Source: an uncultured Gammaproteobacteria bacterium (lineage in GTDB: Bacteria > Patescibacteriota > Microgenomatia > Daviesbacterales > UBA10151). Taken from it: a stretch of 64,000 bases of DNA. The notes beneath the pieces were generated by a model that made no database searches, was not told where the DNA came from, and saw only the letters and a program-made list of their open reading frames with translations. Position 1 is the first letter of the stretch; each line of letters starts with the position of its first letter. The translations under genes and the position numbers were made by a program. Positions 1-64,000 of this stretch are shown one piece after another. Location of the stretch: NCBI GenBank assembly GCA_964446685.1, contig CAYUPO010000007.1:233-64232 (forward strand). Direction: 5' to 3'.

Positions 1-951
1 ATCGCCTCTGGCTTTGGCAAAACCTTTTCTGACAGCATCGCCTTTTCCTCTGCCTTTTCCCTGATTGATCAGACTAATTTTTCTTTGTTTTCCATATTTT
101 GAAATCACTCGCTGGATCTCTTTTTTTGTATTATCGGATGAATTGCCCTCCACAAAAATAATCTCCGTCCATTTTCCCAGCTGAGGGGTCCATTTAACAG
201 CGTTTTCAATATTACCTTCTTCATTGCGAGCCGGGATAATAACTGAAACTGAATATCTCTTTTTCGTTTCTTCAGGCTTTAATCTTGCTACTAAATATTG
301 CACTAAACAAAGCTGCTTTATTAAAGGGAGTCTGGCTATATACTGATTTATAAAGTCTGATAAAAGCGGAATATAAAATGGCATCAGTAAAAAATTACCT
401 TTTTTAACTACTTCCAGCTGACTTAAATTTAATAAATTCTGAATATCAGTCAAAGATAACCAATTTTGTCTAAGATTAGGAAATTTAAATCCTAATTTCT
501 CTGCTAGTACCATGGCAGGTTCCCATAAAAAGTTATAATAAGTCACGATCACCCGTGTCTCAGCATTTGAGACCTTAGCAATTTTTTCAAAAGCAGTCTG
601 GACATCTGAAACATGACCAATGACATCAGAACAAAGAATATAGTCAAATGTTCCTTTAACTGACAACTGCTCCACATCCTGCACTTTAAAATTTAACTGA
701 GGATGTTTTTTTTGAGCTATCTGCACCATCTGAGGAGAGATATCAATCCCTATTCCCTTTTTGGGACGAACATAAGACAGTAAATCTCCATTCCCAGATC
801 CTACAGCCAACACTGAAGCACCCGAAGGCACAAAAAAAGCACACAGTTTGTGTAGCGACTGATGATAATACCAATTCTTTTTCAGGTAATACTCTCTTTT
901 GTGGGCAAGCTGGTCAAAATGATTTTTTACCGCTTTATTATGCAGATCCAT
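1..951 (-). CDS. Bifunctional class I SAM-dependent methyltransferase (N-terminal) / family 2 glycosyltransferase (C-terminal); 3' end runs off the window edge
   Basis: Manual translation from the ATG (reverse complement of 949-951) gives [15 protein letters not shown]...[15 protein letters not shown] (MTase motif I) followed by [21 protein letters not shown]...[15 protein letters not shown] (GT2 DxD-type N-terminal region). The frame stays open to position 1. Absent from the ORF track because it is truncated. Confidence 0.6.
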
Positions 952-1900
952 GATAATTTTTCAGATACCATTGTATAGTTTTTTTAATACCTGTCTCAAA
1001 AGAGGTTTTAGCTCTAAATCCAAACTCTTGTTCCGCTTTTGTGACGTCCAATTTTCTTCTTGGTTGACCATTAGGTTTACTAGTGTCCCATTTTATCTCA
1101 CCTTTATAACTAAGTGTTTCTTTAATTAGCTCTGTCAAATCTTTAATGGAAATTTCAAACCCTGATCCCAAGTTAATAGGATCATCTTTATGATAATGTA
1201 CTGCCGCTTGAAGTATACCGTCAGCAGCATCCTCCACATAAAGAAATTCTCTGGTTGGGGATCCATCACCCCAGACTTCAATATAAGGTGTTTTTAACCT
1301 CTTAGCATCAACTACTTTTTTAACGAGTGCAGGAATAACATGAGATGTATCTGGATCAAAGTTATCACCAGGTCCATATAAATTTACTGGTAAGAGATAG
1401 ATACCATTAAACCCAAACTGTTGTCTATATGCCTGAGTCTGAACCAACAACATTTTTTTAGCCAATCCGTACGGCGCATTAGTTTCTTCAGGATACCCAC
1501 TCCATAAGTCGGATTCTTTAAATGGAACCGGAGTGAATTTAGGATAAGCACAAATAGTTCCGATACAGACAAATTTTCCAACTTTATTCACCCTGGCTGC
1601 TTCAATCAGTTCTACTCCCATCATCAGATTGTCATAAAACAAAGTTCCCGGCAAATCAAGATTTTTTCCTATCCCGCCCACATTTCCAGCTAAATGAATT
1701 GTGACATCAATATTTTTTGTCACTTTCCTGCAAACATTTTTCTTTCGCAAATCAAATTCCTTAGAGCGGGGTATTAATATATTTTTTGCCTGAACTCCAT
1801 AATTTAATAATTTTTTTACAACATGACTACCTAAAAAACCACTTCCTCCTGTTACAAGTATTTTTTTATCAACCCAATATTGTTTATCTTTATTTGTCAT
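938..1900 (-). CDS. fcl: GDP-L-fucose synthase (GDP-4-keto-6-deoxy-D-mannose 3,5-epimerase/4-reductase)
   Basis: 320 aa. [15 protein letters not shown] Rossmann motif; [16 protein letters not shown] and [20 protein letters not shown] motifs typical of Fcl/WcaG. Confidence 0.8.
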
Positions 1901-1935
1901 AACTTACACACCTGATTTAGATTTTTATCAACCAA

Positions 1936-3066
1936 CTATACCAGAGGTCTGGTAATTTTCTCAATCAATAATCGGCTTTTTTTTGTTGAAATTTCCCACT
2001 TAAACTTAGAAGACCAGGACCTGACACCTTTTGACAATGTTTGATATTTTTTATTATTTCTTAACAGTTCTAAAACCAGATCAGACAACATTTCCGGTCT
2101 ATTTATTTTAGTTAGTAATCCGGTCTTTCCATTAATAATCGTATCTTTCAATCCGGCCACATTATAAGCTACAGTTGGAACTCCCATTAAACCAGCTTCC
2201 ATCACAGTTAGGCCCCATCCTTCCCTGACCGAAGGGTTAATCACCAGATATGATTTCCCCAATAATTCAAACTTTTTGCTTTCACTCACAAACCCCCAAA
2301 ATTTAACCTTTTTCGTTAAACCTAATTCAGCAGTTAAAGCTTTTAAATAAACAATATACTCATCATCATGCTTACCTATTACCCAAAATCTAAAATCAGA
2401 ATTTTGTTTAGAAAGCTTAGAAAAAACTATCAAAGCATCTTCAATACCTTTATCCCTGGCTAAGGCACCTATAAAGGTTATAGTATTTTTATCTTTTTTA
2501 AACTGTATACTTTTTTTAGGACCCATAATTCCATTATGGATAACCGTGATATTTTGTTTAGAAATCCCTATCTCTGCTAATTCATTCTTTGTTGAATCAG
2601 AAACTGTCATAAAAGGTATCTTCAGATAAAACAATTTAAAAATATATGGTTCACAAAAAGCTCCAATTTTTCCCACCAATGTTTGCAATGGCTGAGGCAA
2701 TGGATTATATTTCCACACTTCTTTGGTCACTTCATGAATAAAAGCCAATTTTTTAGTTTTAACAAATAAAGGAGTAAAAAAAGGGATTCCATGAAACTGA
2801 TCTATTACCAGATCAAAGTCTTCTTTATTTTGGAAGAGATACCAGATAAATGCCCAAAACTGGACTGAAATTATTTGCCCACCCTTGCGAATAATATTAA
2901 CCCCATCAATAATTTCCTGAGATTTAGCTCCAGGAAAATAGGAAGTAAATAAACTTACCTTATGGCCGGCTTTAATCCAGGCTTTGGCATGCTCATGTGT
3001 CACGATTTCTGCTCCACCGGCATGTGGATGTTTCGGACCCCTCCAGGAAAAAATAAGAATCTTCAT
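1936..3066 (-). CDS. Glycosyltransferase family 4 (GT-B, retaining)
   Basis: 376 aa. C-terminal EGWGLTVMEAGLMGVPTVAYNVAGLKDTI matches the GT4 EX7E region. Confidence 0.8.
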   Translation of the reverse strand: MKILIFSWRGPKHPHAGGAEIVTHEHAKAWIKAGHKVSLFTSYFPGAKSQEIIDGVNIIRKGGQIISVQFWAFIWYLFQNKEDFDLVIDQFHGIPFFTPLFVKTKKLAFIHEVTKEVWKYNPLPQPLQTLVGKIGAFCEPYIFKLFYLKIPFMTVSDSTKNELAEIGISKQNITVIHNGIMGPKKSIQFKKDKNTITFIGALARDKGIEDALIVFSKLSKQNSDFRFWVIGKHDDEYIVYLKALTAELGLTKKVKFWGFVSESKKFELLGKSYLVINPSVREGWGLTVMEAGLMGVPTVAYNVAGLKDTIINGKTGLLTKINRPEMLSDLVLELLRNNKKYQTLSKGVRSWSSKFKWEISTKKSRLLIEKITRPLV

Positions 3067-3071
3067 ATTTT

Positions 3072-3902
3072 TTATCCAACATTAATCCTAAAATCAAGTT
3101 CAGGATCATACTTCCATTTACGCGCACTTTGATCTGAATAATATTTAAGGATTCGTAATCTATAAAAAACTGCCAAAGTGTCACTAAACATGTAAAAAAG
3201 TGTCCTGATAAACTTCTGACTGGTTAAAACCGAGGAACCGCCAAAATCGAGTTTAATTTCAACCGGTGCTTCATAAATCCGCTTGAATCCTAAATAATTG
3301 GCCACCGATAAAATCTCAATATCAAAAGCATAAGCCTTGACTAAAAGACGAGGCAAAACTTTATCTAAAACTTCTCTTCTAAAAACTTTTAACCCAACCT
3401 GGGTATCTGTTATCTTTAATCCAAAAAGCATTCTTACTACCAGCTGATAGCCAAAAGACATTATTCGTCTTTGCCATGGATAATCAACTTTTGACACCGG
3501 ATGTCTTTTGGATCCGACCATCACATCTGCTTTATACCACTCGAAATGTTCTAAAAGCATCGAAAGACCATTTGGATTTAAATCCATCCCAGAATCAATA
3601 AAAGCAATTATATCTCCCCGGCTTTTTGCCATTCCAAAACGGACAGCATAACCTTTTCCTTTATTGGTTTCATACCCTACAACTTTAACATTGCGGTACT
3701 TTTTTGATATTTTTTTCGCCTTTTGAAAAGTTTTATCAAGTAATCCATCAACAACGCAAATTAACTCAGTTTTATATCTGAGTTTACTAAGTACTGTTCG
3801 TATTCTTTGCAAGTCTTTGTAAATTGTTTTTTCTTGTCTGAAGGCAGGTACAATCACAGAAACTAACCTAATTAATTTCTTGCGCGCTTTACGGGGCTTC
3901 AT
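3072..3902 (-). CDS. GT2 polyprenyl-phosphate sugar synthase-like (DPM1/ArnC-like)
   Basis: 276 aa. VSVIVPAFRQEKTI...CVVDGLLDKT...DSGMD, then a hydrophobic C-terminus. Confidence 0.7.
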   Translation of the reverse strand: MKPRKARKKLIRLVSVIVPAFRQEKTIYKDLQRIRTVLSKLRYKTELICVVDGLLDKTFQKAKKISKKYRNVKVVGYETNKGKGYAVRFGMAKSRGDIIAFIDSGMDLNPNGLSMLLEHFEWYKADVMVGSKRHPVSKVDYPWQRRIMSFGYQLVVRMLFGLKITDTQVGLKVFRREVLDKVLPRLLVKAYAFDIEILSVANYLGFKRIYEAPVEIKLDFGGSSVLTSQKFIRTLFYMFSDTLAVFYRLRILKYYSDQSARKWKYDPELDFRINVG

Positions 3903-3903
3903 C

Positions 3904-5163
3904 TTAATTATCTTTAGACAGATCGCTTATCCGAGCTGCTAAAAAGTATACTGACAGACTGACAAATAATAAAGTAGCAACGCTGACTGAAACCCAGACC
4001 ACCTGTGTGATAGTCTGATGAAATAAATTAATCCCAATCAACTGCAAAACAGCCGCAACTAAGGGAAATATCACTACTTTATTATGATTAACAGATAAAA
4101 AGAAATTTATAAATAACCCGCATAAGGCTAAAAATCCAGTAAACAGTGCATACGGCACTAGAAGTCCAATTCCGGCAAAATATTTCTCCCCGTATAACAG
4201 AGAAAGTACAAACTGAGGAAAAAGAAAATACATCAAAATAACACCTGATACTACAGCCGCTGTTGCGCCAATACTAAGTAAAAACATCGAAACATATTTT
4301 TCACCGGCAACATATCTTTTGGCAACCAATGGAAACATTACTGTTGAAACAGGAGCACTGGCAAATAAAATAATTTTACCGAGAGTAGAAACAGCAGCAA
4401 AAATTCCGGCTTCAAAACTGGAGAAAAAATGTTTGACGAGTACCAGATCAATTGTCATCAGCGAAGTCATAGCTACAGTTTGAATGAGTACAGGTAATGT
4501 AAAATTAAAAATATTTTTAGTATGTACTTTTTCAGTTGTCTGTATTTCCCGGTAATGCTTTAAAAAGAAAAATCCAGCAAGCCAGCCCGTAATAATAGCA
4601 ATTACTAAACCAACCATTGCCCCCATTACTCCAAAACCAAGCATTACAAACAATACGCCAGCAACAAGTTTCATTCCGGTTTCAGAAATAAGACCGATTA
4701 CCACCAAATGAAACTTGATCAATCCCTGTAGAACAGACCGATATAAATAAGCTGGCAGTCCAAACAGAAAAGAAACTGCAATCAGAATAATTCCTAAAGT
4801 ATGCGGAGTATTTAAATAATCAGCTAAAAAAGGTGAAAATGCAGCAGTACCCAGTGCTAATACAACCGACATGTAAAAAACCGGTTTAGTAAACCATTTC
4901 AGATAGGCAGCTGCTTCCTGATCATTTTTTGATGAAGCCACAAATTTAATAATTACTGTTCCAAACGACAATGGAACAACCGACAAAAGCCCAATCAGAG
5001 AAAAGAATGCCGATAACTCGCCATAAGAAGCAGGCCCCAGCAGTCTGCCCATTAATAAATGATAGAGATAATTGATTACATTAGTACTATTTGTACCAAT
5101 AATCATAATAAAACTTGAGGAAAATAAAGGATGTGATATGGCCCGTTTAATTATTTTTTTCAT
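3904..5163 (-). CDS. Oligosaccharide flippase, MOP superfamily (Wzx-like polysaccharide biosynthesis protein)
   Basis: About 12 predicted TM segments; the N-terminal ...GRLLGPASYGELSAFFSLIGLL motif is typical of Polysacc_synt. Start moved to the internal ATG (MKKIIKRAI), which forms an ATGA stop-start overlap with the upstream gene at 5160-5163. Confidence 0.6.
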   Translation of the reverse strand: MKKIIKRAISHPLFSSSFIMIIGTNSTNVINYLYHLLMGRLLGPASYGELSAFFSLIGLLSVVPLSFGTVIIKFVASSKNDQEAAAYLKWFTKPVFYMSVVLALGTAAFSPFLADYLNTPHTLGIILIAVSFLFGLPAYLYRSVLQGLIKFHLVVIGLISETGMKLVAGVLFVMLGFGVMGAMVGLVIAIITGWLAGFFFLKHYREIQTTEKVHTKNIFNFTLPVLIQTVAMTSLMTIDLVLVKHFFSSFEAGIFAAVSTLGKIILFASAPVSTVMFPLVAKRYVAGEKYVSMFLLSIGATAAVVSGVILMYFLFPQFVLSLLYGEKYFAGIGLLVPYALFTGFLALCGLFINFFLSVNHNKVVIFPLVAAVLQLIGINLFHQTITQVVWVSVSVATLLFVSLSVYFLAARISDLSKDN

Positions 5164-6413
5164 GCCACCCAGTACCCCCTTATAAATAAAATCGTAAAGA
5201 AACCCAGCATCAGACCCATTAACATAAACATAATTATCTGGATTATTCTTGGTAATTTTTCTATTAACAAAGCCCAAATAATAAATACCGGAAATACTAC
5301 CAAAACATAGCGCGATCCGGATGAAAAACTACCCTGAATCGTTGGCAATAAGATACTGGCTAAGGCATAAAATAAATATGAAATTCTAATTTTTTTAAAG
5401 TAGCCTACAATCACAAGTAATACAAAGGAAACAGTACTTACAAACTCAAGCAAAAAAGAGGCTAAAAATGTATTCACTTCCTGATAATGGATCAGAATAT
5501 TGAGATATCTGTAGACCACCTGAGGAAATAATATTATTCCTTTACCTCTGTGCTCCCCTATGATTGACTGAAGATTATAAAATGCCAGTGGATCACCAAC
5601 ACTCCACCATAAATAAGCCATATAAAGAAGCAATCCTCCTGGAATCAGCAATAAAGGAAAACTTTCTTTTAAAGATTTTTTTGACAGCCATAGATCAATT
5701 ATCAAAGACAAAAATAATAGCACACCAAATACTCTGGTAAATGATGCCAAAAACCCACAAACAGCAGCCAGCCAAAAATTATTCTTGCGGTAAAAATAAA
5801 ATGTTGCCACCGATAAAAAAAGAAACAAACTTTCGGTATAAAATGCAGCAAAGAAAAAAGAAGTCGGAAATAACAGTAAAAGCAATAAAGTCCGCCAGGC
5901 TATTTGACTAGAATAATCAAGTCTGGCAAGTTTAAAAAGCAAATATAAACTTCCAAGAAAACAAAGATGTGATATAACGAGGCCACTAAGAACTGCAGAC
6001 AAAAAATCAGTCTTTGAAAAAAATATTCCTATATGCACTAATAATGGATATAAAGGGAAAAAAGCCTGCTCCAGACTTTGATATCCTCTTAGCGCAATTG
6101 ATAGATAATGCTCACCATCATAATTTGCCCAGGGCATCAGATAAAAAAACTGGTTATACAACTGATAACCACCACCTAAAAAATTTCTGGAAAAAAGGGG
6201 CACAAAGATAAATCCCACTAAACCTACCACAAATAAAAATATCCTCCAGACGAGGAATAATCCACCTATTATCAGTATTTCCGGAGAAAGTTTATTTGTG
6301 AAGCGTAGTACCTCGAAAGCTTGCTTCGAGGATGAAGCGAGCAAAGAACTTGCCTTTAGAATACCTCTTAGCTTGCTGTTAGGTAGTTCATTTTTGAGAA
6401 ATTGCATATTCAT
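5160..6413 (-). CDS. Polytopic membrane protein, putative GT-C-type glycosyltransferase
   Basis: 417 aa and highly hydrophobic. Its N-terminus overlaps the 3' end of the upstream GT4 by 26 bp, so the true start is uncertain. Confidence 0.5.
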   Translation of the reverse strand: MNMQFLKNELPNSKLRGILKASSLLASSSKQAFEVLRFTNKLSPEILIIGGLFLVWRIFLFVVGLVGFIFVPLFSRNFLGGGYQLYNQFFYLMPWANYDGEHYLSIALRGYQSLEQAFFPLYPLLVHIGIFFSKTDFLSAVLSGLVISHLCFLGSLYLLFKLARLDYSSQIAWRTLLLLLLFPTSFFFAAFYTESLFLFLSVATFYFYRKNNFWLAAVCGFLASFTRVFGVLLFLSLIIDLWLSKKSLKESFPLLLIPGGLLLYMAYLWWSVGDPLAFYNLQSIIGEHRGKGIILFPQVVYRYLNILIHYQEVNTFLASFLLEFVSTVSFVLLVIVGYFKKIRISYLFYALASILLPTIQGSFSSGSRYVLVVFPVFIIWALLIEKLPRIIQIIMFMLMGLMLGFFTILFIRGYWVA

Positions 6414-7425
6414 AAACTTTTACGGTATCCTGCGCTGTTTTTTCCCAGGAAAATCGGCTTAAATTTTCAGTTCCTTTTTTTATCAAACCTTTTCTGTATT
6501 CGGCTTCTTGCAACTTAATCACCGCATCAGTGATCTCTGATCCGACAGCTGAATCTACTATTATACCGCCATCACCGACGACCTCTTTTAATGATGAATT
6601 ATTGCTGGTAATAACAGCCGTTTTACATGCCTGTGCTTCAAGGACAGGTAATCCAAAACCTTCATAATGAGACACCAATATTAAAGCCTGTGCAGCATTC
6701 ATCAGTCCTACTAAATCTTCATTAGGAATAAATCCCAGTATTTTAACTCCAGGATGATTTGAATACTTCTCTTTAAATTCTCTGAAGGGATTCAGCTCAG
6801 GATGATTTAAATCGCCTTTTGTTTCAAAACCACCTCCCACTAATACCAAAGGGACCTCTGCATCAATCACAGCCTGCGTCATTCTAACAAGATTCTTATT
6901 CCAGTTAACTCCTCCAGTATAGATGACAAAATTTTTCGGCAATTGGTACTTTAAACGTATGCGCTCTACTTCAGGAAGGGGAAGCGGTTTAAAATGATCC
7001 GCTTGAGACAAATATACGGTAAATACTTTTGCTTTCGGCAGATTAAAAACTTTGATGGCATCCTGAGTGGAAGTCTTGGAATCCGTAATAATCGCTTTGA
7101 CTTTTCTCAACGATAATTTTTGTCTTAGTAAATTAACTTTCCCTTTAAGCCCTGATGGATAATGAGTTGGAAATAAGAGCGGTATCACATCATGTATAGT
7201 AACAACTGTCGGGATATGAGAATTAACATTTAGTGTAGGACGAAAGAAATCAAAAAAAGGGAAATGAATTATATCCGCCTCAATATTTTCATTTTTATTT
7301 TCCAGAATACACACTTCCCAATCAGTATATTTTCGCAAAGCTTTAATCAGATTTTCTGTATAAAAACCAATTCCCCTCCCCTTACTCTGACTATCCATGG
7401 CAGAAATATCGATTGCTACTTTCAT
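6388..7425 (-). CDS. Glycosyltransferase family 4
   Basis: 345 aa. EGFGLPVLEAQACKTAVITSNNSSLKEVVGDGG C-terminal GT4 motif. Confidence 0.8.
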   Translation of the reverse strand: MKVAIDISAMDSQSKGRGIGFYTENLIKALRKYTDWEVCILENKNENIEADIIHFPFFDFFRPTLNVNSHIPTVVTIHDVIPLLFPTHYPSGLKGKVNLLRQKLSLRKVKAIITDSKTSTQDAIKVFNLPKAKVFTVYLSQADHFKPLPLPEVERIRLKYQLPKNFVIYTGGVNWNKNLVRMTQAVIDAEVPLVLVGGGFETKGDLNHPELNPFREFKEKYSNHPGVKILGFIPNEDLVGLMNAAQALILVSHYEGFGLPVLEAQACKTAVITSNNSSLKEVVGDGGIIVDSAVGSEITDAVIKLQEAEYRKGLIKKGTENLSRFSWEKTAQDTVKVYEYAISQK

Positions 7426-8282
7426 TTAGACAAATACCTCCAGTAAGCTCTGGGAAACCGTAAGGCTGAGAAAAAGGAAAAAATAATCCCCTGTACTCCA
7501 TCCAGTATTCCTTTATGACGAATTGTTGTCATCAAAAACCAGACAACCGGTTTAACTATTTCATAATTTAAAAAATTAATCAGATTTTTTTTGACTTTCT
7601 GCTCCTTTAACTGAGTTGCTAAAAGATCAATATACCGGCTATTTCGCTTAATATATCTTTCAAAGGTAGGTGAATCAACATGCAGCAAATCATGTTGCAA
7701 CCAGCCCACTTTACCACTGACAACCATCTGTTCATGAACATCTTTAGCCGGAAGATAAGCTTTATTCCGTTTAAATAAACGAATTACTCCATCCGGATAA
7801 ACTCCTCCATACCGTAAATACTTTCCCAAGAAATAATTTAGCCGGGGGAAAAAGAAAGCTACATACTCATCTTTATCATTTCCTATTGCACCATCCCGCT
7901 GTTCCAGCAGCAATTGATGCCGCTTAAACAACTGTTTGTTTTTTAAAGTCTGCTGGTATCTAGAAATTTCATCATCAGTCATTTGGATCAACTTTATTAT
8001 CTCTTTGGCCAGGTCTGAGGAAACTCTCTCGTCAGCATCTAAGTATAAAATCCATTCTCCTTTTGCCAGATCAAATGATTTTTGCTTATTGATATGAAAA
8101 TTGGGATGATTTTCAGTAACAACAACTTTCGCTCCAAATTGTTTGGCAATTTCCACAGTTTTGTCTTCTGATGTTCCATCTACGATGATTATTTCATCCG
8201 CAATTCCTTTGACAGAAGACAGACAATCAGCAATATTTGATTCTTCATTATAAGTAGCAATCGCCACCGAAAGTTTTGTCAT
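7422..8282 (-). CDS. Glycosyltransferase family 2 with C-terminal extension (LPS-core GT2-like)
   Basis: LSVAIATYNEESNI...IIVDGTSEDKT...LYLDADERV. Paralogous to the GT2s at 22524..23354 and 25984..26889. Confidence 0.75.
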   Translation of the reverse strand: MTKLSVAIATYNEESNIADCLSSVKGIADEIIIVDGTSEDKTVEIAKQFGAKVVVTENHPNFHINKQKSFDLAKGEWILYLDADERVSSDLAKEIIKLIQMTDDEISRYQQTLKNKQLFKRHQLLLEQRDGAIGNDKDEYVAFFFPRLNYFLGKYLRYGGVYPDGVIRLFKRNKAYLPAKDVHEQMVVSGKVGWLQHDLLHVDSPTFERYIKRNSRYIDLLATQLKEQKVKKNLINFLNYEIVKPVVWFLMTTIRHKGILDGVQGIIFSFFSALRFPRAYWRYLSK

Positions 8283-8284
8283 AA

Positions 8285-9979
8285 TTAGGTTTTTATGAAA
8301 ACAAAGGCATCTTCACCATTAGGATACTTCACTGAATCAATTATATCTCTTCCAGGGGGGACTTCTTTTGGTGTAACAATAAATAAAGTGTCTTTGCTTT
8401 GTAATATCTCTTCTGGAGTAACTGCTTTGAATTGAAATTTATCAAAATCCCTGACTGTCCCAAAATTAAATTTATCTCTTTCTGATAATTTAAGTTTCCC
8501 CTGATAATCTGACGAATTAAATGGCACTCCATTCTGCTGAGCTAACATCGCTTTGTAAAATAAAACTAAAATATATGGCTGATCATATCTGTCTGTCACT
8601 ACAACTTTAGAAAACTTTTGTTCCTGATTACCCATTTTACCAACCATCTCTTTAAATCCATATTCCCAGGCTAATGGATACCTTTTAGGTGAATGAATAT
8701 AATAACTTTCCAGATAATGAGTCATTTCAAAACCAATCCAGACAAAAATAAATATTGCCATTAGATATCCTAGACCTTTCAAATATTTTAAATTCCAAAG
8801 TTTATCAATAATCGCAGACATCCCAAGCCCCATCATCAGTACCAATGGAATTACCATCAGCAAAGCCCTGACCGCATTTGGAGTCTGATAAGTCATTGAT
8901 GATGCTAAAGGAGAAACAAATAACCAGAGTAAAACTAACCATTTAGTCTTGGATTCACTTTTTATTAAAACAAACAGACCAATTACTAAAAATAAGGCCA
9001 TTATCAGATAAAACTGCCCTGTTTCAGGTGTTTTATTGCGGATAATAGGATCCCCGTTAATAAACAAAAAATCGCCTTTAAAATGATCAACATAATGTCC
9101 AAAAAACTGGGGAGCAAAAGCCGTCAGTTTATTATGAAAAATCTTGGCTTGAGTGGACCCAAGATCTGCATGCTGACCCCTTAATTCATTTAACCTGTTT
9201 TCAGGTCCTTTATCGGATAAAAATGATAAACCGGCAAATCGGGCTGATCCTGACCCGCCCAAAAATTGAAATGCCAAAGGTACTGCTAAAACAGATAAGA
9301 CAGTCAAAATAATTACATAACTTTTTATTATTTTTTGATTATTTTTGACCTGATGAAAAAGATTTTTAAAATAAAGTAACAGCATACCTAACACCAGCAC
9401 CGGCACAACCAGTCTGGGACTTTGATAAGTGTACATGGCAATCAAAAATGACAGGAAAGAAAAAAACAGATACCACGGATCCCCCAGCTTCTTTATAAAC
9501 AAATAGACTCCCAGACATATAAAAAAAGTTGCAGCATTAGTTTCCCAACTACCTCTGGAAAAATGAATATGCCAGGGAGTTATCGCAAGAATCAGTGAAG
9601 ATGCTAAAGCAGGTCCTTTTTGGTTAAAAAGCTCTTTTGCTAGAAAATAGACTAACAAGACCGTTCCTATTCCAAATAAGGCTGATGGCAGTCTGAGTGC
9701 AAATTCATTAATCCCCAGTGACGCAATAAATGGCATCACCATATAAAAATAAAGCCCCGGTTTATAATCACCAAACGAGACAAATGACAGCGGCCACGGG
9801 TTACCATATTCATCTTTCCCTGTCTGCAACAGAGAATAAGCGTTGTAACCAATTGCTGCTTCATCCGCATTAAGGCCTGACGGATAATCCGCTATACCAG
9901 GAATCCGCAGTAAAGCCGCTAATATGACAATTAGCCCCAACAACACCTTAATACTTAATACTTTCCCCTTAATACTCAT
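8285..9979 (-). CDS. GT-C glycosyltransferase, PMT_2/GT39 (ArnT-like) family; paralog 1 of 6
   Basis: 564 aa. N-terminal ADEAAIGYNAYSLLQTGKDEYGNPWPLSFVSFGDYKPGLYFY motif, about 11 TM segments, then a soluble C-terminal domain. Confidence 0.75.
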   Translation of the reverse strand: MSIKGKVLSIKVLLGLIVILAALLRIPGIADYPSGLNADEAAIGYNAYSLLQTGKDEYGNPWPLSFVSFGDYKPGLYFYMVMPFIASLGINEFALRLPSALFGIGTVLLVYFLAKELFNQKGPALASSLILAITPWHIHFSRGSWETNAATFFICLGVYLFIKKLGDPWYLFFSFLSFLIAMYTYQSPRLVVPVLVLGMLLLYFKNLFHQVKNNQKIIKSYVIILTVLSVLAVPLAFQFLGGSGSARFAGLSFLSDKGPENRLNELRGQHADLGSTQAKIFHNKLTAFAPQFFGHYVDHFKGDFLFINGDPIIRNKTPETGQFYLIMALFLVIGLFVLIKSESKTKWLVLLWLFVSPLASSMTYQTPNAVRALLMVIPLVLMMGLGMSAIIDKLWNLKYLKGLGYLMAIFIFVWIGFEMTHYLESYYIHSPKRYPLAWEYGFKEMVGKMGNQEQKFSKVVVTDRYDQPYILVLFYKAMLAQQNGVPFNSSDYQGKLKLSERDKFNFGTVRDFDKFQFKAVTPEEILQSKDTLFIVTPKEVPPGRDIIDSVKYPNGEDAFVFIKT

Positions 9980-11652
9980 TTCGCAGTCTCCACCACTCTA
10001 AAAGCATTCAACCCATCTTTAAAATCAACATCTCCAATCAGACGGAATTCCGAAAAAGGTTTTACATCCTGATCTGGCAGTTCCTCTTTGGTCCCTATAA
10101 ATAAACTGTTTTTCATTCCTCTATCTCCCGGCCAATAAATATGCCGAAATTCAATGTTATCAATCTGTTTAACACTTCCTACATCAACCGAATTTTGGAC
10201 AAGCTGGGCTTGCTGCTGATACTTTGCAGGAGAGTATCTACTGTAAAACAAATAATAAATATATGGCTGTCCATAGGTATCAGTCATTACAATTTTGTCA
10301 TAATTGGCAGTCATAGCATTATTACTTATATCAGCTAATGCCAAACTTTGTTTATATCCATACAAATATCCCTGAGAATAAGTAACCGGTTGATGTACAA
10401 AGTAAGCATCCAGATACATCCCATAATTAAAAATCATTACCCCAACTACTCCAAGGGCAATGATAATTCCCGCTTTTTTTCTTGAGAGGCTTTTCCACAA
10501 AAAATAAAACCCAGCTGCTTCAAGTATGGTAAATGGTATCAGCAAATTAAGGTTTCTGACCATATTTATCAGATCGCGTGATAAGACTCCAGGCAGTGGA
10601 GCCAAAGCCAGATAAAGCAAAATAACAACAGAACTTTTTGATTTTTGTTTTACCAGAAAATAAAAGCCTAAGAGAACAAGGAGTAAAGAATAATAAGGAA
10701 GCACTCCCATATCAGGAATCTTATGCCTTGGACTATAATCCCCATCAACAAAAAGCATTTTCGGTGAAAAATAAATCACATATCTCTCCACTAAACCTCT
10801 GACATAAGCAAACCATTCCCCATGCAGCAGCTGAAATTGGGCGCTTTGCTGATCAAGGTTATCTTCTGCAGAAACTAAATTAATTTGTTCAGTTGATCTG
10901 GTATAGGCAAAAAAACTGGTTGTCGATAGCCTGTCCCCCTGACCGGAAAAAAGTAAAGTCCCGACCAATAAACCCGTAACCCCAAGCATTCCGATACCAG
11001 CCAAAAAACTTTTTGATAATATTTTTATCTGATCCCGGTATAAAATAATTAATCCTAAAACCAGCATTGGAACAAATAAACGTGAGGCCTGATAGGTAAT
11101 CAAAGATAATCCAAAAATTAATCCAGACAGAAAAAACCAATATTTCTTTTTTCCAAGTGCCACCACAAATAAATATACTCCGGCTAAATTTAAAACAGTC
11201 GCCATATTTGATTCCCAACCTCCTCTGGAAAAATGAATGGACAAAGGTGAGATCGCGGCAAACAAAGCCCCTGACAAAGACAACCATTTATTTTTGAAAA
11301 GTTCCTGCAGTAGCAAAAAAATTAAGACTATAAAAAAAGTTCCCGCAAGTATCGAAGGAAATCTAACTGCCAGTTCAGTTAATCCAAATATTGCAACAAA
11401 GGGAATTGCAGTATAAGCGTAAAGAGCCGGTTTATAATCTCCAAATGATTTCAGGTTTAGCGGCAATATTGCCCCATATTCATCTCTGCCGGTCAACATC
11501 AGTGAGTAAGCATTATAACCAAGCGCCGCCTCATCCCAGGTCAAACCAGGAGGAACAGCAGTCACCTGATAAATTCTTAGGAAAAATCCAAGAGCAATGA
11601 TAATTAAAAATGATAAATAAAACCGTTTCATAATTAATAAACAAATAAACAA
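9976..11652 (-). CDS. GT-C glycosyltransferase, PMT_2/GT39 family; paralog 2
   Basis: 558 aa. WDEAALGYNAYSLMLTGRDEYG...FGDYKPALYAY. ATGA overlap with paralog 1. Confidence 0.75.
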   Translation of the reverse strand: MFICLLIMKRFYLSFLIIIALGFFLRIYQVTAVPPGLTWDEAALGYNAYSLMLTGRDEYGAILPLNLKSFGDYKPALYAYTAIPFVAIFGLTELAVRFPSILAGTFFIVLIFLLLQELFKNKWLSLSGALFAAISPLSIHFSRGGWESNMATVLNLAGVYLFVVALGKKKYWFFLSGLIFGLSLITYQASRLFVPMLVLGLIILYRDQIKILSKSFLAGIGMLGVTGLLVGTLLFSGQGDRLSTTSFFAYTRSTEQINLVSAEDNLDQQSAQFQLLHGEWFAYVRGLVERYVIYFSPKMLFVDGDYSPRHKIPDMGVLPYYSLLLVLLGFYFLVKQKSKSSVVILLYLALAPLPGVLSRDLINMVRNLNLLIPFTILEAAGFYFLWKSLSRKKAGIIIALGVVGVMIFNYGMYLDAYFVHQPVTYSQGYLYGYKQSLALADISNNAMTANYDKIVMTDTYGQPYIYYLFYSRYSPAKYQQQAQLVQNSVDVGSVKQIDNIEFRHIYWPGDRGMKNSLFIGTKEELPDQDVKPFSEFRLIGDVDFKDGLNAFRVVETAK

Positions 11653-11726
11653 ATGTCAAATAAACAAATTCCAAATAAGGATAACCAATTTGACATTTGG
11701 CATTTGTTTATTGGATTATTTGTTTA

Positions 11727-13451
11727 TTAAATTTCTACTACTTCAAATGCACCTTTCCCATCCAAAAAATCAATCCGCTTTAACACCGGCGGAATACCAG
11801 GATAATTCCCTGGTGTTGAAATAACATATCCATGCTGATCCTTTAATTTTTCCTTCATCTCCCAGTCATTTATAAAATAAACATTATCCAACCTGTCTAC
11901 CCATCGCCAGTTACTTTGCGGGTAACGGACCAAATTTAAATTTGTCTGGTACTGACCTGGATCATACTGATTGTAAAAAAGATAAAAAATATGCGCCTCA
12001 CCGTATTTTTTGGATATAAATAGTGGCCTGTTATTAACATTCTCTTTGGTCATTACAAAATTAATCGCCTCTTTATAACCATATTGCCAGGACTGGGAAT
12101 ATTGTTTGGGATACTCCAGAAAATAGGTTGAAAAATACCAGTAGCTATTTATTATCATCAATAAAGTCACCACAATCACACCACTGACTGCGACAATTCT
12201 CAACCTATCCTTCAACCATATCCAGGCATCAGTCATTCCGACTCCAACAATTGCCTGTAGTGCTCCCAACATAAAAATACTTCGTAAAACATGCGGAGAC
12301 TCTCTGGTAATTGCAGCTGGAATTGGTGCCAAAAGCAGCCAGGCCATAAATAATTTAGCCGCCGATGGATATTTCCAAATTTTAAGCAAACCGTAAATCA
12401 AAAACGGCGCTTCAATTGCATACATCAGTCCCATCTGCTGCACTGAAAACTGATAATTATCACCGCCTGCTAAGAATAAAAACTGAGGAGAAAAATGACT
12501 TAGATAGTTTTTAGCAAAGACAAAGGCAAAATAGCTATAACGGTTATAAACCAGTTTAGTTGCCACCTCAGGCAAAGTACTGGCTCCTCTGGATTCATTC
12601 AGGAAATTAATTGCCCCTTCATCAACTATTGCTACCCAATAATACCTGGAAGATGAATCCTGAGTTAAAGCTAGAAATCCAGCCACTCCAATAAAGATTA
12701 GAAAAATAACCGCCGGTATGATCAATTTCACTTTTAATTCTTTGATTTGTCTCAGCTCACCAATTTTACTAAGAGCCACAGCAGCTAAAAATAAAGGCAC
12801 AAATACTCTGGCACTATTGTAAGTAAATAATGTTAACCCAAAAAACAAAGCTGATCCTGATAAAAATCCCAGCGAACGTTTTTTATAGCCAACGATCAAA
12901 AAATAAATTCCGACCAGAAAAAAACAAAGGGCCAGATTTGCTTCCAAAGCTGCCCGTGACAAAAAAGTATGCCAGGGAGAAATAGCCAGTAATAAAGCAG
13001 AAACTAACGCCCATTTTTGATTCTTTGATTCGGTCACAACTATCCAATAAAGCAATCCAACTGATAAAACACCGGCCAGCATTGAAGGAAGTCTGACCGC
13101 CCATTCATTCAAACCTAATAAAGCAATAAAAGGAACTGTAGTATAAATATATCCAGGCAGTTTAAAGTCCCCAAATGCTTCAAATGTTAAAGGAAAAATC
13201 CTCCCCCACTCATCTTTACCAGTTTCCAAAATTGAATAGGCATTGTAACCTAAAGATGTTTCATCCCAATTGAGCGATGGTGGAACGACGCCAAACCAAA
13301 AAAAACGCAAAAAAACAGCGAGTAACAGAATCACTCCAAGTATTGGATATTTGAAATCTCTCGACTTCACTCGAGACAGGTTTGATATTGGAAATTGGAT
13401 ATTATTAGAGATCATTATTAGTGTCAAATACCCGGAACATAATTTTGTCAA
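11727..13451 (-). CDS. GT-C glycosyltransferase, PMT_2/GT39 family; paralog 3
   Basis: 574 aa. WDETSLGYNAYSILETGKDEWG...FGDFKLPGYIY. The annotated start overlaps paralog 4 by 47 bp, so the true start is probably an internal Met (MISNN...). Confidence 0.7.
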   Translation of the reverse strand: MTKLCSGYLTLIMISNNIQFPISNLSRVKSRDFKYPILGVILLLAVFLRFFWFGVVPPSLNWDETSLGYNAYSILETGKDEWGRIFPLTFEAFGDFKLPGYIYTTVPFIALLGLNEWAVRLPSMLAGVLSVGLLYWIVVTESKNQKWALVSALLLAISPWHTFLSRAALEANLALCFFLVGIYFLIVGYKKRSLGFLSGSALFFGLTLFTYNSARVFVPLFLAAVALSKIGELRQIKELKVKLIIPAVIFLIFIGVAGFLALTQDSSSRYYWVAIVDEGAINFLNESRGASTLPEVATKLVYNRYSYFAFVFAKNYLSHFSPQFLFLAGGDNYQFSVQQMGLMYAIEAPFLIYGLLKIWKYPSAAKLFMAWLLLAPIPAAITRESPHVLRSIFMLGALQAIVGVGMTDAWIWLKDRLRIVAVSGVIVVTLLMIINSYWYFSTYFLEYPKQYSQSWQYGYKEAINFVMTKENVNNRPLFISKKYGEAHIFYLFYNQYDPGQYQTNLNLVRYPQSNWRWVDRLDNVYFINDWEMKEKLKDQHGYVISTPGNYPGIPPVLKRIDFLDGKGAFEVVEI

Positions 13452-15093
13452 ATGGATCTTTAAAAGTTTTATCAGCCTTCACTCCATCTGGAGTCTCAGA
13501 CTCTCCACCAATAATCATGGTGTTATTCTTATACTTATCGATATCCCAGCCCATCTTCTTAAAATAATATTTCCCCAGTGTGTATTCAGTCTGATCTAAA
13601 AATTTGAACTCTTTTTCAAAATCTTTCCAGTTTTGTGACTGGGACTGAAAATAGGTCGGATCCATTTTGGTATAAAAAGCTAAATAAATCTGCGGTTGAC
13701 CCTGAGACTGAGTAAAAAGCACCTGATCATATTTGTCTTTATTTTGCTCAGCAAATTTAAAAATCTCCTCGTAATTGTAATGAACTCCCCCCAAAGGACG
13801 TTCAAACTGGTGAAAAGCATAAAAATCAATTCGCACCACCAATGAGTAAACCATAACAACCATTAGAATACCCACAAAACTAAATTGAAGCCCTTTTATA
13901 TTTTTTAATAGTGAAAACACCCAATAGATACCGAGTGCAGCTAAAACGGGAAATAGCAGCAGTAATACCTCAACCCGCTGGGTATGCATGTAATTTCTGG
14001 TTAATGCTGCTGGAATTGGTGCCACCAGCAGCCATAAAAAAATAATCCGGCTTTGAGCAATTTTTAATTTAAACAAGGCAAAAATACCTGAGAGTATAAA
14101 TAGTATTTCCCAGACTGATAACAACCATTGTCCAGGCAGATTATACAAACTGGAATCAGACCGATCCGGCGAAGCTAGAAAAGTAGTTGAAAAGTACCCC
14201 AAATAATTTTGAGAAAACTGGCTACCGAGATAAGCCAGACGATTATTAATTACTCTGCCCCATGGCTGAGGAAGCGGATCACTGACCTGTTTTTCACGCA
14301 GTGCGCTGAGATTTTCGGAATTATAAATTGCGGCATCACTAGCTCTTCTTCCTGCCCCTGTAAATAACTGCCCGTAAGCCAAAAGTGAGACAAAAAGACC
14401 AAATAACACTACAAAACTTACCAACTCCTTCTTCTTAAAAATCTCTTTAATGTCACCCGTTTGAACGAATTTAAGAACCAATAGTCCACTTACAAATAAA
14501 GGAGTAAACAACTGGAATGAATAATAGCCAAACATAGTCAGCCCAAAACTTAGTGCAGACAAACCAAGAAGAACTCTTCTTTTGAGTCTGAAACCCTTCA
14601 AAAACAGCCACAGTCCCATCATAAAAAAGAAAATAGTCACATTTGATTCCCAGGCAGCTCGGGAATAAAAAAGATGCCAGGAAGAGATAGTTAAAATTAT
14701 TGAAGCTAGGAGCGCAATTTGTTTACTAAATAAGGGTTTTTGTTCATTTCTAAAAAGTTCCTCAACCAAAACAAATAGCATCAGGACACTCAACACGCCA
14801 AATAGCGCTGAGGGGAACCTGACAGCAAACATATTCAGATCAAACAAAGCCACACTCGGAACAGTTAAATAGACATACAGCGGCGGACGGTAATCACCAA
14901 AACTACGAGGAAAAATAGGCAAAAAGTCTCCCCATTCATCACGCCCGGTCTGCAATATAGAATAGGCACTATAGCCCTGCTGAATCTCATCTGGAGTGAC
15001 ACCAATAGGAACTTGCCCCAGCCAGGCAAAGCGCATTACTGCTGCTATTAGTACAACCACAACTAAAACAAAATATATTATTCGTTTGGACAT
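13405..15093 (-). CDS. GT-C glycosyltransferase, PMT_2/GT39 family; paralog 4
   Basis: PDEIQQGYSAYSILQTGRDEWG...FGDYRPPLYVY. Start moved from the TTG at 15150 to the ATG at 15091-15093 (MSKRIIYF...), preceded by a GAAGAG RBS-like site. Confidence 0.7.
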   Translation of the reverse strand: MSKRIIYFVLVVVVLIAAVMRFAWLGQVPIGVTPDEIQQGYSAYSILQTGRDEWGDFLPIFPRSFGDYRPPLYVYLTVPSVALFDLNMFAVRFPSALFGVLSVLMLFVLVEELFRNEQKPLFSKQIALLASIILTISSWHLFYSRAAWESNVTIFFFMMGLWLFLKGFRLKRRVLLGLSALSFGLTMFGYYSFQLFTPLFVSGLLVLKFVQTGDIKEIFKKKELVSFVVLFGLFVSLLAYGQLFTGAGRRASDAAIYNSENLSALREKQVSDPLPQPWGRVINNRLAYLGSQFSQNYLGYFSTTFLASPDRSDSSLYNLPGQWLLSVWEILFILSGIFALFKLKIAQSRIIFLWLLVAPIPAALTRNYMHTQRVEVLLLLFPVLAALGIYWVFSLLKNIKGLQFSFVGILMVVMVYSLVVRIDFYAFHQFERPLGGVHYNYEEIFKFAEQNKDKYDQVLFTQSQGQPQIYLAFYTKMDPTYFQSQSQNWKDFEKEFKFLDQTEYTLGKYYFKKMGWDIDKYKNNTMIIGGESETPDGVKADKTFKDPFDKIMFRVFDTNNDL

Positions 15094-15149
15094 CTCTTCA
15101 ATAAACCTACCTCTTAAGTATATAATGAACCAGGAACTAATGTAATCCA

Positions 15150-16874
15150 ATGGGACAGATCTTTAAAGTATCATCTTTGCGAAAAACAATCCTGCATCCT
15201 CTGTTTTTCCTTTTTTTAATAGGACTTTTGCTTAGATTGTATTTGTTAAACACTTTTCCAGCCGGGTTTCATATCGATGAAGTAAAAATGGGCTGGAATG
15301 CTTTATCCCTTCTCAAGACCGGTCAGGATGACTGGGGACACAGCTTCCCTCTCAACTACAATTCATTTGGCGATTTCAGGCCAACCGGCTACTTTTACAC
15401 TGTTATCCCTTCACTGATATTATTTGGCCAATCTGAATTCGCCGTCCGCTTTCCCTCGGCCTTATTTGGTTCACTGACTATCTTTGTGATCTATTTTTTA
15501 ACTAAAGAGTTACTGGAAAAATATGATCAGCGAAAAAAAGTAGCTTTACTTGCTTCACTTATCCTGGCTGTTTCCCCCTGGCATCTATCTTTATCCCGGG
15601 CCAGTTCTGAGGGAATTGTCGGGATGTTTTTTACCCTTTTAGGACTGTTATTTTTTATCAGGCTGGTTAAACACAAGAAACTCAATTATCTGCTTATTTC
15701 TGTTCCTCTGCTCATTTTGCCATACTTTTTTTATCACACCCCCAGGCTTTTGACACCGATATTAATGCTGGTTATCTGGGTTTTTCATTGGAAACCATGG
15801 CAAAGAAACTTTAAACCAAATCTTCTGATCACCTTCGCTGTAATCATTCTTTGTGCAGTAACCATCGCTTTTGCCCTAAATAAAGAAGCCAGAGGCCGTT
15901 TTTCCCAGGTTTCAATCTTCAATGATCTCAATATCAGGCACAATTTGGATCTGTTTCCTTTTGAAGAAGGCCATAACGATGTTTTAATGGCCCGGATTTT
16001 TCACAATAAATTGGTTTTGTGGACACAAGAAGGTATCAATGAGTTTACTCAGTATTTCTCAGCCAAATTTTTCTTAGTTCCGTTTGAAGCAAAACCAGCC
16101 AGATATGACACTGTCGGAATGGGAGTCTTAAGCTATATTGAATTATTATTACTTGTGGCAGGAGTGATTGCAGTCATCCGGGGTAAATATTCACTTTTAC
16201 CAATATTGCTTCTTTTATCGGCACCAATTCCGGCTTCACTCACAACAGAAGATGCTCCCAATCAGATGAGAGCTTTGTATATGATCCCATTTATAGCAAT
16301 AACCGGAGCATTTGGATTGCATTTTCTAAGCAACCTGTTACCAAAGTCTAAGCTGATACTGGGCAGTTTATTAGTCCTATTATTCCTCAATTTCCTCTTC
16401 TTCGAACATATGTATTTTATACACAATCCCCAGCGTCCTCCAATACCGGGAGATCGGAATGTCGGTGCAAAAGAAGCAGCGCTAAATATTCTGCTCCTTC
16501 AAAACAAGTATGACAAGATTATAGTAACAAATATTCCTGATAGTTTGTACCCCTGGTATGCCTATTTCTCCGGAGTTGATCCAGTCACATTTAATGAAAT
16601 AGCCAAAAACCGGGGTGAAAGAGCCTGGCAGTATCAAAATATAGTCTTTAGTACCGTCAGGTGCCCTTCCAGAGACGCTTTTACCAGAAATAATGACAAT
16701 GTTCTAGCAGTTGACGCTGAAGGTTGTGAAGGAGACGCGAAATATTCACCAGCCATACAAGTCCTGGGAAGAGTCCAAAGAGGCGACAAAGCCTACCCCT
16801 ACATCTTCTGGCACCGAGTAGAAAAGGAAACCTTTCCAATAGAAGCCACACCCTCGGCTCAACCTTCCAATTAA
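15150..16874 (+). CDS. GT-C glycosyltransferase, PMT_2/GT39 family; paralog 5. It is the only plus-strand member and is divergent from paralog 4
   Basis: 574 aa. IDEVKMGWNALSLLKTGQDDWG...FGDFRPTGYFY. Confidence 0.75.
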   Translation: MGQIFKVSSLRKTILHPLFFLFLIGLLLRLYLLNTFPAGFHIDEVKMGWNALSLLKTGQDDWGHSFPLNYNSFGDFRPTGYFYTVIPSLILFGQSEFAVRFPSALFGSLTIFVIYFLTKELLEKYDQRKKVALLASLILAVSPWHLSLSRASSEGIVGMFFTLLGLLFFIRLVKHKKLNYLLISVPLLILPYFFYHTPRLLTPILMLVIWVFHWKPWQRNFKPNLLITFAVIILCAVTIAFALNKEARGRFSQVSIFNDLNIRHNLDLFPFEEGHNDVLMARIFHNKLVLWTQEGINEFTQYFSAKFFLVPFEAKPARYDTVGMGVLSYIELLLLVAGVIAVIRGKYSLLPILLLLSAPIPASLTTEDAPNQMRALYMIPFIAITGAFGLHFLSNLLPKSKLILGSLLVLLFLNFLFFEHMYFIHNPQRPPIPGDRNVGAKEAALNILLLQNKYDKIIVTNIPDSLYPWYAYFSGVDPVTFNEIAKNRGERAWQYQNIVFSTVRCPSRDAFTRNNDNVLAVDAEGCEGDAKYSPAIQVLGRVQRGDKAYPYIFWHRVEKETFPIEATPSAQPSN

Positions 16875-17001
16875 ATATTTTTCGAACGATCAGTGAGAAA
16901 TTTCAAACAAATATAATAATTAACAGCTAACAAAATTGTATTTATTACGATTAAATACCAAATAATCACATGATTAATCACGTGAATATTCATGTGTTTT
17001 T

Positions 17002-18753
17002 TTACTGTTTAGTTACAACATAGAAAATTGGAGCACCTTGTGGATTTACAACGGTCTTTAATACTTTTACTCCTGATGGTGGAGTTTTACTCCAATCCCA
17101 ATCCCCTTCAACTTCATCCCTGGCAGCCATCAGATATAAATATCCGGGCTTCAAAAATTCCTGTACACTAAATGGTTTATCAGTATTGCCAAAATAATAC
17201 TTGCCGTCAAAAATAAATCCATTAAATCCTTCTACAACGTTCTTCTGTGATTTTAAATTATCAAACTGAGATTGAATTCTGGCAGGATCAGCTTTGGTCC
17301 ACATCAGATATCTATTTAAAGATGGTTCATAGGTATTATTAAAGAATACTTTCTCGTATTCACTCTGATGTTCTGCCACATACTGCATAGCTTCTTTAAA
17401 CCCAACATGCCACCATCTCCAGGATTCCACCGGATAATGCTGGTAATACCTGTGAAAATAAAATGTGGTATTAAACACAAATAAAATACCTACCAGACCC
17501 AGTAGACTAACAAAACCCCATCTTTGTTTATCCCGTAAACTCAAAACCTGATTTATCAAAAAAACTAATCCCAAAGCATTTAATATTACTAAAGGCGGCA
17601 GCATAATAAACATCCTGGTGGCATGATATCCGCCATCAGCTGTTAAAGAACCTGGTATTGGGGATAAAATAAGCCAGCCAAAGACCAGAAACATGACTTT
17701 CCGCTCTCCTCGGAAAATCAAAAACCAAACTCCTATTGCCAGCAAAATTATCTCAAAATAATATAACTCCCCCATCTCATGAATTGATTGTCTGAAATTA
17801 ATATCCCCTTCCGCAAACAAAAAATTAAGTGACAAAGCTTTCAGATAATTGGTTGAAAAAACCTGCAGATAAACAGTCGGCCGGTTATGAAAATAATTTT
17901 CGGATGAGACATCATTTGTTTTATATTCACCATCCGGAGTAAAGTATCCCAAATTTTTGCGAGCTAGATTGATCTTATCCACCAAAACAGTATCCGTAAA
18001 AATACTGATTCCGGAAAATCTATTAGTTGCCTGACCAGAAAAAATCGACAAAGCCACACCAGAGATAATCACCAATCCGATCAGAAAACTACTAATTAAC
18101 CACCTTGCCCCAATTGTTTTAAAGACTGATTTATTATTCAGATAAATTCCACCAAGCAATACAAGTAAAAGCGGCACAAAAGCCGCAGCAGTTGAATATA
18201 CATAAAAAGAAGCACTAAAGAGTATCGCTGCCACTACTAAAAAATAGCCTTTCTTAAACCCAACCAAAGTAAAATATGTCGCAAAAAGCAAAAAAGACAG
18301 TAGCATTGTCACTTCAAAAGAGGCTCTTGAATACTGCAAATGCCAGGGAGATATCGCCATCAAAAACATTGCAGCAAGTGCTGTTGGAATATTAAATAAT
18401 TTTCTGGTTAATAAAAAAATCCCTATCAAAGAAACCAGACCCCAAAAAACAGCCGGCAACCTAACACCCCATTCATTAAGCCCAAAAACACCAACAAAAG
18501 GAACTGCTGAGTAAATATAAAGTGAAGCCCGGTATTCAGTCAGAGATTTTAAATAAAGCGGCATGCTCCTGCCACTAATATCTTTACCGGTTGTTAAAAG
18601 TGAATAAGCCTGATACCCAACATCAACTTCATCACCAAATAACGCGGGTGGTACAGTATCCAAATGGTAAACCCGCAAAAATGTACCCAGCACCAAAATA
18701 AACAAAATTGCGGTAATTGTTAAATACAGTTTTGAAAAAGCACTCATTGCCAT
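17002..18753 (-). CDS. GT-C glycosyltransferase, PMT_2/GT39 family; paralog 6
   Basis: 583 aa. GDEVDVGYQAYSLLTTGKDISG...LTEYRASLYIY. Confidence 0.75.
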   Translation of the reverse strand: MAMSAFSKLYLTITAILFILVLGTFLRVYHLDTVPPALFGDEVDVGYQAYSLLTTGKDISGRSMPLYLKSLTEYRASLYIYSAVPFVGVFGLNEWGVRLPAVFWGLVSLIGIFLLTRKLFNIPTALAAMFLMAISPWHLQYSRASFEVTMLLSFLLFATYFTLVGFKKGYFLVVAAILFSASFYVYSTAAAFVPLLLVLLGGIYLNNKSVFKTIGARWLISSFLIGLVIISGVALSIFSGQATNRFSGISIFTDTVLVDKINLARKNLGYFTPDGEYKTNDVSSENYFHNRPTVYLQVFSTNYLKALSLNFLFAEGDINFRQSIHEMGELYYFEIILLAIGVWFLIFRGERKVMFLVFGWLILSPIPGSLTADGGYHATRMFIMLPPLVILNALGLVFLINQVLSLRDKQRWGFVSLLGLVGILFVFNTTFYFHRYYQHYPVESWRWWHVGFKEAMQYVAEHQSEYEKVFFNNTYEPSLNRYLMWTKADPARIQSQFDNLKSQKNVVEGFNGFIFDGKYYFGNTDKPFSVQEFLKPGYLYLMAARDEVEGDWDWSKTPPSGVKVLKTVVNPQGAPIFYVVTKQ

Positions 18754-20042
18754 TTAAAAAGTTTCTCCCTTTTTTCCTGATCCAGTAATTCTTTCAGAAA
18801 AACAATATAGTTGTAAACCAGTAAAACAGCATACCCCACCACCAACCAGGTCAAAAAGATATTTGATTTAGTTAGTTCCAGAATAACCGGAATTCCCGGC
18901 TGAAATAATCCTCTATACAAATTGATAAAGTGCAGAAAAGTAAAATAAACCAGATTTATCCAATGAATCTTTTTAAAACAAACTAAAACAGTGGCAAAAA
19001 GAACCACCGGAATCATATATCTCTCATGCATCCTGGTAAAAAAGAAAAAATAAAACCCGGACACTAAAAACAGATAATAAAACAGCTGATAATAATTTGT
19101 CTTTTTAATAAAATAAATCAAACTAAGCGGTGCTATAAAGCTCAAAAACAATAAATATCCCCATAGATCAAATGACAAACCTAAATATTTTTGGTTGGAT
19201 GATAATATTTCATAATTTGAAAAAGTCCCCCACATATTTAAAGCATTTTCAGCTACACCAAAATCAACTAAAGTAAAATTTGAATAATAAAACTGCAGCG
19301 GCCAGATCAGAGAAAAAGAATGAAATGGCAGATATGATAGATACAAAATAATTAATGAAACAGCAATTGATTTAAGACTGTTTTTTAATCCAAACTCTTT
19401 AAAAATATAAAAAATATACACTCCCCATAAAAGTAAAATTGTATGTTTTGTCATCAATGCCACACCAGCAAAAATAAATGACCACCACAACTTTTTATTT
19501 ATCAAAAAACCAAAGGCTAGTAATAGCAACAAATTTTGCAGTAAATCCGTCTGTCCCCAAACTGAGGACACATAAATAACTGCCGGATTTAGTAGCAAAA
19601 ACAACGCAATAATATATCTATTTTTAACTAATAACTTTTCTTTAGTTTTTTTTAAAATTAATGGCAAAACAGCTGCAAATAAAATAGTCGCAATAAGTCC
19701 CGGCAGTTTTAGAAAGGAGATTAAAGTATTTTCCCATTCCATACCAAAAACCAATCGTGAAGGGAAAAAGCTAATTGACGAATTTAGCCAATAGACAGCA
19801 CTTAGACTAATCTGATAAATCCACAAGCTTCCGGCGAAAGCATACATTGTTAAAGGCGGATATGTGGGAAATGAAAAACCAGGAAATCGTCTCTCAAAAA
19901 AATCCACACTTCCATAATCTAAAATACTTCTTCCCCAAACGACATGATTTTTCACATCTCCGGAATATATCGGCAGAGAAATATAAAAATATATCACAAA
20001 GGAAATAACTAAAAACAAACTAAATAATATTTTTTTAATCAT
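18744..20042 (-). CDS. Polytopic membrane protein, DUF2029/GT87-like putative GT-C glycosyltransferase
   Basis: 432 aa. The ...NPAVIYVSSVWGQTDLL motif is shared with 28750..30123 and 20057..21328. Confidence 0.55.
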   Translation of the reverse strand: MIKKILFSLFLVISFVIYFYISLPIYSGDVKNHVVWGRSILDYGSVDFFERRFPGFSFPTYPPLTMYAFAGSLWIYQISLSAVYWLNSSISFFPSRLVFGMEWENTLISFLKLPGLIATILFAAVLPLILKKTKEKLLVKNRYIIALFLLLNPAVIYVSSVWGQTDLLQNLLLLLAFGFLINKKLWWSFIFAGVALMTKHTILLLWGVYIFYIFKEFGLKNSLKSIAVSLIILYLSYLPFHSFSLIWPLQFYYSNFTLVDFGVAENALNMWGTFSNYEILSSNQKYLGLSFDLWGYLLFLSFIAPLSLIYFIKKTNYYQLFYYLFLVSGFYFFFFTRMHERYMIPVVLFATVLVCFKKIHWINLVYFTFLHFINLYRGLFQPGIPVILELTKSNIFLTWLVVGYAVLLVYNYIVFLKELLDQEKREKLFKWQ

Positions 20043-20056
20043 AGTAGTAACTCCTT

Positions 20057-21328
20057 TTATTCAGGAATTTTTTTTAAAAAGTATAGATAAATATAAAAAA
20101 TACAGGCAGAAGCAAAGACTGTTTGTAAAATACTTCGAAAATAAACTTCATCAAGATTGACACCTAACCCCTGCCATGTTCCGGGAAGGGTATATAAATA
20201 AGGCACCAGCGGCGCAAATATTTTAACAGTCAAAGAAGGATCAAACAAAAATACCATTCCGATATAACTTAATGCTAAAAACACATGAGGTAAAAAAGTC
20301 TTTCCTTTATAAGAAACATATTCAATCACTAAAAACGGTGATAGCCAAGTTAACCATTGTGGGTGAAAATGAGTAAAAGTAAAAAATCCAAGTAAAATAA
20401 CAAACCACCGCTGCCATACTTTTTCGACTGATTTTTCCTGATACCAGAAATAAAAATACAAAATCAAAAGAAGCAGCGGAAACAGCAACAAACTTTCCCC
20501 ACCAGAAACAGGAATCTGAGCATACAATGTTTTTTGAGTTAGACCAGTCATTAAAGCATAAGATTTAAATCCGTGCGAGGATAAAAAGGGAATAATTGAC
20601 ATAATATAAGGTAATACAGAAAGAAAACCTAAAACGACCCGCTCTTTGAAATTTTTAGCTATCAAAATAAATGGAATAACCAAAAACAAAGGATACAGTT
20701 TAAAAGCTGCAGCAATCCCCAAAAGCAAAGCTGCAAAATATAGTTTTTTATGTCTGATACACCAGAGTGACCAAATGGTAAAGACAGCCGGAATAATATC
20801 AAACTGTCCCATCATGTAGGTCGAAAATAAAATTACCGGATTAAACAGCCACAACAGATAAACCAGCAATTTATCTTTTTTACTTTCAAAAAAACTGGCT
20901 AAAGCAAAGACTGCTGGAACATCAAAAAAGAAGTATGGCACCTTTAATAGCAATAAATGCAAATTAAATAACCAGTTACCAAAAAAAGATGCCTGTTCAA
21001 TAACAAATCCATTCATCAGCTCCCTGCCAAATAACATAGAAAAAAGAAAATTAAACACTCCGTGAAGCAGATATATTAGTGGTGGATAAATAAACAGATC
21101 AGCCCCAAAAGTTTTAACTAAAGGGTTATCAACACTACAGCTTGCCAGAAAGTCATACAAATTAAGAATATTTCCTGAACTCACTAAGTCACCCGCAAGG
21201 TTAAACGCTCTGATATCCGGATGAAAAGTTGATGATGCCAAAAAGACACGCAGCAGCACTGCAGGTACCAGCAGCCACCATAATTTGATATTAGATATTA
21301 AATATTTGATATTGGATATTTTATTCAT
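20057..21328 (-). CDS. Polytopic membrane protein, DUF2029/GT87-like putative GT-C glycosyltransferase
   Basis: 423 aa. NPVILFSTYMMGQFDIIP and AAAFKLYPLFLVIPF motifs. Confidence 0.55.
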   Translation of the reverse strand: MNKISNIKYLISNIKLWWLLVPAVLLRVFLASSTFHPDIRAFNLAGDLVSSGNILNLYDFLASCSVDNPLVKTFGADLFIYPPLIYLLHGVFNFLFSMLFGRELMNGFVIEQASFFGNWLFNLHLLLLKVPYFFFDVPAVFALASFFESKKDKLLVYLLWLFNPVILFSTYMMGQFDIIPAVFTIWSLWCIRHKKLYFAALLLGIAAAFKLYPLFLVIPFILIAKNFKERVVLGFLSVLPYIMSIIPFLSSHGFKSYALMTGLTQKTLYAQIPVSGGESLLLFPLLLLILYFYFWYQEKSVEKVWQRWFVILLGFFTFTHFHPQWLTWLSPFLVIEYVSYKGKTFLPHVFLALSYIGMVFLFDPSLTVKIFAPLVPYLYTLPGTWQGLGVNLDEVYFRSILQTVFASACIFYIYLYFLKKIPE

Positions 21329-22406
21329 GCAATAAAGCTAAAATATTTTCGCGAAACTTCTCTTCACTAAAAAACTGCGCTCTTTCTACTGCTCCCTCAG
21401 CCAGTTTTGCTCTTTTATTATGGTCATCAATCAAAAGAGCAGTCATCTCCTTTAATTGTGCCTCAGTCTCCCAAAATAATCCACTCTTGCCTTCTTCCAC
21501 AATCTCTGTTTGTCCGCCTTTTTTAACTACCACAGGCACAGCGCCTGATGCCATAGCTTCAACTGTAGTAATTCCAAAATGTTCCATTTTAGTCGGATCA
21601 CTCTCACCAAAACCCATTGCATGCCAGTAAATATCAGACTGTCCGTATAAGAATCCCAAATCTTGAAAAGGAATATTTGGATGAAATACGATCGGATAGC
21701 CGGCTGTTTTGCTTTTTAACTCTTCCACATAAGCGACATCTCCATCCCCCATTGATCCGGCTAAATGAAACTGCCAATTTTTCACTAAACCTTCATCACA
21801 CATCTTTATAAAAGTATCTATCATTAGCTGATGTTTTTTTTCTCTCAAAAACCCAAAAAACCTTCCCACTGTCAGAATAATCTGCTTTTTCTTTAGTGGT
21901 TTTAAATGATTGGTGGAAACAGGCGGATAGATCACTTTTGAAGGCAGTGGCCAGTATTTTTTTGAATGATCTTTAGTAAACTGCGAGTTATAAACCACTT
22001 CATTCCAGCTTTTTACTTTTAAATTACCCCACATACTGTCTGTTGGATGAACTTCAAGCGGAGTCTGAATATGCAAAATATTTCTTTTACTTGAAGCAAA
22101 AAAGATACTGCCGTCAGTAACAGCAAACAGCATCTTATACCGTTTAAGAAATAGATATCTGTCCATTGCCTTACTTCCCTGACCAATCGGAGCATGAATA
22201 AAATTTACGGCTGACAAATCAACACCCAATCTTCCGGCTATCTCTTTTTTATAATCTTCCGGATTTAAATTATGCAAATGAGTCGGAAGCAGCAGATCCA
22301 CTTGATGCGACTTAGCAAAAATAGAGGCAACAGTCAGAATATATCTTTCTCCACCACCTTTAGTTTCTAAGTAAGGGCTAAATACAGCAATCTTCATGAA
22401 ATTCAT
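21321..22406 (-). CDS. Glycosyltransferase family 4
   Basis: 361 aa. EHFGITTVEAMASGAVPVVVKKGGQTEIVEEGKSG. Confidence 0.8.
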   Translation of the reverse strand: MNFMKIAVFSPYLETKGGGERYILTVASIFAKSHQVDLLLPTHLHNLNPEDYKKEIAGRLGVDLSAVNFIHAPIGQGSKAMDRYLFLKRYKMLFAVTDGSIFFASSKRNILHIQTPLEVHPTDSMWGNLKVKSWNEVVYNSQFTKDHSKKYWPLPSKVIYPPVSTNHLKPLKKKQIILTVGRFFGFLREKKHQLMIDTFIKMCDEGLVKNWQFHLAGSMGDGDVAYVEELKSKTAGYPIVFHPNIPFQDLGFLYGQSDIYWHAMGFGESDPTKMEHFGITTVEAMASGAVPVVVKKGGQTEIVEEGKSGLFWETEAQLKEMTALLIDDHNKRAKLAEGAVERAQFFSEEKFRENILALLHE

Positions 22407-22523
22407 AAAAGAATTTCTAATTTCTAATTTCTAATTACTAGACAAATCCTAATTAAATCACTACGTTTTAGTCATTATAATTTTGGGAATTATTTAGAAA
22501 TTAGAAATTAGCGTACTTAGAAA
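22407..22523. repeat. AT-rich palindromic intergenic spacer: (TTTCTAA)3 left arm and (TTAGAAA)n right arm
   Basis: aatttctaatttctaatttctaatt ... ttagaaattagaaattag..tacttagaaattag. Same family as 57495-57644 and 62011-62133. Confidence 0.6.
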
Positions 22524-23354
22524 TTAGTCTAACTTAAATCCTTTCTCAATAAATTTTTTATCCAAATCATCATATATCTGATCCAACGGTTTCTTCTGCT
22601 GCATCTCCCAAAGTCTGACATAACTGGTCAAAAGGAAAAAGCTCTGCATAAGGGAATCAATCACTCCAACACTGCCGTTAAAAAAACCTTTTCTAACAAC
22701 TCCCTGATACCATGTTTCAGTAATAAATATCCGCAAAAATCTCCATCCGCTCATTTGTGGATGATGTGCATCAAATCGCAGTTTAGCATCTATTTTGCTC
22801 CATTCCAGGTTTTTTAAAATCACCTGTTCGACATTTCGATGAGTTAAGTGAATAAAAGAAGCTTTGGTATAACCAAGCTCACCATCAAACTGAGGATACT
22901 CATGCACTTTACCAACCCATTTCTTAAAATGAGGTTTATGAATTAGTCTGATCACCCAGTCTGGATAGAAAGGACCATAGGATTTTTTTTCTCCCCAGAT
23001 CACATTTTGACGGGAAATTGCATACGCTGAGTATTTTGAATCTTCAAAAATAGAAAAAAGTTCATCTTTTAACTCAGCAGTCACTCTTTCATCAGCATCA
23101 ACATATAATAACCAGTCTCCGGCAGCTTTTTCTGCTCCTAAATTTCTCCTCACAGAAAAATCGTCATTCTCACTCTGATAAATTTTTGCCTGATATTGTT
23201 TAGCTATCTCCAATGTCTTATCACTGGAAAATTGATCGATAATCAAAATTTCATCAGCCCATTTAACAGACTCTAAACAGGTCTTTATTCGACTTTCTTC
23301 ATTTTTGGTAATAATGATGACTGACAACATAGTTAAATCATACCTTTCTTCCAA
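22524..23354 (-). CDS. Glycosyltransferase family 2 with C-terminal extension
   Basis: LSVIIITKNEESRI...LIIDQFSSDKT...LYVDADERVTAELKDEL. Paralog of 7422..8282. Confidence 0.75.
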   Translation of the reverse strand: MEERYDLTMLSVIIITKNEESRIKTCLESVKWADEILIIDQFSSDKTLEIAKQYQAKIYQSENDDFSVRRNLGAEKAAGDWLLYVDADERVTAELKDELFSIFEDSKYSAYAISRQNVIWGEKKSYGPFYPDWVIRLIHKPHFKKWVGKVHEYPQFDGELGYTKASFIHLTHRNVEQVILKNLEWSKIDAKLRFDAHHPQMSGWRFLRIFITETWYQGVVRKGFFNGSVGVIDSLMQSFFLLTSYVRLWEMQQKKPLDQIYDDLDKKFIEKGFKLD

Positions 23355-23391
23355 ACCAAACTCCAGCAGAAAATAATTCCCTAAAAAATCG

Positions 23392-25767
23392 TTAAAAACG
23401 TTTCTTAAAGACTACATAACCAAGCATTCCAAAAAACAGTGCAAGTCCAACAATTGTTAGTTTTAGACCATAATCAAAAGCAGCCGGATAGTAAAATAAC
23501 TCATATTTGTGTTCACCTTTCTCTATTTTAACTCCCTGAAGCGCTGAATTGACCTGATATATTTTTTGCTTAACCCCGTCAACTTTCAATTTCCATCCTT
23601 CATCAAAACTATTTGCCACAACTATAAATGAATCCTGATCTGATTGAGCTACAAAATCTGTCTTTTGCGGTGAAACTACCAGATTTTTAATTTCTACAGC
23701 TGACGGACTGGCTGGTAAGTCATCTGAGGTCAGTACAAGACCTTTTTTTCTTGGATCAAAAGATTTTTGATCCATTTGTTCCCCCAGCTCACGCACAGAA
23801 GTGACATTTGCCAGTGAATCCAATCTATAAACCCGACCTAAAGCATGTGGATTTTCTAAAACCGCCACAGTTTTGTATTCATATATTTTTTGATAATCAG
23901 TATCCTTTAACCGGTAATTTAACAACTCTCCCGGGATAACACCTTTTTCATCCCGTTTAACAGCAATCAGATACTTAACATTTAAAGCATCCAAAAAATT
24001 TGAAGGATAATAATTAAGTTCCATAAACCTATCAATTCCTGAGTTAAATCCGCGGTCATTTACTTTATTAAAATACCTGCCATAACTTTCCAGAGCCAAT
24101 GGATCATATCCTTCAATTGATTCCAGTCCATAGGCAGTCCAGGTATTAGGAGGAAAAGCTTCCAGATCAGTCCGGGCTATTCTAAAAGGTTGTTGCTGCT
24201 GCTGTAAAAAATCTGTTACATCTGTTTTGGGAAACAGTAAATGACTCGGAACAAAAGGGTTGTGTTTCAAAAAGTAGCGGGATAAATCAAAAAACATCAA
24301 CCCAATCAGCAGATAAATAACAACTTTGTTTTTAAATTTAGTTAATATAAATAGAGTTACTAAAAGTCCGACAGGTAAAACCAAATTTTTGATAGATACC
24401 ATCAGATTTTTAAGTAACAAAATCACTTCTGTATCATCCTTATATCCATTAGTCATAAATTTAATCGTTATAATTCCTACAATAATGCCTGTAATAACGG
24501 CTAAAATGACTCCGGCAAATCGTCCTATATAGTAGCGAAACTGTTCTTCTTTCAGTTTATGTAAACCAAACCCGCTCAGTACACCGGCAGACAAACTGGT
24601 GATAAAAAATATCCGACTAGCCGAAGAATAGGTTAAAAGAGGTAAAGGCTGCGAATAAATAAACCTGGTAGCAAAAGTTTCAATAGCCAGAAAAATAGAC
24701 AAACCAAACACAACCAACCAAAAAGCAATCAGCTTAGTTCTAAATCTTCTAAACAAAAAAGGCAAAAGCAGAGGCAGTGTTAGGCTTCCCAGAAAACTAG
24801 ATTGTTCATGATAATAAATCGTATCCCAATGATTATTAGTTGTCGGATTTCCAAAAAAATCAGCCGCAAAAAATCTGACTATTTCATATGGTTTATTCAG
24901 ACCATAATTTATAGTTTTAGAATATTCCTCAACTCCTCTGACTGAATTCTGTAAATGAGTATATGTTGGAATAAACTGAATCGAACAGATCAAAACAGCA
25001 CTCACCCAAAAAAACAAAATAAATAAAAGCTTTTTTTTGCTAAATTCTTTTTCAATAAAAAATTTAAACGCTAAATATCCAAAAAAAAGTATCGTTGAAT
25101 AAATAGTCATTTGGGCAAATCCGCTTAAATATAATGTGGCAAAAGCGAGTGTCAAAATAAATAAATGCCTCATTTTGCCATTTTGCAAAAACTGTTCAAT
25201 TGAGGCTAATATAAATGGGATCATCGCCACTGCATAAACCCCTGTCATAAACTCAACCCAAGTAGTCATCAGTCCGGAAAAACTAAAAATAATAGCCCCA
25301 CCAACTGCCGCATAATTTTCCAGTTTGTAAGTCTTTAATAAATAAAACATTCCTAAAAGTGCCATTAGAGTCTGGCCAAAAATATAAAGACTCCAACCCA
25401 GTGAAACCGGCAACAAAAGCAACAGATTAAATGGAAGTAACTGAGCCGTCTGATAAGTTGCCAAAAGCGGTGATCCGGCAAAAGACAGATGATTCCAAAG
25501 CGGCCATTCCCCTTTCAGTAATAAATCCAATCCGACATATTTCCAGACTATAAATTGGGAAAAAGCATCAGAAATTAAAGCGTTTTTCACTGGAACGCCC
25601 ACCACATATCCCCATTTATAGTCAAGCCAGGGAAAATAAGCTCCGGTTAATACATCTCCCGGAAATGGCACTTTTCCCTGCAGAAAAAAAGGGTAGTATG
25701 CAGTCATTGCCAGTAAAACTAGTATTACTACCGGGTTAAATATAGATTTTAGGATTTTCATAAACAA
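23392..25767 (-). CDS. YfhO-family GT-C membrane glycosyltransferase
   Basis: 791 aa. YfhO-like N-terminus AYYPFFLQGKVPFPGDVLTGAYFPWLDYKWG, about 14 TM segments, then a C-terminal extracytoplasmic domain with a terminal TM anchor. Confidence 0.65.
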   Translation of the reverse strand: MFMKILKSIFNPVVILVLLAMTAYYPFFLQGKVPFPGDVLTGAYFPWLDYKWGYVVGVPVKNALISDAFSQFIVWKYVGLDLLLKGEWPLWNHLSFAGSPLLATYQTAQLLPFNLLLLLPVSLGWSLYIFGQTLMALLGMFYLLKTYKLENYAAVGGAIIFSFSGLMTTWVEFMTGVYAVAMIPFILASIEQFLQNGKMRHLFILTLAFATLYLSGFAQMTIYSTILFFGYLAFKFFIEKEFSKKKLLFILFFWVSAVLICSIQFIPTYTHLQNSVRGVEEYSKTINYGLNKPYEIVRFFAADFFGNPTTNNHWDTIYYHEQSSFLGSLTLPLLLPFLFRRFRTKLIAFWLVVFGLSIFLAIETFATRFIYSQPLPLLTYSSASRIFFITSLSAGVLSGFGLHKLKEEQFRYYIGRFAGVILAVITGIIVGIITIKFMTNGYKDDTEVILLLKNLMVSIKNLVLPVGLLVTLFILTKFKNKVVIYLLIGLMFFDLSRYFLKHNPFVPSHLLFPKTDVTDFLQQQQQPFRIARTDLEAFPPNTWTAYGLESIEGYDPLALESYGRYFNKVNDRGFNSGIDRFMELNYYPSNFLDALNVKYLIAVKRDEKGVIPGELLNYRLKDTDYQKIYEYKTVAVLENPHALGRVYRLDSLANVTSVRELGEQMDQKSFDPRKKGLVLTSDDLPASPSAVEIKNLVVSPQKTDFVAQSDQDSFIVVANSFDEGWKLKVDGVKQKIYQVNSALQGVKIEKGEHKYELFYYPAAFDYGLKLTIVGLALFFGMLGYVVFKKRF

Positions 25768-25983
25768 TAATAACCAAATTTGATATATCTCAAAATACTT
25801 ATTAAAAATTAACTAATTTCATTTATTGATAATTTTTGAGTCTCAAATCATCACATGTTATACCCCGTCATTCCCCTGAAAAGGGGAATCTATACAAATA
25901 ACGTTGGAAACACATTTTCGACTTGTAGATGGTTATTAATATAGTTCCCCGCTTTCGCGGGGATGACGACTCGTTTTTTTCAG

Positions 25984-26889
25984 TCAACTGGACAGCTTGT
26001 TTTTTATCTTTTGCAAAGTCCGCTTTATTGGATTTTTAGAAAGATTGGAATATTTAAACCAATATGTCAGCTCTTCTCCCTGCTCTTTCATTACATTTAC
26101 AACCTCTTCATATCCCAGCTGCTTTTTTTCAAACTGAGAAGCTTCCCAGACTTTTAACATCATCACTAAATGAGAAAAAGCCTGCAGAAAAGACAGAGCC
26201 AGACCGTGCAATCCATCTTCAAACCCACGATGGGCAAAATAACGGCTCATAAATTCACTGACTGGTTTCTTGATGACATCTTTCCAGTCAAACTGATAAC
26301 CATCATTTCTCATCTCCCGGGCTTGGACATCAGTATATCTATTCATCCTGGCAATAAACTGACCCACCGTTGTGTAATGATGATGATTTATCGCCCATCT
26401 TTCCTCAGCAGATAGTGTTAGACCCTGACCAGTCGTTTTTGGCTTACTATGAATTTTATTACTCCAACTGACATAATCTTTTTTGAAAAATCGAATATTA
26501 TAATCTGGCCACCATCCGGCAGCTTTCATCCATTTACCAAAAATCAGGTTTTTTCTGGGAACTTCAACATGTGTTACTACCCCATTCTTTTTGATAATAT
26601 CTTTAAATCTTTCTTCCAAAGTGTCCGGAATCTCTTCATCAGCATCCACCACTAGGATCCATTCATGACTTGCCTTGGAAATGGCAAAATTTCTGGCAGG
26701 CTCGACAAAACCGGTTTTTTTATGAAAAAAGACTATCGCACCAAGTTTTTTAGCAATCAGAGCGGTATCATCTTCTGAATGCATATCACAGACTAATATT
26801 TCATCTGCCCATAAAACACTTTTTATCGCCCTTTCAATATGCGAGGCTTCATTATAGGTATTAATAACAACCGAAATTTTTCCAGTCAT
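25984..26889 (-). CDS. Glycosyltransferase family 2 with C-terminal extension
   Basis: ISVVINTYNEASHI...ILVCDMHSEDDT...LVVDADEEIPDTL. Third member of this GT2 paralog set. Confidence 0.75.
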   Translation of the reverse strand: MTGKISVVINTYNEASHIERAIKSVLWADEILVCDMHSEDDTALIAKKLGAIVFFHKKTGFVEPARNFAISKASHEWILVVDADEEIPDTLEERFKDIIKKNGVVTHVEVPRKNLIFGKWMKAAGWWPDYNIRFFKKDYVSWSNKIHSKPKTTGQGLTLSAEERWAINHHHYTTVGQFIARMNRYTDVQAREMRNDGYQFDWKDVIKKPVSEFMSRYFAHRGFEDGLHGLALSFLQAFSHLVMMLKVWEASQFEKKQLGYEEVVNVMKEQGEELTYWFKYSNLSKNPIKRTLQKIKNKLSS

Positions 26890-27042
26890 AAACTAACTAT
26901 ACACAAAGACTGGCCAATGAATCTACCACAAACTTTACGCTTGTGCTATCTTCTTCTAGCCTTACAAGTCTGACTATCGCCAGATAGTTTTCATCTCCAT
27001 GATTACACATATGAGGGTATTACATTTGAAGAATAGAAAATA

Positions 27043-28716
27043 GTGTTTAAACTTAGTAAGATACTTAAGATGAGTCACTTAACCCAGAAAAAAGCTTTGT
27101 TCATTATTGCTCTGATCATTATTTTACTAAGCGGTTTAATCCGCGTAGGACAAGTCATCAACTACAACTTCCCATTTACCACTGACCAGGCCAGGGATAT
27201 GTTGGATTTAAGAAATATCGTTGTTGGTATCAACCCAACACTTGTCGGTCCAACTACCTCTATTAATGGTGTATTTTTAGGCCCAGGGTATTATTATTTT
27301 AATGTAATTCCATTCTTCTTAGGACAAGGGGACCCTTCTTACCTTGTTTACTGGAATATTTTATTTTATCTAATTGCGGCACTGGTAATACTTATAGCGC
27401 ATTATAAAAAAGAAGTTTCTTTTGGCTTTTTCGGATCAATAATTTTTATAATGGCACCTGGTTTTTTTCAACCTACCCGTTATTTCTGGAATGCCAACTC
27501 AATGCCATATTTTTCATTATTTTATTTTATCTCATTAGCTTTTTTTCTTTTACAGCCAAGTGCTAAGAAAGCCTTTTTAGTTGGTCTTTTAGCGGGAGTC
27601 GGTATGCAGTTTGAAGCAGCATTTGGAGTATTATTTTTACCATTTGCGCTGCTCTCTACCGCTATTAAAAAAGCTGGTTGGCGCAACGCGGGTATTCAGT
27701 TATTAAGTTTTGGAATTACACTGATACCGCAAATTTTATTTGATCTAAAGAACAATTTTGCGATGTCAAAATTATTCATTGCCGAACTTTCCGGACATGG
27801 TACAGTTTTAGGAGAAAAACTGACATTTGTTGAGTCAGTAGTCAGTCATTTTAATAGTTTTATTTTATTTTCCCATGGAAACCTAGCTCTGCCTTTTAAT
27901 TTAGGATCTGTAATATTAATCGGATCACTCTTTTTCTTAGGATTAAAACTTTATCAAAAGAAATTAGACCCTGTTTTAAAAATCTATACTTTAATGAGCG
28001 CAGGGTTTTTACTTTTTGCTTTCATAGTTTATCTGATCTATCTACATGACTTAAAAGATTGGTATATTTATAGTCTTCGCTTACCCTACCTTTTCATACT
28101 AACAGCTTTTTTCTCATCTGTTTACCAGCACACACTGGATTATGATAGAACTTTTTTGAGTATTAATTTTAAGAAACTAAAACATCTACCGCAAACAACA
28201 GTAATTGTAGTGATATTAATTTCGGTTTTTTTCTCTTATCTTGACCAAAAACAGTTTATTCATACTGATGTCTCTTTTCGTTCAGATGATAAAAGTAATT
28301 TAAAAAATACAATCGAAGCTGTCGACTGGGTATACACCCATCTTGAAGGAAAAGGGTTTAAAGCCTACAACTATATTCCTTCGGTATATGACTTCCCCTA
28401 TCAATATGTTTACTGGTGGCATGGCACGAAAAAATACGGTTATCAACCTGAAACAATTAGCTACAAAGAAGGAGTACCCGAATATATTCCTCTTAATACA
28501 ACTTTTCTAACTAAAACCAAGCCGCAGGAAGACAATTTAATCGCCATGATCTATGAAGATGATGGTATGACAGACCGGATATTTGCCTGGGGCGGTGACT
28601 TTACCAAATACTGCAGGGTAACTGATATTAAATATCGTTGGGGAACAACAGCCGAGATCAGAAGGCTCTGTCAACCAGGAGAAGATTCACCCAGACTCGA
28701 ACCTGCCAGAAAATAA
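27043..28716 (+). CDS. GT-C membrane glycosyltransferase, ArnT/PMT_2-like
   Basis: 557 aa. TDQARDMLDLRNIVVG..LVGPTTSINGVFLGPGYYY motif, shared with 42169..43677. Confidence 0.6.
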   Translation: MFKLSKILKMSHLTQKKALFIIALIIILLSGLIRVGQVINYNFPFTTDQARDMLDLRNIVVGINPTLVGPTTSINGVFLGPGYYYFNVIPFFLGQGDPSYLVYWNILFYLIAALVILIAHYKKEVSFGFFGSIIFIMAPGFFQPTRYFWNANSMPYFSLFYFISLAFFLLQPSAKKAFLVGLLAGVGMQFEAAFGVLFLPFALLSTAIKKAGWRNAGIQLLSFGITLIPQILFDLKNNFAMSKLFIAELSGHGTVLGEKLTFVESVVSHFNSFILFSHGNLALPFNLGSVILIGSLFFLGLKLYQKKLDPVLKIYTLMSAGFLLFAFIVYLIYLHDLKDWYIYSLRLPYLFILTAFFSSVYQHTLDYDRTFLSINFKKLKHLPQTTVIVVILISVFFSYLDQKQFIHTDVSFRSDDKSNLKNTIEAVDWVYTHLEGKGFKAYNYIPSVYDFPYQYVYWWHGTKKYGYQPETISYKEGVPEYIPLNTTFLTKTKPQEDNLIAMIYEDDGMTDRIFAWGGDFTKYCRVTDIKYRWGTTAEIRRLCQPGEDSPRLEPARK

Positions 28717-28749
28717 AAACCCACCAGCAATATTCAAACTGACCAATAA

Positions 28750-30123
28750 TTATTTACTAATTTTTAGGTACTTCTTAATATCTGCCACAAAAGTAGAACC
28801 GGTAATTTTTAAAAATATCAAAAAAGTATAAACATTTATACCGGATAAAATTCTGGTAACAGTATGATCATTCCAGATTAACAATTGCCTTAAATAATCC
28901 CATGTCCGGGGGAACCACCAGCCATGATACAAATTCAACCAAAAAACACTACTCATGATCAGCCAGTATTTCAAATACCCCGGGTAATAAATCAAACACA
29001 TCAGGGAAAAAACAATACCGGCAAAGAAATATCTTTCCAACATATTAGTCATAAACAACCAGCTACCAAGTCCAACAATAGCAAAGGCAGTTAAAACATT
29101 TTTCTGATTAATTTTGACCGAAAATTTAAATGCCAGGAAGTTGACTACCAGATAAGATAACCATCCCCAAATATAAGCTGGAACAAGCAAAAAGGTCTCA
29201 AAATGCTCTTTTGGATGATCACCTATTAATATATGCCAGAAATTAAAGGAATTGGTTGAAACTCTAAACCCTGCCTTAAAGAAAACCTTATTTTTCAGAT
29301 CATAATATATAAAGTGAAGCAGATTATCATTTGTAAACAAAGCTACTGTAATTAACCCTCCAATGACTGCCAGTATAATCCCTCCGATATATTCCAAGTA
29401 ATGTTTTTTTAATCTGAAATAAAGCCATAAAAAAAGTGGGATAAAGATAATTGAAGTAGGTTTTAAACTAATAGAGATCATCAGTAAAAACGGCGCAATA
29501 AAGACATTCTTTCTTATAAGCGCCCAAACTGATACAAGCAAAAACAAAAAGCTTAACTGATCATATTGTCCCCATAAAGCCGAAATATAAAAACTAAAAG
29601 GAGAAAAAAGATATAACCCACTTATCAGCAGAGCTTTTTTTAAATCTTCTTTTATCAGCATCAAAAATATTACCAGACCAATCAATAAATCCCCGACAAT
29701 TGCGATGAATTTGATTGACAGGAAAAAACCCAGCTTCAGATATGATTCAGTATACTGAGCATCGGTGTACCATCTGACAAAATCAAAATACCAAAGCATA
29801 TAAGTTGGAGCCAAATGCGGAACCACATAATGAGCAATATTTCTAAACAACTCCAATGAATTTAAATAGAGCCAAAAACTGGCAGCATAAACTAAATTTA
29901 CTAACGGAGGCTGTGTCGGCCAGGCATATACCCAGGTGGAATTTGAATAAAATTGTTTGGTGCCATTATTATAAATCCACTCTCCCCAATAGGCCTGTGA
30001 CAGGATATCTATATGGTAAAAAAGAGGCGATAAAACAAGTCGTAAAATAAATGCCAGTAATAACATCAGCAGCAGATGAAAATAATTATTTTTAAGTAGT
30101 TTTAGAGAAAATAATTTAATCAT
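28750..30123 (-). CDS. Polytopic membrane protein, DUF2029/GT87-like putative GT-C glycosyltransferase
   Basis: 457 aa. SPFSFYISALWGQYDQL motif; paralog of 18744..20042. Confidence 0.55.
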   Translation of the reverse strand: MIKLFSLKLLKNNYFHLLLMLLLAFILRLVLSPLFYHIDILSQAYWGEWIYNNGTKQFYSNSTWVYAWPTQPPLVNLVYAASFWLYLNSLELFRNIAHYVVPHLAPTYMLWYFDFVRWYTDAQYTESYLKLGFFLSIKFIAIVGDLLIGLVIFLMLIKEDLKKALLISGLYLFSPFSFYISALWGQYDQLSFLFLLVSVWALIRKNVFIAPFLLMISISLKPTSIIFIPLFLWLYFRLKKHYLEYIGGIILAVIGGLITVALFTNDNLLHFIYYDLKNKVFFKAGFRVSTNSFNFWHILIGDHPKEHFETFLLVPAYIWGWLSYLVVNFLAFKFSVKINQKNVLTAFAIVGLGSWLFMTNMLERYFFAGIVFSLMCLIYYPGYLKYWLIMSSVFWLNLYHGWWFPRTWDYLRQLLIWNDHTVTRILSGINVYTFLIFLKITGSTFVADIKKYLKISK

Positions 30124-33100
30124 TTTACTTTATATATAACCACTTCATCATTTTCGAAAAGCTTTTCTATTCCGACTTTACCTTCATCAAGTAAACCGGT
30201 TGTTTTTTTAGGAAGATAAATATAGCTGATATTATTGTCACTTAACAGTTGATGTGAATTGATTGTTCCTTTAAGTATTTCTCTGGTTGTATTAACTCTG
30301 GCTTTATAATCAATCCCTAAAATATCCAAATTAATTGAGTCAGCTAAGAATGATGGTTTGCCTGAAAAAGCACTGACATATGATGTAGAAGCATATGCAA
30401 ATAATGGTTTCGGTGCAACATATTTTTTAGTCAGCTTTTCCTCAAACACTGGCGACAAAACAATTCCGTCAGGAGCACTGGCTAACTGTTTTAAGGCAAC
30501 TGCTTCCTGGGTGGACAATTTAGCTGGCGGTCTTTTAGGCAGATACTGACTAAGCGTATTTAGACTAGTAGGAATTGTTAAAATAACTACTATGGCAAGT
30601 GTACTCCAGGTCAACAGTTTTGGAATTCTAGTTACAGATCCAATCACCAGTCCGGCAAAAACAGCCTGAATCATCAAAGTATAGTAAAAGAACTGAACTA
30701 TATTCCATCCTGTCCCTTCCTGCAAAAACAGTAAAGCCAAAATCAGACCTAATCCACTAAGAAGCGAAAGCAATCCAAACCGCAGAAAAATTTTAGGATT
30801 TAAAAAAGCAATTGCCCGAAAACCCAGATTACCAATTATAAACAAAACAATTCCTATACCATATGCTGCGATAACTTTATACCAGACACCTGACTGCATC
30901 GTCATCAGTAATCTCACCCACCCCAATCTATCTTCTGATTCAACCATTGTCCTGACCAGCCATAATGGAGAAAATGTTATCAGCTGATTACTACCTGCGT
31001 TATTAGGCAGAAAAACCAGTAAAGAAAGCGCCAAAGTTAATCCGGCAACAACCACAAACAAAAACTGTTTTTGGAATATTTTAAAAACTGTGATTATTCC
31101 TAAAGATCCAAGCATTAAGATCCCGGCATAAGCCTTAAATTCAATCAAAACTCCCCACACCAAAACAATTAACAGCCCTTTTTCTAAAACCTCCTTTTTC
31201 TTACTAAAATCAGTGGAATAATAAAGATATATTCCGGCAAACAAAAGCACTAGTGAAATGGCAAACGGCGGATTAAGCAAAGTTGAAACAGATTGTTGAG
31301 CCCAAAAAGTTGTTTCACCACCAAAACTACGATCCTTAAAAAACGATACTATCCAGCCAAAACTACCTCCAAAATAAACAAAAAACAAAGCCACCAACCC
31401 CGCGAGTTTTGCTCTGGCATCAGAAAAAGCCATCTTTTGTCCTAATAACAGCGTTAGATGATATACCAAAAGTCCCAGTGAGATACTAATTAGAAGCGGA
31501 AAGAATCTAAACAAGACATTCTGTGGATCAATACTAAACATTAAAACAGCTTTGGCAGCCAAAAGATCAAAGAAATAATGGTAATTCTCCAGAGGTTGAC
31601 CTGAAAAAACAAAATTTTGAGGAGGCACACTTTTTGTTAAGGCATTGATCAGCTGCAGATGCCAGATAGCGTCATGACCATTTGGACCCCAATAACCAAA
31701 GCCGTAATTAAATAACAAACCATTTTTAAGCTGAGTCAACATCCAGCTTAAGGAACCAACAACAATCAAACCCCAGACAATCAGTGAGTTTTTTTCAATG
31801 TATATTTTTGGTAATTCATTTTTCCACCAAAAACCGGCAGCTACAGCAACAAGTGGAACAAGCCAAAGTAGAAAACCTAACTCAATTACAGACAATAAAA
31901 ATGCCAGTAAAGTAAAAACAGCTATGCCAACAGGTAACGCTAATAACAATCTTTTAGACAAAACAAATCCGGGTATAATCAAAAATAAAATCACAAATAC
32001 TAAAAATTTAAATCCATCCAGCAGCAGCCCTGGTAAGATTTGTGACCACTCAACTTTGGATATGAAATCTTTTTCATCCTGATTAACAATTGTATTGGTA
32101 TTTTGAGAGCTCTCTACAGCATTTAAAATGGCTGTGGAAATTGTTTTAATATCATCATCTACTTTTATGTCATTAGCTAAAAAAGAAATCTTTCTAATCA
32201 GACCGGCACCATTCTTATACTGAATATTCAATGCTTCATTTGTTTGGCTAACCTGATAATCAGTTACTTTCCCTTCATCCAACACCCATCTTGTACCAAA
32301 ATTCACTTCATCAATCGCCTGATTGGCACTAAAACCAAGCTTTAAGGCCTCGCAGGCAGCTTTCAGACATGCTTCCTCTACTCCGTCATTAAATTGCCGC
32401 AAGTCCCTGACTATAACTCCTTCATTGTTTACAAACAGTCCCACCCGGTATTTTTCTGTTTGGTACCAAACCACTTTTCCATCACTTCCCAAAGGATCAT
32501 CCGATGAAATTAATACTTTGGGAGATAATTTAGGATTAGCTAATTTATATGCCTGAGCGAAGTGCTGCATTGTTACGACCCGGACATTTTGTGTCTGTAG
32601 ATTTGCCACGTGTTCTACCTGTTTGCTGTATTCAGCACCAAATTTATTCCAGTCAAAATCATTTTCCAGTCCTACAACCACCTGAGGATACGGCAAAATC
32701 AGTTTCTTAAAATAATCAATTCCCAAATCATGCAGCAGATAGTCATTAGACTGTACAGAATAAGTGCTTTCAAAAACGCTGTTACCATATCCATTAAACG
32801 GGTCACGTCCCGCCCATTGGATTGTAGTAATTCCAATTTTTTCTCCTTCTGAAGATGCTGGCATTAATGCGTTTCTTTTGCTTGGATAAAATGGTGAAGA
32901 CCAGTATTGTCCCCAGACTTGGTAACCATCAGTTGAAAATTGGTCCGAAACATCCATATTTACTTCGACCTGGTACTTATCATGCAGATACTGCAAAGAA
33001 TTAGCATCAATCCACCAGGCACCTACAGACTTGGGGTTATTACCAAAAACCTCTTTATATCTTCCCATCACGGTATCAATTAACTTAATTCTGTCATCTG

Positions 33101-33485
33101 GTGAATAACCGGTCACCAAAACTGATTTAGCAAAATGCCAGTTGGCACTTTGGTTGTACTGCACTCCGGCATCTGTTGTCAGAGTTGGAGTAACTTCCAA
33201 AAAAATACCTGTTTCCTGTTTTGAGTTAAGAGTTTTTAGAAATGAAACAACTTCCGGATTCTTTAATGCATCATATCTGACAAGCCAGGTCGCCTCTAAA
33301 TTATTTTTATTTATCACTTCCGATTGTTTCTTAGGAGTATCCAAAATCCCATACGGATACTCCCAAAAATCCTGTCCCCGGATTGGATTCACAATTGTAA
33401 TCTGTTTTTGTTCCTGGGCAAAAACAGCTGGAACAAAACAATTTATCCCAACAAACAAGGCTAAAATAAGTAAAAATTTATGCAT
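30120..33485 (-). CDS. 1121-aa multidomain membrane protein: signal peptide, ~480-aa extracytoplasmic domain (possible carbohydrate-active or deacetylase-like fold), ~12-TM GT-C-like core, and a C-terminal extracytoplasmic domain
   Basis: N-terminal MHKFLLILALFVGINCFVPAVFAQE signal peptide. The long soluble domain is rich in W, Y and D (WWIDANSLQYLHDKYQVEVNMDVSDQF...). The central ~500 aa contain many hydrophobic helices. Confidence 0.6.
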   Translation of the reverse strand: MHKFLLILALFVGINCFVPAVFAQEQKQITIVNPIRGQDFWEYPYGILDTPKKQSEVINKNNLEATWLVRYDALKNPEVVSFLKTLNSKQETGIFLEVTPTLTTDAGVQYNQSANWHFAKSVLVTGYSPDDRIKLIDTVMGRYKEVFGNNPKSVGAWWIDANSLQYLHDKYQVEVNMDVSDQFSTDGYQVWGQYWSSPFYPSKRNALMPASSEGEKIGITTIQWAGRDPFNGYGNSVFESTYSVQSNDYLLHDLGIDYFKKLILPYPQVVVGLENDFDWNKFGAEYSKQVEHVANLQTQNVRVVTMQHFAQAYKLANPKLSPKVLISSDDPLGSDGKVVWYQTEKYRVGLFVNNEGVIVRDLRQFNDGVEEACLKAACEALKLGFSANQAIDEVNFGTRWVLDEGKVTDYQVSQTNEALNIQYKNGAGLIRKISFLANDIKVDDDIKTISTAILNAVESSQNTNTIVNQDEKDFISKVEWSQILPGLLLDGFKFLVFVILFLIIPGFVLSKRLLLALPVGIAVFTLLAFLLSVIELGFLLWLVPLVAVAAGFWWKNELPKIYIEKNSLIVWGLIVVGSLSWMLTQLKNGLLFNYGFGYWGPNGHDAIWHLQLINALTKSVPPQNFVFSGQPLENYHYFFDLLAAKAVLMFSIDPQNVLFRFFPLLISISLGLLVYHLTLLLGQKMAFSDARAKLAGLVALFFVYFGGSFGWIVSFFKDRSFGGETTFWAQQSVSTLLNPPFAISLVLLFAGIYLYYSTDFSKKKEVLEKGLLIVLVWGVLIEFKAYAGILMLGSLGIITVFKIFQKQFLFVVVAGLTLALSLLVFLPNNAGSNQLITFSPLWLVRTMVESEDRLGWVRLLMTMQSGVWYKVIAAYGIGIVLFIIGNLGFRAIAFLNPKIFLRFGLLSLLSGLGLILALLFLQEGTGWNIVQFFYYTLMIQAVFAGLVIGSVTRIPKLLTWSTLAIVVILTIPTSLNTLSQYLPKRPPAKLSTQEAVALKQLASAPDGIVLSPVFEEKLTKKYVAPKPLFAYASTSYVSAFSGKPSFLADSINLDILGIDYKARVNTTREILKGTINSHQLLSDNNISYIYLPKKTTGLLDEGKVGIEKLFENDEVVIYKVK

Positions 33486-34932
33486 TTCTCATTGATTTAA
33501 GATTTAATAATACTTTTTCTCTGGCCAACAAAAACATAAATAATATATAAACTAATCCACCTATAGCCACCGTAACAAGTAGTGATACAAAATCAACCAC
33601 CAGACTCTGGGCAACAAAAAAAGTAACAATAGCCATCACAAAAGACGCCAAAACGGTCTGCCAGATATTTTCCCAAACGGCAATATTAATAGTCCTTTTA
33701 ATGATCATAATTGGAATAATAGATGTAAATGCAATTAATGCTGAAGCATAGCCAACACCAATAAATCCATAATAATAAGTTAGTACCGGCGTTATCACCC
33801 ATTCCAAAGTAGTCCACATAATCATTAATTTTAAGGTAATTCCAATTTTACCGATTGCATTCAAAAAATTGGTAAACGGTGTTGATAATGTGGCCCAAAA
33901 AGCCGTAATTGAGAATAAATAAACCATTGGCAAAGCTGGCTGCCATTTACTGGATACCACATGAGCAACCAGACTCGGTACTATCGCTATCAGTCCAAAA
34001 AGCATCGGATAAAGCATTAGACCGGTTAAAAAAACCGTTCTTTCCAGAGTTCTTTTTAAAGCCTCTTTATCATCCTGTAAGCGGGAAAAGGCCGGAAAAG
34101 AAATCCTGGTCATAATATTCATGACTTCAAGCGCCATAAAAGCCATTGATTGTCCCCAGGTAATGTAACCCACCCCCAATGTGCCAACCATTCTGGCAAT
34201 AACTAAAGGAACCAATCGGTCTTTTAATAATGCCAACAGAGAATTAGCCTGAAAAGGTAATCCGAAATTGATTAATGATCTGGCCGACTCTTTGGAAAAA
34301 CCCAGACTTATATTCCAGGGAGACACTAAATAAATAATGGCAACACCAATAATTCCTCTCGCTAAAACTCCCCAGGCAAAAGCTGAAACTCCTGCTCCGT
34401 TAAAGCTTAACCAAACTAAAATACTGTTAAAAACAGCAGTTTCAGCTATTTCAACCCAGACTAATTTGCCAAAGTTAAGTTCTCTTTCCAATAAAACAGA
34501 GGGAATGACTTTTAACGAAGATAAAAAAAACCCTGCAGCTAAAGCCCGAATCAACCACATTCCATGATTATCTAATTGATAAAACTGAGCCAGTTGGGGA
34601 GCAAAAATAATGAGTACTGTTGAAATAATTAGTGCTAAAATCTGTTGAATTGTAAAGGTGGTTTTTAAATCATTTTGATGAATTTCTTTTTTCTGTATTA
34701 AAGCTGCTGCCAGTCCGATATCCGAAAAATAAGTAAAAAAAGCTAAAATAGAATTTGCTACATTAAAAATCCCAATTGTCGAAACAGGTAAAATCCTAGC
34801 TAATACAATGTTAATCGTGACAAAATTAATTGCCAAAAGTGCTGCCTTACGAAAAGTTAATGTTAAAAACCCGGAAAAAAGTTTTTTATTCACATAGGCT
34901 AAAGAAGTTTTATTATTTTCCTGAGTCTCCAT
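33478..34932 (-). CDS. Wzx-like polysaccharide flippase (Polysacc_synt, MOP superfamily)
   Basis: 484 aa, about 12-14 TM segments; ...ARILPVSTIGIFNVANSILAFFTYFSDIGLAAALIQ matches the Wzx N-terminal consensus. Confidence 0.7.
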   Translation of the reverse strand: METQENNKTSLAYVNKKLFSGFLTLTFRKAALLAINFVTINIVLARILPVSTIGIFNVANSILAFFTYFSDIGLAAALIQKKEIHQNDLKTTFTIQQILALIISTVLIIFAPQLAQFYQLDNHGMWLIRALAAGFFLSSLKVIPSVLLERELNFGKLVWVEIAETAVFNSILVWLSFNGAGVSAFAWGVLARGIIGVAIIYLVSPWNISLGFSKESARSLINFGLPFQANSLLALLKDRLVPLVIARMVGTLGVGYITWGQSMAFMALEVMNIMTRISFPAFSRLQDDKEALKRTLERTVFLTGLMLYPMLFGLIAIVPSLVAHVVSSKWQPALPMVYLFSITAFWATLSTPFTNFLNAIGKIGITLKLMIMWTTLEWVITPVLTYYYGFIGVGYASALIAFTSIIPIMIIKRTINIAVWENIWQTVLASFVMAIVTFFVAQSLVVDFVSLLVTVAIGGLVYILFMFLLAREKVLLNLKSMRNA

Positions 34933-34933
34933 A

Positions 34934-36670
34934 TTAATTAATGATCCTTTTTCTTAATTTAGGAAAGAAACTCATTCCCGCAACAATGGTCAAAGCCAAC
35001 AATGTCACCAAATTTGAAATTATTCTTACTGGCGTATTAAAAAGCTTTCCCGTAACGGAATATTCACCTGGCGGCAGATCTATTCTGAGTCTTCCCCAAT
35101 GATTTTCATCAGTGTGAGGATATTCTTTTCCGTCAACAAAAACTTTCCAGATTGGATATTCAATAATTGGAATCTCAACATTTGCAGTTTCTGCGACTTT
35201 AATCTTAAAACTAAAAGTATCTGATTCCACTTTGTAATCTTGTGTTTCAGCCTTGCCGCTCCTGATCTCTGGCGAATAAGGAGCTCTTCCCTGAGGTTCA
35301 TAATAGGCCGCTTTAGGCAAATAATCTAAAAGTCCCGCCTTTTGTTGAATCTCCCACAAAGGATCGGATAACTTTTGCTGATCATCAATCCAGGGGTAAA
35401 AATCTTTAGGAATAAAAAACTGGTAATTAAGGAAAAAAGTAAGCAGTGATAAGATACTAGCCATAATTAACTGCAGTTTTTTCGGTAGGGAAAATATAAA
35501 AAATCCACCAATTATACTGGAAGTAAAAATAGCGATCGACAAAAATCTCCAGGGAAATTGAGCAAACTGAATCGGTCTGACTGCTTCCCAGAAAAATGCC
35601 GACTTGTTATGCATTAAAATAAGCGACAAACCGAACAAAAAAATAAATCCAGCTGCCAGTACAGTTTCCGTTTTTTTGAGACTGGAAAACTTTTTCAACA
35701 TTAACCAAATTAATACTCCAACACCCGCTATCACCACCCACCAATGAGGCCAGCCGATCTGAAAAGAGATCGTATCCCCATTTCCAAAAACACTGGCACC
35801 ATAATCCCATTTCCTGTCAAAAAAAAGCTGTGGAACAGTCACAAAATGAGCTCTAAAGTCACTCCCCCCTTCCAACAATGTATCTGTTCGAACCAGATCT
35901 TTTTCCAGAAAAACCGGAAAGACAAAAAAAGCTGCCAGTCCAACTCCCAGTAATCCGGCCAACACCACACTATTTATTTTCTTAATACTTAATACTTGAT
36001 ACTTAATACTTAGTATTACTATCCATATTGCCAATATCGGAATAAAAAACATCGTCATGATGTTATGGCACATCAAAAATAACCCTAGTGAAATACTGGT
36101 ACCCAAAAAATTTCCCCAGGTTTTTTGTTTAATTAATCGCAGAAAATAATAAAAAACAAATGGAATAACAGCCAAGGCAAAACTTTCGGCAATCGCCCCT
36201 CTGACATAGCCATCCAAAGCTCTGTAAGGAGCAAACTGATACATCACACCAGCTGTAAAACCGGCCCAGTCTCCATACAGCTCTCTCACCAGCCAATACA
36301 TACCAAATCCACCGATTAAAAGCGGAATAAAAAATAACAATTTAGCAGCTCCGACAAACCCTAAAATATAACTGGCTATTCCTCCTATATAGTAAGGAAG
36401 TACGCTGTAATAATTAAACAGCGGATAACCATTTCCATACCCCATATCAGGAACCCATCTGCATGGTATCTGTCCGGTATCAAAACATTTTCTCATTTCA
36501 AATATCCGCATCACCTGTAAATCATCATGATGAAAGAAATAACCAGGCATCAAAGTTGGCCATAAGATAAATCCGGAAAGTACCAGTAAAATCAGTAAAT
36601 GCCAATAAACTAATGAAATATTTTTAAATTTACTTAGCATCTTTTCTCCTTTTAAATTCATTCCATCCAA
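34934..36670 (-). CDS. Polytopic membrane protein of an uncharacterised GT-C-like family (HHDD..IPCRWVPDMGY motif); paralog A
   Basis: 578 aa. N-terminal FFHHDDLQVMRIFEMRKCFDTGQIPCRWVPDMGYGNGYPLFNYY, then a C-terminal soluble domain. Confidence 0.55.
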   Translation of the reverse strand: MDGMNLKGEKMLSKFKNISLVYWHLLILLVLSGFILWPTLMPGYFFHHDDLQVMRIFEMRKCFDTGQIPCRWVPDMGYGNGYPLFNYYSVLPYYIGGIASYILGFVGAAKLLFFIPLLIGGFGMYWLVRELYGDWAGFTAGVMYQFAPYRALDGYVRGAIAESFALAVIPFVFYYFLRLIKQKTWGNFLGTSISLGLFLMCHNIMTMFFIPILAIWIVILSIKYQVLSIKKINSVVLAGLLGVGLAAFFVFPVFLEKDLVRTDTLLEGGSDFRAHFVTVPQLFFDRKWDYGASVFGNGDTISFQIGWPHWWVVIAGVGVLIWLMLKKFSSLKKTETVLAAGFIFLFGLSLILMHNKSAFFWEAVRPIQFAQFPWRFLSIAIFTSSIIGGFFIFSLPKKLQLIMASILSLLTFFLNYQFFIPKDFYPWIDDQQKLSDPLWEIQQKAGLLDYLPKAAYYEPQGRAPYSPEIRSGKAETQDYKVESDTFSFKIKVAETANVEIPIIEYPIWKVFVDGKEYPHTDENHWGRLRIDLPPGEYSVTGKLFNTPVRIISNLVTLLALTIVAGMSFFPKLRKRIIN

Positions 36671-38318
36671 GTAAAGAAATAATAACCAACGCTACTAAAG
36701 TTGATATATTACCCACTGTCCTAACCGGAGTGTTATCCAGGTGAACATTAATCTGATAATTGCCAACGGGTAAATCAAAACTAATAAGTCCCAGGCAAAA
36801 CTCCTGTCCTCTGCAATCATCATGCCAGTGAGCAATTTTCATTTTTTCCGAAGTTTCAAGATTAGTCGCCGTTACCGCCATACCAGGAAAGTCAAACAAT
36901 GGCAGTCTAAAATTAGCATTTTCGGAAACTCTAATCTGACCATTTTGCCAGTCACTGCCTTTATACCAACTTAAAATTTCCGCTTTACCGTCCATAATTT
37001 CCGGTTTATCCGGAGCTTTTTGGATTGGTGGCAATTTGGCATAAATAGGCAAATAATCAAAAATACTGATTGTTAATTGCTTATCCCATGATTTACCGGA
37101 AAACTTTTGAGTATCATCGATCCTGACCCAATCATGCCCTTTGAAAAACGAACCATACAGTATTAACACTCCAGCAATGACAATAATTCCCAAAACATAT
37201 TCTGCATGAATTAATTTAAATAGTTTAAGTTTAATATCCTGTACAAAAAATACAGCAACTCCTGAAAGCAGCGATAACATAAAAACACTGTCAGACAAAA
37301 ACCTCCAGGGAAACTGCAGATATGCCAGAAAAGGCAATTGAGCCCAAATAAAGGAGGATTTCTGATGAATCATGAAAAGGACAAAAATAGTGACAGTAAA
37401 TAACACCAAAGTCACTATCGCAATCTTAGTATGTTTTCTAAACTGAACCAATGCTAAAAATGCCGCAACAAGTGCCATAATAAAATGAATTTGTCCGGTT
37501 GATAAAGACATGCCATCCCATGGTCCCCAGACACTTGATCCATATCCCCAATAATTGGAAACAAATAACTGATTTAAATCAGCAAAATGCATCCGGTAGT
37601 CAAAGTACCCACCGATTATTGTTTCTAGATGTACAAATGGTCTTTCTACAATGACGGGAAAGATAAAAAACCCGGCCAGTAAAATACCCAATACTCCATA
37701 CCCAAACAGCCATCCAAGTAATTTCAACCTTTTTTCTAAAATAAGCCACATCAGCCCCCAGATTCCGGCCAGTGGCAAAAAAATCAAAGGCATTAAGTTG
37801 TGAGTCATAATTAGTCCACCGACAGATAAAGCTAAAAATAAACCATATTTCTTCTGTCTGGTTTTAATAAACTGATAGATTGACCAAAAAATAAATGGAT
37901 AAAAACTCATCGCCCAGTATTCACTCATTGCTCCTCTGACATAGACATTTGCCGCCTTATAGGGAGCGTAAGTGTATAAGACAGCGGCTACCACTGCCGG
38001 CCACTTACCTAGCCAGGTTTTAATAAAAAGATACATTCCAAAAGCTCCGACTACAAAACCCAAACCAAACATTATTTTTGTCACATCAATAAACTGAAAT
38101 CCTAATAAATGAAAAATTTGTCCCAAATAATAAGGACTTGGCGGATAAAAATTAAATTGAGGGTAGCCATACTGATATCCCATATCGGGAATCCATCTGC
38201 AGGGAATCTGAAAATCCTGAAAACATTTATTCATCTCAAGCATCCTAAATGCCTGAATATCATCATGCATCGAATAAAGTCCACTCTGAAATAAATTAAT
38301 AAATGAAGGAACAATCAA
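36630..38318 (-). CDS. Polytopic membrane protein of the same IPCRW(V/I)PDMGY family; paralog B
   Basis: 562 aa. MHDDIQAFRMLEMNKCFQDFQIPCRWIPDMGYQYGYPQFNFY. Overlaps paralog A by 41 bp; A's true start is probably a downstream Met. Confidence 0.55.
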   Translation of the reverse strand: MIVPSFINLFQSGLYSMHDDIQAFRMLEMNKCFQDFQIPCRWIPDMGYQYGYPQFNFYPPSPYYLGQIFHLLGFQFIDVTKIMFGLGFVVGAFGMYLFIKTWLGKWPAVVAAVLYTYAPYKAANVYVRGAMSEYWAMSFYPFIFWSIYQFIKTRQKKYGLFLALSVGGLIMTHNLMPLIFLPLAGIWGLMWLILEKRLKLLGWLFGYGVLGILLAGFFIFPVIVERPFVHLETIIGGYFDYRMHFADLNQLFVSNYWGYGSSVWGPWDGMSLSTGQIHFIMALVAAFLALVQFRKHTKIAIVTLVLFTVTIFVLFMIHQKSSFIWAQLPFLAYLQFPWRFLSDSVFMLSLLSGVAVFFVQDIKLKLFKLIHAEYVLGIIVIAGVLILYGSFFKGHDWVRIDDTQKFSGKSWDKQLTISIFDYLPIYAKLPPIQKAPDKPEIMDGKAEILSWYKGSDWQNGQIRVSENANFRLPLFDFPGMAVTATNLETSEKMKIAHWHDDCRGQEFCLGLISFDLPVGNYQINVHLDNTPVRTVGNISTLVALVIISLLGWNEFKRRKDAK

Positions 38319-38370
38319 AATGCAAAGCAGAACAAAAAAAATATGCGATTTGAGTAGTTTTAAGACATTA

Positions 38371-39909
38371 TTAATAAGCTGGTTCCTCCCAATAATTAAC
38401 TTTAAATAAGACAGTTGATTCCTGTTTACCTGTTACTGAACGAATTTTTGGAAATTCTTTAACTAGCTCCAAATGTTTGCCAAACTTGTCTTCGCCAGAC
38501 CTATTGGCAACAAAATAAGTTGGATGTTCTTTAGCCGTCTGAACATAGCTGGCTGAAATACTTGACCCTCCCCCAACTACAGCAATTGCGCTAACTTTAT
38601 CAACATAAATCTGCAATCCATCAGGTAATGTACCAAAACTACCTTCAGTTGTAACTACAATATCTTCTTTCTTACTTTCTTCTATCAGATAATCTGCGAT
38701 CTCTTTCAATCCATACCCAGCAGTCCATTCTTCGAGATAACCATTCCTCTCAGCTCTGGGTAAAGGAGCTTTTTCCAAATTTGTATGCAGCAGAAATATA
38801 TAATAAGCTGGCCAGACAACTAACAATAACACAACGACAGATACTACCGTCTTTGCTGAAAATATTTTCGACAGTCTTGTCACCAAATTATCAATTCCAA
38901 ATGAGGCGATCACAATTAAATAAGTTACCGGAAACAAAATATAGCGGGCAGTAAATGTTTTAAGAAGCGCCATTTCAATTCCGAGTGGAATCAGACTGAA
39001 AAGAAGTAGCGCAGCCAGATAAATATGCTTAGATCTGAAGGTTTGCAATACACCCCAGGCTAGTCCGATCAAAACACCCCAACCTAAAAGTGGCGGAAAC
39101 CATTCTTTCAGATCATTAAAATGCGGAATAAACGGATCCCATGGTCTAACAAGCAACATCATCGGAGATAAAACATAATCCTGATTTCTGGAATTTAAGT
39201 TTGAAAAACCAGGTCCTAAACGCAAAATATTATAGATCCCAACACAAATCACGATTGCAACAATCCACAACATAAATAACTGAATAATTCGTTTCTCACG
39301 ACCAATTTTCTTGAAATTAAACACCAAAACAGACAGTGGCATTGTCACAACTGTAAAAAAAGCCGGTGTTTTAGTTAAAAGTGCCCCTCCCATTAAATAT
39401 CCTAAAAGCATTGCTAAATCTATCCGCGGAAATCGAATCAAAAGTAAAGCTACAGCAACTGACCAAATCGAAAAAGCTGCCAACATCGAATCAACCAATG
39501 CCATCCGGTCAAAAAATACAAAATAAGGAGTAATAGCTACCAAAAATGCTGTCCAGAGTCCCACTCTTTTATTTACAAAATAAGTTCCGATAAAAGTCAG
39601 ACCCAATAGAGAACCAAAACCAGAAAAAACCGACAATATTCTGCCTGCAAACAATGGATCTTCAAAAACCTTAAACAAAGGCATCATCGCCCACATAAAA
39701 AGCGGTGTTTTTCCATCACTAAGTGGCAAAAAACGCAGTGTTGGTTCAGCTTTCATGACCTGGGCCCACCTGATATAAATTGCTTCATCAGCAAAAATCG
39801 GTTGGTATGTCAAATTTGGCAGTCTGACTGCAAAATAAATTACAGTAATAAAAAACATCCCTATCAGATACCATTTATTATTTTTAAAAAACTTTCCTAT
39901 ATAATCCAT
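38371..39909 (-). CDS. GT-C glycosyltransferase, ArnT/PMT_2-like
   Basis: 512 aa. IFADEAIYIRWAQVM... DE-containing first-loop motif, multiple TM segments and a C-terminal soluble domain. Confidence 0.6.
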   Translation of the reverse strand: MDYIGKFFKNNKWYLIGMFFITVIYFAVRLPNLTYQPIFADEAIYIRWAQVMKAEPTLRFLPLSDGKTPLFMWAMMPLFKVFEDPLFAGRILSVFSGFGSLLGLTFIGTYFVNKRVGLWTAFLVAITPYFVFFDRMALVDSMLAAFSIWSVAVALLLIRFPRIDLAMLLGYLMGGALLTKTPAFFTVVTMPLSVLVFNFKKIGREKRIIQLFMLWIVAIVICVGIYNILRLGPGFSNLNSRNQDYVLSPMMLLVRPWDPFIPHFNDLKEWFPPLLGWGVLIGLAWGVLQTFRSKHIYLAALLLFSLIPLGIEMALLKTFTARYILFPVTYLIVIASFGIDNLVTRLSKIFSAKTVVSVVVLLLVVWPAYYIFLLHTNLEKAPLPRAERNGYLEEWTAGYGLKEIADYLIEESKKEDIVVTTEGSFGTLPDGLQIYVDKVSAIAVVGGGSSISASYVQTAKEHPTYFVANRSGEDKFGKHLELVKEFPKIRSVTGKQESTVLFKVNYWEEPAY

Positions 39910-39923
39910 TTTATTAACCCCAA

Positions 39924-39951
39924 CTTATCACTTATCACTTATCACTTATCA
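39924..39951. repeat. Heptanucleotide simple-sequence repeat (CTTATCA)4, i.e. (TGATAAG)4 on the coding strand
   Basis: Four perfect tandem units cover the stop codon of 39935..41377 (it encodes ...SDK*) and the whole 25-bp gap to the start of 38371..39909. Confidence 0.8.
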
Positions 39952-41377
39952 CTAATATCTTGTCTCTATCTGATTTTAGTATCTTATATCGCTCCTTTGC
40001 TATACCCTGTTGATCAAGCCTGTATTGTTTGGTTATAAGGACAAACTTTCCGGCATTAGTAAATACCCCTTCAGCCATAAATAAACGCTTTACATCATCA
40101 TCCCGGATCTGACTGACCTGTTTTTCAGAATACCATACAGCAGTCGGACCAAAATCATCATCAATAAAAAACTTTCCCTCTGCTTTACCCGCTGCTTCCG
40201 ACAAAATCTGTTCATCAGAAATATATCTTGGCTGATCAATAAACTGAACCCAGGCTGATTTCAATTGCCCGGATGCCAAATACAAAGCGAAAACAACTAA
40301 AAATGATGCTAACAAAAACTGACTGCTTTTTTTAAAAATAACAATACTGTTAATCCACTTAAGTTGTCTGAGAGTATTACCAAACCAAAAAGCGGTTGCG
40401 AAAAAGGCTATTATCATAAATGGATGAAGCGGGATTAGATGCCAGATGTGGCCTTTGGGAGAAAAAACAAATGGAGTAAAAAAACTGATAAAAAATACCG
40501 GCAGTATCAACCATTTTTTCTGCCTTAAAATTATTCCCAGGAAAATACTACTAATAATCCCCGCCACTCCTGGCCAAAACCAACGTCCTATTCCATCATG
40601 TAAATAGATTTTAGCTAAACTAAAGTTTGCCTGATAGGATGTTTCTGCTTTAACCCCGGGGAGTCCGATCTGCAAATATCGGTCCAGAAAACTGGAATTA
40701 GTCAAAAATTGTGATACTGCCCAGATTCCGCCCAATATTCCCATTATTCCAAAAACCAAAAAATAATCTTTTTTCTGAAATTTATTTTTCCAAAAAACAA
40801 TTATTAGCGATGGCAAAATAGTAAAAGGAATCCCAGTTTTAGTTAAAATCAACGCTACAAATGATAACGCAAAAGGAACCAACCATTTTCTATTTTTAAC
40901 AGCTTTAATAGCGGTATAAAAAGTCAGAATAAAAAAGAAAGTCAAAAATATATCCAGGTTGCCTGAACGCGATCTAAACAAAAACCAAAATGAAGATGCC
41001 AGACCAATAGCAGAACAAAATCCAACCACCCTGTTAAACAACTCTTTTCCTAGAAAATAAATCACCACCAGTGATAAAAATCCAAAAACTGCTGAAGCCG
41101 ATCTAACTCCAAATTCGCCGTAACCAAACAAAGTTTCACCGATCGCTATCAACCAAAAACCAACTGGAGGATGGTCATAATAGGCCATCTCATTCCATCT
41201 TAGGTTAAATAAGTCGCCAGATTTAAGAATATTTCGCGCTATCTCTGCATACCAAGCTTCATCCCATGAAACCAGGCTGGTATGTCCCAGATTATAGAAG
41301 AAAAATGGAAGCAAAATTAGCAGAAAGCCTACAGATAAAAAATCAGATAGATGTTTTTTTAATAACCCCAATTTCAT
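39935..41377 (-). CDS. GT-C glycosyltransferase, family 39/83 (ArnT/PMT_2)
   Basis: 480 aa. SWDEAWYAEIARNILKSGDLFNLRWNEMAYYDHPPVGFWLIAIGETLFGYGEFGVR is the classic PMT_2/ArnT N-terminal loop. Confidence 0.75.
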   Translation of the reverse strand: MKLGLLKKHLSDFLSVGFLLILLPFFFYNLGHTSLVSWDEAWYAEIARNILKSGDLFNLRWNEMAYYDHPPVGFWLIAIGETLFGYGEFGVRSASAVFGFLSLVVIYFLGKELFNRVVGFCSAIGLASSFWFLFRSRSGNLDIFLTFFFILTFYTAIKAVKNRKWLVPFALSFVALILTKTGIPFTILPSLIIVFWKNKFQKKDYFLVFGIMGILGGIWAVSQFLTNSSFLDRYLQIGLPGVKAETSYQANFSLAKIYLHDGIGRWFWPGVAGIISSIFLGIILRQKKWLILPVFFISFFTPFVFSPKGHIWHLIPLHPFMIIAFFATAFWFGNTLRQLKWINSIVIFKKSSQFLLASFLVVFALYLASGQLKSAWVQFIDQPRYISDEQILSEAAGKAEGKFFIDDDFGPTAVWYSEKQVSQIRDDDVKRLFMAEGVFTNAGKFVLITKQYRLDQQGIAKERYKILKSDRDKILVISDK

Positions 41378-41390
41378 AATTCCGTCCAGC

Positions 41391-42149
41391 TTAGCGATGA
41401 AAACCGTTGTAAGAACCGGTTAAATCATTAATCCGGATTTTTAACATGTCCTGCAATGCATCAAGCGAATCTCTGATAGCCTGAACTCTTTCTGTTCCTA
41501 CATAGTGCCACTCAACACCCACTTCAGCAATTTTTAAATCCATTTTCTTAGCCAAAAAAAGTGTTTCAACATCAAACCCGGCATTCACCGCTGCTCCATT
41601 TAGCCGATGTTTATGCCATCTTTTCAGAAGCGGCTGAAAAACCATTTCAATTGCTTGACGGTTAAAAGCTTTAAAACCACACTGTGTATCTTTAAATGGC
41701 AAACCCAGAAGCAAAGTTCTAAGCAAAGCAAAGCCCCAGGCCATCAGCTTACGAATTGCCGGTGCCCCTTTTCTACCCGTCCGGGATCCAATCACAATGT
41801 CATAGCCATTCCCAAATTCCTTTAACAACTTTTCAATTTCAGCTAAAGGAGTTGCCTGATCCATATCTGTAAATAAGGCAATTCTACCCCGACTTTCAAG
41901 CATTCCTGTCATTACCGCAATTGCTTTCCCACCATGATTGTTTCTGATCAACCGGTAATTTTTTTTGGAAGAAATAAACTTTTCGATCAATTCAACACTC
42001 TTATCTTTAGAACCATCATCAACTATCAAAACCTCATAAGTATAAGCCTGTTTATCTAAATAGGAATCAACATCATTCAAAACACCATTTTTCAGATTTT
42101 CTTCTTCGTTATAGGCAGGAATGATAACCGAAAGTTTGGGCTGATCCAT
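41391..42149 (-). CDS. GT2 polyprenyl-phosphate sugar synthase (ArnC/DPM1/GtrB-like)
   Basis: 252 aa. LSVIIPAYNEEENL...LIVDDGSKDKSVELI. Sits immediately upstream of an ArnT-like GT-C, the canonical donor-synthase/transferase pairing. Confidence 0.75.
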   Translation of the reverse strand: MDQPKLSVIIPAYNEEENLKNGVLNDVDSYLDKQAYTYEVLIVDDGSKDKSVELIEKFISSKKNYRLIRNNHGGKAIAVMTGMLESRGRIALFTDMDQATPLAEIEKLLKEFGNGYDIVIGSRTGRKGAPAIRKLMAWGFALLRTLLLGLPFKDTQCGFKAFNRQAIEMVFQPLLKRWHKHRLNGAAVNAGFDVETLFLAKKMDLKIAEVGVEWHYVGTERVQAIRDSLDALQDMLKIRINDLTGSYNGFHR

Positions 42150-42168
42150 AAGTAGTTATTATCTCAAT

Positions 42169-43677
42169 TTAAGGGGCATTATGCACTAACTTAAATACTC
42201 TGACTCCTTCAACTGTTTGTTCCATTTCAACTTTAGACCAGCCAAATGCAGCAATTTCATATTTAGGATGTCCGACCGGGTTACAAACAGCGTCTTCGCA
42301 AACTACATATAATTGTTCTGTAATATCAAACGGAACCTGTAATGGCTTACTACCTTTAATATCAAGTACATACTGATACGCAGCGTCATAATTGTGTTCG
42401 GCGATCAAAGCAAAATTAAATTGTTCCCCTTTGGCATCCTGAATAATAAAATCAGCCACTTTTTGTGCTCTTTGGTACTGATTATTAGGTGGAACCAGTA
42501 GAGGACTTTTCTGCAGATTTACCACCACGATCCATGCACATAGCAAACCAAAAAGAAGCAGTAAAATCTTTTTAGTTATTCCTGTCATCTGACTAAAAAT
42601 CCAACAGACAGCAGCCAGAAGAATATATAGCACGGGATTCAAAAATCCCAGATAATGATCATAAATATTTTGTTTATAAAGAGACAAACCTGCAACACCA
42701 ATCACTACCCAGCTACTTACCACAAATAATTTCCAGTCAAATCTTTTTTTATACAGTTGATAAAGAAAATAAACTACCGGAACCAGGATCAAAACTCCAA
42801 TAATCCATTGCAGATACATTACCTCTCCGGCTGCATACCTGCCAACAAATGTCTCAAAATAAAGTTCAGGAATCCGGCCAAATGTATTTAATAAATTTAA
42901 ATTAACAGTTGTCTGCCTATCACCAAAAAAAGTAGAAATAGCTCTAAAATTGGCCCAGTTGTGTTTAATATCAAAAATTAGCAGTGGCGACATCAAAAAC
43001 AAAAAACTAAAAATAGCACCAGCTGTTCCAGACCAAAAATAAGCATAATTTGCTTTCTGTTTTACCTGCCAAAAAAGTTCATAAAGCCACAATACTCCGA
43101 TAACTGGCACCAGAATTAAAGCCAGATAATGCATCTGAACAGCAAATGCCAACCCGATTCCACTTAAAATAAAATATAAAAAGTTCTTTTTTTGTCTTGT
43201 CCAATAAACCCCTGCGACAGAAAGCAGAGCAAAAAATGGAGCCGGATTTGGATTCCAGGAAGAGTGAGAATAAGTTATATTAACCGGTGAAATGGCGTAT
43301 AAAAAAGCACTTATCAAAGCTGGAACTTTACCAAACCAATTACGAACCAGATAATAAATAAATCCAACCGAAAGAGTCCCGATCACAGCTACCATTACCG
43401 CAGCTGCTATCGGATTTAGCCACCAAAGAGCCATCGCAACAGCCATCATATAGTAATAAAGTGGCCCTAGATACATATTTCCCACCGAAGTTGGCGGACC
43501 AATTAAAGGGATATCAAAGGTCGTCAAAATACGCTTAATCATTAGCGCATCCCGCCCTTCATCTCCCAAAAATGTCATATAAGCATCAATCCTATATAGC
43601 CTCAGTCCTAAAGTTAGGATAATTAACAACAAAAAGATGATTAATTCGGTACGATTGTTCTTAATAAAGCTTTTCAT
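42169..43677 (-). CDS. GT-C membrane glycosyltransferase, ArnT/PMT_2-like
   Basis: 502 aa. GDEGRDALMIKRILTTFDIPLIGPPTSVGNMYLGPLYYY; paralog of 27043..28716. Confidence 0.6.
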   Translation of the reverse strand: MKSFIKNNRTELIIFLLLIILTLGLRLYRIDAYMTFLGDEGRDALMIKRILTTFDIPLIGPPTSVGNMYLGPLYYYMMAVAMALWWLNPIAAAVMVAVIGTLSVGFIYYLVRNWFGKVPALISAFLYAISPVNITYSHSSWNPNPAPFFALLSVAGVYWTRQKKNFLYFILSGIGLAFAVQMHYLALILVPVIGVLWLYELFWQVKQKANYAYFWSGTAGAIFSFLFLMSPLLIFDIKHNWANFRAISTFFGDRQTTVNLNLLNTFGRIPELYFETFVGRYAAGEVMYLQWIIGVLILVPVVYFLYQLYKKRFDWKLFVVSSWVVIGVAGLSLYKQNIYDHYLGFLNPVLYILLAAVCWIFSQMTGITKKILLLLFGLLCAWIVVVNLQKSPLLVPPNNQYQRAQKVADFIIQDAKGEQFNFALIAEHNYDAAYQYVLDIKGSKPLQVPFDITEQLYVVCEDAVCNPVGHPKYEIAAFGWSKVEMEQTVEGVRVFKLVHNAP

Positions 43678-43788
43678 TAATTTGAAATTTGCAATTTGAA
43701 ATTTGAAGTGAATTTGAAAGTTTTAAAATTTAAATTTCAAACATTTATATTTGAATTCAAATTTTAAATTTCGAATTTCAAATTACAC
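43678..43788. repeat. AT-rich palindromic intergenic spacer (AATTTGAAATTTGAA / TTCAAATTTTAAATTTCGAATTTCAAATT)
   Basis: Extended imperfect dyad symmetry built from AAATTTGAA/TTCAAATTT units between two minus-strand genes. Confidence 0.55.
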
Positions 43789-44502
43789 TTATGATTTCCT
43801 AAAGTTTAACTCTTTCCATAATTTCATCAAGTCCAGAAAACTTTTGAAAACCACTGACAAATTTGCTCCTGTTGGTACTCCGTGAATTCGCGGATAGTGA
43901 TGAACTCCTACCTCAGCGAATTTATATCCTTTTAATTTAGCTTTAATCAACATTTCGATCTGAGTCACTTTCTCTTCCGAATTAATCGGCAAAATACCCT
44001 CAAAGACCTCTTTTTTTATCATTTTAAAACCGCATGAATAATCTCTGACATTTAAACCTAAAACAATCATCGCCAGCATCTTCCATCCCCAGGTAAAAAT
44101 TCGTCTTTGAAAAGGATCAGCTCTGTTTAAACGGTATCCTAAAATAACATCAGCTTCATCTGTTTTGTCCAGCATTTTTTTTACTTCAGCAAATTTAAAC
44201 TGACCATCTGAATCAGCAAAAACAACCCAGGAATATTTAGCTTCTGTGAAACCCGTTTTAAGTGCCCGACCATAGCCTTTGTTTCCCTGATGATTAATTA
44301 ACCTGACTTCCGGATACTTCTGAGTAAGTTTTCCGACTTCTTCAGCAGTCCCATCTTTTGATCCATCATTTATCACCAAAATCTCCCACTCCAGCGGTAA
44401 AGATTTTAAAACTAATACAGCATCCTCAACTGTCGAGTTGATGTTTTTCTCTTCATTAAAAGCGGGGAAAAAAACAGAAAGTGACTTTATCATATCAGAC
44501 AA
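43789..44502 (-). CDS. GT2 polyprenyl-phosphate sugar synthase (DPM1/GtrB-like)
   Basis: 237 aa. LSVFFPAFNEEKNI...LVINDGSKDGTAEEV...FADSDGQF. Confidence 0.75.
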   Translation of the reverse strand: MSDMIKSLSVFFPAFNEEKNINSTVEDAVLVLKSLPLEWEILVINDGSKDGTAEEVGKLTQKYPEVRLINHQGNKGYGRALKTGFTEAKYSWVVFADSDGQFKFAEVKKMLDKTDEADVILGYRLNRADPFQRRIFTWGWKMLAMIVLGLNVRDYSCGFKMIKKEVFEGILPINSEEKVTQIEMLIKAKLKGYKFAEVGVHHYPRIHGVPTGANLSVVFKSFLDLMKLWKELNFRKS

Positions 44503-44532
44503 AAAAATTCGGCTGTTATCAGCCTTAAATAT

Positions 44533-45738
44533 ATGCTAGCATTAAATGCAGAGATAGTCACTATGACACAACAACTTCAAAAAACTTTAAGAGACCTGCT
44601 TCTGATCACACTTTTTACTCTTTGTATCAGCTTTATTATCTGGTTACCTCATCTACTTCATTTAAATTTTTACGGATTAAATTTCAGTCAGGGTTTTGAC
44701 ACTATTTATCGTAATTATGATGGACTGGAATATGTTGTAATTGCTAAGTCACTTTATTTTCCTGAATTACTGAAAGATATTCCTCAGTCACTGCCAAGCA
44801 TTTACTATGCAGCACATTTTCCGGGTTATTCATTGGCAATTCTAGCTTTGGCTCCTCTTTTGGGCTATCTCAAATCAATGCTATTTGTATCTCTTTTATT
44901 TACTATTTTATCTGCCTGGATGTTTTATCTTTTAGTCAAAGACTTTGAGCTGACCAAACATCCACTCTGGTTAACTTTCCTATTTCTGATTTTGCCTGCC
45001 AGATGGGTCATCATTCATTCAGTCGGATCATCCGAGACCATGTTTATCTTTTTTGTAATTGCTGCACTTTATTTTCTGATGAAATATGAAGCTTCTCAAA
45101 AATGGGGTTTTATTTATCTGACCGGATTATTTGGTTTAGGAGCACAAATCACCCGACCTCCTGGAGCGCTACTGGCTCTGGCTATTGGAATATATCTTTT
45201 ATGGAAGATAATCAGATCCAAAGAAAATGTTTTTAAATCAATTGGCGCTACAATTTATCGTTATCATCCATTATTATTTATCCCTTTAGCTCTAATTGCA
45301 GTTTTTAGTTGGTATCAGTTAGCTTATGGTGATTTCTTCGCCTATTTTAAAACCGGGGATAATATTCATTTGGTATTTCCGCCATATCAGGTATTTAACA
45401 AAGAACAGTTTTGGGTCGGAGAGATCTGGTTAGAGGATATTATTTATGTTTTTATCTTAGGATTTTTAGGTGTAATGTACCTTTTTAAGCAAAAACTTTA
45501 TCCACTGGCTTTTTTTGTTCTGATTTATTTATTAGCTACCATTTTTGTAACTCACCGTGACATTTCCAGATATGCCGCACCTATTTTCCCTTTTTTAATA
45601 ATAGCCTTTGAAAAAATACTTACTACAAAAGAGTTTAAAATAGTCACTCTGATTATTGCTTTGGCAATATATTTATATACCCAGAATTTTCTTTTAAATA
45701 ATACCGGCCCTTATCCAAATGTAGGCTGGTTTAATTAA
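44533..45738 (+). CDS. Polytopic membrane protein, possible GT-C glycosyltransferase
   Basis: 401 aa, about 10 TM segments. The start may be the internal Met (MTQQLQK, ~44563). Confidence 0.45.
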   Translation: MLALNAEIVTMTQQLQKTLRDLLLITLFTLCISFIIWLPHLLHLNFYGLNFSQGFDTIYRNYDGLEYVVIAKSLYFPELLKDIPQSLPSIYYAAHFPGYSLAILALAPLLGYLKSMLFVSLLFTILSAWMFYLLVKDFELTKHPLWLTFLFLILPARWVIIHSVGSSETMFIFFVIAALYFLMKYEASQKWGFIYLTGLFGLGAQITRPPGALLALAIGIYLLWKIIRSKENVFKSIGATIYRYHPLLFIPLALIAVFSWYQLAYGDFFAYFKTGDNIHLVFPPYQVFNKEQFWVGEIWLEDIIYVFILGFLGVMYLFKQKLYPLAFFVLIYLLATIFVTHRDISRYAAPIFPFLIIAFEKILTTKEFKIVTLIIALAIYLYTQNFLLNNTGPYPNVGWFN

Positions 45739-45739
45739 G

Positions 45740-46237
45740 ATGTTACTTAGTTCATCTGATTTAATCTATTCATCGTCTCTGATATCAAAAGCCTTTTTTT
45801 GGGCTAATATTGACAATACAAATACCTCAAACAAACAGTTTAAAGTTTTTTTATATCCAAATAGGATTTCTATTGGTTCTGTTGAACCACAAAACTCGCT
45901 GATGAATCCTGGAAACGAAACTTCTACATTTACTGAAGAAAAAACAATTCTTATTAGTGATTTAAAAGAAATCCAAATATTACCAAATTCAGATATATTT
46001 ACCCGAACTTATATAATTTTTAATAACAATGAAATTAAAAAAATAAATTGGTTTACTTCTGAATTAACTGATTTTCTGTCTAAATTAAATCCACTTTTAC
46101 CAAAGAAAGTAAAAATAACTAATACAACTATTCAACAGGAAAAAATTAAAAATAAAATTAAATTTGGTTTCTCAATTTTGGGATTATTACTTGTAATATC
46201 AGTTATAACCTACTTTTACTTTAAGCTATTTATTTAA
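45740..46237 (+). CDS. Hypothetical protein with C-terminal TM anchor
   Basis: 165 aa. Asn/Ile-rich soluble region, then ILGLLLVISVITYFYFKLFI. Start is adjacent to the stop of the preceding gene. Confidence 0.35.
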   Translation: MLLSSSDLIYSSSLISKAFFWANIDNTNTSNKQFKVFLYPNRISIGSVEPQNSLMNPGNETSTFTEEKTILISDLKEIQILPNSDIFTRTYIIFNNNEIKKINWFTSELTDFLSKLNPLLPKKVKITNTTIQQEKIKNKIKFGFSILGLLLVISVITYFYFKLFI

Positions 46238-46254
46238 ATTATTCTGAGGAAAGA

Positions 46255-47439
46255 TTAATCTTTTTTATGTCTCCAGGTAACAAAGTGATTGACAATAAAG
46301 TTCCAGGCCATTACAGGCGGGATTGTTGCAAAGAAATAAAAATTGTTATAGGCAATATGCTTATTCCCAATCCAGATAAATCCATCTCCAAAAATCTCGT
46401 GCAAACCCTTAACTATCAATACTGCAATACCCAGACCAACTGAACTAACCGCTACAAATGTTCCAAATTTTCGGAAATAATTATCATTATTTTTTCTGCC
46501 TCTGAATGTCCAGATATCGTTTAATACAAAATTGTTTACAATTGCAATCGCCGTTGAAATACCTTTAGCTGAAGCTGGTGGAAATCCATAATAATTAATC
46601 AGTATTTTATAAAACAAAAAATCAATTACTGTTCCAGTTGCTCCGACAACCGCAAATTTAAACAAAACTTTTGCTCGTCTGCTTAGTTTATAAAAAGGAA
46701 TCGGGAGTCCCATTTTATGAAGCCTGGCATCAATTGAGTACATAATAACGTCATAGGTATAGTTAAATGTTTTATTTTTGGAATACCCTTCGGCCCTATT
46801 TTTAAAAACTAAAGGAACCTCTTTGTATTTTGCTCCAGCCAAGATAGCCTCATTTAAAAAAGCTGGCTGAATAATAAAAGTGTTTTCTCTCCAAGGCATA
46901 CGGTCCAGATTTATTTTTTTAAATATCTCCGGAGTAAATGCTCTGGCTGAATTGGTAACTTCCTGAATATTAAAAGGTCCCATGATCAATCTGACAACCC
47001 ATGATGCACCCAAACTAAAAATCTGCCGTGAAAGGGACAGATTATTTTTTCCTCCAGGAACAAAACGGGAACCCAAAGCCAGTGTATACCCATCTTCAAT
47101 CGCCTTAACCAATTTAGGCAAAACAGCAACGTCAACCTGTCCATCAGCATCAAGCTGAGCCATTATGTCGGGATTTAGATTTTTTAATGAATACAGATGC
47201 CCCTCGATAATTCCTACACCAAGTCCGGGACCAACATTCAGATAATGAATCCGGGGATTTTCTTTGGCCATTTTAGCCGCAATTTTGCCTGTACCATCCG
47301 GTGAATTACTGTCTGTAATCACAATTTCGATCCGCCAGCCAGACATTGTTTTTTCCTGGGCCAAAACTTCAGCGGCAAATTTTTCAATATTTTCTTTCTC
47401 ATTAAATGTAGGCAAAACTACGACGACTTTTTTCGACAT
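46255..47439 (-). CDS. GT2 polyprenyl-phosphate sugar synthase fused to a C-terminal GtrA-like 4-TM domain
   Basis: 394 aa. VVVLPTFNEKENI...VITDSNSPDGT...QLDADGQ, then KFAVVGATGTVIDFLFYKILINYYG...IVNNFVLNDIWTFRGRK (GtrA signature). Confidence 0.7.
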   Translation of the reverse strand: MSKKVVVVLPTFNEKENIEKFAAEVLAQEKTMSGWRIEIVITDSNSPDGTGKIAAKMAKENPRIHYLNVGPGLGVGIIEGHLYSLKNLNPDIMAQLDADGQVDVAVLPKLVKAIEDGYTLALGSRFVPGGKNNLSLSRQIFSLGASWVVRLIMGPFNIQEVTNSARAFTPEIFKKINLDRMPWRENTFIIQPAFLNEAILAGAKYKEVPLVFKNRAEGYSKNKTFNYTYDVIMYSIDARLHKMGLPIPFYKLSRRAKVLFKFAVVGATGTVIDFLFYKILINYYGFPPASAKGISTAIAIVNNFVLNDIWTFRGRKNNDNYFRKFGTFVAVSSVGLGIAVLIVKGLHEIFGDGFIWIGNKHIAYNNFYFFATIPPVMAWNFIVNHFVTWRHKKD

Positions 47440-47540
47440 GCATGTAGTGTATGAAAAACAGCCTCAATTTACAATGATGGTCTTTTTAACAAACTAACCC
47501 GCTAATTCACTTTTGACCTCTTTTAAGCTAAACTCAGACT

Positions 47541-48473
47541 ATGAAGAAAGTATTAATTACTGGCGTTAATGGTTTTGTTGGACAACACCTACTCTCAGTC
47601 TTAAAAGAATATTCGGTAATCGGTTTAACCCATGGTGGAGAATTATCTAACAGTCAAAATCAGGTATTTCATTCAGGAAATATTTTAGACAACCATTTTT
47701 TGGAGGAGATCATCGCCAGATACGAACCTGAATATATTGTTCATCTAGCAGCCATTGCTCCCACCAATTATAAAGATGCAGAACAGGTTTTTAAAATTAA
47801 TTTATTAGGTACAAATAATCTTTATCAGGCTGTCATCAATCTGAAATCCAAAATCTTAAATCCAAAAATTCTTTATATCTCCTCCGCCGAAGTCTATGGA
47901 AAAACCAATAATCCGGAAAACATCACCGAAGACTCACTACTTAACCCACTTAACTATTATGGCAGCAGCAAAGTTGCCGCTGACAGACTGACATTTCAAG
48001 TATCCGTCAGCCATGGCCTAAATACCGTCATAGTCAGGCCTTTTAACCATGCCGGTCCTGGTCAGGGTTTAGGATTTTTTGTTCCCGATATGTGTTCCCA
48101 AATTAGTGAGATAAAAAAAGGGACAAAACCTCCAGTTATTTCCGTCGGAAATCTTGAAAGCACCAGAGATATATCTGATGTCAGAGATGTAGTAAATGGA
48201 TACAAATTATTAATGGAAAATGACACTACCCCAGGAGATATATTTAATATCTGTTCTGGAAAAGGAATAACAATGCAGGAGTTATTAAATAAACTCATTG
48301 CTCATGCTGGTAAAGAAATAGAAATCCAATCAGATCCTGAAAAAATGCGTCCATCAGACAACCCTATCTCAGTTGGAAATCACGACAAAATAACCAACCA
48401 ATTCAACTGGAATCCCACCCACAACCTAGATCAAACATTAGAAGATACTCTCCAATATTGGCGAAATAAGTAA
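47541..48473 (+). CDS. NAD-dependent epimerase/dehydratase (SDR); GDP-4-keto-6-deoxy-D-mannose reductase (Rmd)-like
   Basis: 310 aa. MKKVLITGVNGFVGQHL Rossmann motif and YGSSKVAADRL (YxxxK). Lies directly upstream of gmd on the same strand. Confidence 0.6.
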   Translation: MKKVLITGVNGFVGQHLLSVLKEYSVIGLTHGGELSNSQNQVFHSGNILDNHFLEEIIARYEPEYIVHLAAIAPTNYKDAEQVFKINLLGTNNLYQAVINLKSKILNPKILYISSAEVYGKTNNPENITEDSLLNPLNYYGSSKVAADRLTFQVSVSHGLNTVIVRPFNHAGPGQGLGFFVPDMCSQISEIKKGTKPPVISVGNLESTRDISDVRDVVNGYKLLMENDTTPGDIFNICSGKGITMQELLNKLIAHAGKEIEIQSDPEKMRPSDNPISVGNHDKITNQFNWNPTHNLDQTLEDTLQYWRNK

Positions 48474-48501
48474 ACATACCTGGCGAAACAAGATTGTAAC
48501 T

Positions 48502-48653
48502 GTCATTGCGAGCGAAATTATTAGGAATTAACGCGCGGCAATCTGTATTTCAGAATCAACTAAGTTACAAGGTTCATTCCTGGTTGCGAGATTGCTTCGT
48601 CACTACGTTCCTCGCAATGACGGTCACCGTCTTGCTCGTTCCTCGCAATGACG
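48502..48653. repeat. Palindromic intergenic element, copy A (GTCATTGCGAGCGAA ... TTCCTCGCAATGACGG, right terminus duplicated)
   Basis: 11-bp perfect terminal inverted repeat GTCATTGCGAG/CTCGCAATGAC. Internal GCGAGATTGCTTCG arm and GACGGTCACCGTC hairpin. Lies between the Rmd-like gene and gmd. Confidence 0.7.
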
Positions 48654-48682
48654 CAAATCCAATCAACTACTATTTTACTGAT

Positions 48683-48710
48683 TAACTAATTCACTAATTC
48701 ACTAATTCAC
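48683..48710. repeat. Octanucleotide tandem repeat (CTAATTCA)3 upstream of gmd
   Basis: taactaattcactaattcactaattcac, lying 17-45 bp upstream of the gmd start. Confidence 0.6.
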
Positions 48711-48726
48711 CAGTTTCATACTGCCA

Positions 48727-49770
48727 TTGACTTTACCTCAGGAATATTTTAAGGTAATTGCAGTCATGTCAAAAACAGCAGTTATCGTTGGTATCACCTC
48801 TCAGGACGGCTCTTATCTTGCCGACTTACTTTTAGAAAAAGGCTATACCGTTGTTGGTACTATCCGCCGGTCAACCAATTTTTATCATCCCAATATTTCT
48901 CATCTTTTAGGGAAAGTAATTATTGAAGCAGCTGATCTGACAGACTCAACTTCATTAGAAGAAGTCATCAAAAAACATCAGCCGGATGAAATTTACAACA
49001 TTGCAGCTCAATCAGTTCCGGCAGACTCCTGGTCACATCCTTTTTACACTGGTGAAGTCACAGCACTAGGTGTTGTCAGGGTTTTGGAAGCAGCCCGCAA
49101 ATTTGCCCCTCACGCTAAAATTTATCAGGCCACTTCCCGGGAAGTTTTTGGTAATATTGAAGCCGAATCAGCTACTGAAGAAACACCACTGGATGCCAAT
49201 AATCCTTATGGAATTGCCAAAGCCTATGCCCATATGATGATTGGTTGTTACCGGGAATCATATGACATGTTTGCCTGTGGTGGATACCTTTTTAACCATG
49301 AATCACCTAGAAGATCTCTTCATTTTGTAACAAGAAAAATCACAGCCGGTGTCGCCTGCATTAAAAATGGCGTCAAAAACCCTCCTTTAAATGAGTTAGG
49401 TGAACCATTGGTCGATGCAGATGGCAAACTACATTTAGGACTTTTAGACGCCAAAAGAGACTGGGGATACGCCAAAGAATACGTAGAAGCTATGTGGCTA
49501 ATGCTACAACAGGATAAACCCCAGGATTTTGTGATTGGTACAAACACCGCCTACACAGTTAAAGATTTCTGTAAAGCGGCCTTTTCCGAAGTTGGTCTGA
49601 ACTGGGAAGATCATGTAGTATCCAACCAAAAATTAATGCGCCCAACCGAGATCAAAGAATTAAAAGGCGACGCGACCAAAGCCAAACAAATCCTAGGCTG
49701 GGAACCCAAAACCAGTTTCGAAGACCTAGTAAAAATAATGGTCCAAGCCGACCTCGAAAGATTTAAGTAA
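48727..49770 (+). CDS. gmd: GDP-mannose 4,6-dehydratase
   Basis: 347 aa. TAVIVGITSQDGSYLADLLLEKGYTVVGTIRRSTNF matches the Gmd N-terminus, and the overall length is right. Confidence 0.85.
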   Translation: MTLPQEYFKVIAVMSKTAVIVGITSQDGSYLADLLLEKGYTVVGTIRRSTNFYHPNISHLLGKVIIEAADLTDSTSLEEVIKKHQPDEIYNIAAQSVPADSWSHPFYTGEVTALGVVRVLEAARKFAPHAKIYQATSREVFGNIEAESATEETPLDANNPYGIAKAYAHMMIGCYRESYDMFACGGYLFNHESPRRSLHFVTRKITAGVACIKNGVKNPPLNELGEPLVDADGKLHLGLLDAKRDWGYAKEYVEAMWLMLQQDKPQDFVIGTNTAYTVKDFCKAAFSEVGLNWEDHVVSNQKLMRPTEIKELKGDATKAKQILGWEPKTSFEDLVKIMVQADLERFK

Positions 49771-49778
49771 AATTTAAC

Positions 49779-49964
49779 ATGCCTCGTCTTCAAATACTTG
49801 GATTAGTAATTATCATTTGTTCTGTATTAGTACTCGGTATACAGTTGGGACCACTAGCAAATGGCGAAATAACTTTGGCTGAATATTTTAAAGCGACCTG
49901 GCCTAGCCTTATACCGTTAGCAATTGGAATTTCAATAATTTCGGGCAAGTTTAAGAAGAGTTAA
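49779..49964 (+). CDS. Small two-TM membrane protein (hypothetical)
   Basis: 61 aa with two hydrophobic helices; starts 9 bp after the gmd stop. Confidence 0.3.
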   Translation: MPRLQILGLVIIICSVLVLGIQLGPLANGEITLAEYFKATWPSLIPLAIGISIISGKFKKS

Positions 49965-50842
49965 TTTATTTTTATTTGTAGAAATTCCTGAATTCCTTCT
50001 TTATTTGATTTTAAAATTTCAGTTCCAAATTTTTCTTCAAATTTTTTGACTGACATCCAGCTGTTATGAGGTCGAGGTGCGATTCTTCCGGCGTTAAATT
50101 CGGCGAATTTAACTGGTAATATCTTACTGTTATCCAAATTGGATTGCAGAGCTACTTCTTGTGCAAAATCGAAAGGGGTAATACTGTCAGATGAAGCAAT
50201 CTGCCAGATGCCGCCGGCTTTTTGATCCATGATCTTCTGAAAAGCTCTGACTGCAAAGTCTACAAAAACTGGTGTTATCTGTTGATCTTCTATCGCTTTT
50301 ATCTCTTTACCTTCTTTTAGACTATCCAAGAAAAAACGGGCAAAATCCTTTCTTTTTTCAAAGACAGCTGAATACGGCATCTCCGGACGGACAATCGTAA
50401 AGTTTGGATCAACTGCTAAGACAAACTCTTCGGCCTGTCTTTTGGTTTTGCCATACCAATTGACTGGGTTTGGTGCATCTTCCTCTGTATAAGGAGAATC
50501 AGATTTCTGACCATCAAATACATAGTCTGTTGAAACATGCACTAAATGCTTCCCTGACTTTTGGCATTCCTGAGCCAAAATTTGCGGGGTTAGCGAGTTC
50601 AGCCGATAGACAACCCCACCTTTATCTTCATTTTCATTCTGGCAGTTATCAACATTAGTGATAGCAACTAAATTTAAAACCATTTCGGCATCAGAACCAG
50701 CCAGATATCTGGCAATTTCTTTTTCATTAAGCAGATCAAGATCATCATGTGAAGGAGAATCAATAGTAAATGCATCCTTAGTAAGTTCTCTAAAACGAGA
50801 ACCTACCAAACCACTCCCACCTAATACAATTATTTTTTTCAT
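49961..50842 (-). CDS. rfbD: dTDP-4-dehydrorhamnose reductase
   Basis: 293 aa. MKKIIVLGGSGLVGSRF...VHVSTDYVFDG...YGKTK motifs of RmlD. Confidence 0.8.
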   Translation of the reverse strand: MKKIIVLGGSGLVGSRFRELTKDAFTIDSPSHDDLDLLNEKEIARYLAGSDAEMVLNLVAITNVDNCQNENEDKGGVVYRLNSLTPQILAQECQKSGKHLVHVSTDYVFDGQKSDSPYTEEDAPNPVNWYGKTKRQAEEFVLAVDPNFTIVRPEMPYSAVFEKRKDFARFFLDSLKEGKEIKAIEDQQITPVFVDFAVRAFQKIMDQKAGGIWQIASSDSITPFDFAQEVALQSNLDNSKILPVKFAEFNAGRIAPRPHNSWMSVKKFEEKFGTEILKSNKEGIQEFLQIKIN

Positions 50843-50869
50843 ATTTTATATCTAATTTCTACACATTAC

Positions 50870-51120
50870 GTCATTGCGAGCGAAATAACCAAGAATAAAA
50901 GGCGAAGCAATCTCGCGTCCTAGAATTACCATTGTAATAAAGTTAACTCTTGGCAACAGATTGCTTCGTAGTTCGTTCCTCACTCCTCGCAATGACGGTT
51001 CCCGTCTTGCTCACTTTGTTCACAATGACGGTTCCCGTCTTGCTCACTTTGTTCACAATGACGGTTCCCGTCTTGCTCACTTTGTTCACAATGAGCAAGC
51101 TCTCGCTACGCGATGACGGT
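50870..51120. repeat. Palindromic intergenic element, copy B (between rfbC and rfbD), carrying an internal tandem repeat
   Basis: CGTCATTGCGAGCGAAAT...GAAGCAATCTCGCG...AGATTGCTTCGT...CCTCGCAATGACGG, followed by 3 x 33 bp and CGCGATGACGG. Confidence 0.75.
50988..51086. repeat. Perfect 3 x 33-bp direct tandem repeat (CACAATGACGGTTCCCGTCTTGCTCACTTTGTT), no spacers
   Basis: Units 2 and 3 are identical; unit 1 begins CGCAATG. Each unit contains the hairpin GACGGTTCCCGTC. Confidence 0.85.
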
Positions 51121-51653
51121 TAAAGAGAGGCTTTGTATTCTAATAAACTTGGATTTTTCTGGTCTTTATCTGACAAAAGCGGATTTTCTACCGGCCAATC
51201 AATTCCAAGCTCAGGATCATTCCACATTACTCCTGTTTCCGCACCGGATTTGTAATACTGATCTACCTGATATTCATAGACAGCCTGTTCTGACAAAATC
51301 AGATATGAGTTCCCTATTCCCGCCGGCATAAAGACCTTAACCCGGTTGTTATCACCAATCTCTAAAGAAATATGCTTACCAAAAGTCTGTGAATCTTTTC
51401 TTAGATCGACCAGGGTTATAAACACCCTGCCAAATGGCACATAAATCATCTTATCCCAGGGAGCAATGTGAATTCCTCTTAAAACATCTTTTTGTGAATA
51501 AGCATGATTTTCCTGAACATGCACCCATTTTCGACCCAAAGCTTCTTCAAATTCATTTCTTCGCCATGGCTCACGGAAAAAACCTCTCTCATCTTCAAAA
51601 GTTTGTCCGCCTTCTATTATTAAAATACCTGGTATGTCGGTTGTTTTAATCAT
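51120..51653 (-). CDS. rfbC: dTDP-4-dehydrorhamnose 3,5-epimerase
   Basis: Start moved to the internal ATG giving MIKTTDIPGILIIEGGQTFEDERGFF (canonical RmlC N-terminus). The ...WNDPELGIDWP motif is present. 177 aa. Confidence 0.8.
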   Translation of the reverse strand: MIKTTDIPGILIIEGGQTFEDERGFFREPWRRNEFEEALGRKWVHVQENHAYSQKDVLRGIHIAPWDKMIYVPFGRVFITLVDLRKDSQTFGKHISLEIGDNNRVKVFMPAGIGNSYLILSEQAVYEYQVDQYYKSGAETGVMWNDPELGIDWPVENPLLSDKDQKNPSLLEYKASL

Positions 51654-51748
51654 ATTAATAATGTAATTCTCGACTTCGCTCGAATAATATTTATTGTTCG
51701 ACCTTGTAAGCAAAGCTTGCCTGTTGGCTATAGCCAACACTTGGAGAA

Positions 51749-52759
51749 CTACTTTTCTTCCTCAAATCCTTTCTGAGCACTTCGATCTACATTAGGCCTA
51801 TTTGTTTTGAGTGGTTTCCACCACCACTCGTTGTCTTTAAACCAATCAACTGTTATCTGCAGCCATTCTTCAAAATTATGCTCTGGCTGCCAGCCTAGTT
51901 TCTGCAGTTTAGATGAATCAATAGCATATCTAAAATCATGCCCCAGTCGATCTTCCACATATTCAATCAAAGATTCGTCCTTACCCAACATCTTAAGCAG
52001 CATCTTAGTTACTTCAACATTCTTCTTGGACTCACCTGACACACAATAAGTCTGCCCCACCACCCCTTTTTCCAAAACCAAATCAATTGCCCGGCAATGG
52101 TCATCGACATACAGCCATTCTCTGATATTTTCACCTTTACCCATCAGTGGCACTTTTTGATCTTCCAGTAAATTAGTAATAAATCGCGGAATTAATTTCT
52201 CCGGATCGTGGAAGGGCCCAAAATTATTGGCACAATTTGTAATTGTCATCGGCAGTCCATAAGTATCATGGTAAGCTCTGACTAAATGATCACTGCCAGC
52301 TTTTGAGGCAGAATATGGTGTGTGAGGATCATATTTAGTTTCTTCGTTAAATGGCAGATCGTGTTCACCAAGTGAACCAAACACTTCATCAGTCGATACG
52401 TGATGAAACCTTTTAACTTTGTTCTTTAAAGCCTGCTGCAATAAAACAGCGGTGCCATTTACATTGGTTTTTACAAAAGCCATTGGATCAAGAATTGATC
52501 TATCAACATGTGATTCAGCTGCAAAATGTACTACTACATCGACTCCATTCATCGCCTCTGCCACATCATTTACATTAGTAATATCCCCTCGCAAAAACCG
52601 ATACTTTGGATTTGATTCTAGATCTTTCAAAGACTCAATATGTCCGGCATAAGTCAGAGCATCAAGATTGACCACTTCATCATCGGAGTGATTTTTTAAC
52701 CAATATCTAACAAAGTTAGATCCAATAAAGCCGGCACCACCAGTAATTAGCAATTTCAT
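51749..52759 (-). CDS. rfbB: dTDP-glucose 4,6-dehydratase
   Basis: 336 aa. MKLLITGGAGFIGSNFVRYWL...YSASKAGSDHLVRAY (YxxxK). Confidence 0.85.
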   Translation of the reverse strand: MKLLITGGAGFIGSNFVRYWLKNHSDDEVVNLDALTYAGHIESLKDLESNPKYRFLRGDITNVNDVAEAMNGVDVVVHFAAESHVDRSILDPMAFVKTNVNGTAVLLQQALKNKVKRFHHVSTDEVFGSLGEHDLPFNEETKYDPHTPYSASKAGSDHLVRAYHDTYGLPMTITNCANNFGPFHDPEKLIPRFITNLLEDQKVPLMGKGENIREWLYVDDHCRAIDLVLEKGVVGQTYCVSGESKKNVEVTKMLLKMLGKDESLIEYVEDRLGHDFRYAIDSSKLQKLGWQPEHNFEEWLQITVDWFKDNEWWWKPLKTNRPNVDRSAQKGFEEEK

Positions 52760-52830
52760 CTTGTTTCCTTATAACGGCTTTTCGAGCTATCGCTCTTAAA
52801 GCCGGCACCACCAGTAATTAATAATTTCAT
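52756..52830 (-). other. 24-codon upstream mini-ORF (MKLLITGGAGFKSDSSKSRYKETR*) whose first 11 codons duplicate the rfbB N-terminus and whose TGA overlaps the rfbB ATG (ATGA)
   Basis: The 33-bp segment 52798-52830 near-duplicates 52728-52760. Reading the minus strand gives ATG AAA TTA TTA ATT ACT GGT GGT GCC GGC TTT AAG ... AGA TGA. Confidence 0.5.
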
Positions 52831-52912
52831 AATATTTTTCGAACGATAGTGAGAAATTTCCTAAAAAATAAAGAATTTTCTCGGATACCCTCGAAAAATA
52901 TTTAACAAATCT

Positions 52913-53770
52913 TCATTCAAGATTCATCAAATATTTTCCATACCCACTTTTTAACAAAGGTTCAGCCAGTGTTTGTAGCTGCTCTTTTGTAATAAATCCT
53001 TTTCTAAATGCCACCTCTTCAATACAACCAATCTTTAACCCCTGTCTCTCCTCTATCACCTGCACAAACTGCGAAGCCTGAGTCATGCTGGTAAAAGTTC
53101 CAGTGTCCAGCCAGGCTGTTCCTCTATCTAGCAAACTAACTTTGAGCTGACCCAGCTTTCTGTAAGCATCCAAAACAGAAGTAATCTCCACTTCTCCCCT
53201 GGGAGAAGGCTCTACATCTTTGGCAATCTGAACCACCTGGTTATCAAAAAAATAAAGCCCGGCATTAGCGTAATTTGATTTTGGGTTTTCTGGTTTTTCA
53301 ACAATCGATAAAACATTCATCTCTTTATCAAATTCATAAACTCCATATCTTTCAGGATCATGAACTGGAGCCGCAAAACCAACCCCTCCTTCAACATGCA
53401 AAAATTGAGCCAGCTGTTCACCCATCCCATAACCATAAAAAATATTATCTCCTAAAATCATCGCTACTTTATCTTTTCCGATAAATTCAGCTCCTACAAT
53501 AAACGCATCAGCTAAACCTCTTGGAGAGTCTTGCACTTTATATTCAAATTTACAACCAAGCTGGGAACCATCACCCAACAACTGCTGAAAACGGGAAACA
53601 TCCAAAGGTGTCGTAATAATCAATATTTCTTTAATTCCTGCCAACATTAAAGTTGACAAAGGATAGTAAATCATTGGTTTATCATAAATAGGCATCAGCT
53701 GTTTACTGATAGCTTTTGTCAGAGGATAAAGACGAGTACCTGACCCGCCAGCTAATATAATACCTTTCAT
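52913..53770 (-). CDS. rfbA: Glucose-1-phosphate thymidylyltransferase
   Basis: 285 aa. [46 protein letters not shown] is canonical RmlA. Confidence 0.85.
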
Positions 53771-53782
53771 AATTGTGTAATC

Positions 53783-54067
53783 TTAGCTCATTACTCCTAA
53801 TATAAGAAGAAAGGCTAAGCTTCCTACCAAAATATACTCAAAATACGTTCGAAATGTCAAACTTTTATCCATATAGTGATGCAAATAAGACAGGGCAAAA
53901 TACAAAATTACTGTAGTCGCAGCCAGTTTAAGCTGATAGGCATTATTTTCCGGATGAGTAAAAGACAGCACCACAAAACTGGCACAAAGAGGCAGAAATA
54001 GCAGATTCATCAGATGTTGGGTTATAAATTTATGCTTCATATAGAAATAACAAATTCCAAATAACAA
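53783..54067 (-). CDS. Small 3-TM membrane protein (hypothetical), first gene of the rml operon
   Basis: 94 aa and hydrophobic; stops 12 bp before the rfbA start. Confidence 0.4.
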   Translation of the reverse strand: MLFGICYFYMKHKFITQHLMNLLFLPLCASFVVLSFTHPENNAYQLKLAATTVILYFALSYLHHYMDKSLTFRTYFEYILVGSLAFLLILGVMS

Positions 54068-54182
54068 ATTTCAAACAATATCAAAATTCAAATATCAAAA
54101 ATCATAACCTATGGTTTGAGTATTTAAGTTTTTTACTTTTAATTTGTTTGTCATTTGTTGCTTGTTATTTTGAATTTTCATC

Positions 54183-55127
54183 CTAATTCCCCACTACCAT
54201 CATCACTGCCTGTTGCGTAATCTGACCTCCGGTGTTCCATAACACACTACCGGCAACAGATAGCAAAGCCAGATGCGGTAAATGTCGGGCTGATAAACGG
54301 TGAACCATTCTTCGCCGTAAAATATAAAGATCGAGAACAATCAGCACTATCAAAAGGCCAATTATAGATAAACCAATTGAACGTGAAATAGAAATAGGTC
54401 CCATTTGTAGAAGTGAAGCTTTCGTCTCACTTCCGGCTACCCTGATTGGTTGATCTACTATATTTTGAGGAGTAGTGTCAGTTTGTGGCTGAACCTCTGA
54501 TTCAACTTCTAAAATAGAAGTTGGTGATGGCTTAGCATTATTTGGTAAGGCTGCCAGCATACTTTGAGAAGGTTTACCAAACTCCTGAACTACTAAGATA
54601 GTCTTCTGCCCATTGATCATTCCCTCAGCTACTGCCATTCCGACATTAGTATATTTATTATTTACGATATTATCCCTGTGAGTTGGCGAAGCCATCCAGG
54701 CTGCCACAACTTCCGGTGAGGTTTCAAAATTACGGGCTAAATTCTCACCGGCATATGAAAATTCGTAACCTGCCCCCTGAATAAATCCCCAGGGATCTTT
54801 ACCCGAAGGAGAGTAATGTGCCCAATAATTTTCTTCAAACATATTTTGAGCTTTAGCCTGAGCTGCAATATTGAGCCGATTATCCTCTTGCAGTGGAGGC
54901 AAACCCTGCTTTGCTCTCTCCTGATTTGTCTGAGCAATTAGATCTGTTACTGATAAGGATTCTATCCCCAAAACCCCCTGACCAATCAAATTCATAGGGG
55001 TTAAACCCCTAACAACTATTTCAACCAGAAAAAAAAGCAGAAAATAAACTAAAAAAGCTTTAATAGATAGTAAATGGGCTTTTTCATGAGTACCAGGATG
55101 AGGCAGAAACAGCCGTGAGAACTTCAT
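54183..55127 (-). CDS. CAP/SCP (PR-1-like, YkwD-type) domain protein with N-terminal TM and C-terminal membrane anchor
   Basis: 314 aa. YWAHYSPSGKDPWGFIQGAGYEFSYAGENLARNF...WMASPTHRDNIVNNKYTNVGMAV are CAP-domain signature blocks. Confidence 0.65.
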   Translation of the reverse strand: MKFSRLFLPHPGTHEKAHLLSIKAFLVYFLLFFLVEIVVRGLTPMNLIGQGVLGIESLSVTDLIAQTNQERAKQGLPPLQEDNRLNIAAQAKAQNMFEENYWAHYSPSGKDPWGFIQGAGYEFSYAGENLARNFETSPEVVAAWMASPTHRDNIVNNKYTNVGMAVAEGMINGQKTILVVQEFGKPSQSMLAALPNNAKPSPTSILEVESEVQPQTDTTPQNIVDQPIRVAGSETKASLLQMGPISISRSIGLSIIGLLIVLIVLDLYILRRRMVHRLSARHLPHLALLSVAGSVLWNTGGQITQQAVMMVVGN

Positions 55128-55152
55128 AAATTTAGTATAGCATTCAGAAATA

Positions 55153-55494
55153 TTAATAGGTTAAATCAGTAACCATTTTCTTGCCGTTTACAGGTATACC
55201 CAAGGCAAATCCTAATGCATTAGCGACAGCTGCGCCAACTTTTAAACCTGTATATGATCCAGGGCCTGTTGCCACTTTTATTTCAGTTATATCCTTTAAT
55301 TCAAGTTCAGCTGCTTTTAATATCTCCTGGATTAAACTCAAAAGCGCCTGAGAACCAAATTTTTGTTCACTTTCTTTTATAAATTCTTTTTCTGTTGTTT
55401 TAAAAGTGACAACCACTTTATTGGCTAATGAGCTGTCAATCGATAATATATTCATGCCCGAATTGTAACAAATGAATCTAAAAGAAGAAAACAA
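55153..55494 (-). CDS. tsaB: Short TsaB/YeaZ-like protein (N-terminal ASKHA half only)
   Basis: 113 aa. ILSIDSS...KVATGPGSYTGLKVGAAVANALGFALGIPV matches the TsaB N-domain; the C-terminal half is absent. Confidence 0.45.
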   Translation of the reverse strand: MFSSFRFICYNSGMNILSIDSSLANKVVVTFKTTEKEFIKESEQKFGSQALLSLIQEILKAAELELKDITEIKVATGPGSYTGLKVGAAVANALGFALGIPVNGKKMVTDLTY

Positions 55495-55555
55495 TCAAAC
55501 TTTGTGAACAGCATTATATACAAATACACTGCAATACTTATAAAATAGATTCGCC

Positions 55556-56635
55556 ATGAAAATCCTACACTTCTTTAAATTCTGGAAACTTCCTAAAAAA
55601 ATCTGGATACCACTTATTTTGATCATCATTGTCGCTTTATATTTTGCTTTCAAACCGGAGACTCCAAAGGAACAGCCCGAAATAGAAAAAGTCACCCGTC
55701 AGGATATTCAATCAGTTATTTCCGCCTCAGGTACTCTAACGGGAGCTGATGTAGCGACTCTCAAATTCATTCAGGGCGGAAAACTGTCATACATCAATGT
55801 CAAAGAGGGTGATCGGGTCAAAAAAGGTCAAACTATCGCTGGACTTGATACCAAAGCTTTATCAATCCAGCTTCAACAAGCCAGAAATACCTGGCTGGCT
55901 AAAGAAGCAACAGCCAAACAAGTGGAAGATGAAGTTAAAGACCATGCTTCAGATGAAAATTTTGAACAAAAAGAAGCCCGGGTCGCAGCTCAAACAGCCA
56001 GAGATAACGCTTATGATGCAATCAGAGCGGCTGAACGAGCATTTGAAGATGCAGTAATCACCTCCCCCATCTCAGGAATTGTTACTCAGTCCTCTCCATT
56101 AGCCGGTCAAAATATCTCCGGAGCTGATGTCGTGGCTCAGGTGGTTGATGATTCAACGATTTATTTTGATACAGAAATAGATGAAGCTGACATTGGTCAG
56201 ATCAAGACCGGAATGCTGGCTCAAATTTCACTTGATGCTTACTCTGATCAAAAATTCACCGGAACCGTTGAAAAAATTATCCCCAGCACCAAAACCACCA
56301 CATCCGGAGCAACAGTGGTTATTGTCAGAATCAATATCAATAAATCTGACCTGACTTTTGTGAACGGATTAAATGGTCAGGCAGAAGTAATTACAAAAGA
56401 GGAAAAATCAGTCTTAGCCATATCACCGGATGCCATCAGAGAGGATAATATGGTTTATGTTAAACAAGGTGAAAATTTTCAGCTAGTCAAAGTAGAAACA
56501 GGACTTAGTTCAGACAATGCTATTGAGATCACCTCAGGACTGAATGAAAACCAGGAAGTTGTAACCAATCCTGAATCAATTATTCCCCCATCAACTAATC
56601 CAATCACCAGATTTATTCAAAATGTTACAAGTTAA
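55556..56635 (+). CDS. Efflux-pump periplasmic adaptor (HlyD/MacA-like membrane fusion protein)
   Basis: 359 aa. N-terminal TM segment, biotin-lipoyl-like VKEGDRVKKGQTIAGLD, a coiled-coil region and a beta-barrel-like C-terminus. Confidence 0.7.
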   Translation: MKILHFFKFWKLPKKIWIPLILIIIVALYFAFKPETPKEQPEIEKVTRQDIQSVISASGTLTGADVATLKFIQGGKLSYINVKEGDRVKKGQTIAGLDTKALSIQLQQARNTWLAKEATAKQVEDEVKDHASDENFEQKEARVAAQTARDNAYDAIRAAERAFEDAVITSPISGIVTQSSPLAGQNISGADVVAQVVDDSTIYFDTEIDEADIGQIKTGMLAQISLDAYSDQKFTGTVEKIIPSTKTTTSGATVVIVRININKSDLTFVNGLNGQAEVITKEEKSVLAISPDAIREDNMVYVKQGENFQLVKVETGLSSDNAIEITSGLNENQEVVTNPESIIPPSTNPITRFIQNVTS

Positions 56636-56661
56636 AACTAAACAATCCGACATGAACCAAA

Positions 56662-56784
56662 CGTCTTTGCGAACGAATTAACAAAGCTTTAACGTGAAGC
56701 AATCTCGCAACTGGGAATGAACAAGGCTACTAAGGAAGAACTTAAGTTTCGGATTGCTTCGTCACTTCGTTCCTCGCAATGACG
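56662..56784. repeat. Palindromic intergenic element, copy C (degenerate left terminus CGTCTTTGCGAACGAA), between the adaptor and ABC ATPase genes
   Basis: ...GAAGCAATCTCGCA...GGATTGCTTCGTCACTTCGTTCCTCGCAATGACG. The right arm is near-identical to copies A and B. Confidence 0.65.
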
Positions 56785-56804
56785 TTAAAAAGATCTGATT
56801 TCAT

Positions 56805-57494
56805 ATGTTAATACAACTAAAAAATATAAATAAAATTTACCAACTAGATGAAGATCTGACTTTTCAGGCGCTCAAGGATATCAATCTTAACATTGAGAAA
56901 GGTGAATTTGTGGCGATTGTCGGACCGTCAGGTTCAGGTAAATCTACCCTGATGAATATGATCGGACTACTTGACCGTCCAACATCAGGTACTTTCGAAC
57001 TCGATGGTCAAAATGTCGCTCATCTAAAAGATGATCATCTGGCTGAACTGAGAAACAAAAAAATTGGCTTTGTTTTTCAAAGCTTTAACTTGCTTGCCCG
57101 TACTTCAGCAGTTGATAACGTTTCTCTACCTCTTATTTATACCGGTATTCCCCGCCAGGAAAGATTAAGAAAAGCTAAAAAAGCGCTTGATCAGGTCGGT
57201 TTATCAGATAAATACAACTCTAAACCAAACCAGCTATCAGGTGGTCAGCAGCAACGTGTAGCCATTGCCAGAGCCATTGTCACAAATCCCGATATTATTC
57301 TGGCTGATGAACCAACCGGAAACTTAGACAGTAAAAGCGGCGCTGAAGCGATGGAAATGTTGGAAAATCTGCACAATGATGGCAAGACAATAATCCTGAT
57401 TACCCATGATTCAGTCACCGCCAACCACGCCAAAAGAATCATCAGAGTTAAAGACGGCGAAATAACCGATGAAAAAGGAAAGGATACTAAATAA
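56805..57494 (+). CDS. ABC transporter ATP-binding protein, MacB/LolD-type
   Basis: 229 aa. Walker A GPSGSGKST, signature LSGGQQQRVAIARA, Walker B IILADEPTGNLD. Confidence 0.85.
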   Translation: MLIQLKNINKIYQLDEDLTFQALKDINLNIEKGEFVAIVGPSGSGKSTLMNMIGLLDRPTSGTFELDGQNVAHLKDDHLAELRNKKIGFVFQSFNLLARTSAVDNVSLPLIYTGIPRQERLRKAKKALDQVGLSDKYNSKPNQLSGGQQQRVAIARAIVTNPDIILADEPTGNLDSKSGAEAMEMLENLHNDGKTIILITHDSVTANHAKRIIRVKDGEITDEKGKDTK

Positions 57495-57644
57495 TTTCTA
57501 AGTACTCTAATTAACCTAATTTCTAAAAAATGTCTAATGACAAAAATGTCAAAAGAGTTTAGAAATTAGTATTTGGAGGTTATTTAGATATTAGAAATTA
57601 GTAATGAGCAAAACTCTTGCTTCGCAATTAGAAATTTAAACACT
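57495..57644. repeat. AT-rich palindromic intergenic spacer (AATTTCTAA ... TTAGAAATT family) with a TAAGTACTCTAA core
   Basis: aatttctaagtactctaattaacctaatttctaaaaaa ... tttagaaattag ... ttagaaattag ... aattagaaattt, ending immediately before the permease ATG. Confidence 0.55.
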
Positions 57645-58838
57645 ATGAATTTATTTGAAACTATAAACCTTGCCTTCAGTGCTATTTTACGTAATAGACT
57701 GAGGTCTTTTTTAACAATTTTGGGAATAGTTATCGGAGTGTTATCCGTTATAGTCCTGATTGCTCTGGTTAACGGTCTGCAAAGTTATATTACCGGACAA
57801 ATATCGGGTTTTGGATCAAATCTGGTTTTTGTAATTCCCGGATCATTAAATGGCGGCCGGGGACCTGGAGGGGCTGCTGTTAACAGGCTGCAATTTAGCG
57901 ATGTAAATACACTCAAACGTAGCCTGGATTCAAATGTAGAAGTCACATCAGTAATTACTAAAGCAGCCAGTGCTAAGTTTGGCAATAAACTCAGTAAAAA
58001 TATGACAGTAACCGGTGCCGAACAAAATTACCTCAAAATTGTCACCGGAACCAAAATTGATAAAGGTCGATTTATAAATGAAGCAGAAGCCACCAGTGGG
58101 AAAAGAGTGGCAGTAATCGGCAAAACAGTCATCAACAACCTCTTTCCGGATAGTAATCCTGTCGGCAAAAAAATCATGATTGGTGCCCTGACCTATGAAG
58201 TAGTCGGAACTTTTGAACCAAAAGGTTCTACCTTTGGACAAGATCAGGACAATGCAGCAATTATTCCAGCCATTGCTTTACGCAAACAATTTGGGATTGA
58301 TAAACCAAATGCTATTTATATCTCAGCCTCATCTGCTGATGATATTCCTAAAATAACTGCTGAAGTAAAAAGCATCTTACTAAAAAGGATTACTGAAGAT
58401 GATTTTACTGTCCAAACTCAGGAACAGGCACTGTCAACGATCTCGCAAATCACCGGTGTTTTAACACTTGCCTTAGGTGGAATAGCAGCAATTTCCCTTT
58501 TAGTGGGGGGTATTGGCGTCATGAATATCATGCTGGTTTCAGTTACAGAAAGAACCCGGGAAATTGGATTAAGAAAAGCTCTGGGAGCTAAAGCCAAAGA
58601 TATCCGTAATCAATTTTTGATTGAAGCACTGACATTATCTGGATTAGGCGGCGTGATCGGTATTATTTTAGGGATTGGTCTTTCACTGCTAATAAGCCTT
58701 TTTTTCACCACCTCCGTCACTCTCTGGTCAGTCGCTCTCTCATTTGGCTTCTCGATGTTAGTCGGAGTAGTCTTCGGAGTCACCCCAGCCATCAGAGCCT
58801 CCAAACTAGACCCAATCACTGCCTTAAGATACGAATAA
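57645..58838 (+). CDS. ABC transporter permease, MacB/FtsX-like, with periplasmic domain
   Basis: 397 aa. N-terminal TM segment, a large periplasmic domain, and a C-terminal 3-TM FtsX fold (RTREIGLRKALGA...). Confidence 0.8.
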   Translation: MNLFETINLAFSAILRNRLRSFLTILGIVIGVLSVIVLIALVNGLQSYITGQISGFGSNLVFVIPGSLNGGRGPGGAAVNRLQFSDVNTLKRSLDSNVEVTSVITKAASAKFGNKLSKNMTVTGAEQNYLKIVTGTKIDKGRFINEAEATSGKRVAVIGKTVINNLFPDSNPVGKKIMIGALTYEVVGTFEPKGSTFGQDQDNAAIIPAIALRKQFGIDKPNAIYISASSADDIPKITAEVKSILLKRITEDDFTVQTQEQALSTISQITGVLTLALGGIAAISLLVGGIGVMNIMLVSVTERTREIGLRKALGAKAKDIRNQFLIEALTLSGLGGVIGIILGIGLSLLISLFFTTSVTLWSVALSFGFSMLVGVVFGVTPAIRASKLDPITALRYE

Positions 58839-58885
58839 TCCTATAGTTGTAATAATACCTCTTTTTTGATAATATTTACGGCTGT

Positions 58886-59545
58886 ATGCCTCAAATTCCT
58901 GATATTATTCGAGAAAAATTAATCACCCTACCGGGTTTTAATTATATTGGTGAAGCACACAGTTATATTCAAGGAAGTGACCCTCGCCACCAAATAACTC
59001 ATTTTATTGCTCCAATTCCTGAAGTGGACCCTTCCAATACAGTGTTACTGGATATTAAAAATCTAGAAATTGCCCGCGCCTTAACAGGTGTTTTTAAATT
59101 TAGCACATTAACTCAAGCTACAAATAGAGAACCAATTTCAAAATCAGGTTTAAATTTGGGCCGGTTAGTATTTACAGAAACATTAACACATCCAGTTCCA
59201 GATTCAGATCCGGAAACAGATCCTAATACACCAAATACACCTCAATGGGAATTAGATTTACTAGAAATTCTTCAGCAAAAAGGAGCGATTGATGTCAGAG
59301 CCTCTACAACCTATCGAAAATTCCGGGATACTGATGTAGTAATTTATCCCAATAGTGAGTTAGCTGAATTAATTCATAAATATCATATTGCCTCAACTAA
59401 AGGCCTTATCTCCAAAAACAAAGGATGGTACCAGATGAGATATAAAATCCCTGCAGGTTTATTAACCGCACAGAAAAAAGGGCAATTATCTAAAAATCCG
59501 ATGGTACAGTGTTTAAGAATGATTCCTAATTCCGATCTGATTTGA
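58886..59545 (+). CDS. Hypothetical protein
   Basis: 219 aa and soluble. No motif recognised; has a Pro/Asp/Thr-rich linker (PDSDPETDPNTPNTP). Confidence 0.4.
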   Translation: MPQIPDIIREKLITLPGFNYIGEAHSYIQGSDPRHQITHFIAPIPEVDPSNTVLLDIKNLEIARALTGVFKFSTLTQATNREPISKSGLNLGRLVFTETLTHPVPDSDPETDPNTPNTPQWELDLLEILQQKGAIDVRASTTYRKFRDTDVVIYPNSELAELIHKYHIASTKGLISKNKGWYQMRYKIPAGLLTAQKKGQLSKNPMVQCLRMIPNSDLI

Positions 59546-59588
59546 TTTTCATTAAATCTTGTTAGTACTGTTGTTATATAATTCCCTC

Positions 59589-60662
59589 ATGGACGAAATT
59601 CAACAAAAATTAAAAGATCAAAAAGACCGGTTTGAAAAAATCAAATTACAGCTAAACCGTGACAAAATGCAGCAGGAGATACTGGAACTTGAGGCACAAA
59701 CAATGAAAGAGGGTTTTTGGAATGATCAAAAACAGGCTCAGTCTATTGGCAGACAGCTTTCAGAAAAACAAAAAACAGTTGCCACAATGGATGAACTTGA
59801 ACAAAGGATTGCTGACGGTCTGGAATTGTCAGGGGACGAAGTGATGCTGGAAGATCTGACCACTGAAACTAAACTAATTGAAAAAATTCTTTCTGAATTT
59901 GAATTAAAGTTATTTTTATCTCACCCGCATGATGACTCAGAAGCCATACTTGCCGTACACTCCGGAGCTGGCGGAACAGAAGCCATGGATTGGGCATTAA
60001 TGCTCTCACGGATGTATCAGCGCTATTTTGAGAAAAAAGGCTGGCAGTATGAGATATCGGATGAATCAGCTGGTGAAGAAGCGGGTATTAAAACAATGTC
60101 GATGATAGTCCACGCTCCTTTTGGTTTCGGTTTGTTAAAAGGCGAAGCAGGTACTCACCGTTTAGTCCGATTATCCCCTTTCAACGCTGATAGTTTGCGC
60201 CAAACTTCTTTTGCTTTAGTTGAAGTTTTACCAGTAATTGAAGACAACAACGAAGTCGAACTAAACGAAAACGATATTGAATTTGATTCTTTCCGCAGTG
60301 CCGGAGCCGGCGGACAAAATGTTAACAAAGTTTCAACAGCAGTCAGGCTAAAACATATTCCTACCGGAATCGTAGTCACCTGCCAGACTGAAAGATCTCA
60401 GCTTCAAAATCGGGAAAACGCTATGAAACTACTTTTAGGAAAACTCTGGCAAAAACAACAGGAAGAACAAAAAGCAGTCCAAAAAGAGCTCCGGGGAACT
60501 AACACTCAGGGCTCATGGGGGACCCAAATACGTTCTTATGTCTTACATCCATACAAAATGGTCAAAGATCTCCGGACCGAACAGGAAACATCCAATGCTG
60601 AAGGCGTATTAGATGGCAACCTAGATGAATTCATCGAAGCTGAAGTTCGTATATTAAGTTAA
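59589..60662 (+). CDS. prfB: Peptide chain release factor 2
   Basis: GGQ motif ([18 protein letters not shown]) and SPF tripeptide (RLSPFNADS), which is specific to RF2. Start set at the ATG (MDEIQQKL). The ORF is continuous, with no +1 frameshift site. Confidence 0.8.
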
Positions 60663-60787
60663 CCAGTAAATCAGAGAACTAGTTAATCAGATTGTTTGAT
60701 CCTACCCTAATTAACTAATCCACCAACTAACTAATTAACTTTTCCTCCTATCTCCCTCTTGAAAGTTACTAGCTAAAGTGTGCTAAA

Positions 60788-61237
60788 ATGAATTCTATGG
60801 ACGAAAGAAACAGCAGCCAATTTGTACATAAATTATCAGGCCCATCCCGTTACAAAGTATTAGGCTTAGTGCTTGTTTTAGCTCTGGTTGGCGGAGTAGG
60901 CACAGGCTTTGCTTTAGGATCAAGTCAGAATGGATCATCCCCAGTAGCAATTATTACCGGAACTGCTGACAAAGCTGAAACAGCTCATCAGGACACACAA
61001 ACATTTAAGGACTTCGCTGAAGGTAAAATCACCAAAAAACCAGAAGTCAAAGCAGGTACTTATGCCGAGGGAACCCATCTACTTGTACGAGATGGCGCTG
61101 TTCCTGTTGCCTTAACCTCATCGGTGGTTGATTTATCTTTATATGAAGATAAAAAAGTTAAAGTCTATGGTGAAACCCAAAAAGCCATCAAAGAAGGTTG
61201 GTTGATGGATGTCGGTAAAGTAGAAGAAACCAATTAG
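60788..61237 (+). CDS. Hypothetical membrane-anchored or secreted protein
   Basis: 149 aa. N-terminal TM/signal-anchor (VLGLVLVLALVGGVGTGFALG), then a soluble domain. Confidence 0.4.
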   Translation: MNSMDERNSSQFVHKLSGPSRYKVLGLVLVLALVGGVGTGFALGSSQNGSSPVAIITGTADKAETAHQDTQTFKDFAEGKITKKPEVKAGTYAEGTHLLVRDGAVPVALTSSVVDLSLYEDKKVKVYGETQKAIKEGWLMDVGKVEETN

Positions 61238-61323
61238 CGTATAGCGGCAAGTGTTTAGCGAAAAGAAAAAACATCATTAATATTTAATCTCCACGCTGTC
61301 CGCTGCCATCTATACCCCAAAAA

Positions 61324-62010
61324 ATGATTATTAAATTTGAAAATGTTACAAAAAGATTCTCTTCCTCCATCACCGCAGTTGATGACATCAATTTAGAAAT
61401 TCAGTCAGGCGAATTTGTTTTTTTAGTCGGCCCTTCCGGAGCTGGTAAATCAACCCTACTCCGCCTATTAACCAGAGAAAATAATGCCACCTCAGGAAAA
61501 ATTCAGGTGGGAGATACTGAAGTTACCAGACTGAAATCAAGCGACATACCACATTATCGCCGTAAAATTGGTTTCGTTTTTCAAGATTTTAAACTTTTAG
61601 AAGACCGGACCGTATTTGAAAATGTCGCTCTGACTCTGGAAGTCAGAAATTATTCTGAAGAAGAAATACATAAAGAGGTGGAAAGAATTTTAAAATTATT
61701 TGAAATCTGGGGAAGAAGAAATCTGTTTCCCAGCCAACTCTCAGGCGGTGAAGCTCAAAGGACAGCTATTGCCAGAGCAATCATTGGTAAACCGGAAATA
61801 TTACTGGCTGATGAACCTACCGGAGATCTCGATCCTCAAACTTCATGGGGAGTGATGCAACTTTTAAATGAAATTAACTCCTGGGGGACAACAGTAGTTA
61901 TGGCCACACACAACCATGAAATCGTCAACTCACTAAAACGCCGGGTTATTTTAGTCAAAGAAGGAAAAATAGTTAAAGATATTAAGGAAGGAAAGTACGA
62001 GTTACATTAA
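61324..62010 (+). CDS. ftsE: Cell-division ABC transporter ATP-binding protein
   Basis: 228 aa. Walker A GPSGAGKST, LSGGEAQRTAIARA, Walker B ILLADEPTGDLD. Lies immediately upstream of ftsX. Confidence 0.85.
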   Translation: MIIKFENVTKRFSSSITAVDDINLEIQSGEFVFLVGPSGAGKSTLLRLLTRENNATSGKIQVGDTEVTRLKSSDIPHYRRKIGFVFQDFKLLEDRTVFENVALTLEVRNYSEEEIHKEVERILKLFEIWGRRNLFPSQLSGGEAQRTAIARAIIGKPEILLADEPTGDLDPQTSWGVMQLLNEINSWGTTVVMATHNHEIVNSLKRRVILVKEGKIVKDIKEGKYELH

Positions 62011-62133
62011 AAATTTCTAATTACTAATAACTAAGTACTCTAAACAATGATCAAATTTTAAAGTCAAAGTTTAGAAATTTAATACATTTAGATTTATTTA
62101 GAAATTAGAAATTAGAAATTAAAAATTTTAATC
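62011..62133. repeat. AT-rich palindromic intergenic spacer (AATTTCTAATT ... (TTAGAAA)n) with TAAGTACTCTAA core, between ftsE and ftsX
   Basis: aaatttctaattactaataactaagtactctaaaca ... tttagaaattt ... tttagaaattagaaattagaaattaaaaatt, directly abutting the ftsX ATG. Confidence 0.55.
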
Positions 62134-63009
62134 ATGAGATTACTTAGCTTTGTCAGACGCAATATCAGAAGAACTCCATATCAGGCTTTGGCAGCAATTA
62201 TGGTGATGTTTTTAACCTTTTTAACAATGCAAATTTTCGCTTTGCTTGGACTGGGGTCTCATGTTTTGCTTAAAGAATTCGAATCAAAACCACAGGTAAT
62301 TGGTTTCTTTGAAGACAACACCACTGAGCAGGATATCGCGGCAATTAAACGTAATCTTGAACAAACCGGAAAAGTGACGTCCATTAAATATATTTCCAAA
62401 GAAGAAGCTTTTAAAAATTATAAAGAACTAAATAAAGATGATCCAAGATCTCTTGAGTTGGTCACAGCCAGCATGCTCCCACCGTCGCTTGAAGTCTCAA
62501 CCACTACACCTCAGGATTTGTCATTAGTGGCTGATATGCTGTCACAGGAACCAGTTATTGGCAAAGACAACGTTATTATTCCTCTGAATGTAATTGATAC
62601 TATCACCCGGGTTTCAAACAGTATCAGATACACCGGCAGTATCGTAATTTTGTTTCTCAGCTTCTTCTCCCTTCTTATCATATTAATGATTATCGGCTTT
62701 AAATTAAGACTTAAGCGAAAGGAAATCGAAATCATGAAATTACTGGGAGCTTCCACCTGGTTTATCAGAGCTCCATTTTTACTGGAGGGTATTTTTTACA
62801 GCTGTGTCGGAGCGTTCATCGCCTGGATATTCACCTACCTGATAGTCTGGTATGCAACTCCGTTTGTCCAAAGCAATATCTATGAAGTAAAACTGTTGCC
62901 TATTTCACCACTAGTTATGTTAGGTATTTTAGTTGCCTCTCAAGTTGTTGCTTTCTTCATCGGCCTCATTGGTTCTTTCGGCGCTATTAGACGCTACCTG
63001 CATCACTAA
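62134..63009 (+). CDS. ftsX: Cell-division permease
   Basis: 291 aa. N-terminal TM segment, periplasmic domain, C-terminal 3-TM FtsX fold. Confidence 0.8.
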   Translation: MRLLSFVRRNIRRTPYQALAAIMVMFLTFLTMQIFALLGLGSHVLLKEFESKPQVIGFFEDNTTEQDIAAIKRNLEQTGKVTSIKYISKEEAFKNYKELNKDDPRSLELVTASMLPPSLEVSTTTPQDLSLVADMLSQEPVIGKDNVIIPLNVIDTITRVSNSIRYTGSIVILFLSFFSLLIILMIIGFKLRLKRKEIEIMKLLGASTWFIRAPFLLEGIFYSCVGAFIAWIFTYLIVWYATPFVQSNIYEVKLLPISPLVMLGILVASQVVAFFIGLIGSFGAIRRYLHH

Positions 63010-63016
63010 ATTCTTT

Positions 63017-64000
63017 ATGGAAAGAAAACATTTCAAAAAGTTATTTCAAATTAAAGGACGTCTGATTGTTTATAGCTTACTCGCTTTTACCTTTGTCGCA
63101 TTTTTCTTACTACCAACTACTTCCTATGCCCAATCATCGGCTGATCTGGAAAAACAGTTAAAAGACAAACAGGAAGAGATTAAAAAAGTTCAGGCACAAT
63201 TGGAAGATTCCCAAAAACAGGAAAAAACCCTCAAAACCCAGCTTCAGGTGATAGATAGCCAGGTAAAAATAACCTTACTAAAAATTGATGAAACTGAGTT
63301 TCAGATTACAAAACTGGATAAAGAAATCGAAGATCTTGGCACTCGGATTGGTAGACTTTCCCAAAGTGTAGATACTCTTTCAGAAGTTCTGCTAAACCGG
63401 ATCGTTTTAACTTACAAGCATGGTAGTATCAGTCCAATCGAGTTGATCTTCTCCTCCACCAGTCTGGGTGATCTGATGGAGAGAGTCAAATATCTTCAGG
63501 TAATTCAGGCCAATGATAAAAAAGTTCTCTATGAACTTCAGGCCACCAAAACCAGTTACAACGATCAAAAAAATGATAAAGAGGTCAGACAAAAACAACA
63601 GGAAAAACTTAAAAATGATTTAGAAAATTATCAGACCCAGTTGGCTGATCAGAAAAAAGCCAAAGACGAACTTTTAAGAGCAACTCAAAATGATGAAGCA
63701 AAATTCCAGCAGCTGTTGGTCAAACTGCGGGCTGATACTGAATCTATCTCCCGTGCATTAGCTAGTGCCGGAACAAAACTGGGCCCTGTCAAAAGAGGTG
63801 AAAGAATTGCCTCAGTTGGAAACTCTGGCTGTTCCACCGGACCACATCTGCATTTAGAAGTTATGACACCAGCCAGAGTTGAAAACGGAGTTATTGTTGG
63901 CCGGGAAAACAAAGTTGATCCAAAACCTTATTTAGATTCAGGCAAGTTTAACAAACCTACTGCCAGCTACAACGGAGGGGACTGCACCGGTGCCGGACAA
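63017..64000 (+). CDS. EnvC-like murein hydrolase activator: coiled-coil plus M23 (LytM) peptidase domain; 3' end beyond the window
   Basis: Signal/TM segment, a long coiled-coil (EKQLKDKQEEIKKVQAQLEDSQKQ...), then M23 motifs GNSGCSTGPHLHLEV. Absent from the ORF track because it is truncated. ftsE-ftsX-envC synteny. Confidence 0.7.
   Translation, partial: MERKHFKKLFQIKGRLIVYSLLAFTFVAFFLLPTTSYAQSSADLEKQLKDKQEEIKKVQAQLEDSQKQEKTLKTQLQVIDSQVKITLLKIDETEFQITKLDKEIEDLGTRIGRLSQSVDTLSEVLLNRIVLTYKHGSISPIELIFSSTSLGDLMERVKYLQVIQANDKKVLYELQATKTSYNDQKNDKEVRQKQQEKLKNDLENYQTQLADQKKAKDELLRATQNDEAKFQQLLVKLRADTESISRALASAGTKLGPVKRGERIASVGNSGCSTGPHLHLEVMTPARVENGVIVGRENKVDPKPYLDSGKFNKPTASYNGGDCTGAGQ

Follow-up and report, generated by a model that had tools for sequence, protein, structure and literature searches.

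Paired CGTC-tagged REP modules in operons of a probable CPR bacterium and their linkage to genes for small GIY-YIG nucleases

Three palindromic elements located between genes in a 64-kb stretch of DNA (64,000 nucleotides; hereafter, the window) are probably dimers of the CGTC-REP/SRM superfamily, whose conserved blocks would be kept through recognition by an Ssn-type nuclease and which would have spread as whole units within their lineage. This class of element has already been described; the host lineage and the sequence subtype, designated 'ATTGCGAG', are new.

Structure and position of the three copies

A preliminary description of the window had reported three copies of a palindromic element. 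All three were recovered at their reported places, with the limits of the cores refined to 48501–48622 (copy A), 50869–50997 (copy B), and 56662–56784 (copy C), none of which was assigned to a strand. The cores are imperfect palindromes of 122–129 bp with the ends GTCATTGCGAG and CTCGCAATGAC. Copy A consists of a left arm (48501–48546; tag TGTC, AT-rich insert of 24 nt), a decayed palindromic centre, and a right arm (48588–48622; reverse complement CGTCATTGCGAGGAACGTAGTGACGAAGCAATC), to which an extra partial module on the minus strand (48623–48653; reverse complement CGTCATTGCGAGGAACGAGCAAGACGGTGAC) is joined head-to-tail. Copy B, with a left arm at 50869–50916 and a right arm at 50957–50997, carries an appended tandem array of variant modules on the minus strand (50990–51119; reverse-complement unit CGTCATTGTGAACAAAGTGAGCAAGACGGGAAC). 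From 50990 to 51094 this array comprises 3.2 units of 33 bp that are 100% identical, and its degenerate last module (51095–51119) directly adjoins the stop codon of rfbC (51120). In copy C, the left arm (56662–56709) is degenerate and the right arm occupies 56750–56784. The sequence of copy B was also found in Logan contig L001.

Identity to the left arm of copy A was 83 and 70% for the left arms of the other two copies, while the right arms of copies A and C were 97% identical. The copies are not a chance similarity, an explanation that had been considered, and the very many relatives in other genomes are presented below. The termini GTCATTGCGAG and CTCGCAATGAC gave six exact matches in 64 kb and eight matches with at most one mismatch, compared with 0.49 expected from shuffled sequences when one mismatch was allowed, and the inner motif GATTGCTTCGT was found six times against an expectation of 1.05. 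An nhmmer search with an arm profile revealed no further copies in the 64-kb window.

As originally described, each copy lies between co-oriented genes. Copy A separates, on the plus strand, a gene for an Rmd-like NAD-dependent sugar epimerase/reductase (47541–48473) from a downstream GDP-mannose 4,6-dehydratase-like gene (gmd, 48766–49770; likely start ATG at 48766). Copy B is located on the minus strand between rfbC (dTDP-4-dehydrorhamnose 3,5-epimerase, 51120–51653), which lies upstream, and rfbD (dTDP-4-dehydrorhamnose reductase, 49961–50842), which lies downstream. Copy C is preceded on the plus strand by a gene for a MacA/HlyD-like periplasmic adaptor (55556–56635) and followed by a gene for the ABC transporter ATPase of a MacB-type system (56805–57494).

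The window has a GC content of 36% and contains heptamer tandem repeats, features that suggested a Nostocales cyanobacterium. That assignment was rejected: among named sequences, those closest to the RfbD of the window belong to Candidatus Daviesbacteria and the Microgenomates group (approximately 44–53% identity). Judging solely from the names of these RfbD homologues, the host is probably a CPR/Patescibacteria (Microgenomates-like) bacterium.

Module anatomy and folding

Alignment of the six arms yielded a common plan, in which (C/T)GTCATTGCGAG is followed by an insert and then by CGAAGCAATC with a tail of 3–4 nt. Each copy is an inverted pair of such modules, 35–48 nt in length, whose CGTC tags point outward; the tag reads CGTC in five of the six window arms and TGTC in one. 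The stem begins ATT...AAT, and continuous pairing in the window arms is confined to the 5 bp of ATTGC/GCAAT. A long, AT-rich insert (24–27 nt) is found in the left arm of every copy, and a shorter one (11–17 nt) in the right arm. The common orientation on the plus strand that had been reported was thereby confirmed, although with three copies such agreement would arise by accident with a chance of one in four.

The centres of the window dimers, all of which lie between co-oriented genes, measure approximately 40 nt. They had been described as variable; they are not a loop but proved to be a decayed extension of the palindrome, with positions 48572–48598 being 93% complementary to positions 56696–56722. 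With respect to the inner inverted repeat said to be shared by the copies, the motif GATTGCTTCGT does recur, and in copy A the left inner repeat has a degenerate form (GCGGCAATCTGT). The outer stem of copy C contains two uncompensated mismatches (CGTCTTTGCGAA). The long hairpin is decaying rather than maintained. Each core dimer formed a single long hairpin on each of the two strands (−34.5 to −51.7 kcal/mol, z-scores −2.6 to −5.9), in line with the long stem-loop that had been proposed for either transcript orientation.

Insertion relative to syntenic relatives

Syntenic relatives of the window were fetched through their RfbD homologues, which were 80% (L323), 79% (L324 and L325), and 71% (L326–L328) identical to that of the window. 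In L323–L326, the syntenic Rmd-like genes gave Pfam Epimerase/GDP_Man_Dehyd matches. None of the three sites is occupied in L323, L324, L325, or L326–L328; the copies are insertions relative to these genomes. The rfbC and rfbD genes overlap in L323 (TAATG) and abut in L324, the spacer between the MacA and ATPase genes measures 6 nt in both, and the element is not present in the rmd–gmd spacers of the relatives. Across the 15–20 kb that L323–L328 share with the window, no matches to the termini or to the arm profile were found, save weak fragments in L326. A closer relative (L322; RfbD 94% identical) carries an arm at site A whose inner sequence and flank differ.

The insertions are thus specific to a lineage. 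Gain in the lineage of the window is the parsimonious reading of these comparisons, which place the apparent entry of the elements into intercistronic spacers after the split from relatives with approximately 80% RfbD identity. The intergenic flanks of the relatives are too diverged for insertion points or duplications to be fixed exactly. Since the junctions in the relatives overlap, abut, or are only 6 nt apart, the insertions necessarily alter gene coupling, and because they broke tight junctions that the relatives have kept, some by-product effect on expression is likely.

Relationship to CGTC-tagged REPs and Ssn-related motifs

CGTC-tagged REPs were defined as repeats with an unpaired CGTC tag (variants TGTC and CCTC), a stem of 8–9 bp that begins A-T, T-A, a loop of 4–5 nt, and a short tail (Di Nocera, De Gregorio & Rocco, 2013, BMC Genomics 14:522; PMC3733652). 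They occur mainly as inverted dimers with spacers of 20–100 bp between unidirectional or convergent genes, are divided into four families with "no dedicated transposase," and were reported from five phyla, chiefly from Alphaproteobacteria; dRS3 of Neisseria and RPE-4 and RPE-6 of Rickettsia are among the repeats included (PMC3733652). The elements described here share with them the CGTC/TGTC tag, the A-T/T-A start of the stem, the short tail, the arrangement in inverted dimers that are often heterodimers, the position between unidirectional genes, the occasional clusters, the lack of an associated transposase, and the abundance in Bradyrhizobium. They differ in that the window arms have 5 continuous bp (ATTGC/GCAAT) instead of 8–9, inserts of 11–27 nt instead of a 4–5-nt loop, and the tails CTCG, CTGT, or CCGA instead of CCA, and in their CPR-like host, which belongs to a group not covered in 2013 (PMC3733652). 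The supplementary files of that paper contained no strings matching the modules, and searches of the full-text literature with literal motif strings gave no relevant paper, the matches being largely to eukaryotic or clinical work.

The NTS of Neisseria (CGTCATTCCCGCGMAVGCGGGAATCYRG) and the wider Ssn-related motifs (SRMs) were defined by Chenal et al. (2025, Nat Commun 16:2388; PMC11893778). In that study, SsnA was described as a 94-aa single-domain GIY-YIG protein (cd10448) that binds and cuts only single-stranded DNA (ssDNA), on one strand, and that lowers transformation by NTS-flanked DNA; in the cases tested, those of Neisseria and Wolbachia, the cut made by Ssn falls upstream of the CGTC tag at a distance of a few nucleotides (PMC11893778). 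An SRM was found near 71% of ssnA homologues and on both sides of 42%, and the arrangement NTS-ssnA-NTS was likened to an insertion sequence, its mobility not being demonstrated (PMC11893778). The main text of the paper makes no mention of Patescibacteria or of such repeats on phage genomes.

The window copies have in common with NTS and SRMs the outer frame CGTCATT....AATC(Y)(R)G, the directional character of the modules, and a clustering around cell-envelope genes. They differ in that the arms fall outside the degenerate published pattern and have a weak hairpin core, and in that the window contains no ssn gene. The pattern (HGTCWYN(0-2)YYVSBRHN(0-5)WNVSBRGN(0-2)RNCYNB; PMC11893778) was matched by none of the six window arms, nor by the generic short form of the module; the arms fail because their stem starts with GC instead of the two pyrimidines (YY) required. 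As ssDNA, single window arms gave −2.6 to −5.9 kcal/mol (z +0.7 to −1.7), as against −9.0 kcal/mol (z −5.5) for the Neisseria NTS. Because of this weak folding relative to NTS, the hairpin core that characterizes SRMs may not be a requirement in the ATTGCGAG subtype.

The published pattern nonetheless gave three matches in the window, compared with 0.14 in shuffled sequences. A canonical NTS-like SRM dimer at 25866–25968, composed of CGTCATTCCCCTGAAAAGGGGAATCTAT on the plus strand and CGTCATCCCCGCGAAAGCGGGGAACTAT on the minus strand with tags outward and a 47-nt spacer, fits this pattern. It sits between two co-oriented genes on the minus strand, and its canonical motif folded as ssDNA with −7.3 kcal/mol (z −3.9).

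By sequence, the window copies are members of the superfamily to which these repeats belong. The preliminary description had left room for their identification as a known element through Rfam; it was the literature (PMC3733652, PMC11893778), and not Rfam, that provided it. Rfam gave no relevant match at E ≤ 1 over 44–60 kb and none at the gathering score in the whole window. A chance-level mir-310 match (52832–52901, E 0.64) lies outside the elements.

Occurrence of related modules in other bacteria and phages

Copies in other genomes, for which the preliminary description had proposed a search, proved to be very many. The arm pattern GATTGCTTCG-N(4-30)-CTCGCAATGAC was present in at least 120 stretches in IMG/VR and in at least 120 in GTDB, the latter with one genome per species. 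Of 353 arm-pattern matches listed, 175 were distinct. The taxa among the matches listed comprised Alpha-, Gamma-, and Deltaproteobacteria, Chloroflexi, Bacteroidota, Cyanobacteria, Melainabacteria, Patescibacteria, Zixibacteria, Planctomycetota, Ignavibacteria, Firmicutes, Campylobacterota, Helicobacter, and others, with Bradyrhizobium being frequent. A short form of the module was found, among these matches, in nearly every bacterial phylum sampled and on phage contigs. The right arm of copy A was 91–100% identical over 30–36 nt to modules from very different taxa, and BLAST matches of copy C to plasmids were limited to the 34-nt arm, on plasmids of Methylosinus and Legionella.

The commonest insert was CGNAG, the 5-nt centre of the widespread short form, which creates GCGNAGC, the GNA-triloop DNA mini-hairpin. 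Of the inserts that were 9 nt or longer, 30% were closed by a stem of 4 bp or more, compared with 1.2% in shuffled sequences, and the closing sequences were highly diverse. Among the matches listed, 130 tags-outward dimers were identified in other genomes. Their modal length was 80–89 nt, the window copies falling in the upper tail of the distribution, and the base before GTCATT was C in 86 of them (66%) and T in 42 (32%). Modules also occur as singletons and in head-to-tail arrays, and an array similar to that of copy B was found in L047. A tendency of singleton modules to lie tail-first just upstream of ribosome-binding sites was considered and rejected, 23 of 145 being tail-side and 39 head-side.

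Clustering revealed no recurrent family among the genes adjoining modules. Of ten cluster representatives of module-adjacent genes that were checked, eight were phage structural proteins, and no transposase was encountered among the representatives checked. Individual phage genomes, such as L016 and L037, carry several modules.

Possible roles of the elements in mRNA

A role as intra-operonic terminator or attenuator, as originally suggested, was not supported. On the transcribed strand, no T-run follows the hairpins of copies A and C, and copy B contains only a weak candidate with five pairs; terminator-like sites in the region were not enriched (12, compared with 8.2 ± 2.8 in shuffled sequences).

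Intercistronic RNA roles have been proposed for E. coli REP/BIME and for Neisseria Correia elements. In a broader form of the same idea, the window copies would be selected RNA elements of polycistronic mRNA, acting as stabilizers, as RNase III-type processing sites, or as attenuators that uncouple neighbouring cistrons. Several observations are in keeping with this explanation: all copies lie between co-oriented genes and hence must be co-transcribed, they fold strongly as RNA on both strands, the tight junctions seen in relatives (the TAATG overlap in L323 and the 6-nt MacA/ATPase spacer) imply that coupling was changed by the insertions, and the one weak terminator-like site inside copy B is on the transcribed strand. 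Moreover, many REPs have been argued to function as RNA (PMC3733652). A selected RNA function nevertheless appears distinctly improbable. Apart from the lack of an Rfam match, of U-runs after the hairpins of copies A and C, and of any enrichment of terminator-like sites, the left arm is A-rich in the mRNA for copies A and C but U-rich for copy B, with the result that the RNA differs between operons, and close relatives manage without the elements. The stem of copy C and the inner stem of copy A have decayed with no compensatory change, as would not be expected if an RNA structure were under selection. Furthermore, identical conserved blocks occur in different phyla and in any gene context, an indication of constraint at the level of DNA or protein.

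Linkage of the modules to GIY-YIG genes

Fetched loci were scanned for small GIY-YIG proteins. In two unrelated cases, a Planctomycetota MAG (L182) and a Pseudomonadota MAG (L241), a 96-aa ORF was located exactly between inverted modules, and both ORFs encode single-domain Pfam GIY-YIG proteins (PF01541; E 6e-18 and 2e-13, respectively). A metagenome scan with an alignment of these two proteins led to 486 confirmed relatives, of which the best 80 were examined. Among these 80 loci, GTCATTNNGAG occurred within 250 bp upstream of the GIY-YIG gene in 39, CTCNNAATGAC within 250 bp downstream in 44, and both motifs bracketed the gene in 30, counts that are biased somewhat upward since the query proteins were first found beside the motif. 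The ATTGCGAG subtype was present anywhere in the locus in 59 of the 80, and three more had only canonical SRM-pattern motifs next to the gene.

Other GIY-YIG loci displayed a complete dimer on each side of the gene or 45-bp arrays of right ends. Arrays like that of copy B adjoin GIY-YIG genes in L260, L262, L265, and L269, and the two modules that bracket the gene in L276 are 97 and 94% identical to the right arm of copy A. The subtype is thus linked to GIY-YIG genes, in the same way as SRMs flank a gene of approximately 95 codons for a single-domain GIY-YIG protein on both sides (30 of 80 loci here versus 42% in PMC11893778). At the level of sequence comparison, the published SRM–ssnA association is reproduced independently for this subtype.

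The flanking GIY-YIG proteins belonged to no specific NCBIfam family, and their best PDB match was a UPF0213 protein (E 4e-4). Assignment to the UPF0213/YhbQ type was considered and rejected in view of a weak match to an E. coli YhbQ-type GIY-YIG sequence. Kinship with the Ssn clade (cd10448) is suggested indirectly by the match to Pfam GIY-YIG only, by the length of 96 aa, and by relatives that are flanked by SRM-pattern motifs. A literature search for GIY-YIG, YhbQ, or UPF0213 proteins yielded nothing useful.

Within the 64-kb window no GIY-YIG gene was found, even with a profile of the family. This result would also fit inert relics, in which module-ssn-module cassettes had inserted and then lost the nuclease gene by deletion, leaving remnants without a present partner or activity. 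The left arms, which differ by 17–30% between copies, the degenerate left end of copy C, and the centres, which are decayed palindromes without similarity to ssn-flanking DNA or to any other sequence fetched, can be read in the same manner. Such an origin is, however, very unlikely. The copies share one heterodimer design that includes the AT-rich left insert, which indicates that dimers without an ORF were copied as such, while the fully identical units in the array of copy B indicate recent change, and site A differs from that in L322, the relative with 94% RfbD identity.

Comparison with mobile elements

No target-site duplications, for which inspection of the borders had been proposed, were found above a permuted control in the 130 dimers, nor were any found at the three window copies. 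Of the REP-like or MITE-like mobile element that had been put forward, the REP-like part, a dispersed palindromic repeat at the DNA level, was upheld. A MITE in the strict sense was not, as neither a target-site duplication above the control nor a transposase with matching ends was found.

Classical MITEs would be internally deleted derivatives of insertion sequences that are mobilized in trans via their terminal inverted repeats. Terminal inverted repeats of 11–12 bp on elements of approximately 125 bp, insertions relative to related genomes, and the existence of longer versions with an ORF between the same ends are all features that such an origin would predict. However, the enclosed ORF encodes a 96-aa GIY-YIG nuclease and no known transposase, target-site duplications were found in neither set of dimers, and the module-adjacent families checked (phage structural in eight of ten) included none identified as a transposase. 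In addition, singletons and head-to-tail arrays of modules are not MITE behaviour. We consider this origin scarcely credible.

Correia elements (CREE/NEMIS) have 26-bp terminal inverted repeats, a TA target duplication, and sites for IHF and RNase III. The window copies resemble these and other bacterial MITEs as palindromic inserts of approximately 100–150 bp between genes that are co-transcribed and form hairpins, but the 26-bp repeats, the TA duplication, and the IHF and RNase III sites of Correia elements were not seen in them.

REPINs and their RAYT transposases, reportedly the subject of work by Nunvar in 2010 and by Bertels and Rainey in 2011, are alike in outline. In both systems two inverted palindromic modules pair to give one long hairpin, copying involves the whole dimer and leaves no target-site duplication, and a single-copy gene for a nuclease acting on ssDNA is flanked by the same modules. 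They differ in the tag (CGTC here, GTAG in REPINs) and in the linked protein (GIY-YIG here, an HUH/Y1 transposase in REPINs); furthermore, REPIN/RAYT sequences are lineage-specific, whereas the module described here is nearly identical across phyla.

Proposed explanation and significance

In the explanation that we prefer, each element would be a tags-outward inverted pair of CGTC-tagged REP modules of the 'ATTGCGAG' subtype. Across bacteria, such modules flank, and are probably recognized by, a single-domain GIY-YIG nuclease of approximately 95 aa (Ssn). Recognition by an Ssn-type nuclease on ssDNA would keep the conserved blocks, and each strand of a dimer would offer one module in the cleavable sense. 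Since all three copies share one heterodimer design, they must derive from a single founder dimer, which was copied as an intact unit into intercistronic spacers of a CPR-like lineage. We infer that an Ssn-type nuclease is encoded in the source genome, where it would act on the window copies and take part in their spread. Transcription of the elements as strong hairpins inside operons would most likely be a tolerated by-product.

A more far-reaching reading, which we regard as speculative and rather unlikely, is that ATTGCGAG dimers are non-autonomous partners of a mobile element whose sole protein would be the Ssn-type GIY-YIG nuclease of approximately 96 aa. Phages would carry this element from one phylum to another, and it would be currently active in the CPR lineage. 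Phage carriage enters this reading because the module is near-identical across phyla and occurs among phage structural genes. If true, it would define a new class of bacterial transposable or homing element.

With the window copies, the CGTC-REP/SRM superfamily gains a CPR/Microgenomates-like host, as well as a widespread 'ATTGCGAG' subtype that escapes the published pattern. That whole dimers were gained by one lineage, within essential operons for sugar nucleotides and efflux, is indirect evidence of continuing spread, a question that both earlier papers leave open. The module-bracketed GIY-YIG genes and the phage loci provide material for testing whether Ssn mobilizes its motifs. CPR bacteria depend on DNA uptake. 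Because of this dependence, an Ssn/SRM system could matter for these organisms by restricting the recombination of incoming ssDNA.

A Fourth Palindromic Element in the Window

In addition to the three CGTC-tagged palindromic dimers in operon spacers (copies A, B, and C), the window contained a fourth, canonical NTS-like palindromic element at 25866-25968, composed of CGTCATTCCCCTGAAAAGGGGAATCTAT and, in reverse-complement form, CGTCATCCCCGCGAAAGCGGGGAACTAT, which faced outward and were separated by a 47-nt spacer. Both halves matched the published pattern of Ssn-related motifs (SRM), which flank the GIY-YIG ssDNA nuclease gene ssnA (Chenal et al., 2025). The element was located between two minus-strand genes, encoding a 791-aa membrane protein (23392-25767) and a glycosyltransferase-like protein (25984-26889).

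In the right arms of copies A (48588-48622) and C (56750-56784), the insert (...AGTGACG) and the CGTCA(T)T tag are complementary to each other. As a result, the ssDNA fold predicted for these arms draws the tag into base pairing (CGTCATTGCG/CGTAGTGACG), whereas the tag of canonical motifs is unpaired.

Window Composition and Relatives

Over positions 1-56000 of the window, GC skew remained strongly negative throughout, with values of about -0.1 to -0.24, and beyond approximately 56 kb it was near zero; all palindromic elements were located within, or at the edge of, the negatively skewed part. Short tandem repeats with 7-8-nt units occurred at many intergenic sites, including CTTAATA (9947 and 35981), ACTTATC (39923), TTAGAAA (22494, 57584, and 62098), and, directly after copy A, five units of ACTAATTC (48669-48710). 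In the relative L322, whose RfbD was 94% identical to that encoded in the window, unrelated sequence replaced the stretch that follows copy A. The rfbC/rfbD spacer, which holds copy B in the window, contained a different GC-rich palindromic repeat (ccctctcccccgaggggagaggg ...) in the relative L326 (7864-8000; RfbD 71% identical), and a hairpin family other than that of copy B therefore appears to have invaded this junction independently.

Related Motifs on Phage Contigs and at GIY-YIG Loci

Modules (dimer arms) of the type found in copies A-C also occurred between phage structural genes on eight IMG/VR contigs (L016, L037, L004, L051, L062, L055, L040, and L074), with at most six modules per contig. 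Judged by their PHROGs assignments (portal, major head, terminase large subunit, tail, and head-tail adaptor), these neighbours are genuine phage structural genes. Such motifs on phage genomes are not discussed in the main text of the paper describing Ssn (Chenal et al., 2025; PMC11893778).

Among the CPR loci retrieved, only L136 (4089-4923), from a Candidatus Doudnabacteria MAG, carried a GIY-YIG remnant near the motif. This ORF was truncated, with approximately 43 aa after Met; approximately 200 bp away, a pair of GTCATTGCGAG ... CTCGCAATGAC enclosed short tandem repeats arranged in a complex array.

Four metagenome contigs (L260, L262, L265, and L269) carried near-identical GIY-YIG loci, yet differed in their numbers of 45-bp tandem right-end modules, with 4, 3, 5, and 3 upstream and 1, 1, 2, and 2 downstream of the GIY-YIG gene, respectively. 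This variation points to rapid change of array length at these loci, a behaviour in which the 33-bp array adjoining copy B may resemble them.
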